Assembly: GCA_016214745.1 (NCBI GenBank)
Contig: JACRNW010000002.1
Span: 1 to 48,271 of the forward strand
Length of the DNA: 48,271 bases
DNA from: Candidatus Falkowbacteria bacterium
Lineage (GTDB): Bacteria > Patescibacteriota > Patescibacteriia > XYB2-FULL-38-15
Direction of reading: 5' to 3'
Each line of letters starts with the position of its first letter. Positions within the stretch are counted from its first letter, which is position 1. The notes under the pieces were generated by a model. The model saw only the letters and a program-made list of their open reading frames with translations, was not told where the DNA came from and made no database searches. The position numbers and the translations under genes are program-made. Below, piece by piece: positions 1 to 48,271 of the stretch.

Positions 1-805
1 CGCGCCGAAGGGAAAGGTCTTGGGAATTGATCTTGATCCGCGGGCGATTAAAATCGCGAAGTCAAGAATCGGAAATGCGGATAGGTTGGTCGCGGTGCAA
101 GGAAACTATAAAGACTTGAAAAATATTGTTCTTCAAAAAGATTTTAAAAATATTTCAGGCATCTTGATTGATCTCGGATTTTCTTCCATGGAAATCGCGG
201 ATCCTAAAAAAGGTTTTTCTTTTCAAATTGATGCGCCGCTCGATATGCGCTATGGCGAAGAAGGGGAGACGGCGGCGGATATTTTAAATCGAAGCAGGGA
301 ACAGGAGCTCGAAAGAATTTTCCGCGAATACGGCGAAGAGAAGTTTCCCGGAAGAATCGCCAGAAAAATTTGCGAAATTAGAAAAGATAATCCGATAGAC
401 ACGACTTTCAAATTAGTAGACGCGATTGCCGAAGTAGTTCCTAAAAAATTTCAGTTTGGCAGAGTCCATTTTGCCACAAAAGTTTTTCAGGCTCTTCGCA
501 TTGCCGTAAACCATGAACTTGAAAATTTAACCGAAGTTTTGCCGCAAGCGATTCGAATTCTTCCGCCGGGCGGACGGCTCGCGATAATTTCGTTTCATTC
601 TCTGGAAGACAGAATTGTTAAACAATATTTTAAAAAAGAATCAACCGATTGCGTTTGTCCAAAAAGCATTCCGGTCTGCAGCTGCGGCCACAAAGCGATT
701 TTAAAAATTTTAAATAAAAAACCAATAGTACCCAGTGAGGAGGAGGCAACCAATAATCCCAGGTCTCGGAGCGCGAAGCTTCGAGTCGCTGAGAAATTGA
801 AGTAA
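1..805 (+). CDS. rsmH: 16S rRNA m4C1402 methyltransferase (5'-truncated by window edge)
   Basis: Motifs DLGFSS, PLDMR, YGEE, FQALRIAVN, ISFHSLEDRIVK, NPRSRSAKLR. Confidence 0.97.
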   Translation, partial: APKGKVLGIDLDPRAIKIAKSRIGNADRLVAVQGNYKDLKNIVLQKDFKNISGILIDLGFSSMEIADPKKGFSFQIDAPLDMRYGEEGETAADILNRSREQELERIFREYGEEKFPGRIARKICEIRKDNPIDTTFKLVDAIAEVVPKKFQFGRVHFATKVFQALRIAVNHELENLTEVLPQAIRILPPGGRLAIISFHSLEDRIVKQYFKKESTDCVCPKSIPVCSCGHKAILKILNKKPIVPSEEEATNNPRSRSAKLRVAEKLK

Positions 806-819
806 GCCGAAAGTCATTT

Positions 820-1185
820 ATGTCAAAATTTCTGGCACTGATCCAAAACAAAAACAAAAAAGAACGGGCTGACGACGTTAGGCCTCGTTCCTGGTATAGA
901 TTTTTCATAAACGTCAAAACTTTTAATATTTTGATTTTGGCGTCAATTTGTTTTTTTGGCGCGCTTTACCTCGCCCAAATTAACAGCATGGCAATTAAGG
1001 GTTTTGAGATTAAAGATCTTGAGGACAAGCAATCCGCGCTTAAAGAAAATATCAGAAAAGTGGAGTTCCAAGTTGCGGAAATGCAGTCAACCGCGAAAAT
1101 TCAGGAGAGAATCAATAGTTTGAGCATGGTTAGCGTGGCGAAAGTTGATTACGCGAAAACGAGCGGAACGGTCGCCGTCAAATAG
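820..1185 (+). CDS. FtsL-like cell division protein (one TM helix plus coiled coil)
   Basis: Directly after rsmH; basic N-terminus, TM helix, heptad coiled coil. Confidence 0.7.
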   Translation: MSKFLALIQNKNKKERADDVRPRSWYRFFINVKTFNILILASICFFGALYLAQINSMAIKGFEIKDLEDKQSALKENIRKVEFQVAEMQSTAKIQERINSLSMVSVAKVDYAKTSGTVAVK

Positions 1186-1202
1186 AAATGAGCCGCATAA
1201 AA

Positions 1203-1293
1203 CCAGCATCTGCGTTTATCGGCGTATAGATCTGCGTGCTTCTGCGGAACGTCCCGCCGATTGGCGCAGATTCAAACGCAGAATAACGCTGAA
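1203..1293. repeat. Degenerate short tandem units (TCTGCG / CGCAGA) in inverted arrangement
   Basis: atctgcgtttatcggcgtatagatctgcgtgcttctgcgg ... cgcagattcaaacgcagaataacgctga. Confidence 0.55.
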
Positions 1294-1539
1294 AATAAAT
1301 CTGTACGTATTAGCATTATAAATATTTCGCAGTTTTTCCGGAGGTAGTGTCAAAGAATTAACCCTTTGGCAAACTCTGATAAAAACTGCGAGCTAACGGC
1401 TTCTTCTTACCTTTGTTCAAGGATGAAGAAGCTGTTTTTGTTTTGGGGAAAGATGCTTTACAATGTATATAAATATATAGTACTATTAAAATGTACTAAT
1501 CTATATGACAACCAGTTGGGCAAAATAATAAATAATTTT

Positions 1540-1668
1540 ATGTATGCATTATTGCTTCTTGCAATTGCAATTTTAATTTTTGTTGGGTTATTTGTTATTC
1601 ATCCTCTTTTGGGATTAATTGTGTTGCTCATAATTATAGCAATTGTCTGGGGTGTTTTTAGAAATTAA
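1540..1668 (+). CDS. Small hydrophobic membrane protein (42 aa)
   Basis: MYALLLLAIAILIFVGLFVIHPLLGLIVLLIIIAIVWGVFRN, ending 7 nt before the next start. Confidence 0.55.
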   Translation: MYALLLLAIAILIFVGLFVIHPLLGLIVLLIIIAIVWGVFRN

Positions 1669-1675
1669 AAATAGT

Positions 1676-2572
1676 ATGTCTCGTAATAATTTTAAAAAAA
1701 TCTTATTTCTAATTTACTCCGTTTTGATTGTTATAGTTCCGTTACGAGTTTTTGCAACTTCAGGCGCCTGCTCCTACCATGGTGGGGTGGATTGTAGTGC
1801 CGGTCCATTGGTAGGCGGAGGAGTTATTTGTAATGATGGATGGAGCGATAGTTCTGTGAATTATTATGATACTTATATCTGCGGCGGAACAGATCCGAGA
1901 ATGCAAACTCTAAGTAAAGCGTGCAGTGGACTAAATCCGAATGACTATCCAGATTACAGTAAATTACAAATACAGCTTCAAACGGATTGTATGGAAAATA
2001 TGTGTCCTACCACACCATGTGCAAATTCCGTAGAATTTATAAATGGTCTCAATAATTGTATAGGAACATCAAAGGACGAAGCATATGTGCAAGTACTAAA
2101 TAAATGTACTGAACTTAAATTAAATCAAATTTGTCCTGAAAATTCAACATATCAAAGTACGGACAACTTATGTCATTGCAACGAAGGGTTTTTTATTAAT
2201 GATAATAAATGCGTTAAAAATACTTGTCCAGATAATTCTTTTTTATGGGAAAATGTTGTTAATCTGAAGGAAGATAAAGATTCATTTCTCTTAACTAACA
2301 ACGATAAATGTGTTTGCGTATCAGGATATGTAAATTATAAGCATCAATGTATAAAAGAATCAGAGGTACCAAAACCCGCGTACACTCCGCCGCCAGCGCC
2401 TGCTCCGACGAAGATTATTGCGCCAGTGGCAAATACTGATACGATACACACAGAAGATACTAACCAGCCAATTCAAGATATACAAAATCAGACTTTTGTA
2501 GAAGACCCCATAGTTAAAAAATTACCTTGGTGGCAAAGATTATGGGAGTGGTTTAAGAGTTTATTTAGATAG
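1676..2572 (+). CDS. Secreted cysteine-rich protein with EGF-like repeats, Pro-rich linker and amphipathic C-terminal tail
   Basis: Signal peptide ending VFA; GACSYHGGVDC; CPENS...CHCNEGF and CPDNS...CVCVSGY; ends PWWQRLWEWFKSLFR. Confidence 0.8.
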   Translation: MSRNNFKKILFLIYSVLIVIVPLRVFATSGACSYHGGVDCSAGPLVGGGVICNDGWSDSSVNYYDTYICGGTDPRMQTLSKACSGLNPNDYPDYSKLQIQLQTDCMENMCPTTPCANSVEFINGLNNCIGTSKDEAYVQVLNKCTELKLNQICPENSTYQSTDNLCHCNEGFFINDNKCVKNTCPDNSFLWENVVNLKEDKDSFLLTNNDKCVCVSGYVNYKHQCIKESEVPKPAYTPPPAPAPTKIIAPVANTDTIHTEDTNQPIQDIQNQTFVEDPIVKKLPWWQRLWEWFKSLFR

Positions 2573-2586
2573 AAAAGTTTTAAATA

Positions 2587-2615
2587 TTGACAAAACTTTA
2601 GTTTTTTGATAGTAT
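2587..2615 (+). promoter_or_regulatory. Sigma70 promoter of hicB-hicA
   Basis: TTGACA-17 bp-TAGTAT with extended TG. Confidence 0.7.
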
Positions 2616-2663
2616 AAAAATATGTTAAATATATTGTTTAATTTGTTGAAAAGGGGAGAGATT

Positions 2664-2969
2664 ATGTCAGAGGCTTTGATAGCCTACAAATATCGCTTCC
2701 CCGAACATTTAGAAATCTCTATTAAAAAATCCGAAGACGGAGGTTATATTGCTTTTGTAGATAATTTACCTGGTTGTATGACTCAGGCCGAGACGAGTCA
2801 AGAGCTTTTTGAAACGGTTCATGATGCCGTCTACACTTACCTCAAAATTCCTAAGCATTACAAAATTTATATGCCAACCTTTTTCCCTCCCGAAGAATGG
2901 CGGAAAGAAATGGGCATAAAGATACCAAACAAATACCTTGAAGGAAAATTGATGTTGCAACAAAGATAA
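2664..2969 (+). CDS. hicB: HicB-family antitoxin (alternative start 2622)
   Basis: EDGGYIAFVDNLPGCMTQAETSQELFETVHDA is the HicB N-terminal signature; GGGGAG before the ATG. Confidence 0.8.
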   Translation: MSEALIAYKYRFPEHLEISIKKSEDGGYIAFVDNLPGCMTQAETSQELFETVHDAVYTYLKIPKHYKIYMPTFFPPEEWRKEMGIKIPNKYLEGKLMLQQR

Positions 2970-3202
2970 TGAGTGATTTTTTCTTTCCATGTAAACGGAG
3001 AAAAATAATGAGAGCTCTAAAAAAATTAGGGTTCTGCCTTGAAGAGGGTTCAAAACATGCGTTAGCGGAGTGTATTCCAAATGGAAAAAAGACGACTATA
3101 CCAAGACAAAGGGAAATAAAAAGGGAAATTGTTAATAGTATAGCGTCGTTCTTGTTAGATAAGGATGTTGAGAAGGAACAATTACTTAAATTACTTAGAT
3201 AA
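2969..3202 (+). CDS. hicA: HicA-family toxin (mRNA interferase)
   Basis: 77 aa, basic; ALKKLGF...GSKH...TTIP; TAATG overlap with hicB. Confidence 0.75.
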   Translation: MSDFFFPCKRRKIMRALKKLGFCLEEGSKHALAECIPNGKKTTIPRQREIKREIVNSIASFLLDKDVEKEQLLKLLR

Positions 3203-3217
3203 AAAATTTGATTATAC

Positions 3218-4378
<1,161 letters not shown>

Positions 4379-4419
4379 ATAGTGCCCATAATTTAGTTTT
4401 TGTGGTAAAATAAACTAAT

Positions 4420-4791
4420 ATGGCCCAAAAGGTCACAGGCGGTTTAATAAGAGATGTTTTTCTGGACACTATCCGGGAGATTTTGTATTTTCCGGTTTGG
4501 TGGTATACCCGCGGACTTCTCCGGGCGGGAAGTTTTTCTTGGCAGAGAATAAAAAATATGGAGCTGCGCCTGGGCGTTAAAGTTTGGGTCGTGAATATTT
4601 TTAAACCGATGTTTGGCCAGCGTGATATCGCAGGAGTGCTCATAAGTTTCTTTATGAGAATTTTCCAGATAATCGGCCGGACACTGGTTTTAATTTTATG
4701 GACCCTGGTAATGATTCTTGTATTTTTTATCTGGATTATTTTGCCGATTTTAGTGATTTTGGGAATTATTTTAAATTTAGCGGCGGCGTAA
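4420..4791 (+). CDS. Hypothetical membrane protein
   Basis: FPVWWY motif, long C-terminal hydrophobic helix; lies upstream of the Clp ATPase. Confidence 0.75.
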   Translation: MAQKVTGGLIRDVFLDTIREILYFPVWWYTRGLLRAGSFSWQRIKNMELRLGVKVWVVNIFKPMFGQRDIAGVLISFFMRIFQIIGRTLVLILWTLVMILVFFIWIILPILVILGIILNLAAA

Positions 4792-4882
4792 GTTAAAAGT
4801 TAAAAATGTAAAGTGTGAAGTTACAATTCAAAGTTCAAAGTCAACAACTTTTAATTTTTCACTGCAACTTTTCACTTTTATT
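4790..4882. repeat. Degenerate heptamer array (AAAGTTA-like) followed by its inverted complement
   Basis: aagttaaaagttaaaaatgtaaagtgtgaagttacaattcaaagttcaaag ... acttttaatttttcactgcaacttttcactttt. Confidence 0.6.
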
Positions 4883-4885
4883 TGT

Positions 4886-7657
4886 ATGACGGTCGAAAAA
4901 AATAATAACTTATTAATCTGTCCTGCCTGCGGCGGAAAGGGAAAAGTGGGGGCCGGAAAATGTCTGGCATGTCAGGGATATGGCGCTGGCCTTTGGCGCG
5001 CCGGCAGATTTTTGTATTGGAATAGGGCAATCAGCGGCCGTGAACTGCAAAGAGGGAAAATAGAAAGATTTTTAAGAGTTATTTTCGCCGGAGCGACTTT
5101 TCTTTTTGGTTTTGGAGCTTTGGCGTTTTTAGTCTGGCGCGTTTCGGAAATTGGCTTCATTTCAATTTTTAATTTCTCATTTTGGATTTCCGGCAATTTG
5201 GCCGTAACTTTATTTTTAATTTCTCTCATCGGCGATTTTTATTTGATTTATCGTTTTTCGGAAGAGCAGGCGGCCAAAGGCAGAGTGGAAAAGCGTGGAT
5301 ATGAAGAAAAAACCAGTGAAAAGATAAAAACGGCGCCGATGCAGGAGATTACCGACTGGATGGCGGTTCGGCAACTGTCGGCTAAAGAAAAAATTGACGT
5401 AGCGAAAACTTTAAGCCCCGAAGCCGAGCACGCGCTCGTTGACGCCTGGAAAGCGGCTCTGAAGTTTGGCCATCGCGAAGTTACGCCGCTCCATATTTTT
5501 GGCGCGCTTCTTTTTTTCGGAAAAGCGGCCGTGGTTTTTGGCCGGCTGGGCATTAGTTTAAAAAATTTACAGGAAAAAATTATTAAACAGCTCTCGGCGC
5601 TCCCGATTGATTTGCCGGAACGGGGAGAACCAGCGATTTCCTCGGCGGCGATTTTGGTTTTCCTTGACGCGTATTCTTTGGCTTACGAATCCCGCCGCGA
5701 GCAGATTGATATTGCCGAACTTATTTTAGCCACGGCGCGGGCCGAGGCGATTGTGGAAGAAGTTTTGTATTCTCTGGAAGTTGATTTAAATAAATTACAA
5801 AATGTGGTGGAGTGGCTTAAGATTTCCGAACTTTTGAGAAAAAAATGGAAAGAATCGCGGGCCCTGGCGCGGCTCCGGCCGGGCGGAACAATGTCCCGAG
5901 CCATGACAGCTATGGCTACGCCGTATCTTGACCAATTTAGCCGAGATTTAACTTTGATGGCCAAGTACGCGTATCTCGCGCCGTGCATTGGCCGGGAAAA
6001 AGAAACGGACGAAATTTTGCGGATTATTGAAGGCGGGCGGCAAAGCGTGATTTTGGTCGGCAATCCCGGCGTCGGGAAAAATACGATTGTTGAAGGTTTG
6101 GCGGAACGGATGCTTGAGGAAGACGTGCCAAAAATTTTACAGGATAAAAGATTAATCAGTTTAAATGTCGGCCAGCTCGTGGCCGGAGCGTCGCCGGCTG
6201 ATGCCCAGGAACGGCTTTTGATAATTTGCAGTGAAATTGCCCGGGCCGGCAATATTGTTCTTTATATTCCGGATATTGAAGGATTAATCGGCATCACCTC
6301 CGGCGCGGAAGAAAGCGTTGATCTCTCGCGCGTCTTGGCCGACGAACTTGGCAAAGGATATTTTTTCGTCTTGGCCACGGCAACGCTCGGAAACTGGAGC
6401 CGGCACATTGAATCGTCAACTCTTGGAAATGTTTTACAAAAAATTGAAGTCAAGGAACCGGAAATAAACGAGGCCATCCAAATTTTGGAAGCCAAAGCGG
6501 GCGGCGTTGAATATCAGAATAAAATAATTTTTTCTTACAGCGCTCTGGAAAAAGCAGTCACTTTGTCCGACAGATATTTGCACGAAAGATTTTTGCCGGA
6601 AAAAGCCATTGAAATTTTACGCGAAGCGGCTCATTACACGCGAAGCAAAAAGGGTGAGGACGCGATTGTGGGCGGCGAAGACGTAGCCGAAGTCGTGGCG
6701 CAAAAAACAAAGATTCCGGTGACGGCTGTAACCGAAGGCGAAACTGAAAAACTTTTGCGGCTTGAAGAAGTGATGCACCACCGCGTTATCGGCCAGGATG
6801 AAGCGGTGAAAATGGTGGCCGCCGCGCTCCGGCGGGCGAGAGCCGAACTTCGCGAAGGCAAGCGGCCGATTGCAAATTTCTTGTTTTTAGGGCCGACCGG
6901 CGTTGGTAAAACCGAAACCGCAAAAACCGTGGCTGAAGTTTATTTTGGCAGCGAAGAAAATATGATTCGCCTTGATATGTCAGAATATCAAGATCAGGCG
7001 AGTATTTATAAATTAATCGGCGCGCCGGCCGGAGGATCTCCTGGATTTCTAACCGAGGCGGTGCGGAAAAGTCCTTTTACTCTTTTGCTTCTGGACGAAA
7101 TTGAAAAAGCTCATCCGGATATTTTAAATGTTTTTCTGCAAGTGATGGACGACGGCCGCCTGACCGATAACCAGGGGAGAACAATTGATTTCACAAGCGT
7201 TATTTTGATTGCCACTTCAAACGCCGGGTCACCGGCAATTCAAGACGGGATTCGGCAGGGTTTGGGAATTGAAGCGGTTAAAGATCGTTTAATAAATATA
7301 GATTTAAAACCGTATTTCCGCCCGGAATTTTTAAACCGTTTTGACGGAGTGATTGTTTACAAACCGCTCGCGGAAAATGAAATTGAAACGATTGCCGGTT
7401 TGATGCTTGACAAAATTGCTAAACAATTGGAAAATAAACACGGAATTGTTTTTGAAGCGACTCCCGAGGCCGTCGCGGAACTCGCTAAAGCAGGCTTTGA
7501 TCCGGTTTTTGGCGCGAGACCTCTCCGCCGCGTGATTCAGGAAAAAGTGGAAGATGGTTTGGCTAATTTGCTTTTAACAAAACAAGTCGGCCGGCGGGAC
7601 AAAATTATTCTTGAAGCCGGCGGAAATTTTAGAGTGGAGAAGGCGAGGGAGTTGTAG
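4886..7657 (+). CDS. ClpA/B/C-family AAA+ ATPase with N-terminal Zn finger and two TM helices
   Basis: CPACGGKG/CLACQGYG, two hydrophobic helices, Clp-N domain, GNPGVGKN, GPTGVGKT, RLDMSEY, LLDEIEKAHP, GARPLRR. Confidence 0.92.
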   Translation: MTVEKNNNLLICPACGGKGKVGAGKCLACQGYGAGLWRAGRFLYWNRAISGRELQRGKIERFLRVIFAGATFLFGFGALAFLVWRVSEIGFISIFNFSFWISGNLAVTLFLISLIGDFYLIYRFSEEQAAKGRVEKRGYEEKTSEKIKTAPMQEITDWMAVRQLSAKEKIDVAKTLSPEAEHALVDAWKAALKFGHREVTPLHIFGALLFFGKAAVVFGRLGISLKNLQEKIIKQLSALPIDLPERGEPAISSAAILVFLDAYSLAYESRREQIDIAELILATARAEAIVEEVLYSLEVDLNKLQNVVEWLKISELLRKKWKESRALARLRPGGTMSRAMTAMATPYLDQFSRDLTLMAKYAYLAPCIGREKETDEILRIIEGGRQSVILVGNPGVGKNTIVEGLAERMLEEDVPKILQDKRLISLNVGQLVAGASPADAQERLLIICSEIARAGNIVLYIPDIEGLIGITSGAEESVDLSRVLADELGKGYFFVLATATLGNWSRHIESSTLGNVLQKIEVKEPEINEAIQILEAKAGGVEYQNKIIFSYSALEKAVTLSDRYLHERFLPEKAIEILREAAHYTRSKKGEDAIVGGEDVAEVVAQKTKIPVTAVTEGETEKLLRLEEVMHHRVIGQDEAVKMVAAALRRARAELREGKRPIANFLFLGPTGVGKTETAKTVAEVYFGSEENMIRLDMSEYQDQASIYKLIGAPAGGSPGFLTEAVRKSPFTLLLLDEIEKAHPDILNVFLQVMDDGRLTDNQGRTIDFTSVILIATSNAGSPAIQDGIRQGLGIEAVKDRLINIDLKPYFRPEFLNRFDGVIVYKPLAENEIETIAGLMLDKIAKQLENKHGIVFEATPEAVAELAKAGFDPVFGARPLRRVIQEKVEDGLANLLLTKQVGRRDKIILEAGGNFRVEKAREL

Positions 7658-7671
7658 TTTAAAAATTAGTT

Positions 7672-8757
7672 ATGTACTTTATCCCTTTTATCGTCACATT
7701 TTTGTTGGCGGTTTTTTTGACCGGGCTCGTCCTTCGGCTGGCTTTAAGATATAAAATTGTTGACGAGCCGACTGAACCGAGAAAAATTCATAAAAAGCCA
7801 ATGCCGCTTTTTGGAGGCTTCGCGATTTTTTTATCATTTTTCGGAATCCTGGCTTATTACATTTTTTTTACGGACAAAATTTTAGGTAGTGAAATTGTCG
7901 TGAAAAATTTAATCGGCGTGTTTTTGGGCGGCGCGCTTTTAATGGTCGGCGGATTTTTAGATGATAAATATAAATTGGCGCCAAAGTATCAAATCATTTG
8001 GCCGATTGCGGCGGTGATTGCTGTAATTGTAAGCGGCGTCGGGATAGATCAAGTTACAAATCCTTTCGGCGGACTTTTGCATCTTGATTCCTGGCAGAAA
8101 ATTATTTTTTGGTGGCAGGGCATTCCATATAAAATTACGATTCTCGCCGACCTTTTCACTTTTGTTTGGTTAATGGGAATGATGTACACGACGAAATTTT
8201 TGGACGGCTTGGACGGTTTGGTTTCCGGAGTTTCAACCATCGGCGCGGTAATAATTTTCTTTGTGAGTTTAATGGCCGAAGTCGCCCAGCCGGGCACGGC
8301 CATGCTTGCAATAATTTTCGCCGGAGCTTGCGCGGGATTTTTGGTTTGGAATTTTAATCCGGCGAAGATTTTTTTGGGTGAGGGCGGAAGCTTATTTACG
8401 GGATTTATTTTGGGAGTTTTGTCCATTATTGCCGGAGGTAAAATCGCGACCACACTTTTGATTATGGGTTTGCCGATTTTAGACGCCGCGATTGTCATTT
8501 TGCGGCGGCTAATTTCCCGGCCGAAAAGTTTGGTTTTGGCCGACCAAAAACATCTGCATTTTCGACTGCTCGACGCCGGAATGACCCAGCGCCAGGCCGT
8601 GCTTTCCTTGTATTTTGTCACCATGGCTTTTGGTACCTCAACTCTAATTTTAAAATCAGAAGGAAAGTTGTTTGCTCTTGTGACCCTGGCGGTTTTGGGC
8701 GTGCTTTGGATAGTGGTCCTGATAAAAGGCCGCCATAATGAGCAGAAAATAGAATAA
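7672..8757 (+). CDS. MraY/WecA/TagO-family polyprenyl-phosphate GlcNAc-1-P transferase
   Basis: RKIH..P.PLFGG, GFLDD, LDGLDGL, NFNPAKIFLG, DQKHLHFRLL; polytopic. Confidence 0.92.
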   Translation: MYFIPFIVTFLLAVFLTGLVLRLALRYKIVDEPTEPRKIHKKPMPLFGGFAIFLSFFGILAYYIFFTDKILGSEIVVKNLIGVFLGGALLMVGGFLDDKYKLAPKYQIIWPIAAVIAVIVSGVGIDQVTNPFGGLLHLDSWQKIIFWWQGIPYKITILADLFTFVWLMGMMYTTKFLDGLDGLVSGVSTIGAVIIFFVSLMAEVAQPGTAMLAIIFAGACAGFLVWNFNPAKIFLGEGGSLFTGFILGVLSIIAGGKIATTLLIMGLPILDAAIVILRRLISRPKSLVLADQKHLHFRLLDAGMTQRQAVLSLYFVTMAFGTSTLILKSEGKLFALVTLAVLGVLWIVVLIKGRHNEQKIE

Positions 8758-8764
8758 ATAAATT

Positions 8765-9197
8765 CCCCTCTTAAGGTAAGAGGGGTTAGGGGAGTTATGA
8801 ATCATTTTTATAATGACCCAGTGATAAAATCACGAAGGCGCAATTTGCGGAAAAATCAGACTGATACGGAAAGAAAGTTATGGAGCGTATTACGCGCCAA
8901 GCAGATAAATGGTTTAAAATTTTTTCGTCAGTATGGAGTTGGTCCATATATTTTAGATTTTTATTGTCCAAAATATAGATTAGCAATAGAACTGGATGGC
9001 AGTCAGCACGGCGAACCCATTAATAGGCAACGAGACGAGAAGAGGGAAGAGTATTTAAAGGGTCAGGATATTAATATTTTAAGGTTTTGGAACAATGAAG
9101 TCTTAAATAATTTTGAAGGAGTGGAAGAGAGGTTAATGGATGAAATTAAGCGGCTTTCATAACTCCTCCTAACCTCCCCTTACCTTAAGGGGAGGGG
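8765..9197. mobile_element. DUF559 gene bracketed by ~36-41 bp inverted palindromic repeats (REP/MITE-like unit)
   Basis: 8765-8800 cccctcttaaggtaagaggggttaggggagttatga; 9157-9197 tcataactcctcctaacctccccttaccttaaggggagggg is its near reverse complement. Confidence 0.7.
8797..9162 (+). CDS. DUF559 / Vsr-like endonuclease domain protein
   Basis: LRKNQTDTERKLW, KFFRQY, YILDFYC, IELDGSQH, LRFWN. Confidence 0.92.
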   Translation: MNHFYNDPVIKSRRRNLRKNQTDTERKLWSVLRAKQINGLKFFRQYGVGPYILDFYCPKYRLAIELDGSQHGEPINRQRDEKREEYLKGQDINILRFWNNEVLNNFEGVEERLMDEIKRLS

Positions 9198-9240
9198 TAA
9201 ATTTGGCTAATATTAGAGAAAATATTGCAATAAGGTATAA

Positions 9241-9287
9241 ATAATCTGTCAAAAGCCCTTGACAGATTGTTGTTTTTATGGTATTAT
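9241..9287 (+). promoter_or_regulatory. Sigma70 promoter of the GC-rich island, with an inverted repeat over the -35
   Basis: TTGACA(9259)-17 bp-TATTAT with TG; aatctgtcaa-aagccc-ttgacagatt palindrome. Confidence 0.7.
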
Positions 9288-9377
9288 AAAGTGTTGACAA
9301 TAAGATAAGTTGGTTTGAGAGAGACCCCCGCTTAGCGGGGGAAACCACCCTGAATTATTTTTATAAATAATTTAATT

Positions 9378-9408
9378 ACGGGCGGATTCTCTCCGCCCGT
9401 TTTTGTTT
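9378..9408 (+). terminator. Intrinsic terminator / attenuator in the island leader
   Basis: acgggcgga-ttctc-tccgcccgt followed by ttttgttt. Confidence 0.7.
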
Positions 9409-9573
9409 GTCTAAATGACTTGAGGCGGCGAAGATTCGTCGATTCAAGCTAGGGTAGAAGCGCAAGTTTCTGCCCGAAGGAAGGAGCCCCAAACCGCACG
9501 GTGCGGAGAGAGGGGACAAGAGTTCATTGACTTCCCTGCAGAAATGCGGGGCAAAAGAAGGGAAGGGGAAAGA

Positions 9574-10011
9574 ATGAAGGCGTACTTTTTCGTGATGGTG
9601 GGGTGTCTGATTCTGGGCGTGCTCGTAATGTTCGCGTTCGTGTTGTTCGGTGATCAGCCGGTTTCCGACGTGGGCAAACCCGCGGTCGTGGACGAGCCGG
9701 CCGGGACGAAGAACATCCCGCAGCCGGAGGAAGTGGCCGAGTGCCACGCCGATTCGGACTGCGAGATCGGTCTGGAGTGCTTCCGTGGCCAGTGCAGCTA
9801 CCCGTGCAGGGGCGCCTTGATGTGCCCCGTGGGGATGGTCTGCTCGGCCACCAGGTACTGCGAGGGCCATCCGGCCTGTCCGGACTACGGCCCGGAGATC
9901 TGCGACGGCCTCGACAACGACTGTGACGGTGTGATCGACGAGGAGGTTTGTCCGGGTCCTGTCGAGAGGTTGTTCTTAAACCCTGCGTCCCCATTCTGGA
10001 TTGGGCCATAA
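9574..10011 (+). CDS. Membrane-anchored Cys-rich protein with a putative metal-binding repeat (EICDGLDNDCDGVIDE)
   Basis: N-terminal TM helix, CxxDxDC Cys modules, MopE-like repeat; purine-rich SD region; GC-rich codons. Confidence 0.85.
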   Translation: MKAYFFVMVGCLILGVLVMFAFVLFGDQPVSDVGKPAVVDEPAGTKNIPQPEEVAECHADSDCEIGLECFRGQCSYPCRGALMCPVGMVCSATRYCEGHPACPDYGPEICDGLDNDCDGVIDEEVCPGPVERLFLNPASPFWIGP

Positions 10012-10022
10012 ATGACAATCCA

Positions 10023-10290
10023 CCTTCCAAACGTCCTGGCTTCTAAAAGTATGCCAGGAAAGTTCAACCGTCAGGTTGAGCGCTTGCTAGAGTTTTGCGA
10101 AATCACGCAGCGATGCGTGGCAAGCAGCTTCAGCGAGTCAGGGAGCGGAACCCATCACAATGAGTTCCGCCCTTTTCCGAGACCGCCACCCAAAAAGGTG
10201 ACGGACTCAGAGAAGGAAGTTTCCCGGCCGCGAATTATCGCGTGTCCGGGGCAAAGTTCATTGACTTTCGCCGAAAGGCGGACAAAAGAA
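10023..10290 (+). ncRNA. Putative structured RNA element, copy 1 (unknown family)
   Basis: Multi-hairpin intergenic sequence repeated at 10884 and 12544 with compensatory changes. Confidence 0.7.
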
Positions 10291-10305
10291 GGAAGGGAGA
10301 CAGAG

Positions 10306-10881
10306 ATGAAGAAGGTAATGGCTCTGTTCGCGGTGTTCATGATCGGCTGCAACAACACGTTCATCGACCTGACTCCGTGCTACGACGTCTACGCAGAAGT
10401 TCTGCCGGAGCTTCCGATGTACGATGATCAGCTGCCTATCCTCGGACTCCGAATCACGAACGATACGTGCGATACGGTATACGTCAAGTACATACTCACC
10501 GAACTTCGGCGGTTGGATGACGACTCGGCATTTTCCATCTGCAGCGTGTTCGATTGCTCGACATTCAGAGCATACCAAGATGGAAGGCTGGCCGTGGAGA
10601 GTGCGCCGCCCGGTGGAGGCAGCTGTTTGCTTGAGATTCACGTCAACTGGACTGGAACGGGCGATGGTTTGCCGTTCGGCGAAATCTCATCCCGCGGTTC
10701 AGCCGAGTTCGTGTACACCGCGATGATCCGGCCAGATGCTCCCTCGGGTCGATACCAGTATATCCTCACGGGGTACTGGATCGATGAGTTCGAGGTCGTG
10801 ATGAGCTGTAACGTCGAGGATCAGCCCGTTCCGAGCAAGCTCGGCGTTCCGATTCTCGGACCGGTCATTACCGTTTTGTAG
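10306..10881 (+). CDS. Lipoprotein of unknown function
   Basis: MKKVMALFAVFMIGC lipobox; aaggaagggag SD; N-terminus shared with the next gene. Confidence 0.8.
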   Translation: MKKVMALFAVFMIGCNNTFIDLTPCYDVYAEVLPELPMYDDQLPILGLRITNDTCDTVYVKYILTELRRLDDDSAFSICSVFDCSTFRAYQDGRLAVESAPPGGGSCLLEIHVNWTGTGDGLPFGEISSRGSAEFVYTAMIRPDAPSGRYQYILTGYWIDEFEVVMSCNVEDQPVPSKLGVPILGPVITVL

Positions 10882-10883
10882 TT

Positions 10884-11135
10884 CCTTCCAAACGTCCTGG
10901 CAAATTCCAAATCAAGTATGCCAGGAAAGTTCAACCGCCAGGTTGAGCGCTCGCTAAAGTTTTGCGAAATCACGCAGCGATGCGTGGCAAGCAACTAAAG
11001 CGAGTTAGAGCGGAACCCATCACAATGAGTTCCGCCCTTTTCCGAGATCGCCACCCAAAAAGGTGACGGACTCAGAGAAGGAAGTTTCTCGGCCGCGATG
11101 TTTCGCGTGTCCGAGGCAAAGTTCTTTACAACAAG
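10884..11135 (+). ncRNA. Putative structured RNA element, copy 2
   Basis: Near-identical to copy 1; differences mostly lie in loops or preserve pairing. Confidence 0.7.
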
Positions 11136-11154
11136 GAAGGAAAGAGAGAAAAAG

Positions 11155-12531
11155 ATGAAGAATACGTTGATGGTTCTGTCCGTGGTTCTGTTCGCGGTCG
11201 GTTGCGACAACACGTTCATCGATTTGAGCAGCGAGTGCGAAACGAGCGCGGACTGCGCCGACGGCGACCCTTGCACGGTGGACATCTGCGACGTCGACAA
11301 CACCTGCGTCCAGATCCCGTCCGACAATCCGGCCTGCGATCCGGTGGACGACCGGGATGCCGACACCGATGCGGATGTCGGAGCCGAAACGGACGCCGAC
11401 GCCGACGCGGACGCTGATGCACACACCGACATCGTTCCCGACGACTACGAGGGCGACGAGCCCGGAGAGTGCGACGATCACGTGGACAACGACCGCGACG
11501 GTCTGTTCGACTGCGACGATCCCGGTTGCGCTCCGGGTCCGGCCTGTGAGACGCCTCCTGGCGCTGACGCCGATGCCGACGCTGATGCTGATGCGGACGC
11601 GGATGCAGACGCCGACGCAGATGTCGGAGTTGAAACGGACATCGACGCGGGCGCTGATGCGGATACCGATGCCGACGCAGACGCCGATGCTGGTTGCATG
11701 CCGACCGAAGAGCTCTGCGACGACCACACGGACAACGACTGTGACGGCGAAACGGACGAGTTGCCGGGGTGCGTATTTTGCCCCTCGGATTCCATGATCA
11801 CCTGCTACTATGATGCCGACCACGATGGCTACGGCGTTCCGGTACCGCCGATACGCGCATGCCCCTCTGCCTGTGTCGGCGACTGGACACCATTTTCAGG
11901 CGACTGCCGCTACTGGGATTCGGCTAGTTATCCCGGGGCAGAAGAAGTCTGCGATGGGCATGATAACGACTGCGACGCCGGAGTGGACGAAGGATGTTCC
12001 TGCTCTGACGGCGAAGTCGTTGTTTGCCACTGCGGCGAGGTGCTCGGAGAGTCCCATTGCGGCACCGATCATCTTTACGACGGGTCATGCGATTGTTCGG
12101 TCTGCGGGGACGGCGTCTGCTTCACGATCGGGGTATTCCAAGAGAATTGCCCGGCTGATTGCGGACTTCCCACCTGCGGAGACGGTGTCTGTGGCAGCGA
12201 TGAGACGTTGTTGACGTGCTCTCGCGATTGCGGCATGTGCAGGTTCAACTGGAATCTCGCCGGCTCGGCTGATCCGCCAGCGGCATGCGGTTCCTGGTGG
12301 TACATCTGGGACCGAGTACGTTGCGGCGGCTGGATTGGCCTATCGGCTGAGACTCCCACTACGGCGTGTCTCGATGCACTCCGGGCGCGGCTCGCTCTGC
12401 CTCCGGGCGTCGAGGGCCGCATCTACGGAGTCGATTCGGCCGGCCATACCTTGGCCGTCTCGATCGTCGATCCGGCATCGTCAGGCGGGCCGACGTGGCC
12501 GAGCCAACTCGGTTGGGCGTATTCCTTCTAG
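11155..12531 (+). CDS. Cys/Asp-rich lipoprotein with (DA)n linkers, DNDCDG repeats and CGDGVC repeats (myxobacterial style)
   Basis: Lipobox FAVGC; DADADA tracts; [26 protein letters not shown]; CGDGVC twice. Confidence 0.88.
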
Positions 12532-12543
12532 CCAAGAAGTTTG

Positions 12544-12761
12544 CCTCTGACAAATTCCCAAAAGGTTATGTCAGAGGAAATCGTCCGAGTCCTTCGGACG
12601 GTGGCTCGTAGATTTTCCTAAATCACCGCAAGGTGACAGCAAGAAAAAATACGAGCTTAGAGCGGAACCCATCACAATGAGTTCCGCCCTTTTTCGAGGA
12701 CATCACCCGCCCAAATTCGCTGACGCGAACTTCAGTCGGGTGGTGCACTCAAAGAAGGAGG
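12544..12761 (+). ncRNA. Putative structured RNA element, copy 3 (diverged)
   Basis: Identical 34-nt core at 12660-12693; flanking stems differ in sequence but keep the same pairing order. Confidence 0.65.
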
Positions 12762-12772
12762 CCAAGTAATAG

Positions 12773-12976
12773 ATGGAGGCGCTCGTGAAGATTGTAAGGG
12801 TTGTGATGGGGATTGTGGTGGCGGTAGCGTACCTTTACATCTTGCTCAGTTTCGTCAAGAAGTACGAGCGTCGCCGGCTAATGGTAGTCGGCGAAACGGG
12901 GGACGGCGGGGATCGCGTGTTCCCAATCATGTTGTTCGTCGCTTTCGTCGGGACCTTGTTGGTCCTTGGCGAATAG
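12773..12976 (+). CDS. Small two-TM membrane protein
   Basis: AAGGAGG SD; two hydrophobic segments. Confidence 0.7.
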   Translation: MEALVKIVRVVMGIVVAVAYLYILLSFVKKYERRRLMVVGETGDGGDRVFPIMLFVAFVGTLLVLGE

Positions 12977-12985
12977 GAGGTAGCG

Positions 12986-13300
12986 ATGTTTTCCGAAGTG
13001 ATGTTCTGGATCGGAATCGTGTGCTTCCCGGTGTTCCTCGTGGTGCGCTGGATGGAAGCGCTGAAGGCCGAGCGGTTTCCGGTGGGGAAGATTGTTGCGG
13101 TCACGCTGGCGTTCGTGCTTTGCTTGGCCGCGGCGCTTCTCTACAAGTTCTGCTTCGTTTCGCACGGCCTTTCGGGACCGTTCAAGCAACTCGGAGCGAT
13201 TCTCGTGATTATCGCCCTGGGTGTGACCGCGGTCATCGGCTTCGTGAAGACCGCGCCCGCCATTCCGTGCACGCCGCCGAGAGAAAGGAGGAGCGGTTGA
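12986..13300 (+). CDS. Small three-TM membrane protein
   Basis: AGGAGGT SD; three hydrophobic segments. Confidence 0.72.
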   Translation: MFSEVMFWIGIVCFPVFLVVRWMEALKAERFPVGKIVAVTLAFVLCLAAALLYKFCFVSHGLSGPFKQLGAILVIIALGVTAVIGFVKTAPAIPCTPPRERRSG

Positions 13301-13461
13301 TCAGGAAGGTTGCGTGGGATTTGGCCAGCGTGGCGATCATCGTTTTCACGGTGGGAGTCGTCGGCATCGCCGACCAGATCGCTCCGCACACGACGGTCCG
13401 ACTCATGCAGCGGTTCGAGCCGCAGCTGGATCGGTTCGTCACGTTCCTGCTCCGCGAGTAA
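13297..13461 (+). CDS. Small single-TM protein (TTG start, TTGA overlap)
   Basis: AAGGAGG SD; MIRKVAWDLASVAIIVFTVGVVGIA...; coupled to the upstream stop. Confidence 0.6.
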   Translation: MIRKVAWDLASVAIIVFTVGVVGIADQIAPHTTVRLMQRFEPQLDRFVTFLLRE

Positions 13462-13713
13462 CGGCAGCAGTCGTCACTCACGGATAGGTAACTCAAGGAG
13501 GGAAAAAGAAGGAGATGGCCGTGCGTACCAGCCACGCCGAGACGAATGAATGGCGACTTTGCGTGGTAGAAAAAGCTCTGTAGGCGAGCAAGTCATTCCG
13601 GGGAAAGTCCACCTCGATAGGGTCGTACCTAAACGGACTGGGGAGTGAATAAAGTAGCTCCCCACATTTTTCGAGAGCATCATAGTAAATGGTGTTTTCA
13701 AAAGATGTTTTAA

Positions 13714-13810
13714 ATCCTGGAGCGAGTGAGTAAACCTCGTTCAGCAAACAAATCTCTCTCTGTTTGTCTGGACATTCGAGGATTGCTCACTCACTCCAGG
13801 GTTTTTTATT
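13714..13810 (+). terminator. Very long imperfect hairpin plus T tract ending the island
   Basis: cctggagcgagtgagtaa ... ttgctcactcactccagg followed by gttttttatt. Confidence 0.65.
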
Positions 13811-13874
13811 TATCTTGCAGCCAGCAGAAAAACGCGCTATTATAAATGCAGGAAGAGAAATTAATTTTAAAAAT

Positions 13875-14315
13875 ATGGAACGTTTTTATTCAGTCATTTT
13901 TATCATAGTTTTGGCGGCGGCGGGATTTTTAAAAGTAGGTCAATACGCAGAGGAGCACGGTTCAGTAATTATTGATGATGTGAAAGTTAAAGTAGAAATT
14001 GCCGACGAGCCGACGGAAATGGCCAAGGGCTTGAGTAACCGCAAAAATTTAGACGAAAACCACGGTATGCTTTTTGTTTTTGCTACGCCTGGTCAGCCGG
14101 CTTTTTGGATGAAAGATATGAATTTTTCCATTGACATTATTTGGATAAAAAATGATGTAGTTGTTGATATTGCTCCAAATCTTCCGGTCGTAGCCGCGGA
14201 ATTTTTATCAACTTACACGCCAAAAGAACCGGCAAATTATGTTTTGGAAGTTAACGCCGGATTTGCGAAGGAGCATGGGATAAAAGTGGGGGATGGGGTA
14301 GATATTAAAATTTAA
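13875..14315 (+). CDS. DUF192 family protein
   Basis: VEIAD...KGLS.R...GMLFVF...FWMKDMNFSIDIIWI...YVLEVNAG. Confidence 0.92.
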   Translation: MERFYSVIFIIVLAAAGFLKVGQYAEEHGSVIIDDVKVKVEIADEPTEMAKGLSNRKNLDENHGMLFVFATPGQPAFWMKDMNFSIDIIWIKNDVVVDIAPNLPVVAAEFLSTYTPKEPANYVLEVNAGFAKEHGIKVGDGVDIKI

Positions 14316-14318
14316 AAT

Positions 14319-14894
14319 ATGCGCGAAATTGATATGCCAAAAGTGGAGGGGGAAAGAAATGTTGAGGAGCGAGATTTTTTAAAAATTAAGAAAGAGATAG
14401 CGGAATTTCTCCAGCACAAATTGCGCCACACTCAACATTTCGGAGACTTTAGCAGACAAAGTATAGAAATAAAAAAACAGAGGACTGATTATTTGGAGGG
14501 AATTATTAATTCTTTGGAAAGAGGAAATCTCTCACCGGCCCGGGAATATTTTGCGAAGCTTATGGAAGAAAAAGAAGGGGTAGTAGCAAGACTAGCCGGG
14601 GATTTGCGTGAAGCAATAGCGGCCGCGAAGCCGAAGATAGATAAACTTAACAAAGAAAACGCGCGGCTTCTTGAAAAATTGGAAAAGGCAAAAGATAGGG
14701 GTGATGTGGGAAAGATTCAGGCAATTATTAAAGAAATTGGCAATGTAGACGATGCTATCGGAGGGGTTGGTCAGGGACAGGAAGAAATAAGACAAAGTTT
14801 GAAAAAAGCTCAGGATGATCCGGATTTGGAAAAGTTTAGAAAATTTGTCGCGGCGATTGACGCGGAGTTGGAACGGGCAATAAGAAAAAATTGA
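14319..14894 (+). CDS. Hypothetical coiled-coil protein
   Basis: 191-aa E/K-rich helical ORF, 3 nt after DUF192. Confidence 0.7.
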   Translation: MREIDMPKVEGERNVEERDFLKIKKEIAEFLQHKLRHTQHFGDFSRQSIEIKKQRTDYLEGIINSLERGNLSPAREYFAKLMEEKEGVVARLAGDLREAIAAAKPKIDKLNKENARLLEKLEKAKDRGDVGKIQAIIKEIGNVDDAIGGVGQGQEEIRQSLKKAQDDPDLEKFRKFVAAIDAELERAIRKN

Positions 14895-14914
14895 TTTTTT
14901 AAAAGCAGAAATTT

Positions 14915-15136
14915 ATGGAAAGAGGATTTGGCATAGAAAAACAGTCCGAAGAATTTCCTTTTCAGGCGGGCGATAGAGTATCTGTTAAAAACAACGAAAC
15001 TGGCAGGGTAGAGAATTGGTGGCTTTTCACCGGTTGGGATGAAAAGCCCGGCAAGGCCGTTGTGCAAAATCTTGAAGGTTTTATAAAGAAGGTTGATCGG
15101 GACACTTTGTTAACGCCCCAAAAAGAGAAAGAGTGA
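14915..15136 (+). CDS. Small hypothetical protein (possible SH3/KOW-like fold)
   Basis: FQAGDRVSVK...W; co-oriented with neighbours. Confidence 0.6.
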   Translation: MERGFGIEKQSEEFPFQAGDRVSVKNNETGRVENWWLFTGWDEKPGKAVVQNLEGFIKKVDRDTLLTPQKEKE

Positions 15137-15137
15137 G

Positions 15138-15166
15138 TTGACAATTTTTTTGATAAATGTTTTAAT
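15138..15166 (+). promoter_or_regulatory. Sigma70 promoter of rplU
   Basis: TTGACA-17 bp-TTTAAT with TG. Confidence 0.6.
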
Positions 15167-15203
15167 AGTTGAATGTTAATTTTTTAATACTCAAAAATAG
15201 ATT

Positions 15204-15515
15204 ATGTTTGCAGTAATTAAAACAGGCGGGAAACAATACAAAGTAAAAGAAGGTGAAATTTTAAAGATTGAAAAAATCGCCGGAGCGGCCGGCGATAAGA
15301 TTGATTTTGAAGTTTTGCTCGTGACGGATGAGGACGGCAAGGATGTGAAAATCGGAAAGCCGATCGTGGCTGGCGCGAAAGTCGCTGCCGAGATTTTGGA
15401 GCAGGGCCGGGCGAGAAAAGTTAATGTTATTAAATACAAACCAAAAGTCCGCTATCGCCGCAAAGCCGGACACCGACAGATGTATACGAGAGTGAAAATT
15501 GGAAAAGTTGGCTAA
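15204..15515 (+). CDS. rplU: 50S ribosomal protein L21
   Basis: MFAVIKTGGKQYKV...GHRQMYT. Confidence 0.98.
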   Translation: MFAVIKTGGKQYKVKEGEILKIEKIAGAAGDKIDFEVLLVTDEDGKDVKIGKPIVAGAKVAAEILEQGRARKVNVIKYKPKVRYRRKAGHRQMYTRVKIGKVG

Positions 15516-15546
15516 TGGATATTGGCTATTAGATATTAGCAATTGA

Positions 15547-15572
15547 AAATCCGCCCTATCGGCGGATTTTTA
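15547..15572. terminator. Bidirectional terminator between rplU and recR
   Basis: aaaatccgcc-ctatc-ggcggattttt. Confidence 0.75.
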
Positions 15573-15616
15573 TTATTCGCATATAATTTGCAAATCTTCG
15601 CAAATTGATTCGCGTG

Positions 15617-16258
15617 CTACATCTCTTTTCTGCCTTTCAGGGCGTCGGAAACCGTAACTTCGTCGGCGTATTCAAGGTCAGATCCCATTGGGAGGCCGCG
15701 GGCGAGGCGTGTGATTTTAATCGGTTTGCCAAATGATTTTATGAGTTTGGTAAGATACAACATCGTGGTTTCGCCTTCAAGATCCGGGTTTAGAGCGAGA
15801 ATAAGTTCTTTGATCGCGCTATTTTCCGCCAGAGGCGGATCCGCCTTGGGCGGAGAATTTTTGAGGCGGGCGACCAGTTCTTTGATTTTTAATTGATCTG
15901 GCGTGATGCCGTGAAGCGGATCCAAAACTCCGCCTAGAATATGATAAGTACCGTGATATTCGTTGGTATTTTCAATGACCGGTAAGTCTTGGTACTCGGC
16001 CACGACGCAGATTATTCCGTGATCGCGCCGGGAGTCGCCGCAAATTGCGCAGGGATTTTTTTCAGAAAAGTTTTGGCAGATTTGGCAGACGGCGATTTGG
16101 TTTTTCAGGATACCGAGGGCCGCGGCGAATTTTTCCACATCCGCTTTCGGTTGTTTTAACAAATAAAAAACAAACCGGAGCGCGGTTTTTGGTCCGACGC
16201 CCGGCAGGTGAGAAAAATAATCAACTAAATTTTGCAGAGAAGGAGGAAAATTGGACAT
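15617..16258 (-). CDS. recR: Recombination mediator RecR
   Basis: LPGVGPKTA, CQICQN..CAIC Zn finger, YHILGG, TRLARGLPMGSDLEYAD. Confidence 0.97.
   Translation of the reverse strand: MSNFPPSLQNLVDYFSHLPGVGPKTALRFVFYLLKQPKADVEKFAAALGILKNQIAVCQICQNFSEKNPCAICGDSRRDHGIICVVAEYQDLPVIENTNEYHGTYHILGGVLDPLHGITPDQLKIKELVARLKNSPPKADPPLAENSAIKELILALNPDLEGETTMLYLTKLIKSFGKPIKITRLARGLPMGSDLEYADEVTVSDALKGRKEM
15825..15854. repeat. 30-bp double palindrome inserted in-frame in recR
   Basis: tccgccagaggcggatccgccttgggcgga, translated as part of SPPKADPPLAE. Confidence 0.8.
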
Positions 16259-16282
16259 CTTCGCGGTTGGCGTTTGAAATTT

Positions 16283-17647
16283 TTATTGCTGTTCTTCCAC
16301 GCGGCGTTCCAGGTTTTTGAAACTCACCCGGTTCTCATCAAAAAACAAATTCACAATGCCGGTTGGACCGTTTCTGTGTTTGGCAATATGAATTTCGGCG
16401 ATGTTTCTTTCTTCCGGCGTTACTTCGCGGAAGTTCCGGTCCATGGCTTTGCGGTAAATAAACAAGACCACGTCGGCATCCTGTTCGATTGAGCCCGATT
16501 CGCGGAGATCCGCCAATTTCGGGATGGCCGGGGAGCGCGCTTCCACGGCGCGGGATAATTGAGACAAGGCAAGCACGGGGATATTTAATTCTCTGGCGAT
16601 TCCTTTTAACGAACGCGTGATTTCCGCGACTTCCTGGACGCGGTTGTCGGCTTTTTGCGAACGGGATTCCATCAATTGCAGATAGTCAATAATCAAAAGG
16701 CCCAGGCCATTTTCAATTTGAAGCCGCCGGGCCTTGGTTCGGATTTCCATAATATTTGAAGTTGCCGAATCATCAATAAAAATTGGGGCTTCGGAAAGAG
16801 TTCCCATGGCGTGGCCGATGCGCGGAAAATCATCATCCTCGTCGCGGTCGGACAACTTTCCAGTCCGCATTTTCCAAAGGTCCACTCCGGCTTCGGAGCA
16901 AAGTAAGCGGTCAACCAGTTGTTCTTTTGACATTTCCAAACTGAAAATACCAACCGGAACTTTTGCTTTTGTGGCGACATTTCGCGCGATATCCAAAGCG
17001 AGTGAAGTTTTGCCGACGGAAGGGCGGGCGGCTAAAACTATGAGATCAGATTTTTGGAGACCGGCCAAGATATTGTCCAAATCATGATAGCCGGTCGTGA
17101 GGCCGCGGAGTTTGCCTTTTTCCCGATGGAGTTCGTCAATCCGGTCAAAGGCCTCGGTTAAGATATTTTTAATCGGAATGAAAATTTGTTTCAGGTATTT
17201 TTGGGAAACAGAAAAAAGTTTTTGTTCAGCTTTATCTAAAACAACTTCCACGTCTTCTTCTTCGTTATAACCAAGAGAAGTGATTTCTCCGGCCGCGGTT
17301 AGAAGCCGGCGCAGAGTCGCTTTTTTCTGGACGATGTTTGCGTAATGGACAACATGCGAGGCGGTCGGGACGGAGTTCGCGAGAGTCATCAAATAACTTC
17401 TTCCGCCGATCATCTCCAATTTGCCGTGTTCTTCAAGTTTTGAAGTCAAACTTAAAATATCAATCGGTTCATGCCGGCCGAAAAGATCCAAAATCGCTTC
17501 ATAAATCACGGCGTGACTTTCTTTATAAAAATCTTCCGTCCGGACAATGTCGGCAACGCGGATAACGGAATCTTTATCAATTAAAAGCGCGCCCAAAAGA
17601 GATTGTTCGGCTTCAATATTTTGCGGAGTGATTTTTTCGATAGCCAT
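16283..17647 (-). CDS. dnaB: Replicative DNA helicase
   Basis: PQNIEAEQSLLG, AARPSVGKT, FSLEM, IDYLQLM, LSQLSR, DLRESGSIEQDAD, KHRNGPTG. Confidence 0.98.
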   Translation of the reverse strand: MAIEKITPQNIEAEQSLLGALLIDKDSVIRVADIVRTEDFYKESHAVIYEAILDLFGRHEPIDILSLTSKLEEHGKLEMIGGRSYLMTLANSVPTASHVVHYANIVQKKATLRRLLTAAGEITSLGYNEEEDVEVVLDKAEQKLFSVSQKYLKQIFIPIKNILTEAFDRIDELHREKGKLRGLTTGYHDLDNILAGLQKSDLIVLAARPSVGKTSLALDIARNVATKAKVPVGIFSLEMSKEQLVDRLLCSEAGVDLWKMRTGKLSDRDEDDDFPRIGHAMGTLSEAPIFIDDSATSNIMEIRTKARRLQIENGLGLLIIDYLQLMESRSQKADNRVQEVAEITRSLKGIARELNIPVLALSQLSRAVEARSPAIPKLADLRESGSIEQDADVVLFIYRKAMDRNFREVTPEERNIAEIHIAKHRNGPTGIVNLFFDENRVSFKNLERRVEEQQ

Positions 17648-17812
17648 AAGCGGCAATTTAGGTTCTTAAATCTTAAACGATTTGGGGGAAAAAGGCAAAT
17701 GGGTTTTTGCACATTTTGTCCACGCCTCATAATTGAAGAAAGAGGGGTATTTTGAGTTATGATTTTGTTTATGCTATAATGTTTTAAAGATTAGAACTAA
17801 TTTTAGCAAGAT

Positions 17813-18949
17813 ATGAACAAAAAATTCTTCCATGCCATCGCCATGATGGTCGGCATGATTGTCGGAGTAGGAATTTTTGGCGTGCCTTACGCCGTGGAAA
17901 AGGTCGGTTTTGCCCTCGGCGCCACCTACATTTTTATTTTAGGCATGCTTCTTTTGCTTGTGCATATTCTTTACGGCGAAGTCGCGCTCCGAACCGAAGG
18001 AAAACATCGGTTGGTCGGCTACGCGGAAATATATCTCGGGAGCAAGGGTAAGATGGTGGCGGCCTTGGCCCAGATTTTTTCTTTTTACGGCGCGTTGATT
18101 GCCTACATCGTAATCGGCGGGCAATTTTTACACATGTTTTTGGCGCCGATTTTGGGCGGAACAGTTTTGATGTACCAGCTTGGATTTTTTATTTTTATGT
18201 CGCTTTTTGTCGGTGCCGGATTGAAACTTGTGGCCTCAATTGAATTTGCCATGACGATTTTTCTTTTGGCAATTGTGGGAATTATTTTGGTTTTTGGTTT
18301 ACCTTATGTTTGGTATCCAAATCTTTACGTGATGAACTTGAAAGAAATATTTTTTCCTTACGGCGTAATTCTTTTTGCTTTGGGCGGCGCGGCGGCCGTG
18401 CCGGAGATTCGCGATCTTTTGCGCGGTCAGGAGAAAAAAATGAAAAAGGCGATCATCTGGGGAACGGCGATTCCGCTCGCCATCACAATTCTTTTTTCTT
18501 TTGTGGTGATTGGCGTCTCCGGAGAAAATACCAGCGTCGAGGCGATCAGCGGTTTGATTGGCCCCCTCGGAAATAATATTGTTATCTTGGGCGCCATTTT
18601 TGGATTTTTGGCGATTGCCACCTCTTTTCTGGTTTTGGGACTTAACCTGAAAGAGATTTTTAAATTTGATTATAAAATTAATGGCTGGTTATCATGGCTT
18701 TTGGTTTGCGCCATTCCGTTTATAATTTTTCTTTTGGCCAAACCGGCGTTTATTTCGGTCATCGGTTTTACCGGCGCAGTGCTCGGCGGAACTGAAGGAC
18801 TTTTAATAATTTTGATCTGGCTCAAAGCAGAGCGAGAAGGAAAGAGAACGCCGGAATATAAAGTAAAAATTTCCGAGTGGGTTTTAAGTTTGGTGGCTTT
18901 TGTGTTTATTTTAGGAATGATTTATAGAATTATTTATCCCGAGGCGTAG
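17813..18949 (+). CDS. Aromatic amino acid / HAAAP-family permease
   Basis: GMIVGVGIFGVPY; about 11 TM helices; AIATSFL. Confidence 0.85.
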   Translation: MNKKFFHAIAMMVGMIVGVGIFGVPYAVEKVGFALGATYIFILGMLLLLVHILYGEVALRTEGKHRLVGYAEIYLGSKGKMVAALAQIFSFYGALIAYIVIGGQFLHMFLAPILGGTVLMYQLGFFIFMSLFVGAGLKLVASIEFAMTIFLLAIVGIILVFGLPYVWYPNLYVMNLKEIFFPYGVILFALGGAAAVPEIRDLLRGQEKKMKKAIIWGTAIPLAITILFSFVVIGVSGENTSVEAISGLIGPLGNNIVILGAIFGFLAIATSFLVLGLNLKEIFKFDYKINGWLSWLLVCAIPFIIFLLAKPAFISVIGFTGAVLGGTEGLLIILIWLKAEREGKRTPEYKVKISEWVLSLVAFVFILGMIYRIIYPEA

Positions 18950-19009
18950 AATTTTTTATAGAGATCGAAAAACACGGCTGAGTCTGGCCGCGTTTTGTTT
19001 TTAGAAAAA

Positions 19010-19831
19010 TTATTTGGCGAGGTTTAGGACATTTCGCAGAAGCTCGGCCACGGTCATTGGGCCGACGCCTCCGGGGACGGGAGTAATAAAACAGGCTTTC
19101 GTGGCTGCTGATTCAAAATCAATATCGCCAACTGTTGTTCCGTCGTCCATTCGCGTCGTTCCGACATCAATTAAAATCGCGCCGGGTTTTATGGCGTCAG
19201 CCGTAATAATTTTTGCTCGGCCAAGAGCCGTGATCACGATATCGGCGTCGGAGATTTCAGTGGTTAAGGTTTCCGGGGCGATGATGGTTTTGATATCATT
19301 GCCTGTTAGAATTTTTTCTAACGGTTTTGCTAAAATTTCGCTATTTGCCAAGATGGCGATTTTTTTATTTACGAGTTCCGTGCCAGTGGACTCAATTAAT
19401 TTCAAAATTCCCGAGATGACCGGCGGGATATTTTCCGGTTCGCCCGCGAGAATTTTTTTAATATTTTCCGGGTGAAATCCGTCGGCGTCTTTTTTTGGAT
19501 CAATCGCGGCAACGATTTTATTTTCGTCATAACCCTGGGGTAGGGGAAGCTGGACAACAATTCCGTGGATATCCGGCCGCTCGTTCAATTCTTGAATTTT
19601 CGCGATAATTTTTTCTTCCGGTTCCGTGGCAAAAAATAAATATTTTTCAAAATGAATTCCAACTTCGGCGGCGGCTTTTTCTTTTAAGCCAACATAGAGA
19701 TGCGAGGCCGGATCAGCGCCAACTAAAATCACGGCCAAGCCGGGAGCGATTCCCAGTTCAGTAATTTCTTTTTTTATTTCCGCGCGGATTTCCGCGGCGA
19801 TTTTTTTGCCATCGATGATTTGTATGGACAT
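19010..19831 (-). CDS. folD: Bifunctional methylene-THF dehydrogenase/cyclohydrolase
   Basis: IIDGK, LAVILVG, GIVVQLPLP, KDADGFHP, TPVPGGVGPMTV. Confidence 0.96.
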   Translation of the reverse strand: MSIQIIDGKKIAAEIRAEIKKEITELGIAPGLAVILVGADPASHLYVGLKEKAAAEVGIHFEKYLFFATEPEEKIIAKIQELNERPDIHGIVVQLPLPQGYDENKIVAAIDPKKDADGFHPENIKKILAGEPENIPPVISGILKLIESTGTELVNKKIAILANSEILAKPLEKILTGNDIKTIIAPETLTTEISDADIVITALGRAKIITADAIKPGAILIDVGTTRMDDGTTVGDIDFESAATKACFITPVPGGVGPMTVAELLRNVLNLAK

Positions 19832-19880
19832 TGATTTTTTTCTTTGGGAGTATTAGAATTGGGATTAGAAGGAGGGTACG

Positions 19881-20135
19881 ATGAAGAAGTTTGTTATGAA
19901 GATGAAGAACGTCTTTTGGGCCGGCGCTGGGTTGCTGATACTGCTTCTCGTCGTTTACGTTGTTGCGGGGGAGGCCTATCACTTCTTCGCAAGGCCGTGG
20001 AACCTCGACGACTGGGTGTTGGCGGTTTCGGTGGTGGTCACTCTGGCGTTGTTCGGTCCGCTCGTGATTCACGAGGAGATTCTGCGGAGGAGAATTGCGA
20101 GGAGATCGTCGCAAGCTCAAGCTGGTGGCAATTGA
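19881..20135 (+). CDS. Small two-TM ORFan, antisense between glyA and folD
   Basis: AAGGAGG SD, two hydrophobic helices, GC-rich codons. Confidence 0.7.
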   Translation: MKKFVMKMKNVFWAGAGLLILLLVVYVVAGEAYHFFARPWNLDDWVLAVSVVVTLALFGPLVIHEEILRRRIARRSSQAQAGGN

Positions 20136-20144
20136 TTCTTGTCC

Positions 20145-21425
20145 CTACAACACCGAGAATCCCTGGTAGATAGGAAACTTCGTCACAAGTTCGCGAACAC
20201 TTTCGCGGACTTCTTTTTTTATATTTTCGTCGGCAATATTTTTTACAATTTTTACAATCATTTCGCCAACCAATTTCATTTCATTTTCTTTCATGCCGCG
20301 GGTGGTTAAGGCCGGAGTTCCGAGCCGAATGCCGGACGGATCGGTTGGTTTTCTGGTGTCATACGGAATCATGTTTTTGTTGACATAGATTTCCACTTCT
20401 CCCAGCGCGTCCTCAACTTGTTTTCCGGCGAGGCCGGTATCGGTCAGGTCAATCAAAATCAAATGATTATCCGTGCCGCCGGAAACTAATTTTAATCCGC
20501 CGGCCAATAGTGTTTCGGCCAGAACTTTAGCATTTTTTACGATTTGTTTTTGATATTCAATAAAATCGGGTTGCAGCGCTTCGAGCATTGCCACGGCTTT
20601 GGCGGCGATTACGTGTTCAAGCGGGCCGCCCTGCATTCCCGGAAAAACGGCCGAATCAATTTTTTGCGCCAGATTTTTTTTATCTTCCGGCCGCAGGCGG
20701 TCGGCAATTTTTGATAAGATTAAAGCGCCGCGCGGACCACGCAAAGTTTTGTGAGTTGTAGTTGTGACAACGTCGCAAACCGGAACCGGGTCAGAATGAA
20801 TTTTTGCGGCGACGAGTCCCGCGATATGGGCAATATCGGCCATTAAATACGCGCCGACTTCGTCCGCAATTTTCCGGAAAGCGGCAAAATCAATTTCTCT
20901 GGGGTAAGCCGAAGCGCCAGTCAAAATCAGGCGCGGTTTTTCGCGGAGTGCGATTTCCCGGACATCATCCATATCAATCCGTCCGGTGTCTTTACTCACG
21001 CCGTAAAAAACAACATTGTAAAATTTTCCGGAAAAATTTACCGGCGCGCCGTGCGAGAGATGGCCGCCGTGCGCCAGATTCATTGCCAGAATTTTATCGC
21101 TGGGATTTAAAAGTGCAAAATATGCCGCGGCATTGGCTTGGCTGCCGGAATGAGGCTGGACATTAGCATGTTCAGCGCCGAAGATTTTTTTTGCGCGGTC
21201 AATCGCCAGATTTTCCGAAACATCAATAAATTGGTTTCCACCATAATAACGTTTGCCCGGATAGCCTTCGGAATATTTATTGGTGAGCGGCGTGCCCATT
21301 GCTTCAAGCACGGCGCGGGAAACGATATTTTCCGAGGCGATCATTTCCAAACCAGACCGCTGGCGGTTAATTTCATTTTCAATTGCATCCGCGATTTCTG
21401 GATCAAATTTTGATAAAAAAGACAT
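20145..21425 (-). CDS. glyA: Serine hydroxymethyltransferase
   Basis: [41 protein letters not shown]. Confidence 0.98.
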
Positions 21426-21439
21426 AGGTATTTAGAGAT

Positions 21440-21787
21440 TGTCATGCCCGACCTGATCGGGCATCCAGTCAAATTAAATTTTTATATAAATCTTCCCATT
21501 CGGGATTAATTTTTTCAATTAGTGCAAGTTTCCACTTTCTATTCCATTTTTGAGTTGTTTTTCTCTTTGAATAGCATTTACAACATTGGGTGTTTCCTCG
21601 TAATACACCAATTGGTGTACGTTATACTTTTTGGTAAATCCATCTGCTAAATTATGTTTGTGCTCATAAACTCTGTGGACTAAATTATTTGTTACTCCAA
21701 TGTATAGTGTACCATTTCGTCCGCTTGTCATTATATAAACATAATAATTTTTCATAAAACTGGATTCCCGCTTTCGCGGGAACGACA
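21440..21787. mobile_element. GIY-YIG gene bracketed by inverted GTC-tagged REP-like palindromes
   Basis: Left tgtcatgcccgacctgatcgggcatccagt; right actggattcccgctttcgcgggaacgaca. Confidence 0.7.
21469..21755 (-). pseudogene. GIY-YIG nuclease with a 1-nt frameshift
   Basis: YYVYIM...LYIGVTNNL..R..EH; the conserved tail KWNRKWKLALIEKINPEWEDLY lies in another frame after an A5 run (T run at 21547-21551). Confidence 0.85.
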
Positions 21788-21880
21788 AGGATGGGTGTTT
21801 TTATTTTACATCTCTCCTTGACAAAAAGCAAAAAATGTTAGACAATATTATGTTCGTCGGATTAGGATGGGAGGATGATG

Positions 21881-22087
21881 ATGGTGGCAGAACAACACGC
21901 GGGGAACGAGGTAGTTTTTTGGGGGATTCTGTTTCTGATCGTCGGCGTGGCAGTGATCGGCGCCGTGGCGGGGGACAACGATTACTTCAGGATTCCGTTG
22001 CGCGCCTGGGACCTTTCCGAGCAGGTTTCGCTCGCTCTCGGAATAGTCGCTCTTCTCGTCGGCACTTGCCTTGTCGTTTTTACCTAA
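21881..22087 (+). CDS. Small two-TM ORFan
   Basis: GGAGG SD; two hydrophobic helices; GC-rich. Confidence 0.65.
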   Translation: MVAEQHAGNEVVFWGILFLIVGVAVIGAVAGDNDYFRIPLRAWDLSEQVSLALGIVALLVGTCLVVFT

Positions 22088-22099
22088 TGAGGTGGTGAG

Positions 22100-22435
22100 A
22101 TGAAAAGGCTTGTTGCGGTTGTTTTGGCTGCGTTAATCGGTTGCGGCGGACAAGCTGTCCAGTCTCCGGTCGACATCGAAGTAGTAGAAGCTTTGTACGT
22201 AGAACTGTCTCTCACGCGCATCGGCGTGGCCCTCTGTTTGACGTCGCGATCGGTTGAATGGAGTGTCGCCATTGATCCTGCGCGAAGCGACGTGCGCCGT
22301 CTTCGAGACGAGTACGGCGTCTACTATGAAAGCGATCGGACCGGCGCGTACTGCGGCCCGGTCTGCCAAGAGATGCAGAATTTTTTGGCGGAGGCCAATC
22401 AAGCAGGATTAATTTCCTGCGAGGAGAAGGAGTGA
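22100..22435 (+). CDS. Small lipoprotein ORFan
   Basis: MKRLVAVVLAALIGC lipobox; GAGGTG SD. Confidence 0.75.
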   Translation: MKRLVAVVLAALIGCGGQAVQSPVDIEVVEALYVELSLTRIGVALCLTSRSVEWSVAIDPARSDVRRLRDEYGVYYESDRTGAYCGPVCQEMQNFLAEANQAGLISCEEKE

Positions 22436-22440
22436 AGGAT

Positions 22441-22499
22441 AACTCTTGTGATGCCGGTTGTGCTCAGAGCATAATCGTGTCGCAGGAGTTTTTTTATTT
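22441..22499 (+). terminator. Long hairpin terminator
   Basis: aactcttgtgatg ... tgtcgcaggagtt followed by a T tract. Confidence 0.6.
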
Positions 22500-22528
22500 C
22501 AAAAACCCGGCGGGGGAGGCGGGTTTGT

Positions 22529-24097
22529 TTAGAAATTTTTTACCATGTATGTTCCGTCGGGATGATAGCCGATTTTTTTATAATATTCCCGGACGCCGAC
22601 ACCGGAAATAACAGCCACTTTTTTGACGCCGGATTTTCGCGCAATTTTTTCCGCCTCGGCCATTAATTTTTTTCCAAGACCAAGATGCTGTGTCGCGTCG
22701 GGAGATTTTTGATCAATTGGCACGAGATGTCCATAAGTATGAAGTTCGCGAATCAGGGCTGCGTCTTCTAATTCCGGCAAGATAGTTGGCGTTTTAAAAT
22801 TAGGAATTCTCAAACGAACAAAAGCGTAGAGGATTTTTTTGTCCGGTGATTCAAAACTGATAAAATATTCCATGCCGCCGGACGCGGCGTATTTTTTTGT
22901 AAATAATTTTGGGACAGCATTTCTGATTTTTTTTTGATGCCCGACCTCGCGGCATCTGATACATTTACATTGTAGACCCCGTCGCGTCATTTCGGCGGTA
23001 ATGACTTCCCGCAGATTGGAAACTTTATTTCCCGCCGCAATACTCGGGCTCGGAATGTCGCGGATCAGACGATTGACGCGGACGTAAGGCGGAATTATTT
23101 TTTTAATATTGATGAGTAATGCTACGAGTTGTTTTTCCGAATACGGTTTGTATTTTCCTTGTTTCCACCATTTGTAAATTTCCGAACCGTGCGTCACGAC
23201 ACAAGGATAAATTTTAATCATATCCGGCTGGAAGTTGGGATTCCTAAATACTTCGCGGAACATCTTTAAATCCTTGGCCGGAGTGGAGCCGGGGAGGTTT
23301 GGCATCAAGTGGTAGCAAATTTTAAATCCAGCGTTTTTTAAAAGTTTTGTGGCACGGATGGTTTCGGAAATATTGTGTCCGCGGCGGTTTCGCTGTAAGA
23401 TAGAATTGTAAATACTTTGCACGCCGAGCTCCACTCTTGTGGCACCGAGTTCTCGCATTTGTTTAATTTCTTCGGGCGTAATATAATCTGGCCGAGTTTC
23501 AAGAGTGATGCCAATAATTCTGTGCTTGGCGGTTTCATTTGTTTTTTGCGCTGCAGCCAAGTTTTTACTTTTTCTGCCGTTCGCACCGTCAAAACATCTT
23601 TGGATAAACCATTTTTGATATTTGTCCGGAAGAGCCGACCAAGTTCCACCGATCACAATCAGTTCCAGCTTGTCGGTTGGATGGCCGTTCATTTCCAAAA
23701 CTTTAATTCTTCCGACGACTTGTTTTTGGGGATCAAAATGAAAAGCTACGGCCCGCATCACGGCCGGTTCGTTGGACAAATAACTTTTTGGCATATTTTT
23801 TTCCGTCGGACAATAAGCGCAGCGTCCCGGGCAAGGATAGAATTTTGTTAAAACGGCAATTGGCGCCACGCCGGAAATTGTCCGCACTTCGCGTTTTTTG
23901 AGGAGCGCCTCCAACCGTTCATCGCGTTTGATTTTTTTCTGCCGCAAGAGTTTTTTATAAATTTTAAAAATATCGGCGGAGAGGGGCGAGGCCATTTTAA
24001 ACTCGCCGGCGGTCTGGCGTTTAATCTGCGCCAAATCAGTGCGGCTTTGGGGCCGGGATTTGATAATTTTTCTGGAGATGGTTTCTAAAGTATTCAT
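22529..24097 (-). CDS. elp3: Elp3-family radical SAM / GNAT tRNA uridine(34) carboxymethyltransferase
   Basis: VRTISGVAPIAV, CPGRCAYCP, GGTW, ETRPD, RVELGVQS, KIYPC, CKCIRCREV, RELHTYG, QHLGLG, SGVGVREYY. Confidence 0.95.
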   Translation of the reverse strand: MNTLETISRKIIKSRPQSRTDLAQIKRQTAGEFKMASPLSADIFKIYKKLLRQKKIKRDERLEALLKKREVRTISGVAPIAVLTKFYPCPGRCAYCPTEKNMPKSYLSNEPAVMRAVAFHFDPQKQVVGRIKVLEMNGHPTDKLELIVIGGTWSALPDKYQKWFIQRCFDGANGRKSKNLAAAQKTNETAKHRIIGITLETRPDYITPEEIKQMRELGATRVELGVQSIYNSILQRNRRGHNISETIRATKLLKNAGFKICYHLMPNLPGSTPAKDLKMFREVFRNPNFQPDMIKIYPCVVTHGSEIYKWWKQGKYKPYSEKQLVALLINIKKIIPPYVRVNRLIRDIPSPSIAAGNKVSNLREVITAEMTRRGLQCKCIRCREVGHQKKIRNAVPKLFTKKYAASGGMEYFISFESPDKKILYAFVRLRIPNFKTPTILPELEDAALIRELHTYGHLVPIDQKSPDATQHLGLGKKLMAEAEKIARKSGVKKVAVISGVGVREYYKKIGYHPDGTYMVKNF

Positions 24098-24100
24098 TTT

Positions 24101-24832
24101 ATGAAAGATGAAGTCGCGAAAAAAATATTGGATAAAATTAAGGCCGATTACGCGGTAATCGCGCCCCAGTTTTCGGCAAAAAGACAAAAATTTTGGAATG
24201 AGATGCGCGATTTTGCCGAAAGTTTGGGGCCGGGCGACCGCGTGCTTGATTTGGGATGCGGCAACGGAAGATTGTACGAGGTTTTGAAAGAAAAGTCAAT
24301 TGACTACACGGGCGTTGATAATTCGCCGGAACTTTTGGATTTTGCCAAAAAGAGGTGGGGCAAAAATGAATCTCGGCGATTTTTGCTGGGCGACGCGACG
24401 AATTTGGATTGGTGGAAAGGGGAGAAATACAGTGTGGTTTTTTTGATTGCCACCCTGCATCACATTCCGTCGGAAAATTTGCGGAAAAAAGTTTTGGAAA
24501 ATGTCAGCCAGGTTCTTTCGCCAAACGGATTTTTGATTATGACCAACTGGGCGCTTTTCAGGAAAAAATATCTGATACTTGTCGTGAAAAATATAATTTT
24601 AAAATTATCCGGCCGGAGCGATTTGGATTTTGGCGACGCCGTGGTTCCCTGGAAGAGTTCCGAAACCGGCAAGGTTATGGCCGAGCGTTATGTTCATGCT
24701 TTTACTTTACGGGAATTGAAGCGTCTCGTCAAAGAATCGGGATTTGAAATTTTGGAAAATTTTTATTCCATTGACGACCGCAAAGCGCATTTTTGGAATG
24801 GGAAGAATATTGTCACAATCGCGAAAAAGTGA
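24101..24832 (+). CDS. Class I SAM methyltransferase, Trm9/ALKBH8-like
   Basis: Y..IAPQFS..R...W, LDLGCGNG, IATLHH, NWA, D..VPW, RYVH.F...EL. Confidence 0.85.
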   Translation: MKDEVAKKILDKIKADYAVIAPQFSAKRQKFWNEMRDFAESLGPGDRVLDLGCGNGRLYEVLKEKSIDYTGVDNSPELLDFAKKRWGKNESRRFLLGDATNLDWWKGEKYSVVFLIATLHHIPSENLRKKVLENVSQVLSPNGFLIMTNWALFRKKYLILVVKNIILKLSGRSDLDFGDAVVPWKSSETGKVMAERYVHAFTLRELKRLVKESGFEILENFYSIDDRKAHFWNGKNIVTIAKK

Positions 24833-24837
24833 TAAAG

Positions 24838-24915
24838 TGCGATACAAATCTACGAATGCATACGAATAATACGAATTATTCGTTTCATTCGCATTAATTC
24901 GTATATTAGTATCGT
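24838..24915. repeat. Degenerate TACGAAT units followed by inverted ATTCGT units
   Basis: tacgaatgcatacgaataatacgaattattcgtttcattcgcattaattcgta. Confidence 0.6.
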
Positions 24916-24921
24916 GTTATT

Positions 24922-26313
24922 ATGGATTTAAAGACAGCGAGAAAAATTTACATGATTGGTATAAAGGGCGTTGGCATGACAGCCATTGCCCAGGTTTTAA
25001 AATTGCGCGGCAAGGAAGTTACGGGCTCCGATACGCACGAGAAATTTTTTACCGATGAAGTTCTGGCAAAAAGCGGAATAAAATTTTATGAGGGATTTGA
25101 GGCGGCCAATTTAGAAAAAGAAAAACCGGACTTGGTAATTTATTCCACGGCTTATACTGAAGAAAATCCGGAACTGGCGGCGGCGCGGAAAAGTGGTTTG
25201 CCAATTTTAAGTTATCCCGAAGTGCTTGGGCAAATTTTAAAAGAAGGTTTTGGTATCGCGGTTTGCGGAACGCACGGGAAAACCACCACGTCGGCGATGT
25301 TAGGATTTGTTTTGCAAGAACTTGGCGCGGATCCGACCGTGATTGTCGGTTCAGCCGTGCCGCAGCTTGGCGGCAATGCGCGGGTAGGAAAAGGGGAGTA
25401 TGTTGTGATTGAGGCGGACGAGTATCAAAATAAATTTTTGTATTTTAAACCGCGGGCAGTGGTTTTAACGAGCGCGGAATATGATCATCCTGATTTTTTC
25501 AAAACCGAAGCAGATTATTTTGATGCCTTCAGAAAATTTGTGGCAAAAATTCCGGCGGAAGGATTTTTGGTCGCGTGCGCTGACGATAAAAATGTGAAAG
25601 AAATTTCAGCCTCGGTGTCGTGCAAAATTATTTTCTACGGTTTGACAGTCGGCGATTGGCAGGCGAAAAAGATTGTTCAGAAAAATGGCGGCATGGAGTT
25701 TGAAGTTTTTGGAAAAGACAAGTCGCAAGGAATTTTTAAAATCAAGTTGCTCGGTAATCATAATGTGGCCAATGCCCTGGCAGTGATCGCCACGGCAGCG
25801 GAATTAGGATATGGCCCTTCGACAAGCTCAGAGAATAAATTGCGCGGGGCGTTAGAAAATTTTTCCGGCGCGGTGCGGCGGTTTGAAATAAAAGGCGAAG
25901 TGGCTGGCGTTATTGTGGTTGACGATTACGGCCATCATCCGACTGAAATCAAGGTGACGCTCGAGGCGGCGCGGCAAAAATATCCGGATCGGCGGATTTG
26001 GTGTGTTTTCCATCCGCACACTTTTACAAGAACTAAGGCGTTGCTTTCTGACTTTTCAAAATCATTCGGCGCGGCTGATAAAACAATTGTCATTGATATT
26101 TACGGTTCGGCAAGGGAGGTTGCTGGCGGAGTGAGTTCAGAAGATCTCGTGGAATTAATAAAAAAAGAGGGCAAAGATGCTCTCTATATTCCGACTATTC
26201 TCGAAGCCGCGGAGTTTTTGGCGAAAGAAGTTAAAAGCGGCGACGTTGTGATTACCATGGGCGCAGGCGATGTCTGGCGGATCGGAGAATTATTGTTGGA
26301 AAAGTTGAAATAA
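24922..26313 (+). CDS. murC: UDP-N-acetylmuramate--L-alanine ligase
   Basis: IGIKGVGM, GTHGKTTT, EADEY, DHPD, RRFE, DDYGHHPTEI, FHPHTFTRT, MGAGD. Confidence 0.96.
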   Translation: MDLKTARKIYMIGIKGVGMTAIAQVLKLRGKEVTGSDTHEKFFTDEVLAKSGIKFYEGFEAANLEKEKPDLVIYSTAYTEENPELAAARKSGLPILSYPEVLGQILKEGFGIAVCGTHGKTTTSAMLGFVLQELGADPTVIVGSAVPQLGGNARVGKGEYVVIEADEYQNKFLYFKPRAVVLTSAEYDHPDFFKTEADYFDAFRKFVAKIPAEGFLVACADDKNVKEISASVSCKIIFYGLTVGDWQAKKIVQKNGGMEFEVFGKDKSQGIFKIKLLGNHNVANALAVIATAAELGYGPSTSSENKLRGALENFSGAVRRFEIKGEVAGVIVVDDYGHHPTEIKVTLEAARQKYPDRRIWCVFHPHTFTRTKALLSDFSKSFGAADKTIVIDIYGSAREVAGGVSSEDLVELIKKEGKDALYIPTILEAAEFLAKEVKSGDVVITMGAGDVWRIGELLLEKLK

Positions 26314-26316
26314 ATT

Positions 26317-26355
26317 TCTCCCCTTAAGGTAAGGGGAGATCAAGAGGGGTTATGA
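26317..26355. repeat. Palindromic repeat of the DUF559-flanking family
   Basis: tctccccttaaggtaaggggagatcaagaggggttatga resembles 8765-8800. Confidence 0.75.
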
Positions 26356-26376
26356 GCGGTGGATTTAGTGGCACGG

Positions 26377-26454
26377 TTCATAACGCCCCCGCCCGCCACG
26401 CAAGCCAGCCCCGCCTGCAACGCTATGCTTGCATTAGCGGGCAGGTTGCTGGCG
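26377..26454. repeat. 78-bp direct repeat, copy 1 (nested palindromes)
   Basis: Identical to 27905-27982. Confidence 0.9.
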
Positions 26455-27204
26455 CGTTTTGCCGCGGTGTGGTGAATCCTGGACGTAGGTCGGCAAACAA
26501 ATACCGGAAATTTTTTTGCGCAATTGGCGCATTATTTTTTTACCTTTTTTTATCGGAACCCAATATTTTTTTGTCCCGCGCGCCGGGTCGCATTGATGCA
26601 GATAATATGGTTTGATGGCAAGATCGACAAGACTATAAAACAATTTCTTTAGGGTGTCTACGTCGTCGTTTATGCCGCGGAGCAAAACCGATTGAGAGAG
26701 AAGGGGAATACCGGCTGTCGTGAAAATTGCGACAGCTTTTTTAAATTGTGGCGTAATTTCTTTTGGATGATTAATATGAATTATAATCCAAAGCGGCGTG
26801 GCGCGACGAAGTATGGCCGCCATTTTTTTTGTGATGCGCGATGGAAGTGTAACTGGAATCCGAGTGTGGACGCGCAGAAGTTTAATATGCGGAATGGCGG
26901 ACAGGCGTTTCAAAATGTCCGATAAAATTTTTGGAGGCAGGAAAAGTGGATCGCCGCCGGACAAAATCACCTCGCGGATGGTTTTGTCTTTTTTAATATA
27001 ATCAATCGCGGCAGCCATTTCATCTTTGCTAAGTTTGCCGTTTTTTCCGTTCACCATATTTTTTCTAAAACAAAAATCGCAGCGCGAAGGACAAGTGTAA
27101 GTCGGACAGAAAATCACCCGGTCGGAATATTTTTTGATAATTCCCCGAACTGGCGAATATTTTTTCTCGGCCAACGGATCATCAGATTCTATTTTATATT
27201 TCAT
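26434..27204 (-). CDS. KamA/EpmB-family radical SAM protein (short form)
   Basis: EDDPL-like start, KYSDRV, CPSRCDFCFRK, LSGGDPL, HINHP.E, QSVLLRGIND, PYYLHQCD. Confidence 0.9.
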   Translation of the reverse strand: MKYKIESDDPLAEKKYSPVRGIIKKYSDRVIFCPTYTCPSRCDFCFRKNMVNGKNGKLSKDEMAAAIDYIKKDKTIREVILSGGDPLFLPPKILSDILKRLSAIPHIKLLRVHTRIPVTLPSRITKKMAAILRRATPLWIIIHINHPKEITPQFKKAVAIFTTAGIPLLSQSVLLRGINDDVDTLKKLFYSLVDLAIKPYYLHQCDPARGTKKYWVPIKKGKKIMRQLRKKISGICLPTYVQDSPHRGKTRQQPAR

Positions 27205-27253
27205 AATATTTAAAGTTTATAGAAGATTCCTTTTAAAGACAAGTACTGTCCCA

Positions 27254-27282
27254 TTGACAAAATTGTCAGAATATAATATCAT
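27254..27282 (+). promoter_or_regulatory. Sigma70 promoter
   Basis: TTGACA-17 bp-TATCAT; tgacaa-aa-ttgtca palindrome over the -35. Confidence 0.6.
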
Positions 27283-27353
27283 AAAGTGTTGGCAAATGCT
27301 TGTCGGCCGCATGGTGCGCTGGCGGGTATGAATCACGAGAGGAGGGAAAATAG

Positions 27354-27728
27354 ATGCCGCTCATCGTAGTTCATAGTGCACGAAGAGTTGATAATTACAC
27401 GGGCGGCGCAATGGAATTGCGCCGACTGCTCCGCGATGCCTGCTTGAGCATCAAGGAACTGAAGCTCAGTGCAAGCGACATCGTGATCGAAATCTGGGAC
27501 GTATCGGTAAACGCCTTCGTAGAAGGTGAAGAACACGCTCCGGTCGTCATCGTGGTTGAACTGCTCTTCGACAATCCGGAACGGACGATTGAGGTCCGCA
27601 GAAAGCTCGCCGAAGCCCTCGGTAAAGCGGCGAAGGGCTACTACACCATGATCGATGGTTCGTCATGGCCGGTAGAAGTCGCGGTCAAGCGCTTCAGCCC
27701 CGAGAAGGACGCCTTCTGGAACGGCTAG
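27354..27728 (+). CDS. Hypothetical protein, possible tautomerase-like fold
   Basis: GAGGAGG SD; N-terminal Met-Pro; ERTIEVRRKLAEALG; GC-rich codons. Confidence 0.7.
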   Translation: MPLIVVHSARRVDNYTGGAMELRRLLRDACLSIKELKLSASDIVIEIWDVSVNAFVEGEEHAPVVIVVELLFDNPERTIEVRRKLAEALGKAAKGYYTMIDGSSWPVEVAVKRFSPEKDAFWNG

Positions 27729-27760
27729 GCTACCGCCAGAACAGACAAGGAGTGAAGTAC

Positions 27761-27820
27761 GCCCGCATCGGTCAACTCTGATTCGTCGGAGTTCGGCTGG
27801 TGCGGGATTTTTTATTTTTT
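27761..27820 (+). terminator. Long hairpin terminator
   Basis: cccgcatcggtc...ggctggtgcggg followed by a T tract. Confidence 0.65.
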
Positions 27821-27886
27821 TGTCATTCCTATGAAAATGGGAATCCAGAAATAGGAACTGGATCCCCGATCAGGTCGGGGATGACA
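27821..27886. repeat. Inverted doublet of GTC-tagged REP-like palindromes with no nuclease gene between them
   Basis: tgtcattcctatgaaaatgggaatccag ... ctggatccccgatcaggtcggggatgaca. Confidence 0.8.
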
Positions 27887-27904
27887 TAATGGGGTCGGGT
27901 TATT

Positions 27905-28019
27905 TTCATAACGCCCCCGCCCGCCACGCAAGCCAGCCCCGCCTGCAACGCTATGCTTGCATTAGCGGGCAGGTTGCTGGCGTTGCGGGCAGGCCCAGCC
28001 CCTCTTATCTTAAGAGGGG
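27905..28019. repeat. 78-bp direct repeat, copy 2, embedded in a DUF559-family right-end repeat
   Basis: tcataacgccccc[nested palindrome]cccagcccctcttatcttaagagggg. Confidence 0.85.
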
Positions 28020-28071
28020 TGATTGATACGCCTTGTCTTTGCCATTAATTTCTGCTAAACTTATAGAAATT

Positions 28072-29046
28072 ATGATAGATAAACTGAAAGAAAAATTAGG
28101 TGAGGGAGTTTTGGAAAATGAACCGTTGGCAAGTCATTGCACTTTTAAAATCGGCGGGCCGGCCAAATATTTTTTTATTGCTAAAAATTCCGATGAAGTT
28201 GTGAACGCCACTAAAGTGGCTATGAAGTTGGGGATTAAATTTTTTGTTTTGAGTGGCGGGAGCAATGTGCTTTTCGCGGATACGGGGTTCGATGGATTGG
28301 TGGTTAAAGTTAATAGTTCATGGTTCATGGTTCATGGAGCGGATTGTAAAATTGAAACGGATGCCGGTGTGAAACTTGCCGAGGTGGTAAAAGCCGCGGC
28401 GGAAAATGGTTTATCAGGATTGGAATGGGCCGCCGGAATTCCGGGAACAGTCGGCGGGGCGGTGCGCGGAAATGCCGGAGCATACGGGCACGCGATGGGA
28501 GAATCCGTGGAGAGTGTGGAAGCAATAAAAGTTTCAAGTTTCAAGTTTCAAGTTTCAAGTTATAACAAAGAGGAATGCAGATTTGGTTATCGCGACAGCA
28601 TTTTCAAACGCGAAGGTGGGATTATTTTGAAAGTGGTTTTGAAATTGGCGACGGGCGATAAGAAAAAAATAAAAGAAGAAATGAATAAAATTTTAAAAGC
28701 GCGGGATGGGAAAATTCCGACCGACTCCAGTGCCGGATCATTTTTTAAAAACGTGGAAGTGACAGATGAAATTGTAAAAACAATTAAAGAATACACTCAT
28801 GAAGATATTCCGGCAGATTTTATTTCCAGAGGAAAAATTCCCGCGGCCTGGCTTATTGAACAATGTGACTTGAAGGGTAAACAGGTCGGCGGAGCGAAGG
28901 TTTCGGAAAAGCATGCCAATTTTATTGTGAACGCGGGAGGCGCGACAGCCGGCGACGTTGTCGCTCTCGCAAGCTTGGTTAAAACTAAAGTCAGAAATGA
29001 GACAGGCGTTCAACTTAATGAAGAAATAGAATATGTCGGCTTTTAG
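28072..29046 (+). CDS. murB: UDP-N-acetylenolpyruvoylglucosamine reductase
   Basis: TFKIGGPA, GGSNVL, GIPGTVGGAVRGNAGAYG, FGYRDS.FK, SAGSFFKN, KHANFIVN. Confidence 0.96.
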   Translation: MIDKLKEKLGEGVLENEPLASHCTFKIGGPAKYFFIAKNSDEVVNATKVAMKLGIKFFVLSGGSNVLFADTGFDGLVVKVNSSWFMVHGADCKIETDAGVKLAEVVKAAAENGLSGLEWAAGIPGTVGGAVRGNAGAYGHAMGESVESVEAIKVSSFKFQVSSYNKEECRFGYRDSIFKREGGIILKVVLKLATGDKKKIKEEMNKILKARDGKIPTDSSAGSFFKNVEVTDEIVKTIKEYTHEDIPADFISRGKIPAAWLIEQCDLKGKQVGGAKVSEKHANFIVNAGGATAGDVVALASLVKTKVRNETGVQLNEEIEYVGF

Positions 29047-29098
29047 GTGTTGTCCGTTGCAATTTGCGCTATAATGTTTTAAAATAAATAAATTGTTT

Positions 29099-29527
29099 AT
29101 GAAAATTTCCCTAAAATGGACAAACCTGACGCCGATTGAAAGTATTGATGTTTTTGTGGAAGAAAAAATCGGCGGATTGGCGAAATTTATTCCGACTTAC
29201 GACACAACTGGCGTGGCTGAGGTTTGGGTAGAAGTCGGACGGACGACAAAACATCATAAAACCGGAGGAATGGTATATCTTGCTGAAGCAGATCTTCGTT
29301 TGCCGGGGAAAGTTTTGCGGGCTGAAGAGACGCATAAGGATTTGCGGCAAGCGATTGTTTTAGTAAAAAAAGAATTAGAGCGGCAGATTAAAACTTATAA
29401 AGAATCCAAAGACGCGAAAGCGAAAAGGGGAGCGCGGTTGGCAAAGAGAATGACGGTCGTGGCAAAAGGCGTGCGACCAGCGGATGAAGACATAAAAGGC
29501 AAGCGAGAACGGGAAGAAGGAATTTAG
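29099..29527 (+). CDS. hpf: Ribosome hibernation factor HPF/RaiA
   Basis: EEKIGGLAK, VEVG, AEADLRLPGKVLRAEE...DL..AI......LERQI. Confidence 0.85.
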   Translation: MKISLKWTNLTPIESIDVFVEEKIGGLAKFIPTYDTTGVAEVWVEVGRTTKHHKTGGMVYLAEADLRLPGKVLRAEETHKDLRQAIVLVKKELERQIKTYKESKDAKAKRGARLAKRMTVVAKGVRPADEDIKGKREREEGI

Positions 29528-29602
29528 AAATAATTTTTGATTTTCAATTCTCAATAAATTTTTAATTTTACATTTTTAACTTTTAATTTGAGCGAAGCGA
29601 AT

Positions 29603-30145
29603 ATGGTTCCAAGTAAAGTTTTTTTTACGAAAGGCGTCGGAAGGCATAAAGAAATGTTGCAGTCTTTTGAAGCTGCGTTGCGTGACGCCGGTATTGAAAA
29701 GTTTAACATTGTCTGCGTTTCAAGTATTTTTCCGCCGGGATGCAAAATGATTAACAAAGTCCAGGGACTTACGGAACTCAAGGCGGGAGAGGTGGTTTTT
29801 TGCGTAATGGCAAGAAACGCGACCAATGAACCGAACCGGCTTATAGCTTCGTCAATTGGTTTGGCCGTGCCGTCTGATCCAGCCCAATATGGATATCTTT
29901 CTGAACATCATCCGTTCGGCGAGACAGATCAAAAAGCCGGAGAATATGCTGAAGATTTGGCGGCTTCCATGCTTGCCTCAACGCTCGGCGTGGAATTTGA
30001 TTCCAATCAGGCATGGGATGAGCGTGAACAAATTTATAAAGTCAGCGGGAAGATAGTTAAAACAACGAACATTACTCAATCAGCTGTGGCGGATAAAAAT
30101 GGTTTATGGACGACGGTTATTTCCGCGGCGGTTTTTGTGCCTTAA
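29603..30145 (+). CDS. pdaD: Pyruvoyl-dependent arginine decarboxylase
   Basis: [31 protein letters not shown] self-cleavage site, GYLSEHH. Confidence 0.93.
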
Positions 30146-30153
30146 TATTTTTT

Positions 30154-32865
30154 ATGTCATTACTTCAAAAGATTTTTGGCGATCCGAATAAAAAAACAAT
30201 AGAAAAAATAATGCCGATTGTCCGGCAAATAAACGACCTCGAATCTAAGTTCGAGTCGTTTTCTTTTGAAGAATTAAGGGATGAAACAAAAAAATTCAAA
30301 GAACGGCTGGAGAAAGGCGAGAAGTTGGACGATATTTTGCCCGAAGCTTTTGCCGTGGTCCGCGAGACGGCGAAGCGTGTTTTGGGCCAGCGGCATTTTG
30401 ATGCGCAGTTAATCGGCGGCGTGGTTTTACACCGCGGCCAGATCGCGGAAATGAAAACCGGCGAAGGAAAAACTTTGACCGCGACTTTGGCAGTATATTT
30501 AAATGCGCTTACCGGCGGCGGCGTGCATGTCGTCACCGTCAATGATTATTTGGCAAAAAGAGATGCTGTTTGGATGGGGCAAGTGTATAACGCACTAGGT
30601 TTATCCGTTGGTTGTGTTCAGCACGAATCGGCATTTTTGTATGATCCGGGGTATAAAGGTGAGACTCCGTCAGAGGAGGGCAGCCAGGAAGCCAGTTTTA
30701 AAGTTGTCCAAGAATTTTTGCGGCCGGTTCCAAGAAAAGAATCTTACGCCGCGGACATTCTTTACGGCACGAACAATGAATTTGGTTTTGATTATTTGCG
30801 CGACAACATGGTCACGAGTTTTGACAATATGGTCCAGCGCGAATTGAATTATGCCATCATTGATGAAGTTGACAGCATCTTGATTGATGAAGCGCGCACT
30901 CCTTTGATTATTTCCGCGCCGGCGGAAGAATCGGGTGAACTTTACGCCAAATTTGCCGACCTCGTGCGGCGGCTAAAAGAAAATGAAGATTATAATATTG
31001 ATGAAAAAATGCGCGCCGCGACTTTGACCGAAGCGGGCATTGCCAAAATGGAAAAATGGCTAGGCGTGGAAAATATTTATACCTCCGGCGGTATTACCAT
31101 GGTTCATCATATTGAGCAGGCATTGCGCGCCGAAACTTTATTCAAACGCGACCGAGATTATGTTGTCCGCGAAGGCGAAGTGATAATTGTTGATGAATTT
31201 ACCGGACGGCTGATGATCGGCCGGCGTTACAGCGAAGGTTTACATCAGGCAATTGAAGCCAAGGAAGGCGTGCGGGTTCGAGAGGAATCAAAAACTTTGG
31301 CGACGGTTACTTTTCAAAATTTATTTCGGCTTTACGGGAAACTCGCCGGTATGACAGGCACGGCCTTGACTGAAGCGGAAGAATTTTCCAAAATTTATAA
31401 TTTGGAAGTCGTTTCCATTCCGACAAATAAACAAATGATTCGCGTCGATTTGGCCGACAGAATTTATCGGACAGAGCAGGGAAAATTTACGGCCGTGGTT
31501 CGCGAAATCAAGGAACGGTATGAAAAAGGCCAGCCGGTTTTGGTTGGTACTATTTCCATTGAAAAAAATGAAATTTTGAGCGCGATGCTTCTGCGCGAAG
31601 GCGTGCCGCATAAAGTTTTAAACGCCAAACATCACGAAAAAGAAGCGGAAATTATTGCTCAGGCCGGACATCTCGGCGCCGTGACGGTCGCGACCAATAT
31701 GGCCGGCCGCGGCGTTGATATTATTTTGGGCGGAAACCCGGCCGATCCAAAAGAAGCGAAAAAAATTCGCGAACTCGGAGGCTTGCATATTCTCGGCACC
31801 GAGCGGCATGAATCTCGACGGATTGATAATCAGTTGCGCGGCCGCGCCGGACGTCAGGGCGATCCCGGCTCATCACAATTTTATCTTTCGCTTGAAGATG
31901 ATTTGATGAGAATTTTTGCCGGCGATCGACTGAAAGGTTTAATGACGCGGCTCAATATGCCGGAAGATATGCCGATTGAAAATCGGATGGTTTCCCGTTC
32001 GCTTGAATCGGCGCAGCGCCGCGTGGAAGGCCACAATTTTGATATTAGAAAACATTTGCTTGATTATGATGATGTTTTAAATAAACATCGCGAAGTGATT
32101 TATAAAAAACGCCGCGATATTTTGGCGGCCGAAGACAGCAAGGCAAAAGTTTTGGAAATGGTTGAAGATGAAATTGAGCAAGTTGTTTTATTTCACACTG
32201 CTTCAGAACAAGAAGGGGAATGGAATTTGGAAGAAATTTACGAAGTGGTTAGCACGATTTTTCCAGTGCCGCCGGAAGCGCGCATTAAAATGGACGATCT
32301 CCGCCGATGGGCCGGAGACAAAATGCATGACGCGGCCGTCCGGACTCGCATCATTGAATATTTGATGGAACTCGCGCGGAAAGCTTACGAAGATTTGGAA
32401 AAGCGCATTGCCGAACAGGCGGCGAAAATAAATCAGGACGGCGTCGCGGTAATGCGGCAGATTGAAAAAGCCATGACACTTCGGGCGATTGATTCACTTT
32501 GGGTTGATCATTTAAGCGCGGTTGATTATTTGCGCACCGGCATTGGTCTTCGCGGCTACGGCCAGCATGATCCGCTTGTTGAATATAAAAAAGAAACATA
32601 CAGAATGTTTCAGGAATTAATACATTTTATAAATAGAGAGGTCGTCTACAATATTTATAAAATCGGCCTGGAAACCAAAACCGCGCCATCGCTCCTGCAG
32701 CGCCAGGGCGTAAAATTATCCGCGCCGGCAAAAGAAGGAGATAATAGAAATCAGGCCGCTGATATTAAGTCGAAGCCTCGGACAGCCGAAGGAGAAAAAA
32801 TCGGGAGAAACGATCCGTGCCCGTGCGGTTCCGGGCAGAAATACAAAAAGTGTTGCGGAAAATAA
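30154..32865 (+). CDS. secA: Preprotein translocase ATPase SecA
   Basis: [52 protein letters not shown] motif [13 protein letters not shown]. Confidence 0.99.
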
Positions 32866-32910
32866 AAATCCCTCTCCCCTTGAGGGAGGGGGAAAATTGG
32901 TTGATAAATT

Positions 32911-33393
32911 ATGAAAAAAGTTCAAACACTTTGCATAGTACGTGAACCGCAGAGAATTTTGCTCGGTATGAAAAAATATGGTTTTGGAGTTGGGAGATGG
33001 AATGGTTTTGGTGGGAAGGTGGAAGACGGGGAAAGTGTTTCGGCGGCGGCGGCGCGGGAGCTTTGGGAAGAGGCGGGCATTCGGCCACTGGATTTTGCAG
33101 AACTCGGGATAATAGATTTTGAATTTGAAAGTGATCCGAAAATTATTGAAGCACATATTTTTTGCGTTACTAAATTTGAGGGGGAAATTTCTGAAAGCAA
33201 CGAAATGAAACCGCAGTGGTTTGGTGTTTCCGAAATACCGTTTGGCAAGATGTGGTCTGACGATGAATATTGGATGTCACTTTTTTTAGAGGGGAAAAAA
33301 TTTAGGGGAAAATTTATTTTTGACAGGCCATCTGACGCGGAGTATAGATCAAAAATTATTGAGAAAAATATTCACGAGGTGGAGGAGTTATAA
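32911..33393 (+). CDS. NUDIX hydrolase, MTH1/MutT-like 8-oxo-dGTPase
   Basis: LLGMKKYGFGVGRWNGFGGKVE.GE....AARELWEEAG; MWSDD. Confidence 0.9.
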   Translation: MKKVQTLCIVREPQRILLGMKKYGFGVGRWNGFGGKVEDGESVSAAAARELWEEAGIRPLDFAELGIIDFEFESDPKIIEAHIFCVTKFEGEISESNEMKPQWFGVSEIPFGKMWSDDEYWMSLFLEGKKFRGKFIFDRPSDAEYRSKIIEKNIHEVEEL

Positions 33394-33410
33394 AAAGTTA
33401 AGTATAATTT

Positions 33411-33698
33411 ATGTCAGAAAGATTTAAAAGCCCAGAAATAAATAGCCCAGAAAGAATTTTGTCTCCTGAAGAAATTGAACAGTTGGGAGGAGAAATGGGA
33501 GAATATGCAAATGGACTACGGGCAAGGGTTGAGGAAATAAAAATTGAATTAAATGATCCGGCGATTGATGCAAGCCGCGCAGAAACGCTTCGGGCCGAAA
33601 TGGATGAACTAAAGGAACAAATGGAAGGTCTCGGCGAGTTTGTGTCAGATATTGAACAAGGGCGTTATGAAGAGATTGTAGTAAAACTAGGGCGATAG
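33411..33698 (+). CDS. Hypothetical acidic coiled-coil protein
   Basis: 95-aa E-rich ORF co-oriented with neighbours. Confidence 0.65.
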   Translation: MSERFKSPEINSPERILSPEEIEQLGGEMGEYANGLRARVEEIKIELNDPAIDASRAETLRAEMDELKEQMEGLGEFVSDIEQGRYEEIVVKLGR

Positions 33699-33770
33699 GA
33701 CCACTTTACACTTTAATCCATTTGCGCTAAACTCATAAAATATCCACAAGGAGGATAATTTTTTTAATCT

Positions 33771-35834
33771 ATGAACAAAATCAAAAGATTCCTCGCAAAC
33801 GCGGGAAAAAAGTTATTTACAACCGCCAGAGCTAAAGTTTGGTGGCTTATTATTTTAATTCTAGCCATTACGGTTTTGGCCGGATTTTTGGATTATCCAA
33901 AATATTATGACCAAGGAGTAAATTGGCTGAAAAAAACTACAGGCATTGCTTTGCCGGAATTTTATAAATTACCCTTCCGCCTCGGGTTAGATTTACAAGG
34001 CGGAACACATTTGATTTACGAAGCGGATACTTCGGCAATTCCGGAGAAAGATCGTAATGACGCGCTTGAAGGCGTGCGCGACGTAATTGAACGCCGAGTG
34101 AACGCGTTTGGCGTGGCCGAGCCGGTGGTGCAGACAACTAAGGCGGGCGATAGTTATAGAGTAATTGTGGAATTGGCCGGCGTTAAAGATGTGTCTCAGG
34201 CCATCAAAATGATTGGCGAGACGCCGCTTTTGGAATTTAAAGAACAAGCCGCCGCTCCGATTACGGAATTAACCGCCGAACAGAAAAAGGAAATGAATGA
34301 TTACAATGCCGCGGCAAAAAAGACGGCAAATGAAGTTTTGAAAAAAGCTCGAGCAAGGGGTGCGGATTTCGTCGCTTTAGCCAAAGAATATTCCGCCGAT
34401 GAAGCGACAAAGAATGTGGGCGGCGATTTGGGTTTTATTACAAAAAATGGCGCGTACGCGGATTTATATGATGACGCGGCAAAACTTAAGGTTGGCGGAG
34501 TAAGCGGCTTGATTGAAACCGACGCCGATATCAATATTATAAAATTAGTCGCCACAGAGGATTCAAAAGAAGTGAAGGCCAATCATTTATTGGTTTGTTG
34601 GCAGGGAGCGCAAAGTTGCACGGGCACTTTGACCAAAGAAGAAGCTAGGAAAAAAATTGATGAGTTGAAAGCCCAGGCGACAAAAGAAAATTTTGTTGAT
34701 TTAGTTAAAGAAAATTCCACCGAGCCGGGCGCGAGCGAATCAGGTGGCGATTTGGGATGGTTTGGTAAAGGAATGATGGTTAAACCTTTTGAGGACGCGA
34801 CTTTCGCCATGAAAGTCGGAGAAATTTCAGATGTGATTGAAACGCAATTTGGATATCATTTAATTTATAAAACAGATGAACGGGCGGTTAAAGAATACCG
34901 CGTTTCAAGAATTTTAATTGATAAAAAAACAAAAGAAGAAATTTTGCCGCCGGCTGAAGAATGGGCTTATACCGGACTCACTGGCAAACAGCTTACAAAA
35001 GCTCAGGTTCAGTTTGATCCGAATACTAATTCACCGGAAGTCGGTTTGGAATTTAATGATGAAGGAAAAAAATTATTTGGTGAAATTACCGAACGAAACG
35101 TCGGCAAGCCGGTCGCGATTTTTTTGGATGGCGAGGCGATTTCCGTCCCAAGGGTAAACGAGGCGATCAAGGAAGGCAAAGCGGTCATCAGCGGAAATTT
35201 CACAATTCCGGAAGCAAAACTTTTGGCGCAACGGCTGAACGCCGGCGCTCTTCCTGTGCCGATTAATTTAGTCAGTCAGGAAACAATTGGCGCGGCGCTT
35301 GGCCAAGAATCGGTGACTAAAAGTTTAATGGCCGGTTTAATCGGATTTTTAGCCGTAGTTGTCTTTATGATTTTGTATTATCGCTTGCCCGGTTTGCTTT
35401 CTGCTCTGGCTTTGGTTTTTTACGCCGTCTTAGTTCTCGCGCTTTTCAAATTAATTCCCGTGACACTGACCTTGGCTGGTATCGCCGGTTTTGTTTTGTC
35501 GGTCGGTATGGCGGTGGATGCAAATGTTTTGATTTTTGAAAGGTTAAAAGAAGAATTGCGCTGGGGAAAACCACTGGGTTCAGCGATTGACGAAGCGTTC
35601 AGACGAGCGTGGCCTTCAATCCGCGACGGAAATCTTACCACTTTAATTTCTTGTCTGGTTTTGTTCTGGTTTTCCACAAGTATGATTAAAGGTTTTGCTC
35701 TGACACTTTCCGTCGGTGTTATTTTGAGCATGCTTTCAGCTCTTTTTATCACGAAGTCATTTTTACGTCTCATTTCGCCGTGGTTTCAGAATAAGAGCAC
35801 CTGGCTTTTCGGCGTGAAAAGTAAAAATAAATAA
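33771..35834 (+). CDS. secD: Protein translocase SecD with two inserted parvulin (PpiC) PPIase domains
   Basis: LGLDLQGG, RRVNAFGVAEP, LNAGALP, GMAVDANVLIFER; inserts F..LAKEYS.D...GGDLGF and GGDLGWF...MVKPFEDA.F....GEIS..IETQFGYHLI. Confidence 0.95.
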   Translation: MNKIKRFLANAGKKLFTTARAKVWWLIILILAITVLAGFLDYPKYYDQGVNWLKKTTGIALPEFYKLPFRLGLDLQGGTHLIYEADTSAIPEKDRNDALEGVRDVIERRVNAFGVAEPVVQTTKAGDSYRVIVELAGVKDVSQAIKMIGETPLLEFKEQAAAPITELTAEQKKEMNDYNAAAKKTANEVLKKARARGADFVALAKEYSADEATKNVGGDLGFITKNGAYADLYDDAAKLKVGGVSGLIETDADINIIKLVATEDSKEVKANHLLVCWQGAQSCTGTLTKEEARKKIDELKAQATKENFVDLVKENSTEPGASESGGDLGWFGKGMMVKPFEDATFAMKVGEISDVIETQFGYHLIYKTDERAVKEYRVSRILIDKKTKEEILPPAEEWAYTGLTGKQLTKAQVQFDPNTNSPEVGLEFNDEGKKLFGEITERNVGKPVAIFLDGEAISVPRVNEAIKEGKAVISGNFTIPEAKLLAQRLNAGALPVPINLVSQETIGAALGQESVTKSLMAGLIGFLAVVVFMILYYRLPGLLSALALVFYAVLVLALFKLIPVTLTLAGIAGFVLSVGMAVDANVLIFERLKEELRWGKPLGSAIDEAFRRAWPSIRDGNLTTLISCLVLFWFSTSMIKGFALTLSVGVILSMLSALFITKSFLRLISPWFQNKSTWLFGVKSKNK

Positions 35835-35840
35835 TAAACG

Positions 35841-35921
35841 ATTAGTTACTTAATTACTACTAGTTACTTAGTTACAACGTGTTGGTTTGAGGTAATTGGG
35901 TAACTAGGTAACTAAGTAATT
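35841..35921. repeat. Octamer array (TAGTTACT-like) with inverted counterpart
   Basis: attagttacttaattactactagttacttagttac ... gtaattgggtaactaggtaactaagtaat. Confidence 0.65.
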
Positions 35922-35947
35922 TGAGAATAATGATAAATTAAATAAAT

Positions 35948-36850
35948 ATGGTTAACATTATTGGACACAGAAAACTTTGGTTAATAATCGCCGGCTCTTT
36001 GGTTGTCGCGTCTATTGTGGCAGTTTCCTTGTGGGGATTAAAGTTTGGCATTGATTTTACCGGAGGATCGCTCCTGGAATTGTCTTTTGAAAATCGGCCG
36101 GCTACTTCCGACTTGGCTTCTGACCTCGCAAATTTCGGCGCGGAGAATGTGAGTATCCAGCCAGTGGGCGATCAGGGCATGCTCTTGCGTTTTAAATCGG
36201 TTGACGAAGCAAAACATCAGGAAATTTTAAAACATCTTGAAGAAAAGTTCGGTAAAGTGCAGGAGCAACGTTTTGAATCGGTCGGTCCGACGATTGGCAA
36301 GGAATTGCGGACTAAAGCGATTTATTCCGTGGCGATTGTTTTAATCTGTATTATTATCTACATCGCCTGGGCTTTCAGAAAAGTATCCAAACCGGTCGCT
36401 TCATGGAAATACGGCGTAATCGCCGTGCTGGCTCTTCTTCATGATGTCGGCATTCCGATTGGTCTTTTTGCCGTCCTTGGCCATTTTGCCGGAGTGGAAG
36501 CGAACAGCGCTTTTGTGGCGGCAATTTTGACCATTCTCGGTTATTCGGTAAATGACACAATAGTCGTTTTTGATCGTACCAGAGAAAATCTTATTCATGC
36601 CGGCGGTGATTATGAAAATTTTGACAAGATTGTGAATGAAAGCGTTAATCAAACATTTGCTCGTTCAATCAATACGACCTTCACTACTTTGCTCGCGCTC
36701 GTCGCCGTGTTTTTCTGGGGAGGGGAGTCGGTGAAATATTTTGCCCTGGCTTTGATTGTCGGCATCGGCCTCGGAGCGTATTCGTCAATTTTTATCGCGA
36801 GTCCTGCGCTGGTTGTTTGGGAAGAATTGGCTGTTAGAAAACGAAGATAA
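35948..36850 (+). CDS. secF: Protein translocase SecF
   Basis: GIDFTGG, VGPTIGKEL, LLHD, GYSVNDTIVVFDR, YSSIFIA. Confidence 0.97.
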   Translation: MVNIIGHRKLWLIIAGSLVVASIVAVSLWGLKFGIDFTGGSLLELSFENRPATSDLASDLANFGAENVSIQPVGDQGMLLRFKSVDEAKHQEILKHLEEKFGKVQEQRFESVGPTIGKELRTKAIYSVAIVLICIIIYIAWAFRKVSKPVASWKYGVIAVLALLHDVGIPIGLFAVLGHFAGVEANSAFVAAILTILGYSVNDTIVVFDRTRENLIHAGGDYENFDKIVNESVNQTFARSINTTFTTLLALVAVFFWGGESVKYFALALIVGIGLGAYSSIFIASPALVVWEELAVRKRR

Positions 36851-36874
36851 TTTAATATAAGATGAGTTTACTCC

Positions 36875-36912
36875 AAGCGGCCTGCCACATCGGCGGGTCG
36901 CTTTTATTTTTT
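36875..36912 (+). terminator. Intrinsic terminator after secF
   Basis: aagcggcctgcc-acatc-ggcgggtcgctt followed by a T tract. Confidence 0.75.
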
Positions 36913-36940
36913 GGGTAAGGGGTGTGGATAATTTTTCATC

Positions 36941-36982
36941 TTGCAAAATAATACGGCGTGGTATATACTATCTATTGTAGTA
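36941..36982 (+). promoter_or_regulatory. Promoter with overlapping BlaI-type operator
   Basis: TTGCAA-17 bp-TATACT; operator TACTAT-N5-GTAGTA at 36966-36982. Confidence 0.7.
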
Positions 36983-36988
36983 AACATT

Positions 36989-37378
36989 ATGGCAAAAAAT
37001 AACAACATAAAAATTTTAGGCGATCTGGAGGCGGAAATAATGGAGACGGTCTGGAAAATTGGCCAGGCTTCGGTTCGCGATGTCTTAACAGAGCTCGAAA
37101 AAAAAAGAAAAATCGCCTACACGACTGTGATGACGGTCATGTCCAGATTGCATGATAAGGGGGTTTTAAAAAGAAAAATGGACAAGAGCGGGGCGTTTTT
37201 ATATTTGCCGGTTAAGGATAAAAAATCTTTTCTCGCGCAGGCTTCCGAAAAAATTCTCAAAAATTTTTTTAGGGAATACGGAGATGTCGCCGTGGCGCAA
37301 TTTGTGGATATTATTGAAACGTCGGACACCAAGCAGTCAGATGAATGGAAAAATAAATTAAGAGATCTCGTAAAATAA
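36989..37378 (+). CDS. BlaI/MecI/CopY-family repressor
   Basis: LGDLEAEIMETVW...SVRDV...AYTTVMTVMSRL.DKG.L.R. Confidence 0.93.
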   Translation: MAKNNNIKILGDLEAEIMETVWKIGQASVRDVLTELEKKRKIAYTTVMTVMSRLHDKGVLKRKMDKSGAFLYLPVKDKKSFLAQASEKILKNFFREYGDVAVAQFVDIIETSDTKQSDEWKNKLRDLVK

Positions 37379-37379
37379 C

Positions 37380-38441
37380 ATGGAGCGAATTTTCTCGGAA
37401 AAATCCAATATTGTTTTTAAACAAATTATTTTCCTGATCATTGCCGCGTCGGGTGCGTTGTTTTTTTTGTTTTTTGAAATTTATCAAAAGGCGTATCTCT
37501 ATGCCGGCGTTTTAATTCATAAAATAAAGACGGCTTGCGGGTGTACGGAGATGTCTCAATTAATCGCGATGCACCCATGGATTTTCGGCGCGCTCGCAAT
37601 TTTAAGTTTGGCTGTCTTTGCCTTCTTGATTTATTCCGTTTATAAATTAGTGAGATCTATAATCCAGACTAGAAAATTTTCAGCCAAGTATCTTATTAAC
37701 AAAAAATCAAAGCATTCCTCAAAGGTAGAAAGGGCCATTTTAAATCTTAATCTGGATAAGGGCAGAATAGTGGAAATTAGGGGATCGAGGCTGGTGGTAT
37801 TTTGTTTTGGTTTATGGAGACCAAAGACGTGCATTTCCAGCGGCTTGGTAAAAATTTTGCGCAAGGATGAATTGGAGGCGGTATTGCTGCATGAACATCA
37901 TCACGCAATTTCACGGGAGCCGATGAAATTATTTATAATAAAATATTCCCAAAATATTTTATTTTTCCTGCCGGGATTTAAAACACTTATAAAAAAGTAT
38001 TTTACTTTTTCCGAGTTAGCCGCTGACGAGTTGGCAACAGACAATTTTAAAAGCAGATCAAAATTATCCAGGGCGATTTTTAAAATATCGGAAAGAGAGG
38101 AAAAGCAATTATTCCGGGAGAGTTTATCATTATCATTTTTCAGTTCTGTAATTTCGGAAAGAGTAAACAGATTGTCGGACGATTCTTATATGCCGAAGTT
38201 TAAATTATGGAGGAAGAGATTTATTTTGGGATTATGTTCCGTGACCTTAGCGCTTTTAACGATGTTCGTTTTTTTGTCGGACAGCTCTAAGGCATTTGCA
38301 ATGCACAACAACGGCAGTTGTGTTTCCGGAGTAAAGCAAAATCAAGGCGAAAGTTTAGCTTGCAATTTAGATGAAGGTGAGCAGGTCTGTGCCGAAGGTA
38401 GCCATGCCCACAAAGAGGCGAGTGGGTGCGAGGTGAATTAA
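37380..38441 (+). CDS. M56 (BlaR1-like) membrane zinc metallopeptidase
   Basis: TM helices; FCFG..RP, ELEAVLLHEHHH, ELAADE; Cys/His-rich C-terminus. Confidence 0.88.
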   Translation: MERIFSEKSNIVFKQIIFLIIAASGALFFLFFEIYQKAYLYAGVLIHKIKTACGCTEMSQLIAMHPWIFGALAILSLAVFAFLIYSVYKLVRSIIQTRKFSAKYLINKKSKHSSKVERAILNLNLDKGRIVEIRGSRLVVFCFGLWRPKTCISSGLVKILRKDELEAVLLHEHHHAISREPMKLFIIKYSQNILFFLPGFKTLIKKYFTFSELAADELATDNFKSRSKLSRAIFKISEREEKQLFRESLSLSFFSSVISERVNRLSDDSYMPKFKLWRKRFILGLCSVTLALLTMFVFLSDSSKAFAMHNNGSCVSGVKQNQGESLACNLDEGEQVCAEGSHAHKEASGCEVN

Positions 38442-38462
38442 GGGGTTGTGGATAACTAATAT

Positions 38463-38501
38463 TTGACAGATTAAAGAGAACCTACTACAATATATAGTAG
38501 G
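38463..38501 (+). promoter_or_regulatory. Copper operon promoter with overlapping BlaI-type operator
   Basis: TTGACA-17 bp-TACAAT; palindrome cctactacaatatatagtagg (TACTAC-N5-ATAGTA). Confidence 0.75.
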
Positions 38502-38543
38502 TTTTTGAATTGGCATTTTTATAATAATTAAATTAGTTAAATT

Positions 38544-40298
38544 ATGAATAAAATAACGATTCCTATTAAAGGAATGCATTGCCGGTCATGTGAAATATTG
38601 GTGGAAAAAAATTTAAAAAACATTCGCGGTATTAATAGGGCGGAGGTAAATTATAAGGCGGGAAAGGCGGATATTTTTTATAATAATAGTTTACCCGCGG
38701 GTGAATCTATTAAGAAAGCCATAAAAGACGCCGGATATGATGTTGGGTATAAAGAAAAAGCGTCTTGGTTTTCAAAAGATAAAAGTGATTATATAAATTT
38801 GTTAAAAGGGGCGGGAATATTATTTCTTGTGTATTCTATCGCTAAATGGCTGGGGCTGTTTAGTTTCGGAATAGATACGGATAGCACAAATATCTTAATA
38901 GTTTTGGTTGTCGGTTTGGTGGCGGGGATTTCTACCTGCATGGCTTTGGTTGGAGGTTTGGTTTTAAGTTTATCCGCCAGGCACGCAGAGAAACATCCCG
39001 AAATATCCGCTAAGCAAAAATTTGTGCCGCATTTATATTTTAATTTGGGAAGAATAATCGGCTTCGGCATATTGGGCGGCGTAATCGGAATGCTTGGGTC
39101 AGTGGTGAGACCATCGATTGGCACTTTGGGGTTTATGACAATAGCCGTCGGCGGAGTGATGATATTTTTGGGATTGAAGTTGGTTGAAATATTTCCCGCC
39201 CTAAAAGATAAAACAATTTCTTTACCCAAGAGCATCGCTAATTTTTTTGGATTAAATAAAGAGCAAAAGGAATACAGCCATAAGGGTTCTTTTATAACGG
39301 GCGTGCTAACTTTTTTTCTGCCGTGCGGTTTTACTCAGGCTATGCAATTGTACGCAGTCTCTACCGGAAGTTTTTCGCGGGGTTTTTTAGTGATGAGTTT
39401 ATTCGCCTTGGGAACGGCGCCGGGACTTTTGGGAATCGGCGGGCTGGCATCGGTATTTAAAGGCAAGAAAGCCAAAATATTTTTCGCGGCAACCGGTCTG
39501 GCAGTAATTTTGCTTGGTTGGTTTAATATTGCAAATGGCAGCCAGCTCGTTTTTGGGGGAAAGGCAAACGGCGCTACCTCTTCCGGAGCCGATTTGTCAG
39601 GAGTTCAGGAAGTAAGGATGACTCAAGGGGGATCCGGATATTCACCCAATGAATTTACAATTGAAAAAGGGAAAAAAGTTAAATGGATTATAAACTCTAC
39701 CAACCAATTCAGTTGCGCCAGTTCGCTTGTAATGCCGAAGTATGGAATAAATGAATATCTCAAAAAGGGTGAAAATATAATTGAGTTTACGCCGACCGAA
39801 GTCGGACAAATTCCTTTTTCTTGTTCAATGGGAATGTATCGGGGTGTGTTTAATGTTGTTGAATCCGGCAGTTCCTCGGTGAATTCCGCCGCCAAACAAA
39901 ATGTGGCGGCCCTGCCGAGCGGCGGAGGATGCGGTGCTGGCGGGGGAGGTTGCGGATGCGGGGGAGGAGCGCCGAAAAAAAGTTTAGATTCGTCTCCAAC
40001 CGCAGCAATAGATTCAAACAGCGAGCAGGTAATTAAAACTCAATACACCTTATCCGAAGATATTGTACCCAATCGATTTGTCGTTAGAAGGGGAGTTCCG
40101 GTCCGATTCGAAATTGATGTAAAGGAAAACGGGCAGGGTTGCATGAGTTCGATCATGGTTCCGGATTTGTATAATAATCCGCAATATTTGCAAGGAGGAA
40201 CAAAAATAGTTATGGCTTTCACGCCGGATAGGGAAGGCGATTATGACATCACCTGCGCCATGGGGGTGCCGAGGGGTGTTATCACGGTTACTAATTAA
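38544..40298 (+). CDS. HMA + DsbD_2/TauE-like membrane domain + two cupredoxin-like domains
   Basis: GMHCRSC; STCMALVGG; FFLPCGF; FSCSMGM; GGGCG linker; ITCAMG. Confidence 0.88.
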   Translation: MNKITIPIKGMHCRSCEILVEKNLKNIRGINRAEVNYKAGKADIFYNNSLPAGESIKKAIKDAGYDVGYKEKASWFSKDKSDYINLLKGAGILFLVYSIAKWLGLFSFGIDTDSTNILIVLVVGLVAGISTCMALVGGLVLSLSARHAEKHPEISAKQKFVPHLYFNLGRIIGFGILGGVIGMLGSVVRPSIGTLGFMTIAVGGVMIFLGLKLVEIFPALKDKTISLPKSIANFFGLNKEQKEYSHKGSFITGVLTFFLPCGFTQAMQLYAVSTGSFSRGFLVMSLFALGTAPGLLGIGGLASVFKGKKAKIFFAATGLAVILLGWFNIANGSQLVFGGKANGATSSGADLSGVQEVRMTQGGSGYSPNEFTIEKGKKVKWIINSTNQFSCASSLVMPKYGINEYLKKGENIIEFTPTEVGQIPFSCSMGMYRGVFNVVESGSSSVNSAAKQNVAALPSGGGCGAGGGGCGCGGGAPKKSLDSSPTAAIDSNSEQVIKTQYTLSEDIVPNRFVVRRGVPVRFEIDVKENGQGCMSSIMVPDLYNNPQYLQGGTKIVMAFTPDREGDYDITCAMGVPRGVITVTN

Positions 40299-40315
40299 TA
40301 AAAATAAATAATTTT

Positions 40316-40519
40316 ATGATAACTAAATTTCAAATTACAAACATAACTTGCGATGCCTGCATAAAATTAAGTAAAGATGTTTTAAAAAATTTGCCCAGCG
40401 TGAAAAAGGTAGAGATTGACAATACCGGATTAGCAACAATTGAACCCGGCGACAATCTTTCCTGGGAAGAAATAAAAAATACTTTAGCTAAAATTGATAA
40501 AAATGCGTTTTTAATTTAA
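40316..40519 (+). CDS. CopZ-like copper chaperone (HMA)
   Basis: NITCDAC; 67 aa. Confidence 0.85.
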   Translation: MITKFQITNITCDACIKLSKDVLKNLPSVKKVEIDNTGLATIEPGDNLSWEEIKNTLAKIDKNAFLI

Positions 40520-40532
40520 TTAATAATTTTTT

Positions 40533-41576
40533 ATGTACTCAAAATTAAATTTTAAAATTTATGGAGCGGCTAATTCCGGCGATCTGGATTTAATTGAAGA
40601 TAATTTAAAATCCCAGGAGGGGATAAGAGCGGTAAAACTTTTCCCGGCCAAAGGGCATACTGAAATTAAAATGGAAATTGATGCCGCCAAAATTACAAAA
40701 GATCAGGTTTTTGATATTATAAAAATTAGTGGAGATTTGAGAATAGTAGAGCAAGAGGGAATAAAATCAAAGATAAACGCGGAGGCGCAAAAAATGGATA
40801 TTTCGTTGCCGACTGGATCTCCCGGCTGGTTTGAAAATTTTTTGTCGAAAAATCCCTCAAAGGCATTTTTTGTCCTCGGGTTATTGGTCAGTATTTTTAT
40901 AATGTCTTTGATCGCGAATATTTTATTCGGATTTATTTGGTTTAAATCTAGGGAGGTTCAAGCTTCGGGACCGGGGAATTTAGTTCAAAATAATCCCGCG
41001 CCCGCGCCACAAGCTCCTTCTCCCGGTCCGGAAGCTCCGGCAGTCGGTCAAATCCAAGATTTTAGCATCACTAAAAATGATCACGTACGCGGAAATTTCG
41101 ACGCACCCATCACCCTGGTGGAATATTCTGACTTTGAATGTCCATACTGCGGGAAACATTTTCCGACTTTAAACAAAATTTTGAACGACTATAAGGGACA
41201 AGTTCGTCTCGTGTATAAACATTTTCCTTTGAGTTTCCATCAAAATTCCGAGAAGGCGGCCGAAGCATCCGAATGCGCGAGCGAGCAAGGGAAGTTTTGG
41301 GAATATCATGATAAATTATTTGAAAATCAGTCTGGCGGCTACAGTATTGCCAATTTCAAACAATGGGCAAACGATTTAAATTTGGATACTTCTAAATTTA
41401 ATGATTGTTTGGATTCCGGCAAGTTTGCGAGTAAAGTGCAGGCCGACTTAGCGGACGGCCAAAATAGGGGCGTAGGGGGAACGCCGGCGACTTTTGTTAA
41501 CGGGCAATTGGTTTCCGGTGCCGTGCCTTACGAATCGTTTAAAAATGTAATTGATCAAATTTTAAATAATAATTAA
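40533..41576 (+). CDS. Membrane-anchored DsbA-like thiol oxidoreductase with degenerate N-terminal HMA-like domain
   Basis: TM helix; EYSDFECPYC, KHFPL, GTPATFVNG. Confidence 0.9.
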   Translation: MYSKLNFKIYGAANSGDLDLIEDNLKSQEGIRAVKLFPAKGHTEIKMEIDAAKITKDQVFDIIKISGDLRIVEQEGIKSKINAEAQKMDISLPTGSPGWFENFLSKNPSKAFFVLGLLVSIFIMSLIANILFGFIWFKSREVQASGPGNLVQNNPAPAPQAPSPGPEAPAVGQIQDFSITKNDHVRGNFDAPITLVEYSDFECPYCGKHFPTLNKILNDYKGQVRLVYKHFPLSFHQNSEKAAEASECASEQGKFWEYHDKLFENQSGGYSIANFKQWANDLNLDTSKFNDCLDSGKFASKVQADLADGQNRGVGGTPATFVNGQLVSGAVPYESFKNVIDQILNNN

Positions 41577-41585
41577 AGATAATAT

Positions 41586-44282
41586 ATGGATAGAAAAATA
41601 AAGTTGAAAATCATCGGGATGCATTGCGGTTCTTGCGAAAAAATTATTGAAATGGAGCTCCGAGATATTCCCGGGTTGAAGTCGGCTAAAATAAATTTTC
41701 AATCCGGAGAAGGGGAAGTGATTGTCAGCGAAGAAGTGAGCGATGAGCAGATTATTAAAGCCGTAGAGAAGGCCGGCTATAGCGTAAATATAATTGGTAA
41801 TGTAAATATCGGCGCGGACGGCGGTAGTTTAATCCATGAAAAAAAAGATCATGATATTGTTTTTGAGAAAAATAATATAGAGAACATGGAAAATAGCCAG
41901 AAAAAAATAGAGTTGAGTGATGGGCGGGCTAATTTTGCAGTGGGCGGCATGCATTGTGTGTCTTGCGCAAAAGTAATTGAGAGAAGTTTACGCAAGGTTT
42001 CCGGCGTAAAAGAAGTTAATGTTAATTTTACCGCCGAAAAGGCCAGAGTAATATTTGATTCTTCAAAAGCAACTTTGAATGATTTGATTACCGCCGTTAA
42101 ATCGGCCGGTTATAAAGCTGTGCCCGTTGATAACTCCGACCTCGAAGCAGAAAGAAAAAGAAAAGAAATGGAAATTAAAAGTTACCGGGTAAAATTTTTA
42201 GTTTCGCTTGCGTTGAGTTTGCCGATGCTGTATTTTATGCTTTTTGATTTTTTTGGATTTATGCCGTTCAGAGCGGCGTTATTGGCTTATGTCGGTATAA
42301 TCTCTTTGGTGCTGACTCTGCCGGTGCAATTTATAATCGGCGCAGGTTTTTATAAAGGCATGTGGAGCAGTTTGAAAATGAAAACATTCAACATGGACAG
42401 TTTGATTGCGATTGGCACAAGCACGGCGTTTTTTTACAGTCTGGCGCAATTTTTAAGTTATGCAATTAGAAATGGATCAGTTGTTGGATTGAACGGCGCC
42501 AAAATTCCTGAATTATATTTTGAAACCGCCGCCTTTCTAATCACTTTCGTCATTTTGGGCAAATGGTTGGAAACCAAAGCTAAGGGCCGCACCTCGGAAG
42601 CGATTAAAAAATTAATGGGTTTACAACCCAAAACTGCCCGAGTATTAAAAGGTGGCGAGGCAATCGATATTCCTATTGAACAAGTTAAAAAGGGTGACAT
42701 CGTGCTCGTGCGTCCGGGAGAAAAAATTCCGGTTGATGGAGTTTTAACAAAAGGAAAGTCAGCAGTAGATGAGTCCATGATTACCGGAGAAAGCATTCCG
42801 GTTGAAAAAAATATTGGTGATAAAATTATTGGCGCAACAATTAATAAACACGGTAGTTTTGAATTTGAAGCGACAAAGGTTGGTGATGAAACAGCCTTGG
42901 CGCAAATCATCCGTTTGATTGAAGAAGCCCAGGGGTCAAAGGCGCCGATTCAAGCCATGGCGGATAAAATTTCCGCTTGGTTTGTGCCGACAGTTTTAGT
43001 GTTGGCCGCCGCGACTTTTGTAGTTTGGTTTTTATTAATGGGCGCCAGCCTTTCCTTTGCCTTGATGGCCTTTACATCAGTGATAGTAATCGCTTGTCCA
43101 TGCGCCCTGGGTCTTGCGACGCCCACCGCCATTATGGTTGGCACCGGTAAGGGAGCAGAGTATGGAGTTTTGATTAAAGGGGGCGAGCCGCTTGAGGCGG
43201 CAAATAAAATTGATACGATTGTTTTTGATAAAACCGGTACTCTGACCAAAGGCCAGCCGGAGGTGACCGATATTATTGGCGCCGGATTAAGCGATGAAGA
43301 TGAAATTATTAGAATCACCGCCAGCTTGGAAAAATTATCCGAGCATCCTTTGGCTGAAGCAATTGTTAAGTATGCCGAAGAAGAAAAGATACAGCTTTCC
43401 GAAGCTGCGGAATTTAAAGCGATTCCTGGGCATGGGGTGGAAGGGGAAATAGCCGGTCAAAAATATTATTTTGGTAATCGTAAATTGGTTGCCGACGTTC
43501 TTGGCCTGGGAATGGATCTTATTGAAAAAAAACTTCGCAGGCTTGAAGAAGGCGGGAAGACGGCAATGATTTTATCTTCAGAAAAAGAAATTTTAGGATT
43601 GGTGGCCGTAGCGGATACTATTAAAGAAAATACTGTTGAAGCCGTGAGTAAATTGCAAAAAAAAGGTATTCGGGTGTTTATGATTACCGGTGATAATCAA
43701 AGAACAGCCGAAGCAATTGCTAAGCAAGTAGGCATTACCAATGTGCTGGCTGAAGTTTTGCCGGAAGATAAGGCCAACGAGGTGAGAAAACTTCAGGGCG
43801 CCGGCGCCAAGGTGGCTATGGTCGGAGACGGAATTAACGACGCTCCGGCCTTGGCTCAAGCTGATTTAGGAATTGCCATGGGTGGCGGCACTGATGTGGC
43901 TATGGAAACGGGCGGAATTGTAATTATTAAAAATGACTTAAGAGATGTCTTAACCGCCATCAAACTTAGCCGAGATTCCATGGGGAAAATAAAACAAAAT
44001 ATGTTTTTCGCCTTATTTTACAATGTCATTGGTATTCCAATTGCAGCGAGGGTATTTGCCGGCCTGGGTCTTGTTTTAAAACCCGAATTGGCGGGACTTG
44101 CCATGGCTTTCAGTTCCATTTCCGTAGTATCTAATTCTCTGTTGCTCAAATATTTTAATCCACAAAAAAGAAATTATATTTCCATGATTGCCCCATTTAT
44201 TTTGGCTATATTGTTTGCTTTGGTGTTTATTGAATTCGGTAAAATCAGCTCTGGTATGGCCGTCGTGGAGGATATGAAATAA
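41586..44282 (+). CDS. copA: Cu(I)-exporting P1B-type ATPase with two HMA domains
   Basis: [46 protein letters not shown]...IP, MAFSS. Confidence 0.96.
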
Positions 44283-44430
44283 AGGGCGTAAAACCCCCCC
44301 CGATATCTGCGCTCGCCTCACTCCGCCTTGGCGGGGTCTCACTCGTTTGATAATACTTCGTGTTATCTTCACTCGCTCGGAAAAACAAAAGGATTTGCTC
44401 TTCCCTCACTCGCTTGATAATAAAAATTTT

Positions 44431-44934
44431 ATGCGACATGACAAAAAACGGGATAATTCCACTTTATGGATAATTGGCATTACGGTTATTTTAACCGCGC
44501 TGGTTATAGTTGGTTTATCTAAAAATAAACAACAGAGCAGTGGCGTGTCAGAACCAAGCCAGCTGCAGGTTTCGGAGGAAAATTATGATTTTGGCACGAT
44601 TTCCATGGCTAACGGCAAAGTAAGAAAAGTTTTTACTTTTAAAAATAACACGGCTCAAACTATTGTAGCCGAGAAATTGTATACCTCTTGCATGTGCACC
44701 GAGGCCTCGTTTATAAAAAATGGCCAAAGTTTTGGTCCTTTCAGCATGCCCGCGCACGGTTTCATTCCAGAAATAAATGAAAATATAGATGCCGGACAAG
44801 AAGCGCAGATTGAAGTGGTATTTGACCCGGCGGCTCATGGGCCGGCTGGCGTTGGTCCGATTGAGCGCCAAGCTACACTGGAAACAAGCGACGGCCAGCT
44901 GGTATTTAAATTTAAGGCTCAGGTTACGCCTTGA
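44431..44934 (+). CDS. DUF1573-like Ig-fold membrane-anchored protein
   Basis: TM helix; YDFGTI, TSCMCT, FDPAAHGPAG. Confidence 0.8.
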   Translation: MRHDKKRDNSTLWIIGITVILTALVIVGLSKNKQQSSGVSEPSQLQVSEENYDFGTISMANGKVRKVFTFKNNTAQTIVAEKLYTSCMCTEASFIKNGQSFGPFSMPAHGFIPEINENIDAGQEAQIEVVFDPAAHGPAGVGPIERQATLETSDGQLVFKFKAQVTP

Positions 44935-44959
44935 GAGTTATTTTATTTGCGATTTGTTT

Positions 44960-45745
44960 ATGAAAAATAAAAGACTATATATAATTTTGGGAATACTTGT
45001 CGCGGCGATTGGCTCTTTGCTGTTTTTAAAATCCAGTACCGGTTCCGCGAAAATAATTTGGGATATCTCTGGGGGCGGGACAATATTATTTCCTTTGGTT
45101 TCCGTATCGGCCCTGATAGACAGCATAAATCCTTGCGCTTTTTCCATCCTGCTTTTAACGATTGCGTTTTTGTTTAGTCTCGGCGCGATGAGGGCAGGAA
45201 TAATTAAAATCGGCGCGGCTTATATCTTTGGTATTTTTTTGGCATATTTATTGATTGGTTTGGGGATATTGGGTACATTACATATTTTTAACACGCCGCA
45301 TTTTATGGGAAAATTGGGGGCGTTTATTTTGATTGCGATGGGCGTGATAAATTTACTCAATGAATTTATACCCAAATTTCCCATCAAATTACAAATTCCC
45401 CGCTTCGCGCATGGTAAGATGGCCGATTTAATGAAAAAGAGCTCGCTTCCGACTGTATTTTTTTTGGGAATGCTGGTTGGATTATGCGAATTTCCTTGCA
45501 CGGGCGGCCCTTATCTTATGGTTTTGGGATTATTACGAGATGGCGCGACTTATGTGAAAGGATTATTCTACTTAATTTGGTATAACCTTTTATTTATCCT
45601 TCCGCTCGCCGCAGTGCTCTTCGTCGCGAGTGATAGATCAGTTTTGGAAAAATTGCAGGAATGGAAAAAAAATAATTTAAACAAAACACGTCTGGTTGGC
45701 GGTCTAATTATGATTGTCTTGGGCGTGCTAATTTTTTTAATGTAA
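44960..45745 (+). CDS. CcdA/DsbD-type transmembrane thiol-transfer protein
   Basis: DSINPCAF and EFPCTGGPY; multiple TM helices. Confidence 0.87.
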   Translation: MKNKRLYIILGILVAAIGSLLFLKSSTGSAKIIWDISGGGTILFPLVSVSALIDSINPCAFSILLLTIAFLFSLGAMRAGIIKIGAAYIFGIFLAYLLIGLGILGTLHIFNTPHFMGKLGAFILIAMGVINLLNEFIPKFPIKLQIPRFAHGKMADLMKKSSLPTVFFLGMLVGLCEFPCTGGPYLMVLGLLRDGATYVKGLFYLIWYNLLFILPLAAVLFVASDRSVLEKLQEWKKNNLNKTRLVGGLIMIVLGVLIFLM

Positions 45746-45751
45746 AAATTT

Positions 45752-46261
45752 ATGGCTGAAGTCAAAGACTACCAAGATTTAATGAAAAAAATAAACGATA
45801 TAAAAAAAGAAGGAAAGATTGATTTATCTGTTGATGAGGATTTAAGTATTGCGATAATGAATTTAGTCAGCCTGGAAGAACATTTTTTCTTTACCGCAGA
45901 AAAAACCGGCAAGGAAGAATACTATAAATTTTTGGAGACGATTAGAGAAATGAGAAAAGAATTTTTAGGCATGATGATAAAACAATATGAAGGAGAGGTT
46001 TGGTGCATATCAAAGCATTTGCTGGCCGCTTCCATGAGATTAATGGAGGTGGGAACTAAAATGCAATCTCACGGGCAACCGGATTTGTCTAAAAATATGT
46101 TTCATAAATCTTACGAACTTTTTAAATTGTTTTTTTCTTTGAGGCTTAATCTTATACGGTTGCCGGAAATTAAAAAAGAAGATGTTCAAAAAATTGATTT
46201 AGATAAACCATGGACCAAAGAGGAAATTTTAAATAAATTACTTGATTGTTGTAAAGAATAA
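45752..46261 (+). CDS. Hypothetical helical protein with Cys/His motifs
   Basis: SLEEHF, WCISKHLL, C-terminal DCCKE; lies within the copper cluster. Confidence 0.8.
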   Translation: MAEVKDYQDLMKKINDIKKEGKIDLSVDEDLSIAIMNLVSLEEHFFFTAEKTGKEEYYKFLETIREMRKEFLGMMIKQYEGEVWCISKHLLAASMRLMEVGTKMQSHGQPDLSKNMFHKSYELFKLFFSLRLNLIRLPEIKKEDVQKIDLDKPWTKEEILNKLLDCCKE

Positions 46262-46286
46262 ATTACATTGTTGACAGATAATTTTT

Positions 46287-47063
46287 GTGATTCCGTATTT
46301 TAATTTTTTTATTGTCGCGGTAGGCCCCATGCGCTTGCATACGTGGGGATTTTTTGTCGGGCTTGGTATTGTTTGTGTTTTGTGGATAGCGTATGCCAGG
46401 GCGCGACGGTTTGGACTCAGCACAAGCAGGCTCATTGATTGGAGCGTCTGGGCAATTGTCGCGGCCTTTATTAGTGCGCGGATAGCGCACGTTTTTTTGT
46501 ATGACTGGCCTTCTTTTGCGGAACATCCGATCGCCATCTTTAAAATTTGGCAAGGCGGATTGTCGTCCTTCGGCGGATTTTTAGGCGCGGCCGTTGCGTC
46601 TTTAATTTATGCGCGTGTTAAAAAAATAAATTTTTGGCAATATGCCGACGTTGTTATGTACGGCTTTCCTTTGGGACTTGGCATTGGTCGCCTTGGGTGT
46701 TTCATAAATCATCTGCATGTTGGCATTCGCTCATCTTCATTTTTGGCAGTCGCTTTCCCGGACGGTCCCAGGCTTGACATGGGTTTGGTTGAATCACTTT
46801 TCGGTTTTGCCTTATTTGCGGTCTATGTATTTTTAGAACGCAAGAGGCCGCAGAAGAATGCGTATCTTCCGATAACAATGGTTATTTATGGTATTGCGCG
46901 TTTTTTTATTGATTTTGGCCGCGCAACTGATATCCCAAATCCCGACGTCCGTTTCATTGGCTTAACGCTGGCTCAATTTGGGAGTATACTATTAGTAATA
47001 GGCGGCGTGATAATTTGGCGGCATCTTTTTACTAAAAAGGCAGCTCGTTTGAATATCAATTAA
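46287..47063 (+). CDS. lgt: Prolipoprotein diacylglyceryl transferase
   Basis: ARIAHV, KIWQGGLSSFGG, GIGRLGCFIN, YGIARF.IDF.R. Confidence 0.88.
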   Translation: MIPYFNFFIVAVGPMRLHTWGFFVGLGIVCVLWIAYARARRFGLSTSRLIDWSVWAIVAAFISARIAHVFLYDWPSFAEHPIAIFKIWQGGLSSFGGFLGAAVASLIYARVKKINFWQYADVVMYGFPLGLGIGRLGCFINHLHVGIRSSSFLAVAFPDGPRLDMGLVESLFGFALFAVYVFLERKRPQKNAYLPITMVIYGIARFFIDFGRATDIPNPDVRFIGLTLAQFGSILLVIGGVIIWRHLFTKKAARLNIN

Positions 47064-47090
47064 TGTAATTTATAATTAACCCACAATCAT

Positions 47091-47357
47091 ATGGGCAAAT
47101 TATCGATCGGCAAATATGCTGGTCTCTGCGTCTTGGGCGGAGAGATCGCGTATACGGCGTGTCTTTTTTACGGCACCATGCTCACGGGCAAGGTGGCCGA
47201 ACTTCATCACGCCATCTTTGAACTCCTTCCGGGGTTCACCTGGCTCGGCATCGGGAGTTTCCTGGCCGGCGCGCTGACTATCGCAGTTTGGTCCGGGTTG
47301 GGTGGCGCCTATATTGCTTGGATGCATAATGCAAGTATCAAGGAGCAGGCAAAGTAG
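47091..47357 (+). CDS. Small membrane protein (DUF5676-like)
   Basis: YTAC, LHH, LLPGF.W, AWMHN. Confidence 0.7.
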   Translation: MGKLSIGKYAGLCVLGGEIAYTACLFYGTMLTGKVAELHHAIFELLPGFTWLGIGSFLAGALTIAVWSGLGGAYIAWMHNASIKEQAK

Positions 47358-47473
47358 CTGAAATCAAAATATAATTTAGGGCCGAAGAAAAAGGGGGATT
47401 TGGGATTTGTCGGTTCGCCAAATATTAATGTATGACAAATACAAAAATTTTTAGTTTTTGATTATTTATTATT

Positions 47474-48271
47474 ATGAAGCAGAAAATTTTTCAGGCCGAT
47501 GCCGCGAATCACGAACACCGTGCCGGAGAACACGAGGCAGGGCACGGCCATGAAAAGATGTCTCACGGGATGTCCCACAAAAATATGCCGAAAGAACATG
47601 AGGGGCATGAAAAGCATGCGGGCCACAGTTTAAAAATGTTCGCGAATAAATTTTGGGTTAGTTTAATTTTAACTATTCCGATTCTCCTTTATTCAGAATT
47701 GCCCCAAATTTTTTTTAACTGGCAAGCCCCGGCGTTTTTTGGTTCGTCGTACGTGCCGCTTATTTTAAGTTCGGTTATATTTTTCTACGGTGGATGGATT
47801 TTTATAAAAGGAGCGCGGCAGGAAATTGAAGAAAAGATTCCGGGCATGATGGCTCTCATCTCCTTGGCTATTTCCGCCGCTTATTTATACAGCGTTTTCA
47901 CAACATTCACAGAGGGTCATACTCTTTTTTGGGAACTTGCTACTTTAATTACCATCATGCTTCTTGGCCATTGGCTCGAAATGCGGGCGGTAGCGGGAGC
48001 GTCGGGAGCCCTGAAGGCGCTGGCAAAACTTCTACCCGATACGGCAGAAGTCGTAAGGGGAGAAAAAACGGAAATCATTTCTTTGATGGAGTTGAAAATT
48101 GGAAATATTGTTTTAGTAAAACCGGGCGGCAAAATTCCGGCGGATGGAAATATTGTGGAAGGTAGGTCGGATGTTGACGAAGCGCTTATCACCGGCGAGT
48201 CAAGGCCGGTCGCCAAAATTTCAGGAGATGAGGTAATTGCCGGTTCTATAAACGGCGACGGTAGTTTGAAA
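47474..48271 (+). CDS. Second P1B ATPase, CopB-type with His/Met-rich N-terminus (3'-truncated; not in the ORF track)
   Basis: Manual translation: HEHRAGEHEAGHGHEKMSHGMSH..., PGMMALISLA, FWELATLITIMLLGHWLEM, KPGGKIPADG, ITGES. Confidence 0.92.
   Translation, partial: MKQKIFQADAANHEHRAGEHEAGHGHEKMSHGMSHKNMPKEHEGHEKHAGHSLKMFANKFWVSLILTIPILLYSELPQIFFNWQAPAFFGSSYVPLILSSVIFFYGGWIFIKGARQEIEEKIPGMMALISLAISAAYLYSVFTTFTEGHTLFWELATLITIMLLGHWLEMRAVAGASGALKALAKLLPDTAEVVRGEKTEIISLMELKIGNIVLVKPGGKIPADGNIVEGRSDVDEALITGESRPVAKISGDEVIAGSINGDGSLK

Follow-up and report, generated by a model that had tools for sequence, protein, structure and literature searches.

The closest described systems are yeast Trm9-Trm112 (structure 5cm2) and human ALKBH8-TRMT112, class I SAM-dependent methyltransferases which methyl-esterify cm5U. 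According to passages of the yeast study, eukaryotic Trm9 needs Trm112 to be soluble (PMC4678810). An archaeal Elp3-Trm9 gene cluster has been reported in Sulfolobus solfataricus, and Trm9 of H. volcanii is a validated Trm112 partner (passages of PMC6144793). The modified base mcm5U has also been reported in H. volcanii (passages of PMC7663514). These archaea have a stand-alone Elp3, without Elp1, 2 and 4-6, and its gene is clustered with that of Trm9. Both features are found in the locus described here, but its host is a bacterium and Trm112 was not found.

In bacteria, a 2020 review places Elp3 in one clade, Dehalococcoides, where xcm5U derivatives were unshown. The passages dealing with this clade describe no partner methyltransferase, and link the shorter N-terminus of the D. 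mccartyi enzyme (DmcElp3) to weak tRNA binding (PMC7663514). Most bacteria use MnmE/MnmG, the cmnm5U/nm5U route. Its target is the same atom, C5 of U34, and its decoding role is the same, but its enzymes and chemistry are unrelated to those of Elp3 and the methyltransferase. Another class I methyltransferase which esterifies a carboxyl on the U34 side chain is CmoM, which converts cmo5U to mcmo5U in E. coli. In the openly accessible main texts which we have searched, neither Elp3 nor Trm9 is described for CPR/Patescibacteria. Passages of PMC10849945 mention both Elp3 and Patescibacteria, without connecting them.

Layout of the locus and conserved motifs

The window, that is, the whole stretch of 48,271 nucleotides which was analyzed, comes from a genome of Candidatus Falkowbacteria. 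It contains the following features:

22529..24097, minus strand: elp3, 522 aa, a stand-alone enzyme with radical-SAM and GNAT domains
24101..24832, plus strand: gene for a Trm9-like class I SAM-dependent methyltransferase, 243 aa, the proposed cm5U34 to mcm5U34 methyl-esterase
24095..24103, no strand assigned: back-to-back start codons CAT-ttt-ATG, as read in the sequence

The longest elp3 open reading frame (22529..24187, minus strand, 552 aa) starts from a TTG. The TIGR01211 alignment starts at residue 39 of this long frame, and the ATG at 24097 fits the N-termini of Elp3 relatives, so Elp3 is best read as 22529..24097. The TTG at 24187 is probably not used. On the plus strand, CAT-ttt-ATG at 24095-24103 puts both genes head to head with start codons only 3 bases apart, which confirms the head-to-head arrangement given in the earlier note. 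There is no intergenic region; either each promoter must be located within the opposite gene, or the mRNAs are leaderless. The best promoter-like site for elp3 (24299-24271, 10 of 12 positions) is found within the methyltransferase gene, and is a consensus match only. Of 40 related full-length pairs, whose starts were assigned heuristically, 11 have overlapping start codons (CATG) and another 11 have start codons 0-10 nt apart. Part of the stretch is contained in six DNA runs, from groundwater metagenomes of two studies; no RNA runs are listed. A prediction of a complex between Elp3 and the methyltransferase has a score of 0.00, the mark being 0.32, which is evidence neither way.

Elp3 reaches 619.9 bits with TIGR01211 (cut-off 350), covering model positions 4-521 of 522, and contains the Pfam domains Radical_SAM, Radical_SAM_C and GNAT. 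Elp3 chains in the PDB match it with E values from 4.8e-149 to 1.4e-109, the closest being those of M. infernus (6iaz, E 4.8e-149) and D. mccartyi (5l7j, E 1.2e-130). Its motifs are conserved in 32 CPR Elp3 sequences: the radical-SAM triad C89-x3-C93-x2-C96 is invariant, as is the acetyl-CoA motif QHxGxG at 470-475 (Q470, H471, G473, G475). In the zinc motif C377/C379/C382, C377 and C379 are invariant and C382 nearly so; a linker zinc motif of bacterial/archaeal type has been described (PMC6367351). A full radical-SAM + GNAT Elp3, as suggested from the sequence alone, is thus present. DmcElp3 is also bacterial and stand-alone, with the same radical-SAM/zinc/GNAT architecture, but the window protein keeps a long basic N-terminus, with 18 K/R among the first 67 residues. 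In fact, it aligns to eukaryotic Elp3 from residue 3, and to DmcElp3 only from residue 68.

The methyltransferase has motif I (D-x-G-C-G-N-G) in a class I SAM-methyltransferase fold, and shares its motif series with Trm9 and ALKBH8. Every motif listed in the earlier note is present: Y17..IA..FS..R28...W32, LDLGCGNG (49-56), IATLHH (116-121), NWA (149-151), DAVVPW (179-184) and RYVHAFTLREL (196-206). On the other hand, it is a bacterial protein, with no AlkB or RRM domains and no detectable Trm112. The activity of yeast Trm9 requires R29, D72, H116, W145, W168, R241, Y243 and N271, and also Y18 (passages of PMC4678810, whose numbering is used here). The window protein has eight of these nine residues. 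Each is fully or almost fully conserved in the family, as counted in a 25-sequence set (A1) and a 32-sequence set (A3):

Yeast Y18, window Y17: 25/25 in A1, 31/32 in A3
Yeast R29, window R28: 25/25 in A1, 32/32 in A3
Yeast D72, window D50: all sequences of A1 and A3
Yeast H116, window H121: all sequences of A1 and A3
Yeast W145, window W150: all sequences of A1 and A3
Yeast W168, window W184: 23/25 in A1, 30/32 in A3
Yeast R241, window R196: 25/25 in A1, 29/32 in A3
Yeast N271, window N236: 25/25 in A1, 31/32 in A3 (a pairing which rests on structural alignment ranges 30..243 and 42..229)

At the position of yeast Y243, the window protein has V198; a Y is found there in only 12/25 (A1) and 13/32 (A3) sequences. 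H120, equivalent to yeast H115, is less conserved (28/32); the H115 alanine mutant retains nearly full activity in yeast (passages of PMC4678810).

Pairing with elp3 and the proposed pathway

We have analyzed 301 Patescibacteria/CPR genomes, with a threshold of 100 bits for the methyltransferase. Elp3 is found in 118 of them and the methyltransferase in 94. The two occur together in 90 genomes, 28 of the 118 Elp3 genomes have no methyltransferase at this threshold, four have only the methyltransferase and 179 have neither. In one of these four, a contig ends in a fragment of Elp3; the other three, one of them 98% complete, show no Elp3. Weaker matches, below 100 bits, serve as an internal control: 23 of 39 are in genomes without Elp3. 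In 74 of the 94 genomes the methyltransferase gene is less than 1.6 kb from elp3, and all 74 pairs are divergent. A second collection gives a similar picture, with Elp3 at 59 of 80 loci, divergent and within 877 bp at 57. Such a pairing goes far beyond what chance would give. It extends to many families of Patescibacteria, and no conserved third gene was found at the elp3/methyltransferase loci. Co-occurrence and synteny across CPR, which the earlier note had left to be checked, are therefore both present.

The genome to which the window belongs is 95% complete. MnmG, MnmA, a PF01171 PP-loop protein (thiolase) and CmoB were not found in it. MnmE was not found either, as its model matches GTPase domains only, below the cut-off. 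MetK is present, and the methyltransferase is single-copy. There are 12 U34 tRNAs, those for Lys, Glu, Gln, Arg(UCU) and Gly being present alongside C34 partners.

On this sequence evidence, we estimate a probability of about 75% that both genes form an archaeal/eukaryotic-type wobble-uridine pathway, standing in for MnmE/MnmG. In the first step, suggested by its family membership, Elp3 would use SAM, acetyl-CoA and a 4Fe-4S cluster to attach a carboxymethyl group to C5 of U34; cm5U would be formed in all 12 U34 tRNAs or in some of them. In the second, suggested by the catalytic residues and the gene linkage, the Trm9-like methyltransferase would esterify the carboxylate with SAM to give mcm5U34, presumably without the activator Trm112, on which Trm9 depends in eukaryotes and archaea. 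No 2-thiolation is expected to follow, so the end product would be mcm5U, not mcm5s2U. In this lineage, the pair would take the place of the MnmE/MnmG enzymes of most bacteria.

The idea of a replacement, already put forward in the earlier note, holds only in part. In its favor, mnmG and mnmE were not found in the window's own genome, and mnmG and elp3 exclude each other in the sample: MnmG is found in 11 of the 301 genomes, none of which has Elp3. On the other hand, 172 of the 301 lack both Elp3 and MnmG; neither is therefore indispensable in the phylum. We have also considered whether Elp3 is linked to the loss of TilS-type PP-loop proteins. There is no association: both are found in 53 genomes, only Elp3 in 65, only the PP-loop protein in 72 and neither in 111, a tally which includes an unpublished genome (G154).

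Trm112, the substrate and other readings

A search for Trm112 (PF03966) gave no match among the 11 candidates scored in the window's own genome, and none in 88 of the 94 genomes with the methyltransferase; the remaining six have one. This agrees with the Trm112 independence considered possible from the sequence alone. The PF03966 model has only 40 positions and the search was six-frame, so that a small partner of diverged sequence might escape it. The protein itself also differs from Trm9 in this respect. The positions which form the hydrophobic Trm112 contact in Trm9, as mapped by pairwise sequence alignment, mostly carry charged or polar residues in 25 relatives: K/R at V59 in 21 of 25, and D/N/E at F78 in 23 of 25. 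Published passages on the yeast complex state that it is broken by a Lys substitution at one contact position, with L91R; the relatives have K/R at the position of this substitution in 19 of 25 cases. A charged patch and a variable Y243 equivalent are differences from Trm9. As Trm112 is not found and the contact patch is charged, we call the protein Trm9-like, not a canonical Trm9-Trm112 enzyme.

The pathway might be as proposed and the methyltransferase still need an activator, either a protein which the model fails to recognise, such as a small zinc ribbon, or a Trm112-like domain within some other protein. Such domains are fused to other methyltransferases in 19 of the 301 genomes, and both the shortness of the model and the insolubility of eukaryotic Trm9 alone speak for this reading. 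We consider it quite unlikely, given the lack of a Trm112 match in the window's genome and in 88 of the 94 with the methyltransferase, a contact patch which is charged family-wide and the lack of a conserved third gene at the locus. One fusion of this kind, a methyltransferase with a Trm112-like zinc ribbon in a family which has only Elp3 (f27), was tried as a Trm9 equivalent and rejected: it matches only the generic core of the Trm9-like profile (columns 43-147), its best PDB match is PH0226, and its gene is far from elp3.

We have compared the methyltransferase with 177,635 distinct PDB sequences, as a single sequence and as a 25-sequence profile. Its best relative is Y. lipolytica Trm9 (5cm2_Z), with E values of 1.5e-9 (single) and 5.9e-25 (profile) and about 24-27% identity. 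The margin of the profile is small, 91.0 bits for Trm9 vs. 84.0 for the next chain. Among the best 60 of 204 matches, the C-terminal half is covered only by the Trm9 alignment (profile positions 26-223), while the next match covers 22-153, and no chain named CmoM is found. The best solved relative and the conserved essential residues agree in supporting a Trm9-like enzyme, as the earlier note had recognised.

Structure is less specific. In comparisons with the AlphaFold model (pLDDT 92.6), Trm9 ranks second with Foldseek. With VIA-align it is in position 39 (Z 19.9, rmsd 3.4, 176 residues aligned), with METTL6 at Z 23.4; the Trm9 crystal chain used lacks the N-terminal 38 residues. The top matches are all class I methyltransferases, with Z about 20-23. 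At the level of the model, the fold comparison confirms a class I methyltransferase and does not single out Trm9 from other members. Pfam finds only generic Methyltransf_11/25/31, and NCBIfam is likewise restricted to generic class I matches. Sequence searches retrieve only CPR-type relatives, and the protein atlas gives only generic names, its nearest clusters being CPR and Chloroflexota. We have also searched longer proteins for fusions with Elp3 or AlkB, scoring the 7,998 candidates which share most words. None was found at E <= 1e-10, which is weak evidence; four of the five matches are joined to a WecG-type glycosyltransferase domain.

These generic matches, the many small-molecule methyltransferases which, like METTL6, have equal or higher Z, and the source annotations of the relatives, mostly UbiE-like or generic, would fit an enzyme acting on another RNA position, a protein or a small molecule, linked to elp3 by shared regulation only. 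We regard such a substrate as very unlikely. The family shows little or no variation at the positions which, in Trm9, are proposed to hold the cm5U carboxylate and the uracil ring; it is nearly confined to Elp3 genomes (90-91 of 94), where it adjoins elp3; and JGI gives the name TRM9 to five of 120 listed relatives. CmoB was not found in the window's genome, a difference from the CmoM system which makes cmo5U unlikely as an alternative substrate. Finally, a recently transferred or decaying archaeal cassette without present function is exceedingly improbable: Elp3 is nearer to archaeal Elp3 (500 bits) than to the Dehalococcoides enzyme (440 bits), but both reading frames are uninterrupted, relatives of only 34-60% identity keep the catalytic motifs invariant, and the pair is found in many families of the phylum, with at least 2,119 clusters (50% identity) matching the methyltransferase profile at E <= 1e-30.

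Implications and an amidoligase neighbor

The proposed methyl-esterifying pathway predicts that a large bacterial phylum contains mcm5U, a base known from eukaryotes and, by report, from one archaeon. It also predicts a natural Trm9 which works without Trm112; as the eukaryotic enzyme alone is insoluble, such a protein would be of use in enzymology. Genome-reduced bacteria would have solved wobble decoding by means of an archaeal-type two-gene kit.

Some Elp3 genomes without the methyltransferase have a small asparagine-synthetase-like amidoligase adjoining Elp3.

A wider proposal can be made only tentatively, and the odds are rather against it. The phylum might have taken over the archaeal/eukaryotic Elp3 route to xcm5U34, with one fixed, divergent position beside elp3 at which different tailoring enzymes are exchanged: mostly a Trm112-independent Trm9-like methyl-esterase (mcm5U) and, in a few lineages, a stand-alone AsnB-like PP-loop amidoligase (ncm5U). 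If so, the mcm5U of these lineages would be the first in bacteria, and the amidoligase would be the first candidate for a cm5U amidating enzyme; the review passages on this amidation name no enzyme. In metagenome contigs, Elp3 is found at only 2 of 80 loci of AsnB-like proteins, so the link is confined to a few lineages.

The divergent gene pair

The two genes under study are read from the window as follows.

22529..24187, minus strand: longest elp3 open reading frame (ORF search)
22529..24097, minus strand: elp3 as read here, 522 aa, ATG at 24097
24101..24832, plus strand: methyltransferase gene METHYLTRANSFERASE, 243 aa (ORF search)

The shorter elp3 frame has been chosen because the TIGR01211 alignment begins at residue 39 of the longer one and the N-termini of Elp3 relatives agree with the ATG at 24097. 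The genes are divergent, with start codons three bases apart (CAT-ttt-ATG on the plus strand, 24095-24103). Close or overlapping divergent start codons are also found in the related loci L013, L015, L018, L029, L031, L035, L039, L046, L047, L053 and L060. Among 40 full-length related pairs, with start codons assigned heuristically, the two codons overlap in a CATG palindrome in 11; the spacing is 0-10 nt in another 11, 11-50 nt in 8, 51-200 nt in 6 and larger in 4. Such a start region is too tight for an intergenic promoter, and sharing it would couple the expression of both genes. The pair is flanked by housekeeping genes, with folD, glyA and a GIY-YIG gene to one side and murC, a short KamA-like radical-SAM gene and murB to the other. 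In the whole window, which lies on contig C1 of a 923 kb genome (19 contigs, 95% complete), no RNA family attains its gathering score.

The Elp3 protein scores 619.9 bits against TIGR01211 (cut-off 350) and contains the Radical_SAM, Radical_SAM_C and GNAT domains of Pfam. In control panels, Elp3 is above the cut-off in all four archaeal model genomes and in none of the ten bacterial ones. The closest solved Elp3 is that of Methanocaldococcus infernus (E 4.8e-149, 500 bits), followed by Dehalococcoides mccartyi Elp3 (DmcElp3; E 1.2e-130, 440 bits) and the eukaryotic structures (about 370-403 bits). DmcElp3 is described as having no basic N-terminal tRNA-binding extension (PMC6367351, PMC7663514). 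The alignment to it starts at residue 68, while that to eukaryotic Elp3 starts at residue 3; residues 1-67 include 18 K/R, so the window protein retains the extension. Across 32 aligned CPR Elp3 proteins that share 46-85% identity with the window protein, no substitution is found in the C89-x3-C93-x2-C96 triad, C377/C379 or Q470-H471-x-G473-x-G475, and C382 is nearly invariant.

In several CPR elp3 genes the model matches two pieces of a single open frame: G185:C2:233626-235299, G217:C9:26232-27869, G147:C4:30578-32665, G199:C1:791909-793522, and genes in G035:C34, G060:C9 and G275:C27 (genome and contig). These sequences suggest in-frame insertions of about 90-480 nt.

Distribution across the phylum

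Elp3 has been called rare in bacteria (PMC6367351), and confined there to Dehalococcoides, with xcm5U not evidenced (PMC7663514); a 2026 paper attributes it to "numerous bacteria" (PMC13315578). Clustering of Elp3 and Trm9 genes has been noted in Sulfolobus solfataricus (PMC6144793). We have found no report of Elp3 or Trm9 in CPR in the literature searched. Annotation pipelines do name the Elp3 family, and relatives of the methyltransferase are sometimes called TRM9 at JGI, so the databases half-know the pair.

We have analyzed 301 genomes of mixed completeness, evenly drawn from the phylum and including the window's own. Elp3 (above the model cut-off) is found in 118, the methyltransferase (full length, profile score of at least 100 bits) in 94. 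Both are present in 90, only Elp3 in 28, only the methyltransferase in 4 and neither in 179. Of the four methyltransferase-only genomes, one carries a fragment of Elp3 at the end of a contig, and the rest are 98%, 78% and 76% complete. The co-occurrence and synteny across CPR, named as a check in the earlier note, are borne out: in 74 of the 94 genomes the two genes share a contig and are no more than 1.6 kb apart, always divergent (65 within 300 bp), although the sampled genomes are related and these counts are not independent events. The families carrying them are many despite this relatedness. The other methyltransferase genes are 2.8-446 kb away on the same contig (4), on other contigs (13) or in genomes without Elp3 (3). 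In two Elp3 genomes, G095 and G116, a weaker-scoring divergent neighbour retains Y17, R28, H121, W150, R196 and N236. As an internal control, 23 of 39 matches below 100 bits, which cover the generic core only, occur in genomes without Elp3.

From a second collection we have taken the 80 best methyltransferase loci. Elp3 is found in 59: divergent within 877 bp in 57, divergent at 2.9 kb in one and in tandem in one. In four of the 21 loci without Elp3, the upstream DNA is shorter than 1 kb. Many CPR groups are represented, including Falkow-, Buchanan-, Kuenen-, Uhr-, Magasanik-, Kerfeld-, Komeili-, Portnoy-, Gracili- and Peregrini-/Peribacteria, and Paceibacterota.

Kinship of the methyltransferase and the Trm112 question

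The methyltransferase has only generic class I matches in Pfam and NCBIfam, and all specific NCBIfam models stay under their cut-offs. Among all PDB sequences the top match is Yarrowia lipolytica Trm9 (5cm2_Z), both with the single sequence (E 1.5e-9, 40.9 bits; second 37.0) and with a profile of 25 relatives (E 5.9e-25, 91.0 bits; second 84.0). The small margin reflects scores that come mostly from the common Rossmann core. Only Trm9 aligns through the C-terminal half (profile positions 26-223; next match 22-153).

Alanine mutants of yeast Trm9 at R29, D72, H116, W145, W168, R241, Y243 and N271 are inactive or strongly impaired, H115A is nearly active, and Y18 has been proposed to contact the cm5U carboxylate (PMC4678810). 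Mapped with a chain numbering offset of 35, these residues correspond to Y17, R28, D50, H120-H121, W150, W184, R196 and N236; the pairing of N236 with N271 comes from structural alignment ranges (model 30..243, chain 42..229). In two alignments, of 25 and 32 relatives, R28, D50, H121 and W150 are always present. Y17 is kept in 25/25 and 31/32, W184 in 23/25 and 30/32, R196 in 25/25 and 29/32, N236 in 25/25 and 31/32, and H120, whose equivalent is dispensable in yeast, in 25/25 and 28/32. The sole mismatch is V198 at the position of yeast Y243, where only 12/25 and 13/32 relatives have Y.

The AlphaFold model is confident (pLDDT 92.6). Foldseek places 5cm2_Z second (E 1.1e-15, TM 0.81 on target), VIA-align 39th (Z 19.9; METTL6 Z 23.4): fold comparison does not discriminate between Trm9 and other methyltransferases.

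This is a large family. We have scored 1,088 word-sharing candidates, of which 430 proteins are relatives at E <= 1e-5; the profile finds at least 2,119 cluster representatives (50% identity) at E <= 1e-30. Annotations are mostly generic or UbiE-like, with the JGI label TRM9 on 5 of the 120 relative clusters listed. The genome contains no paralogue.

In Haloferax volcanii, Trm9 partners with Trm112 (PMC6144793). The window pair differs from the Trm9-Trm112 system: it combines a bacterial Elp3 with a Trm9-like enzyme, for which no obligate Trm112 partner has been found. Trm112 INDEPENDENCE has no match in the genome, and PF03966 matches no more than 6 of the 94 genomes with the methyltransferase, in line with the Trm112 independence raised in the earlier note. 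Over the phylum it matches 19 of 301 genomes (12 above cut-off), always within open frames of 201-758 aa. Those inspected encode other methyltransferases joined to a Trm112-like or zinc-ribbon domain, at the C-terminus of two and the N-terminus of two:

L098:241-1167, plus strand
L099:954-1880, minus strand
L100:919-1980, plus strand
L101:925-1848, plus strand

We have rejected these as Trm9-like, they match the generic core only and are not near elp3.

Trm112 buries six hydrophobic Trm9 residues (V59, F78, V102, A110, P112, F116), and the yeast double mutant N89K+L91R disrupts the complex (PMC4678810). Among 25 relatives, K/R stands at the V59 position in 21, D/N/E at that of F78 in 23, and K/R at that of E100, which corresponds to yeast N89, in 19. 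As mapped by pairwise sequence alignment, this charged or polar patch would fit a solvent-exposed surface, and the methyltransferase is probably independent of Trm112.

Other wobble-base genes and neighbours of elp3

We have detected no match to MnmG, MnmA, CmoB or the PF01171 PP-loop family (TilS/TtcA/Ncs6 type) in the genome. MnmE gives only GTPase-domain matches (97 and 91 bits, far under the 252.6 cut-off), two of which share one 457-aa frame, presumably a Der-type GTPase. MetK is present. ARAGORN finds 45 tRNAs, 12 with U34, including Lys-UUU, Glu-UUC, Gln-UUG, Arg-UCU and Gly-UCC, each alongside a C34 isoacceptor. The proposed anti-correlation with mnmG is also observed: MnmG occurs in 11 of 301 genomes, none with Elp3 or the methyltransferase, and 172 genomes have neither Elp3 nor MnmG. 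In the pathway we consider most likely, Elp3 would make cm5U34 and the methyltransferase would esterify it to mcm5U34 with SAM supplied by MetK; 2-thiolation would be absent. The gene arrangement, the family of Elp3, the sequence kinship and active-site residues of the methyltransferase, the linkage and the missing genes are direct observations; both chemical steps, the tRNA substrates and the independence from Trm112 are predictions.

In the window's genome a tRNA-Ile carries the anticodon UAU (C9:51733-51808), and there are only two CAU tRNAs and no TilS-type PP-loop protein. PF01171 is absent from 176 of the 301 genomes, a tally which takes in one genome flagged as unpublished (G154), and its absence does not follow Elp3. 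In MnmG-bearing genomes a radical-SAM gene adjoins mnmG and matches the core of the Elp3 model only (63-66 bits): G096:C207:394-978, beside mnmG at C207:1847-2941, and G118:C50:8670-9395, beside mnmG at C50:5591-7696. As a guess, it may be an MnmL/YtqA-type partner.

We have inspected 14 Elp3 loci from genomes under the methyltransferase threshold. In some without a Trm9-like gene, a protein of 263-283 aa adjoins elp3, mostly divergent, in the slot where the methyltransferase usually sits. It matches asparagine synthetase in the synthetase half only (PP-loop, SGGVDSS). These AsnB-like neighbours are also present in L107 and L108:

L094:2222-3013, plus strand
L104:3719-4534, plus strand
L105:1106-1921, minus strand
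L089:1554-2405, minus strand

In G185 the gene lies immediately upstream of elp3 and on its strand. The arrangement is divergent in G264 (32 bp), in G235 (97 bp) and in G013, where one gene intervenes; G133 has a partial divergent copy at a contig end. In a metagenome scan Elp3 adjoins AsnB-like relatives in 2 of 80 loci, the two closest relatives only, so the linkage is narrow. Asparagine synthetase activates a carboxylate and then amidates it, which is the chemistry required to convert cm5U to ncm5U. By this analogy the neighbour is a candidate cm5U-to-ncm5U amidoligase. The available text of a review names no enzyme for this step (PMC10275265).

Some other features of the window may be mentioned. 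Genes for queuine tRNA-ribosyltransferase (Tgt) and a SecD fusion are found at 3251-4378 and 33771-35834, both on the plus strand; Tgt indicates that another wobble-base pathway is retained, and SecD is joined to a PPIC-type prolyl isomerase domain. The short KamA/EpmB-like protein (256 aa, 26434-27204, minus strand) is without about the first 65-90 positions of lysine-2,3-aminomutase-type models. Region 10000-14000 has 55-58% G+C, versus about 38-48% elsewhere, and no family matches are found for its ORFs, other than for one of 477 aa (11098-12531) which matches only Ser-Asp-repeat regions of adhesins.
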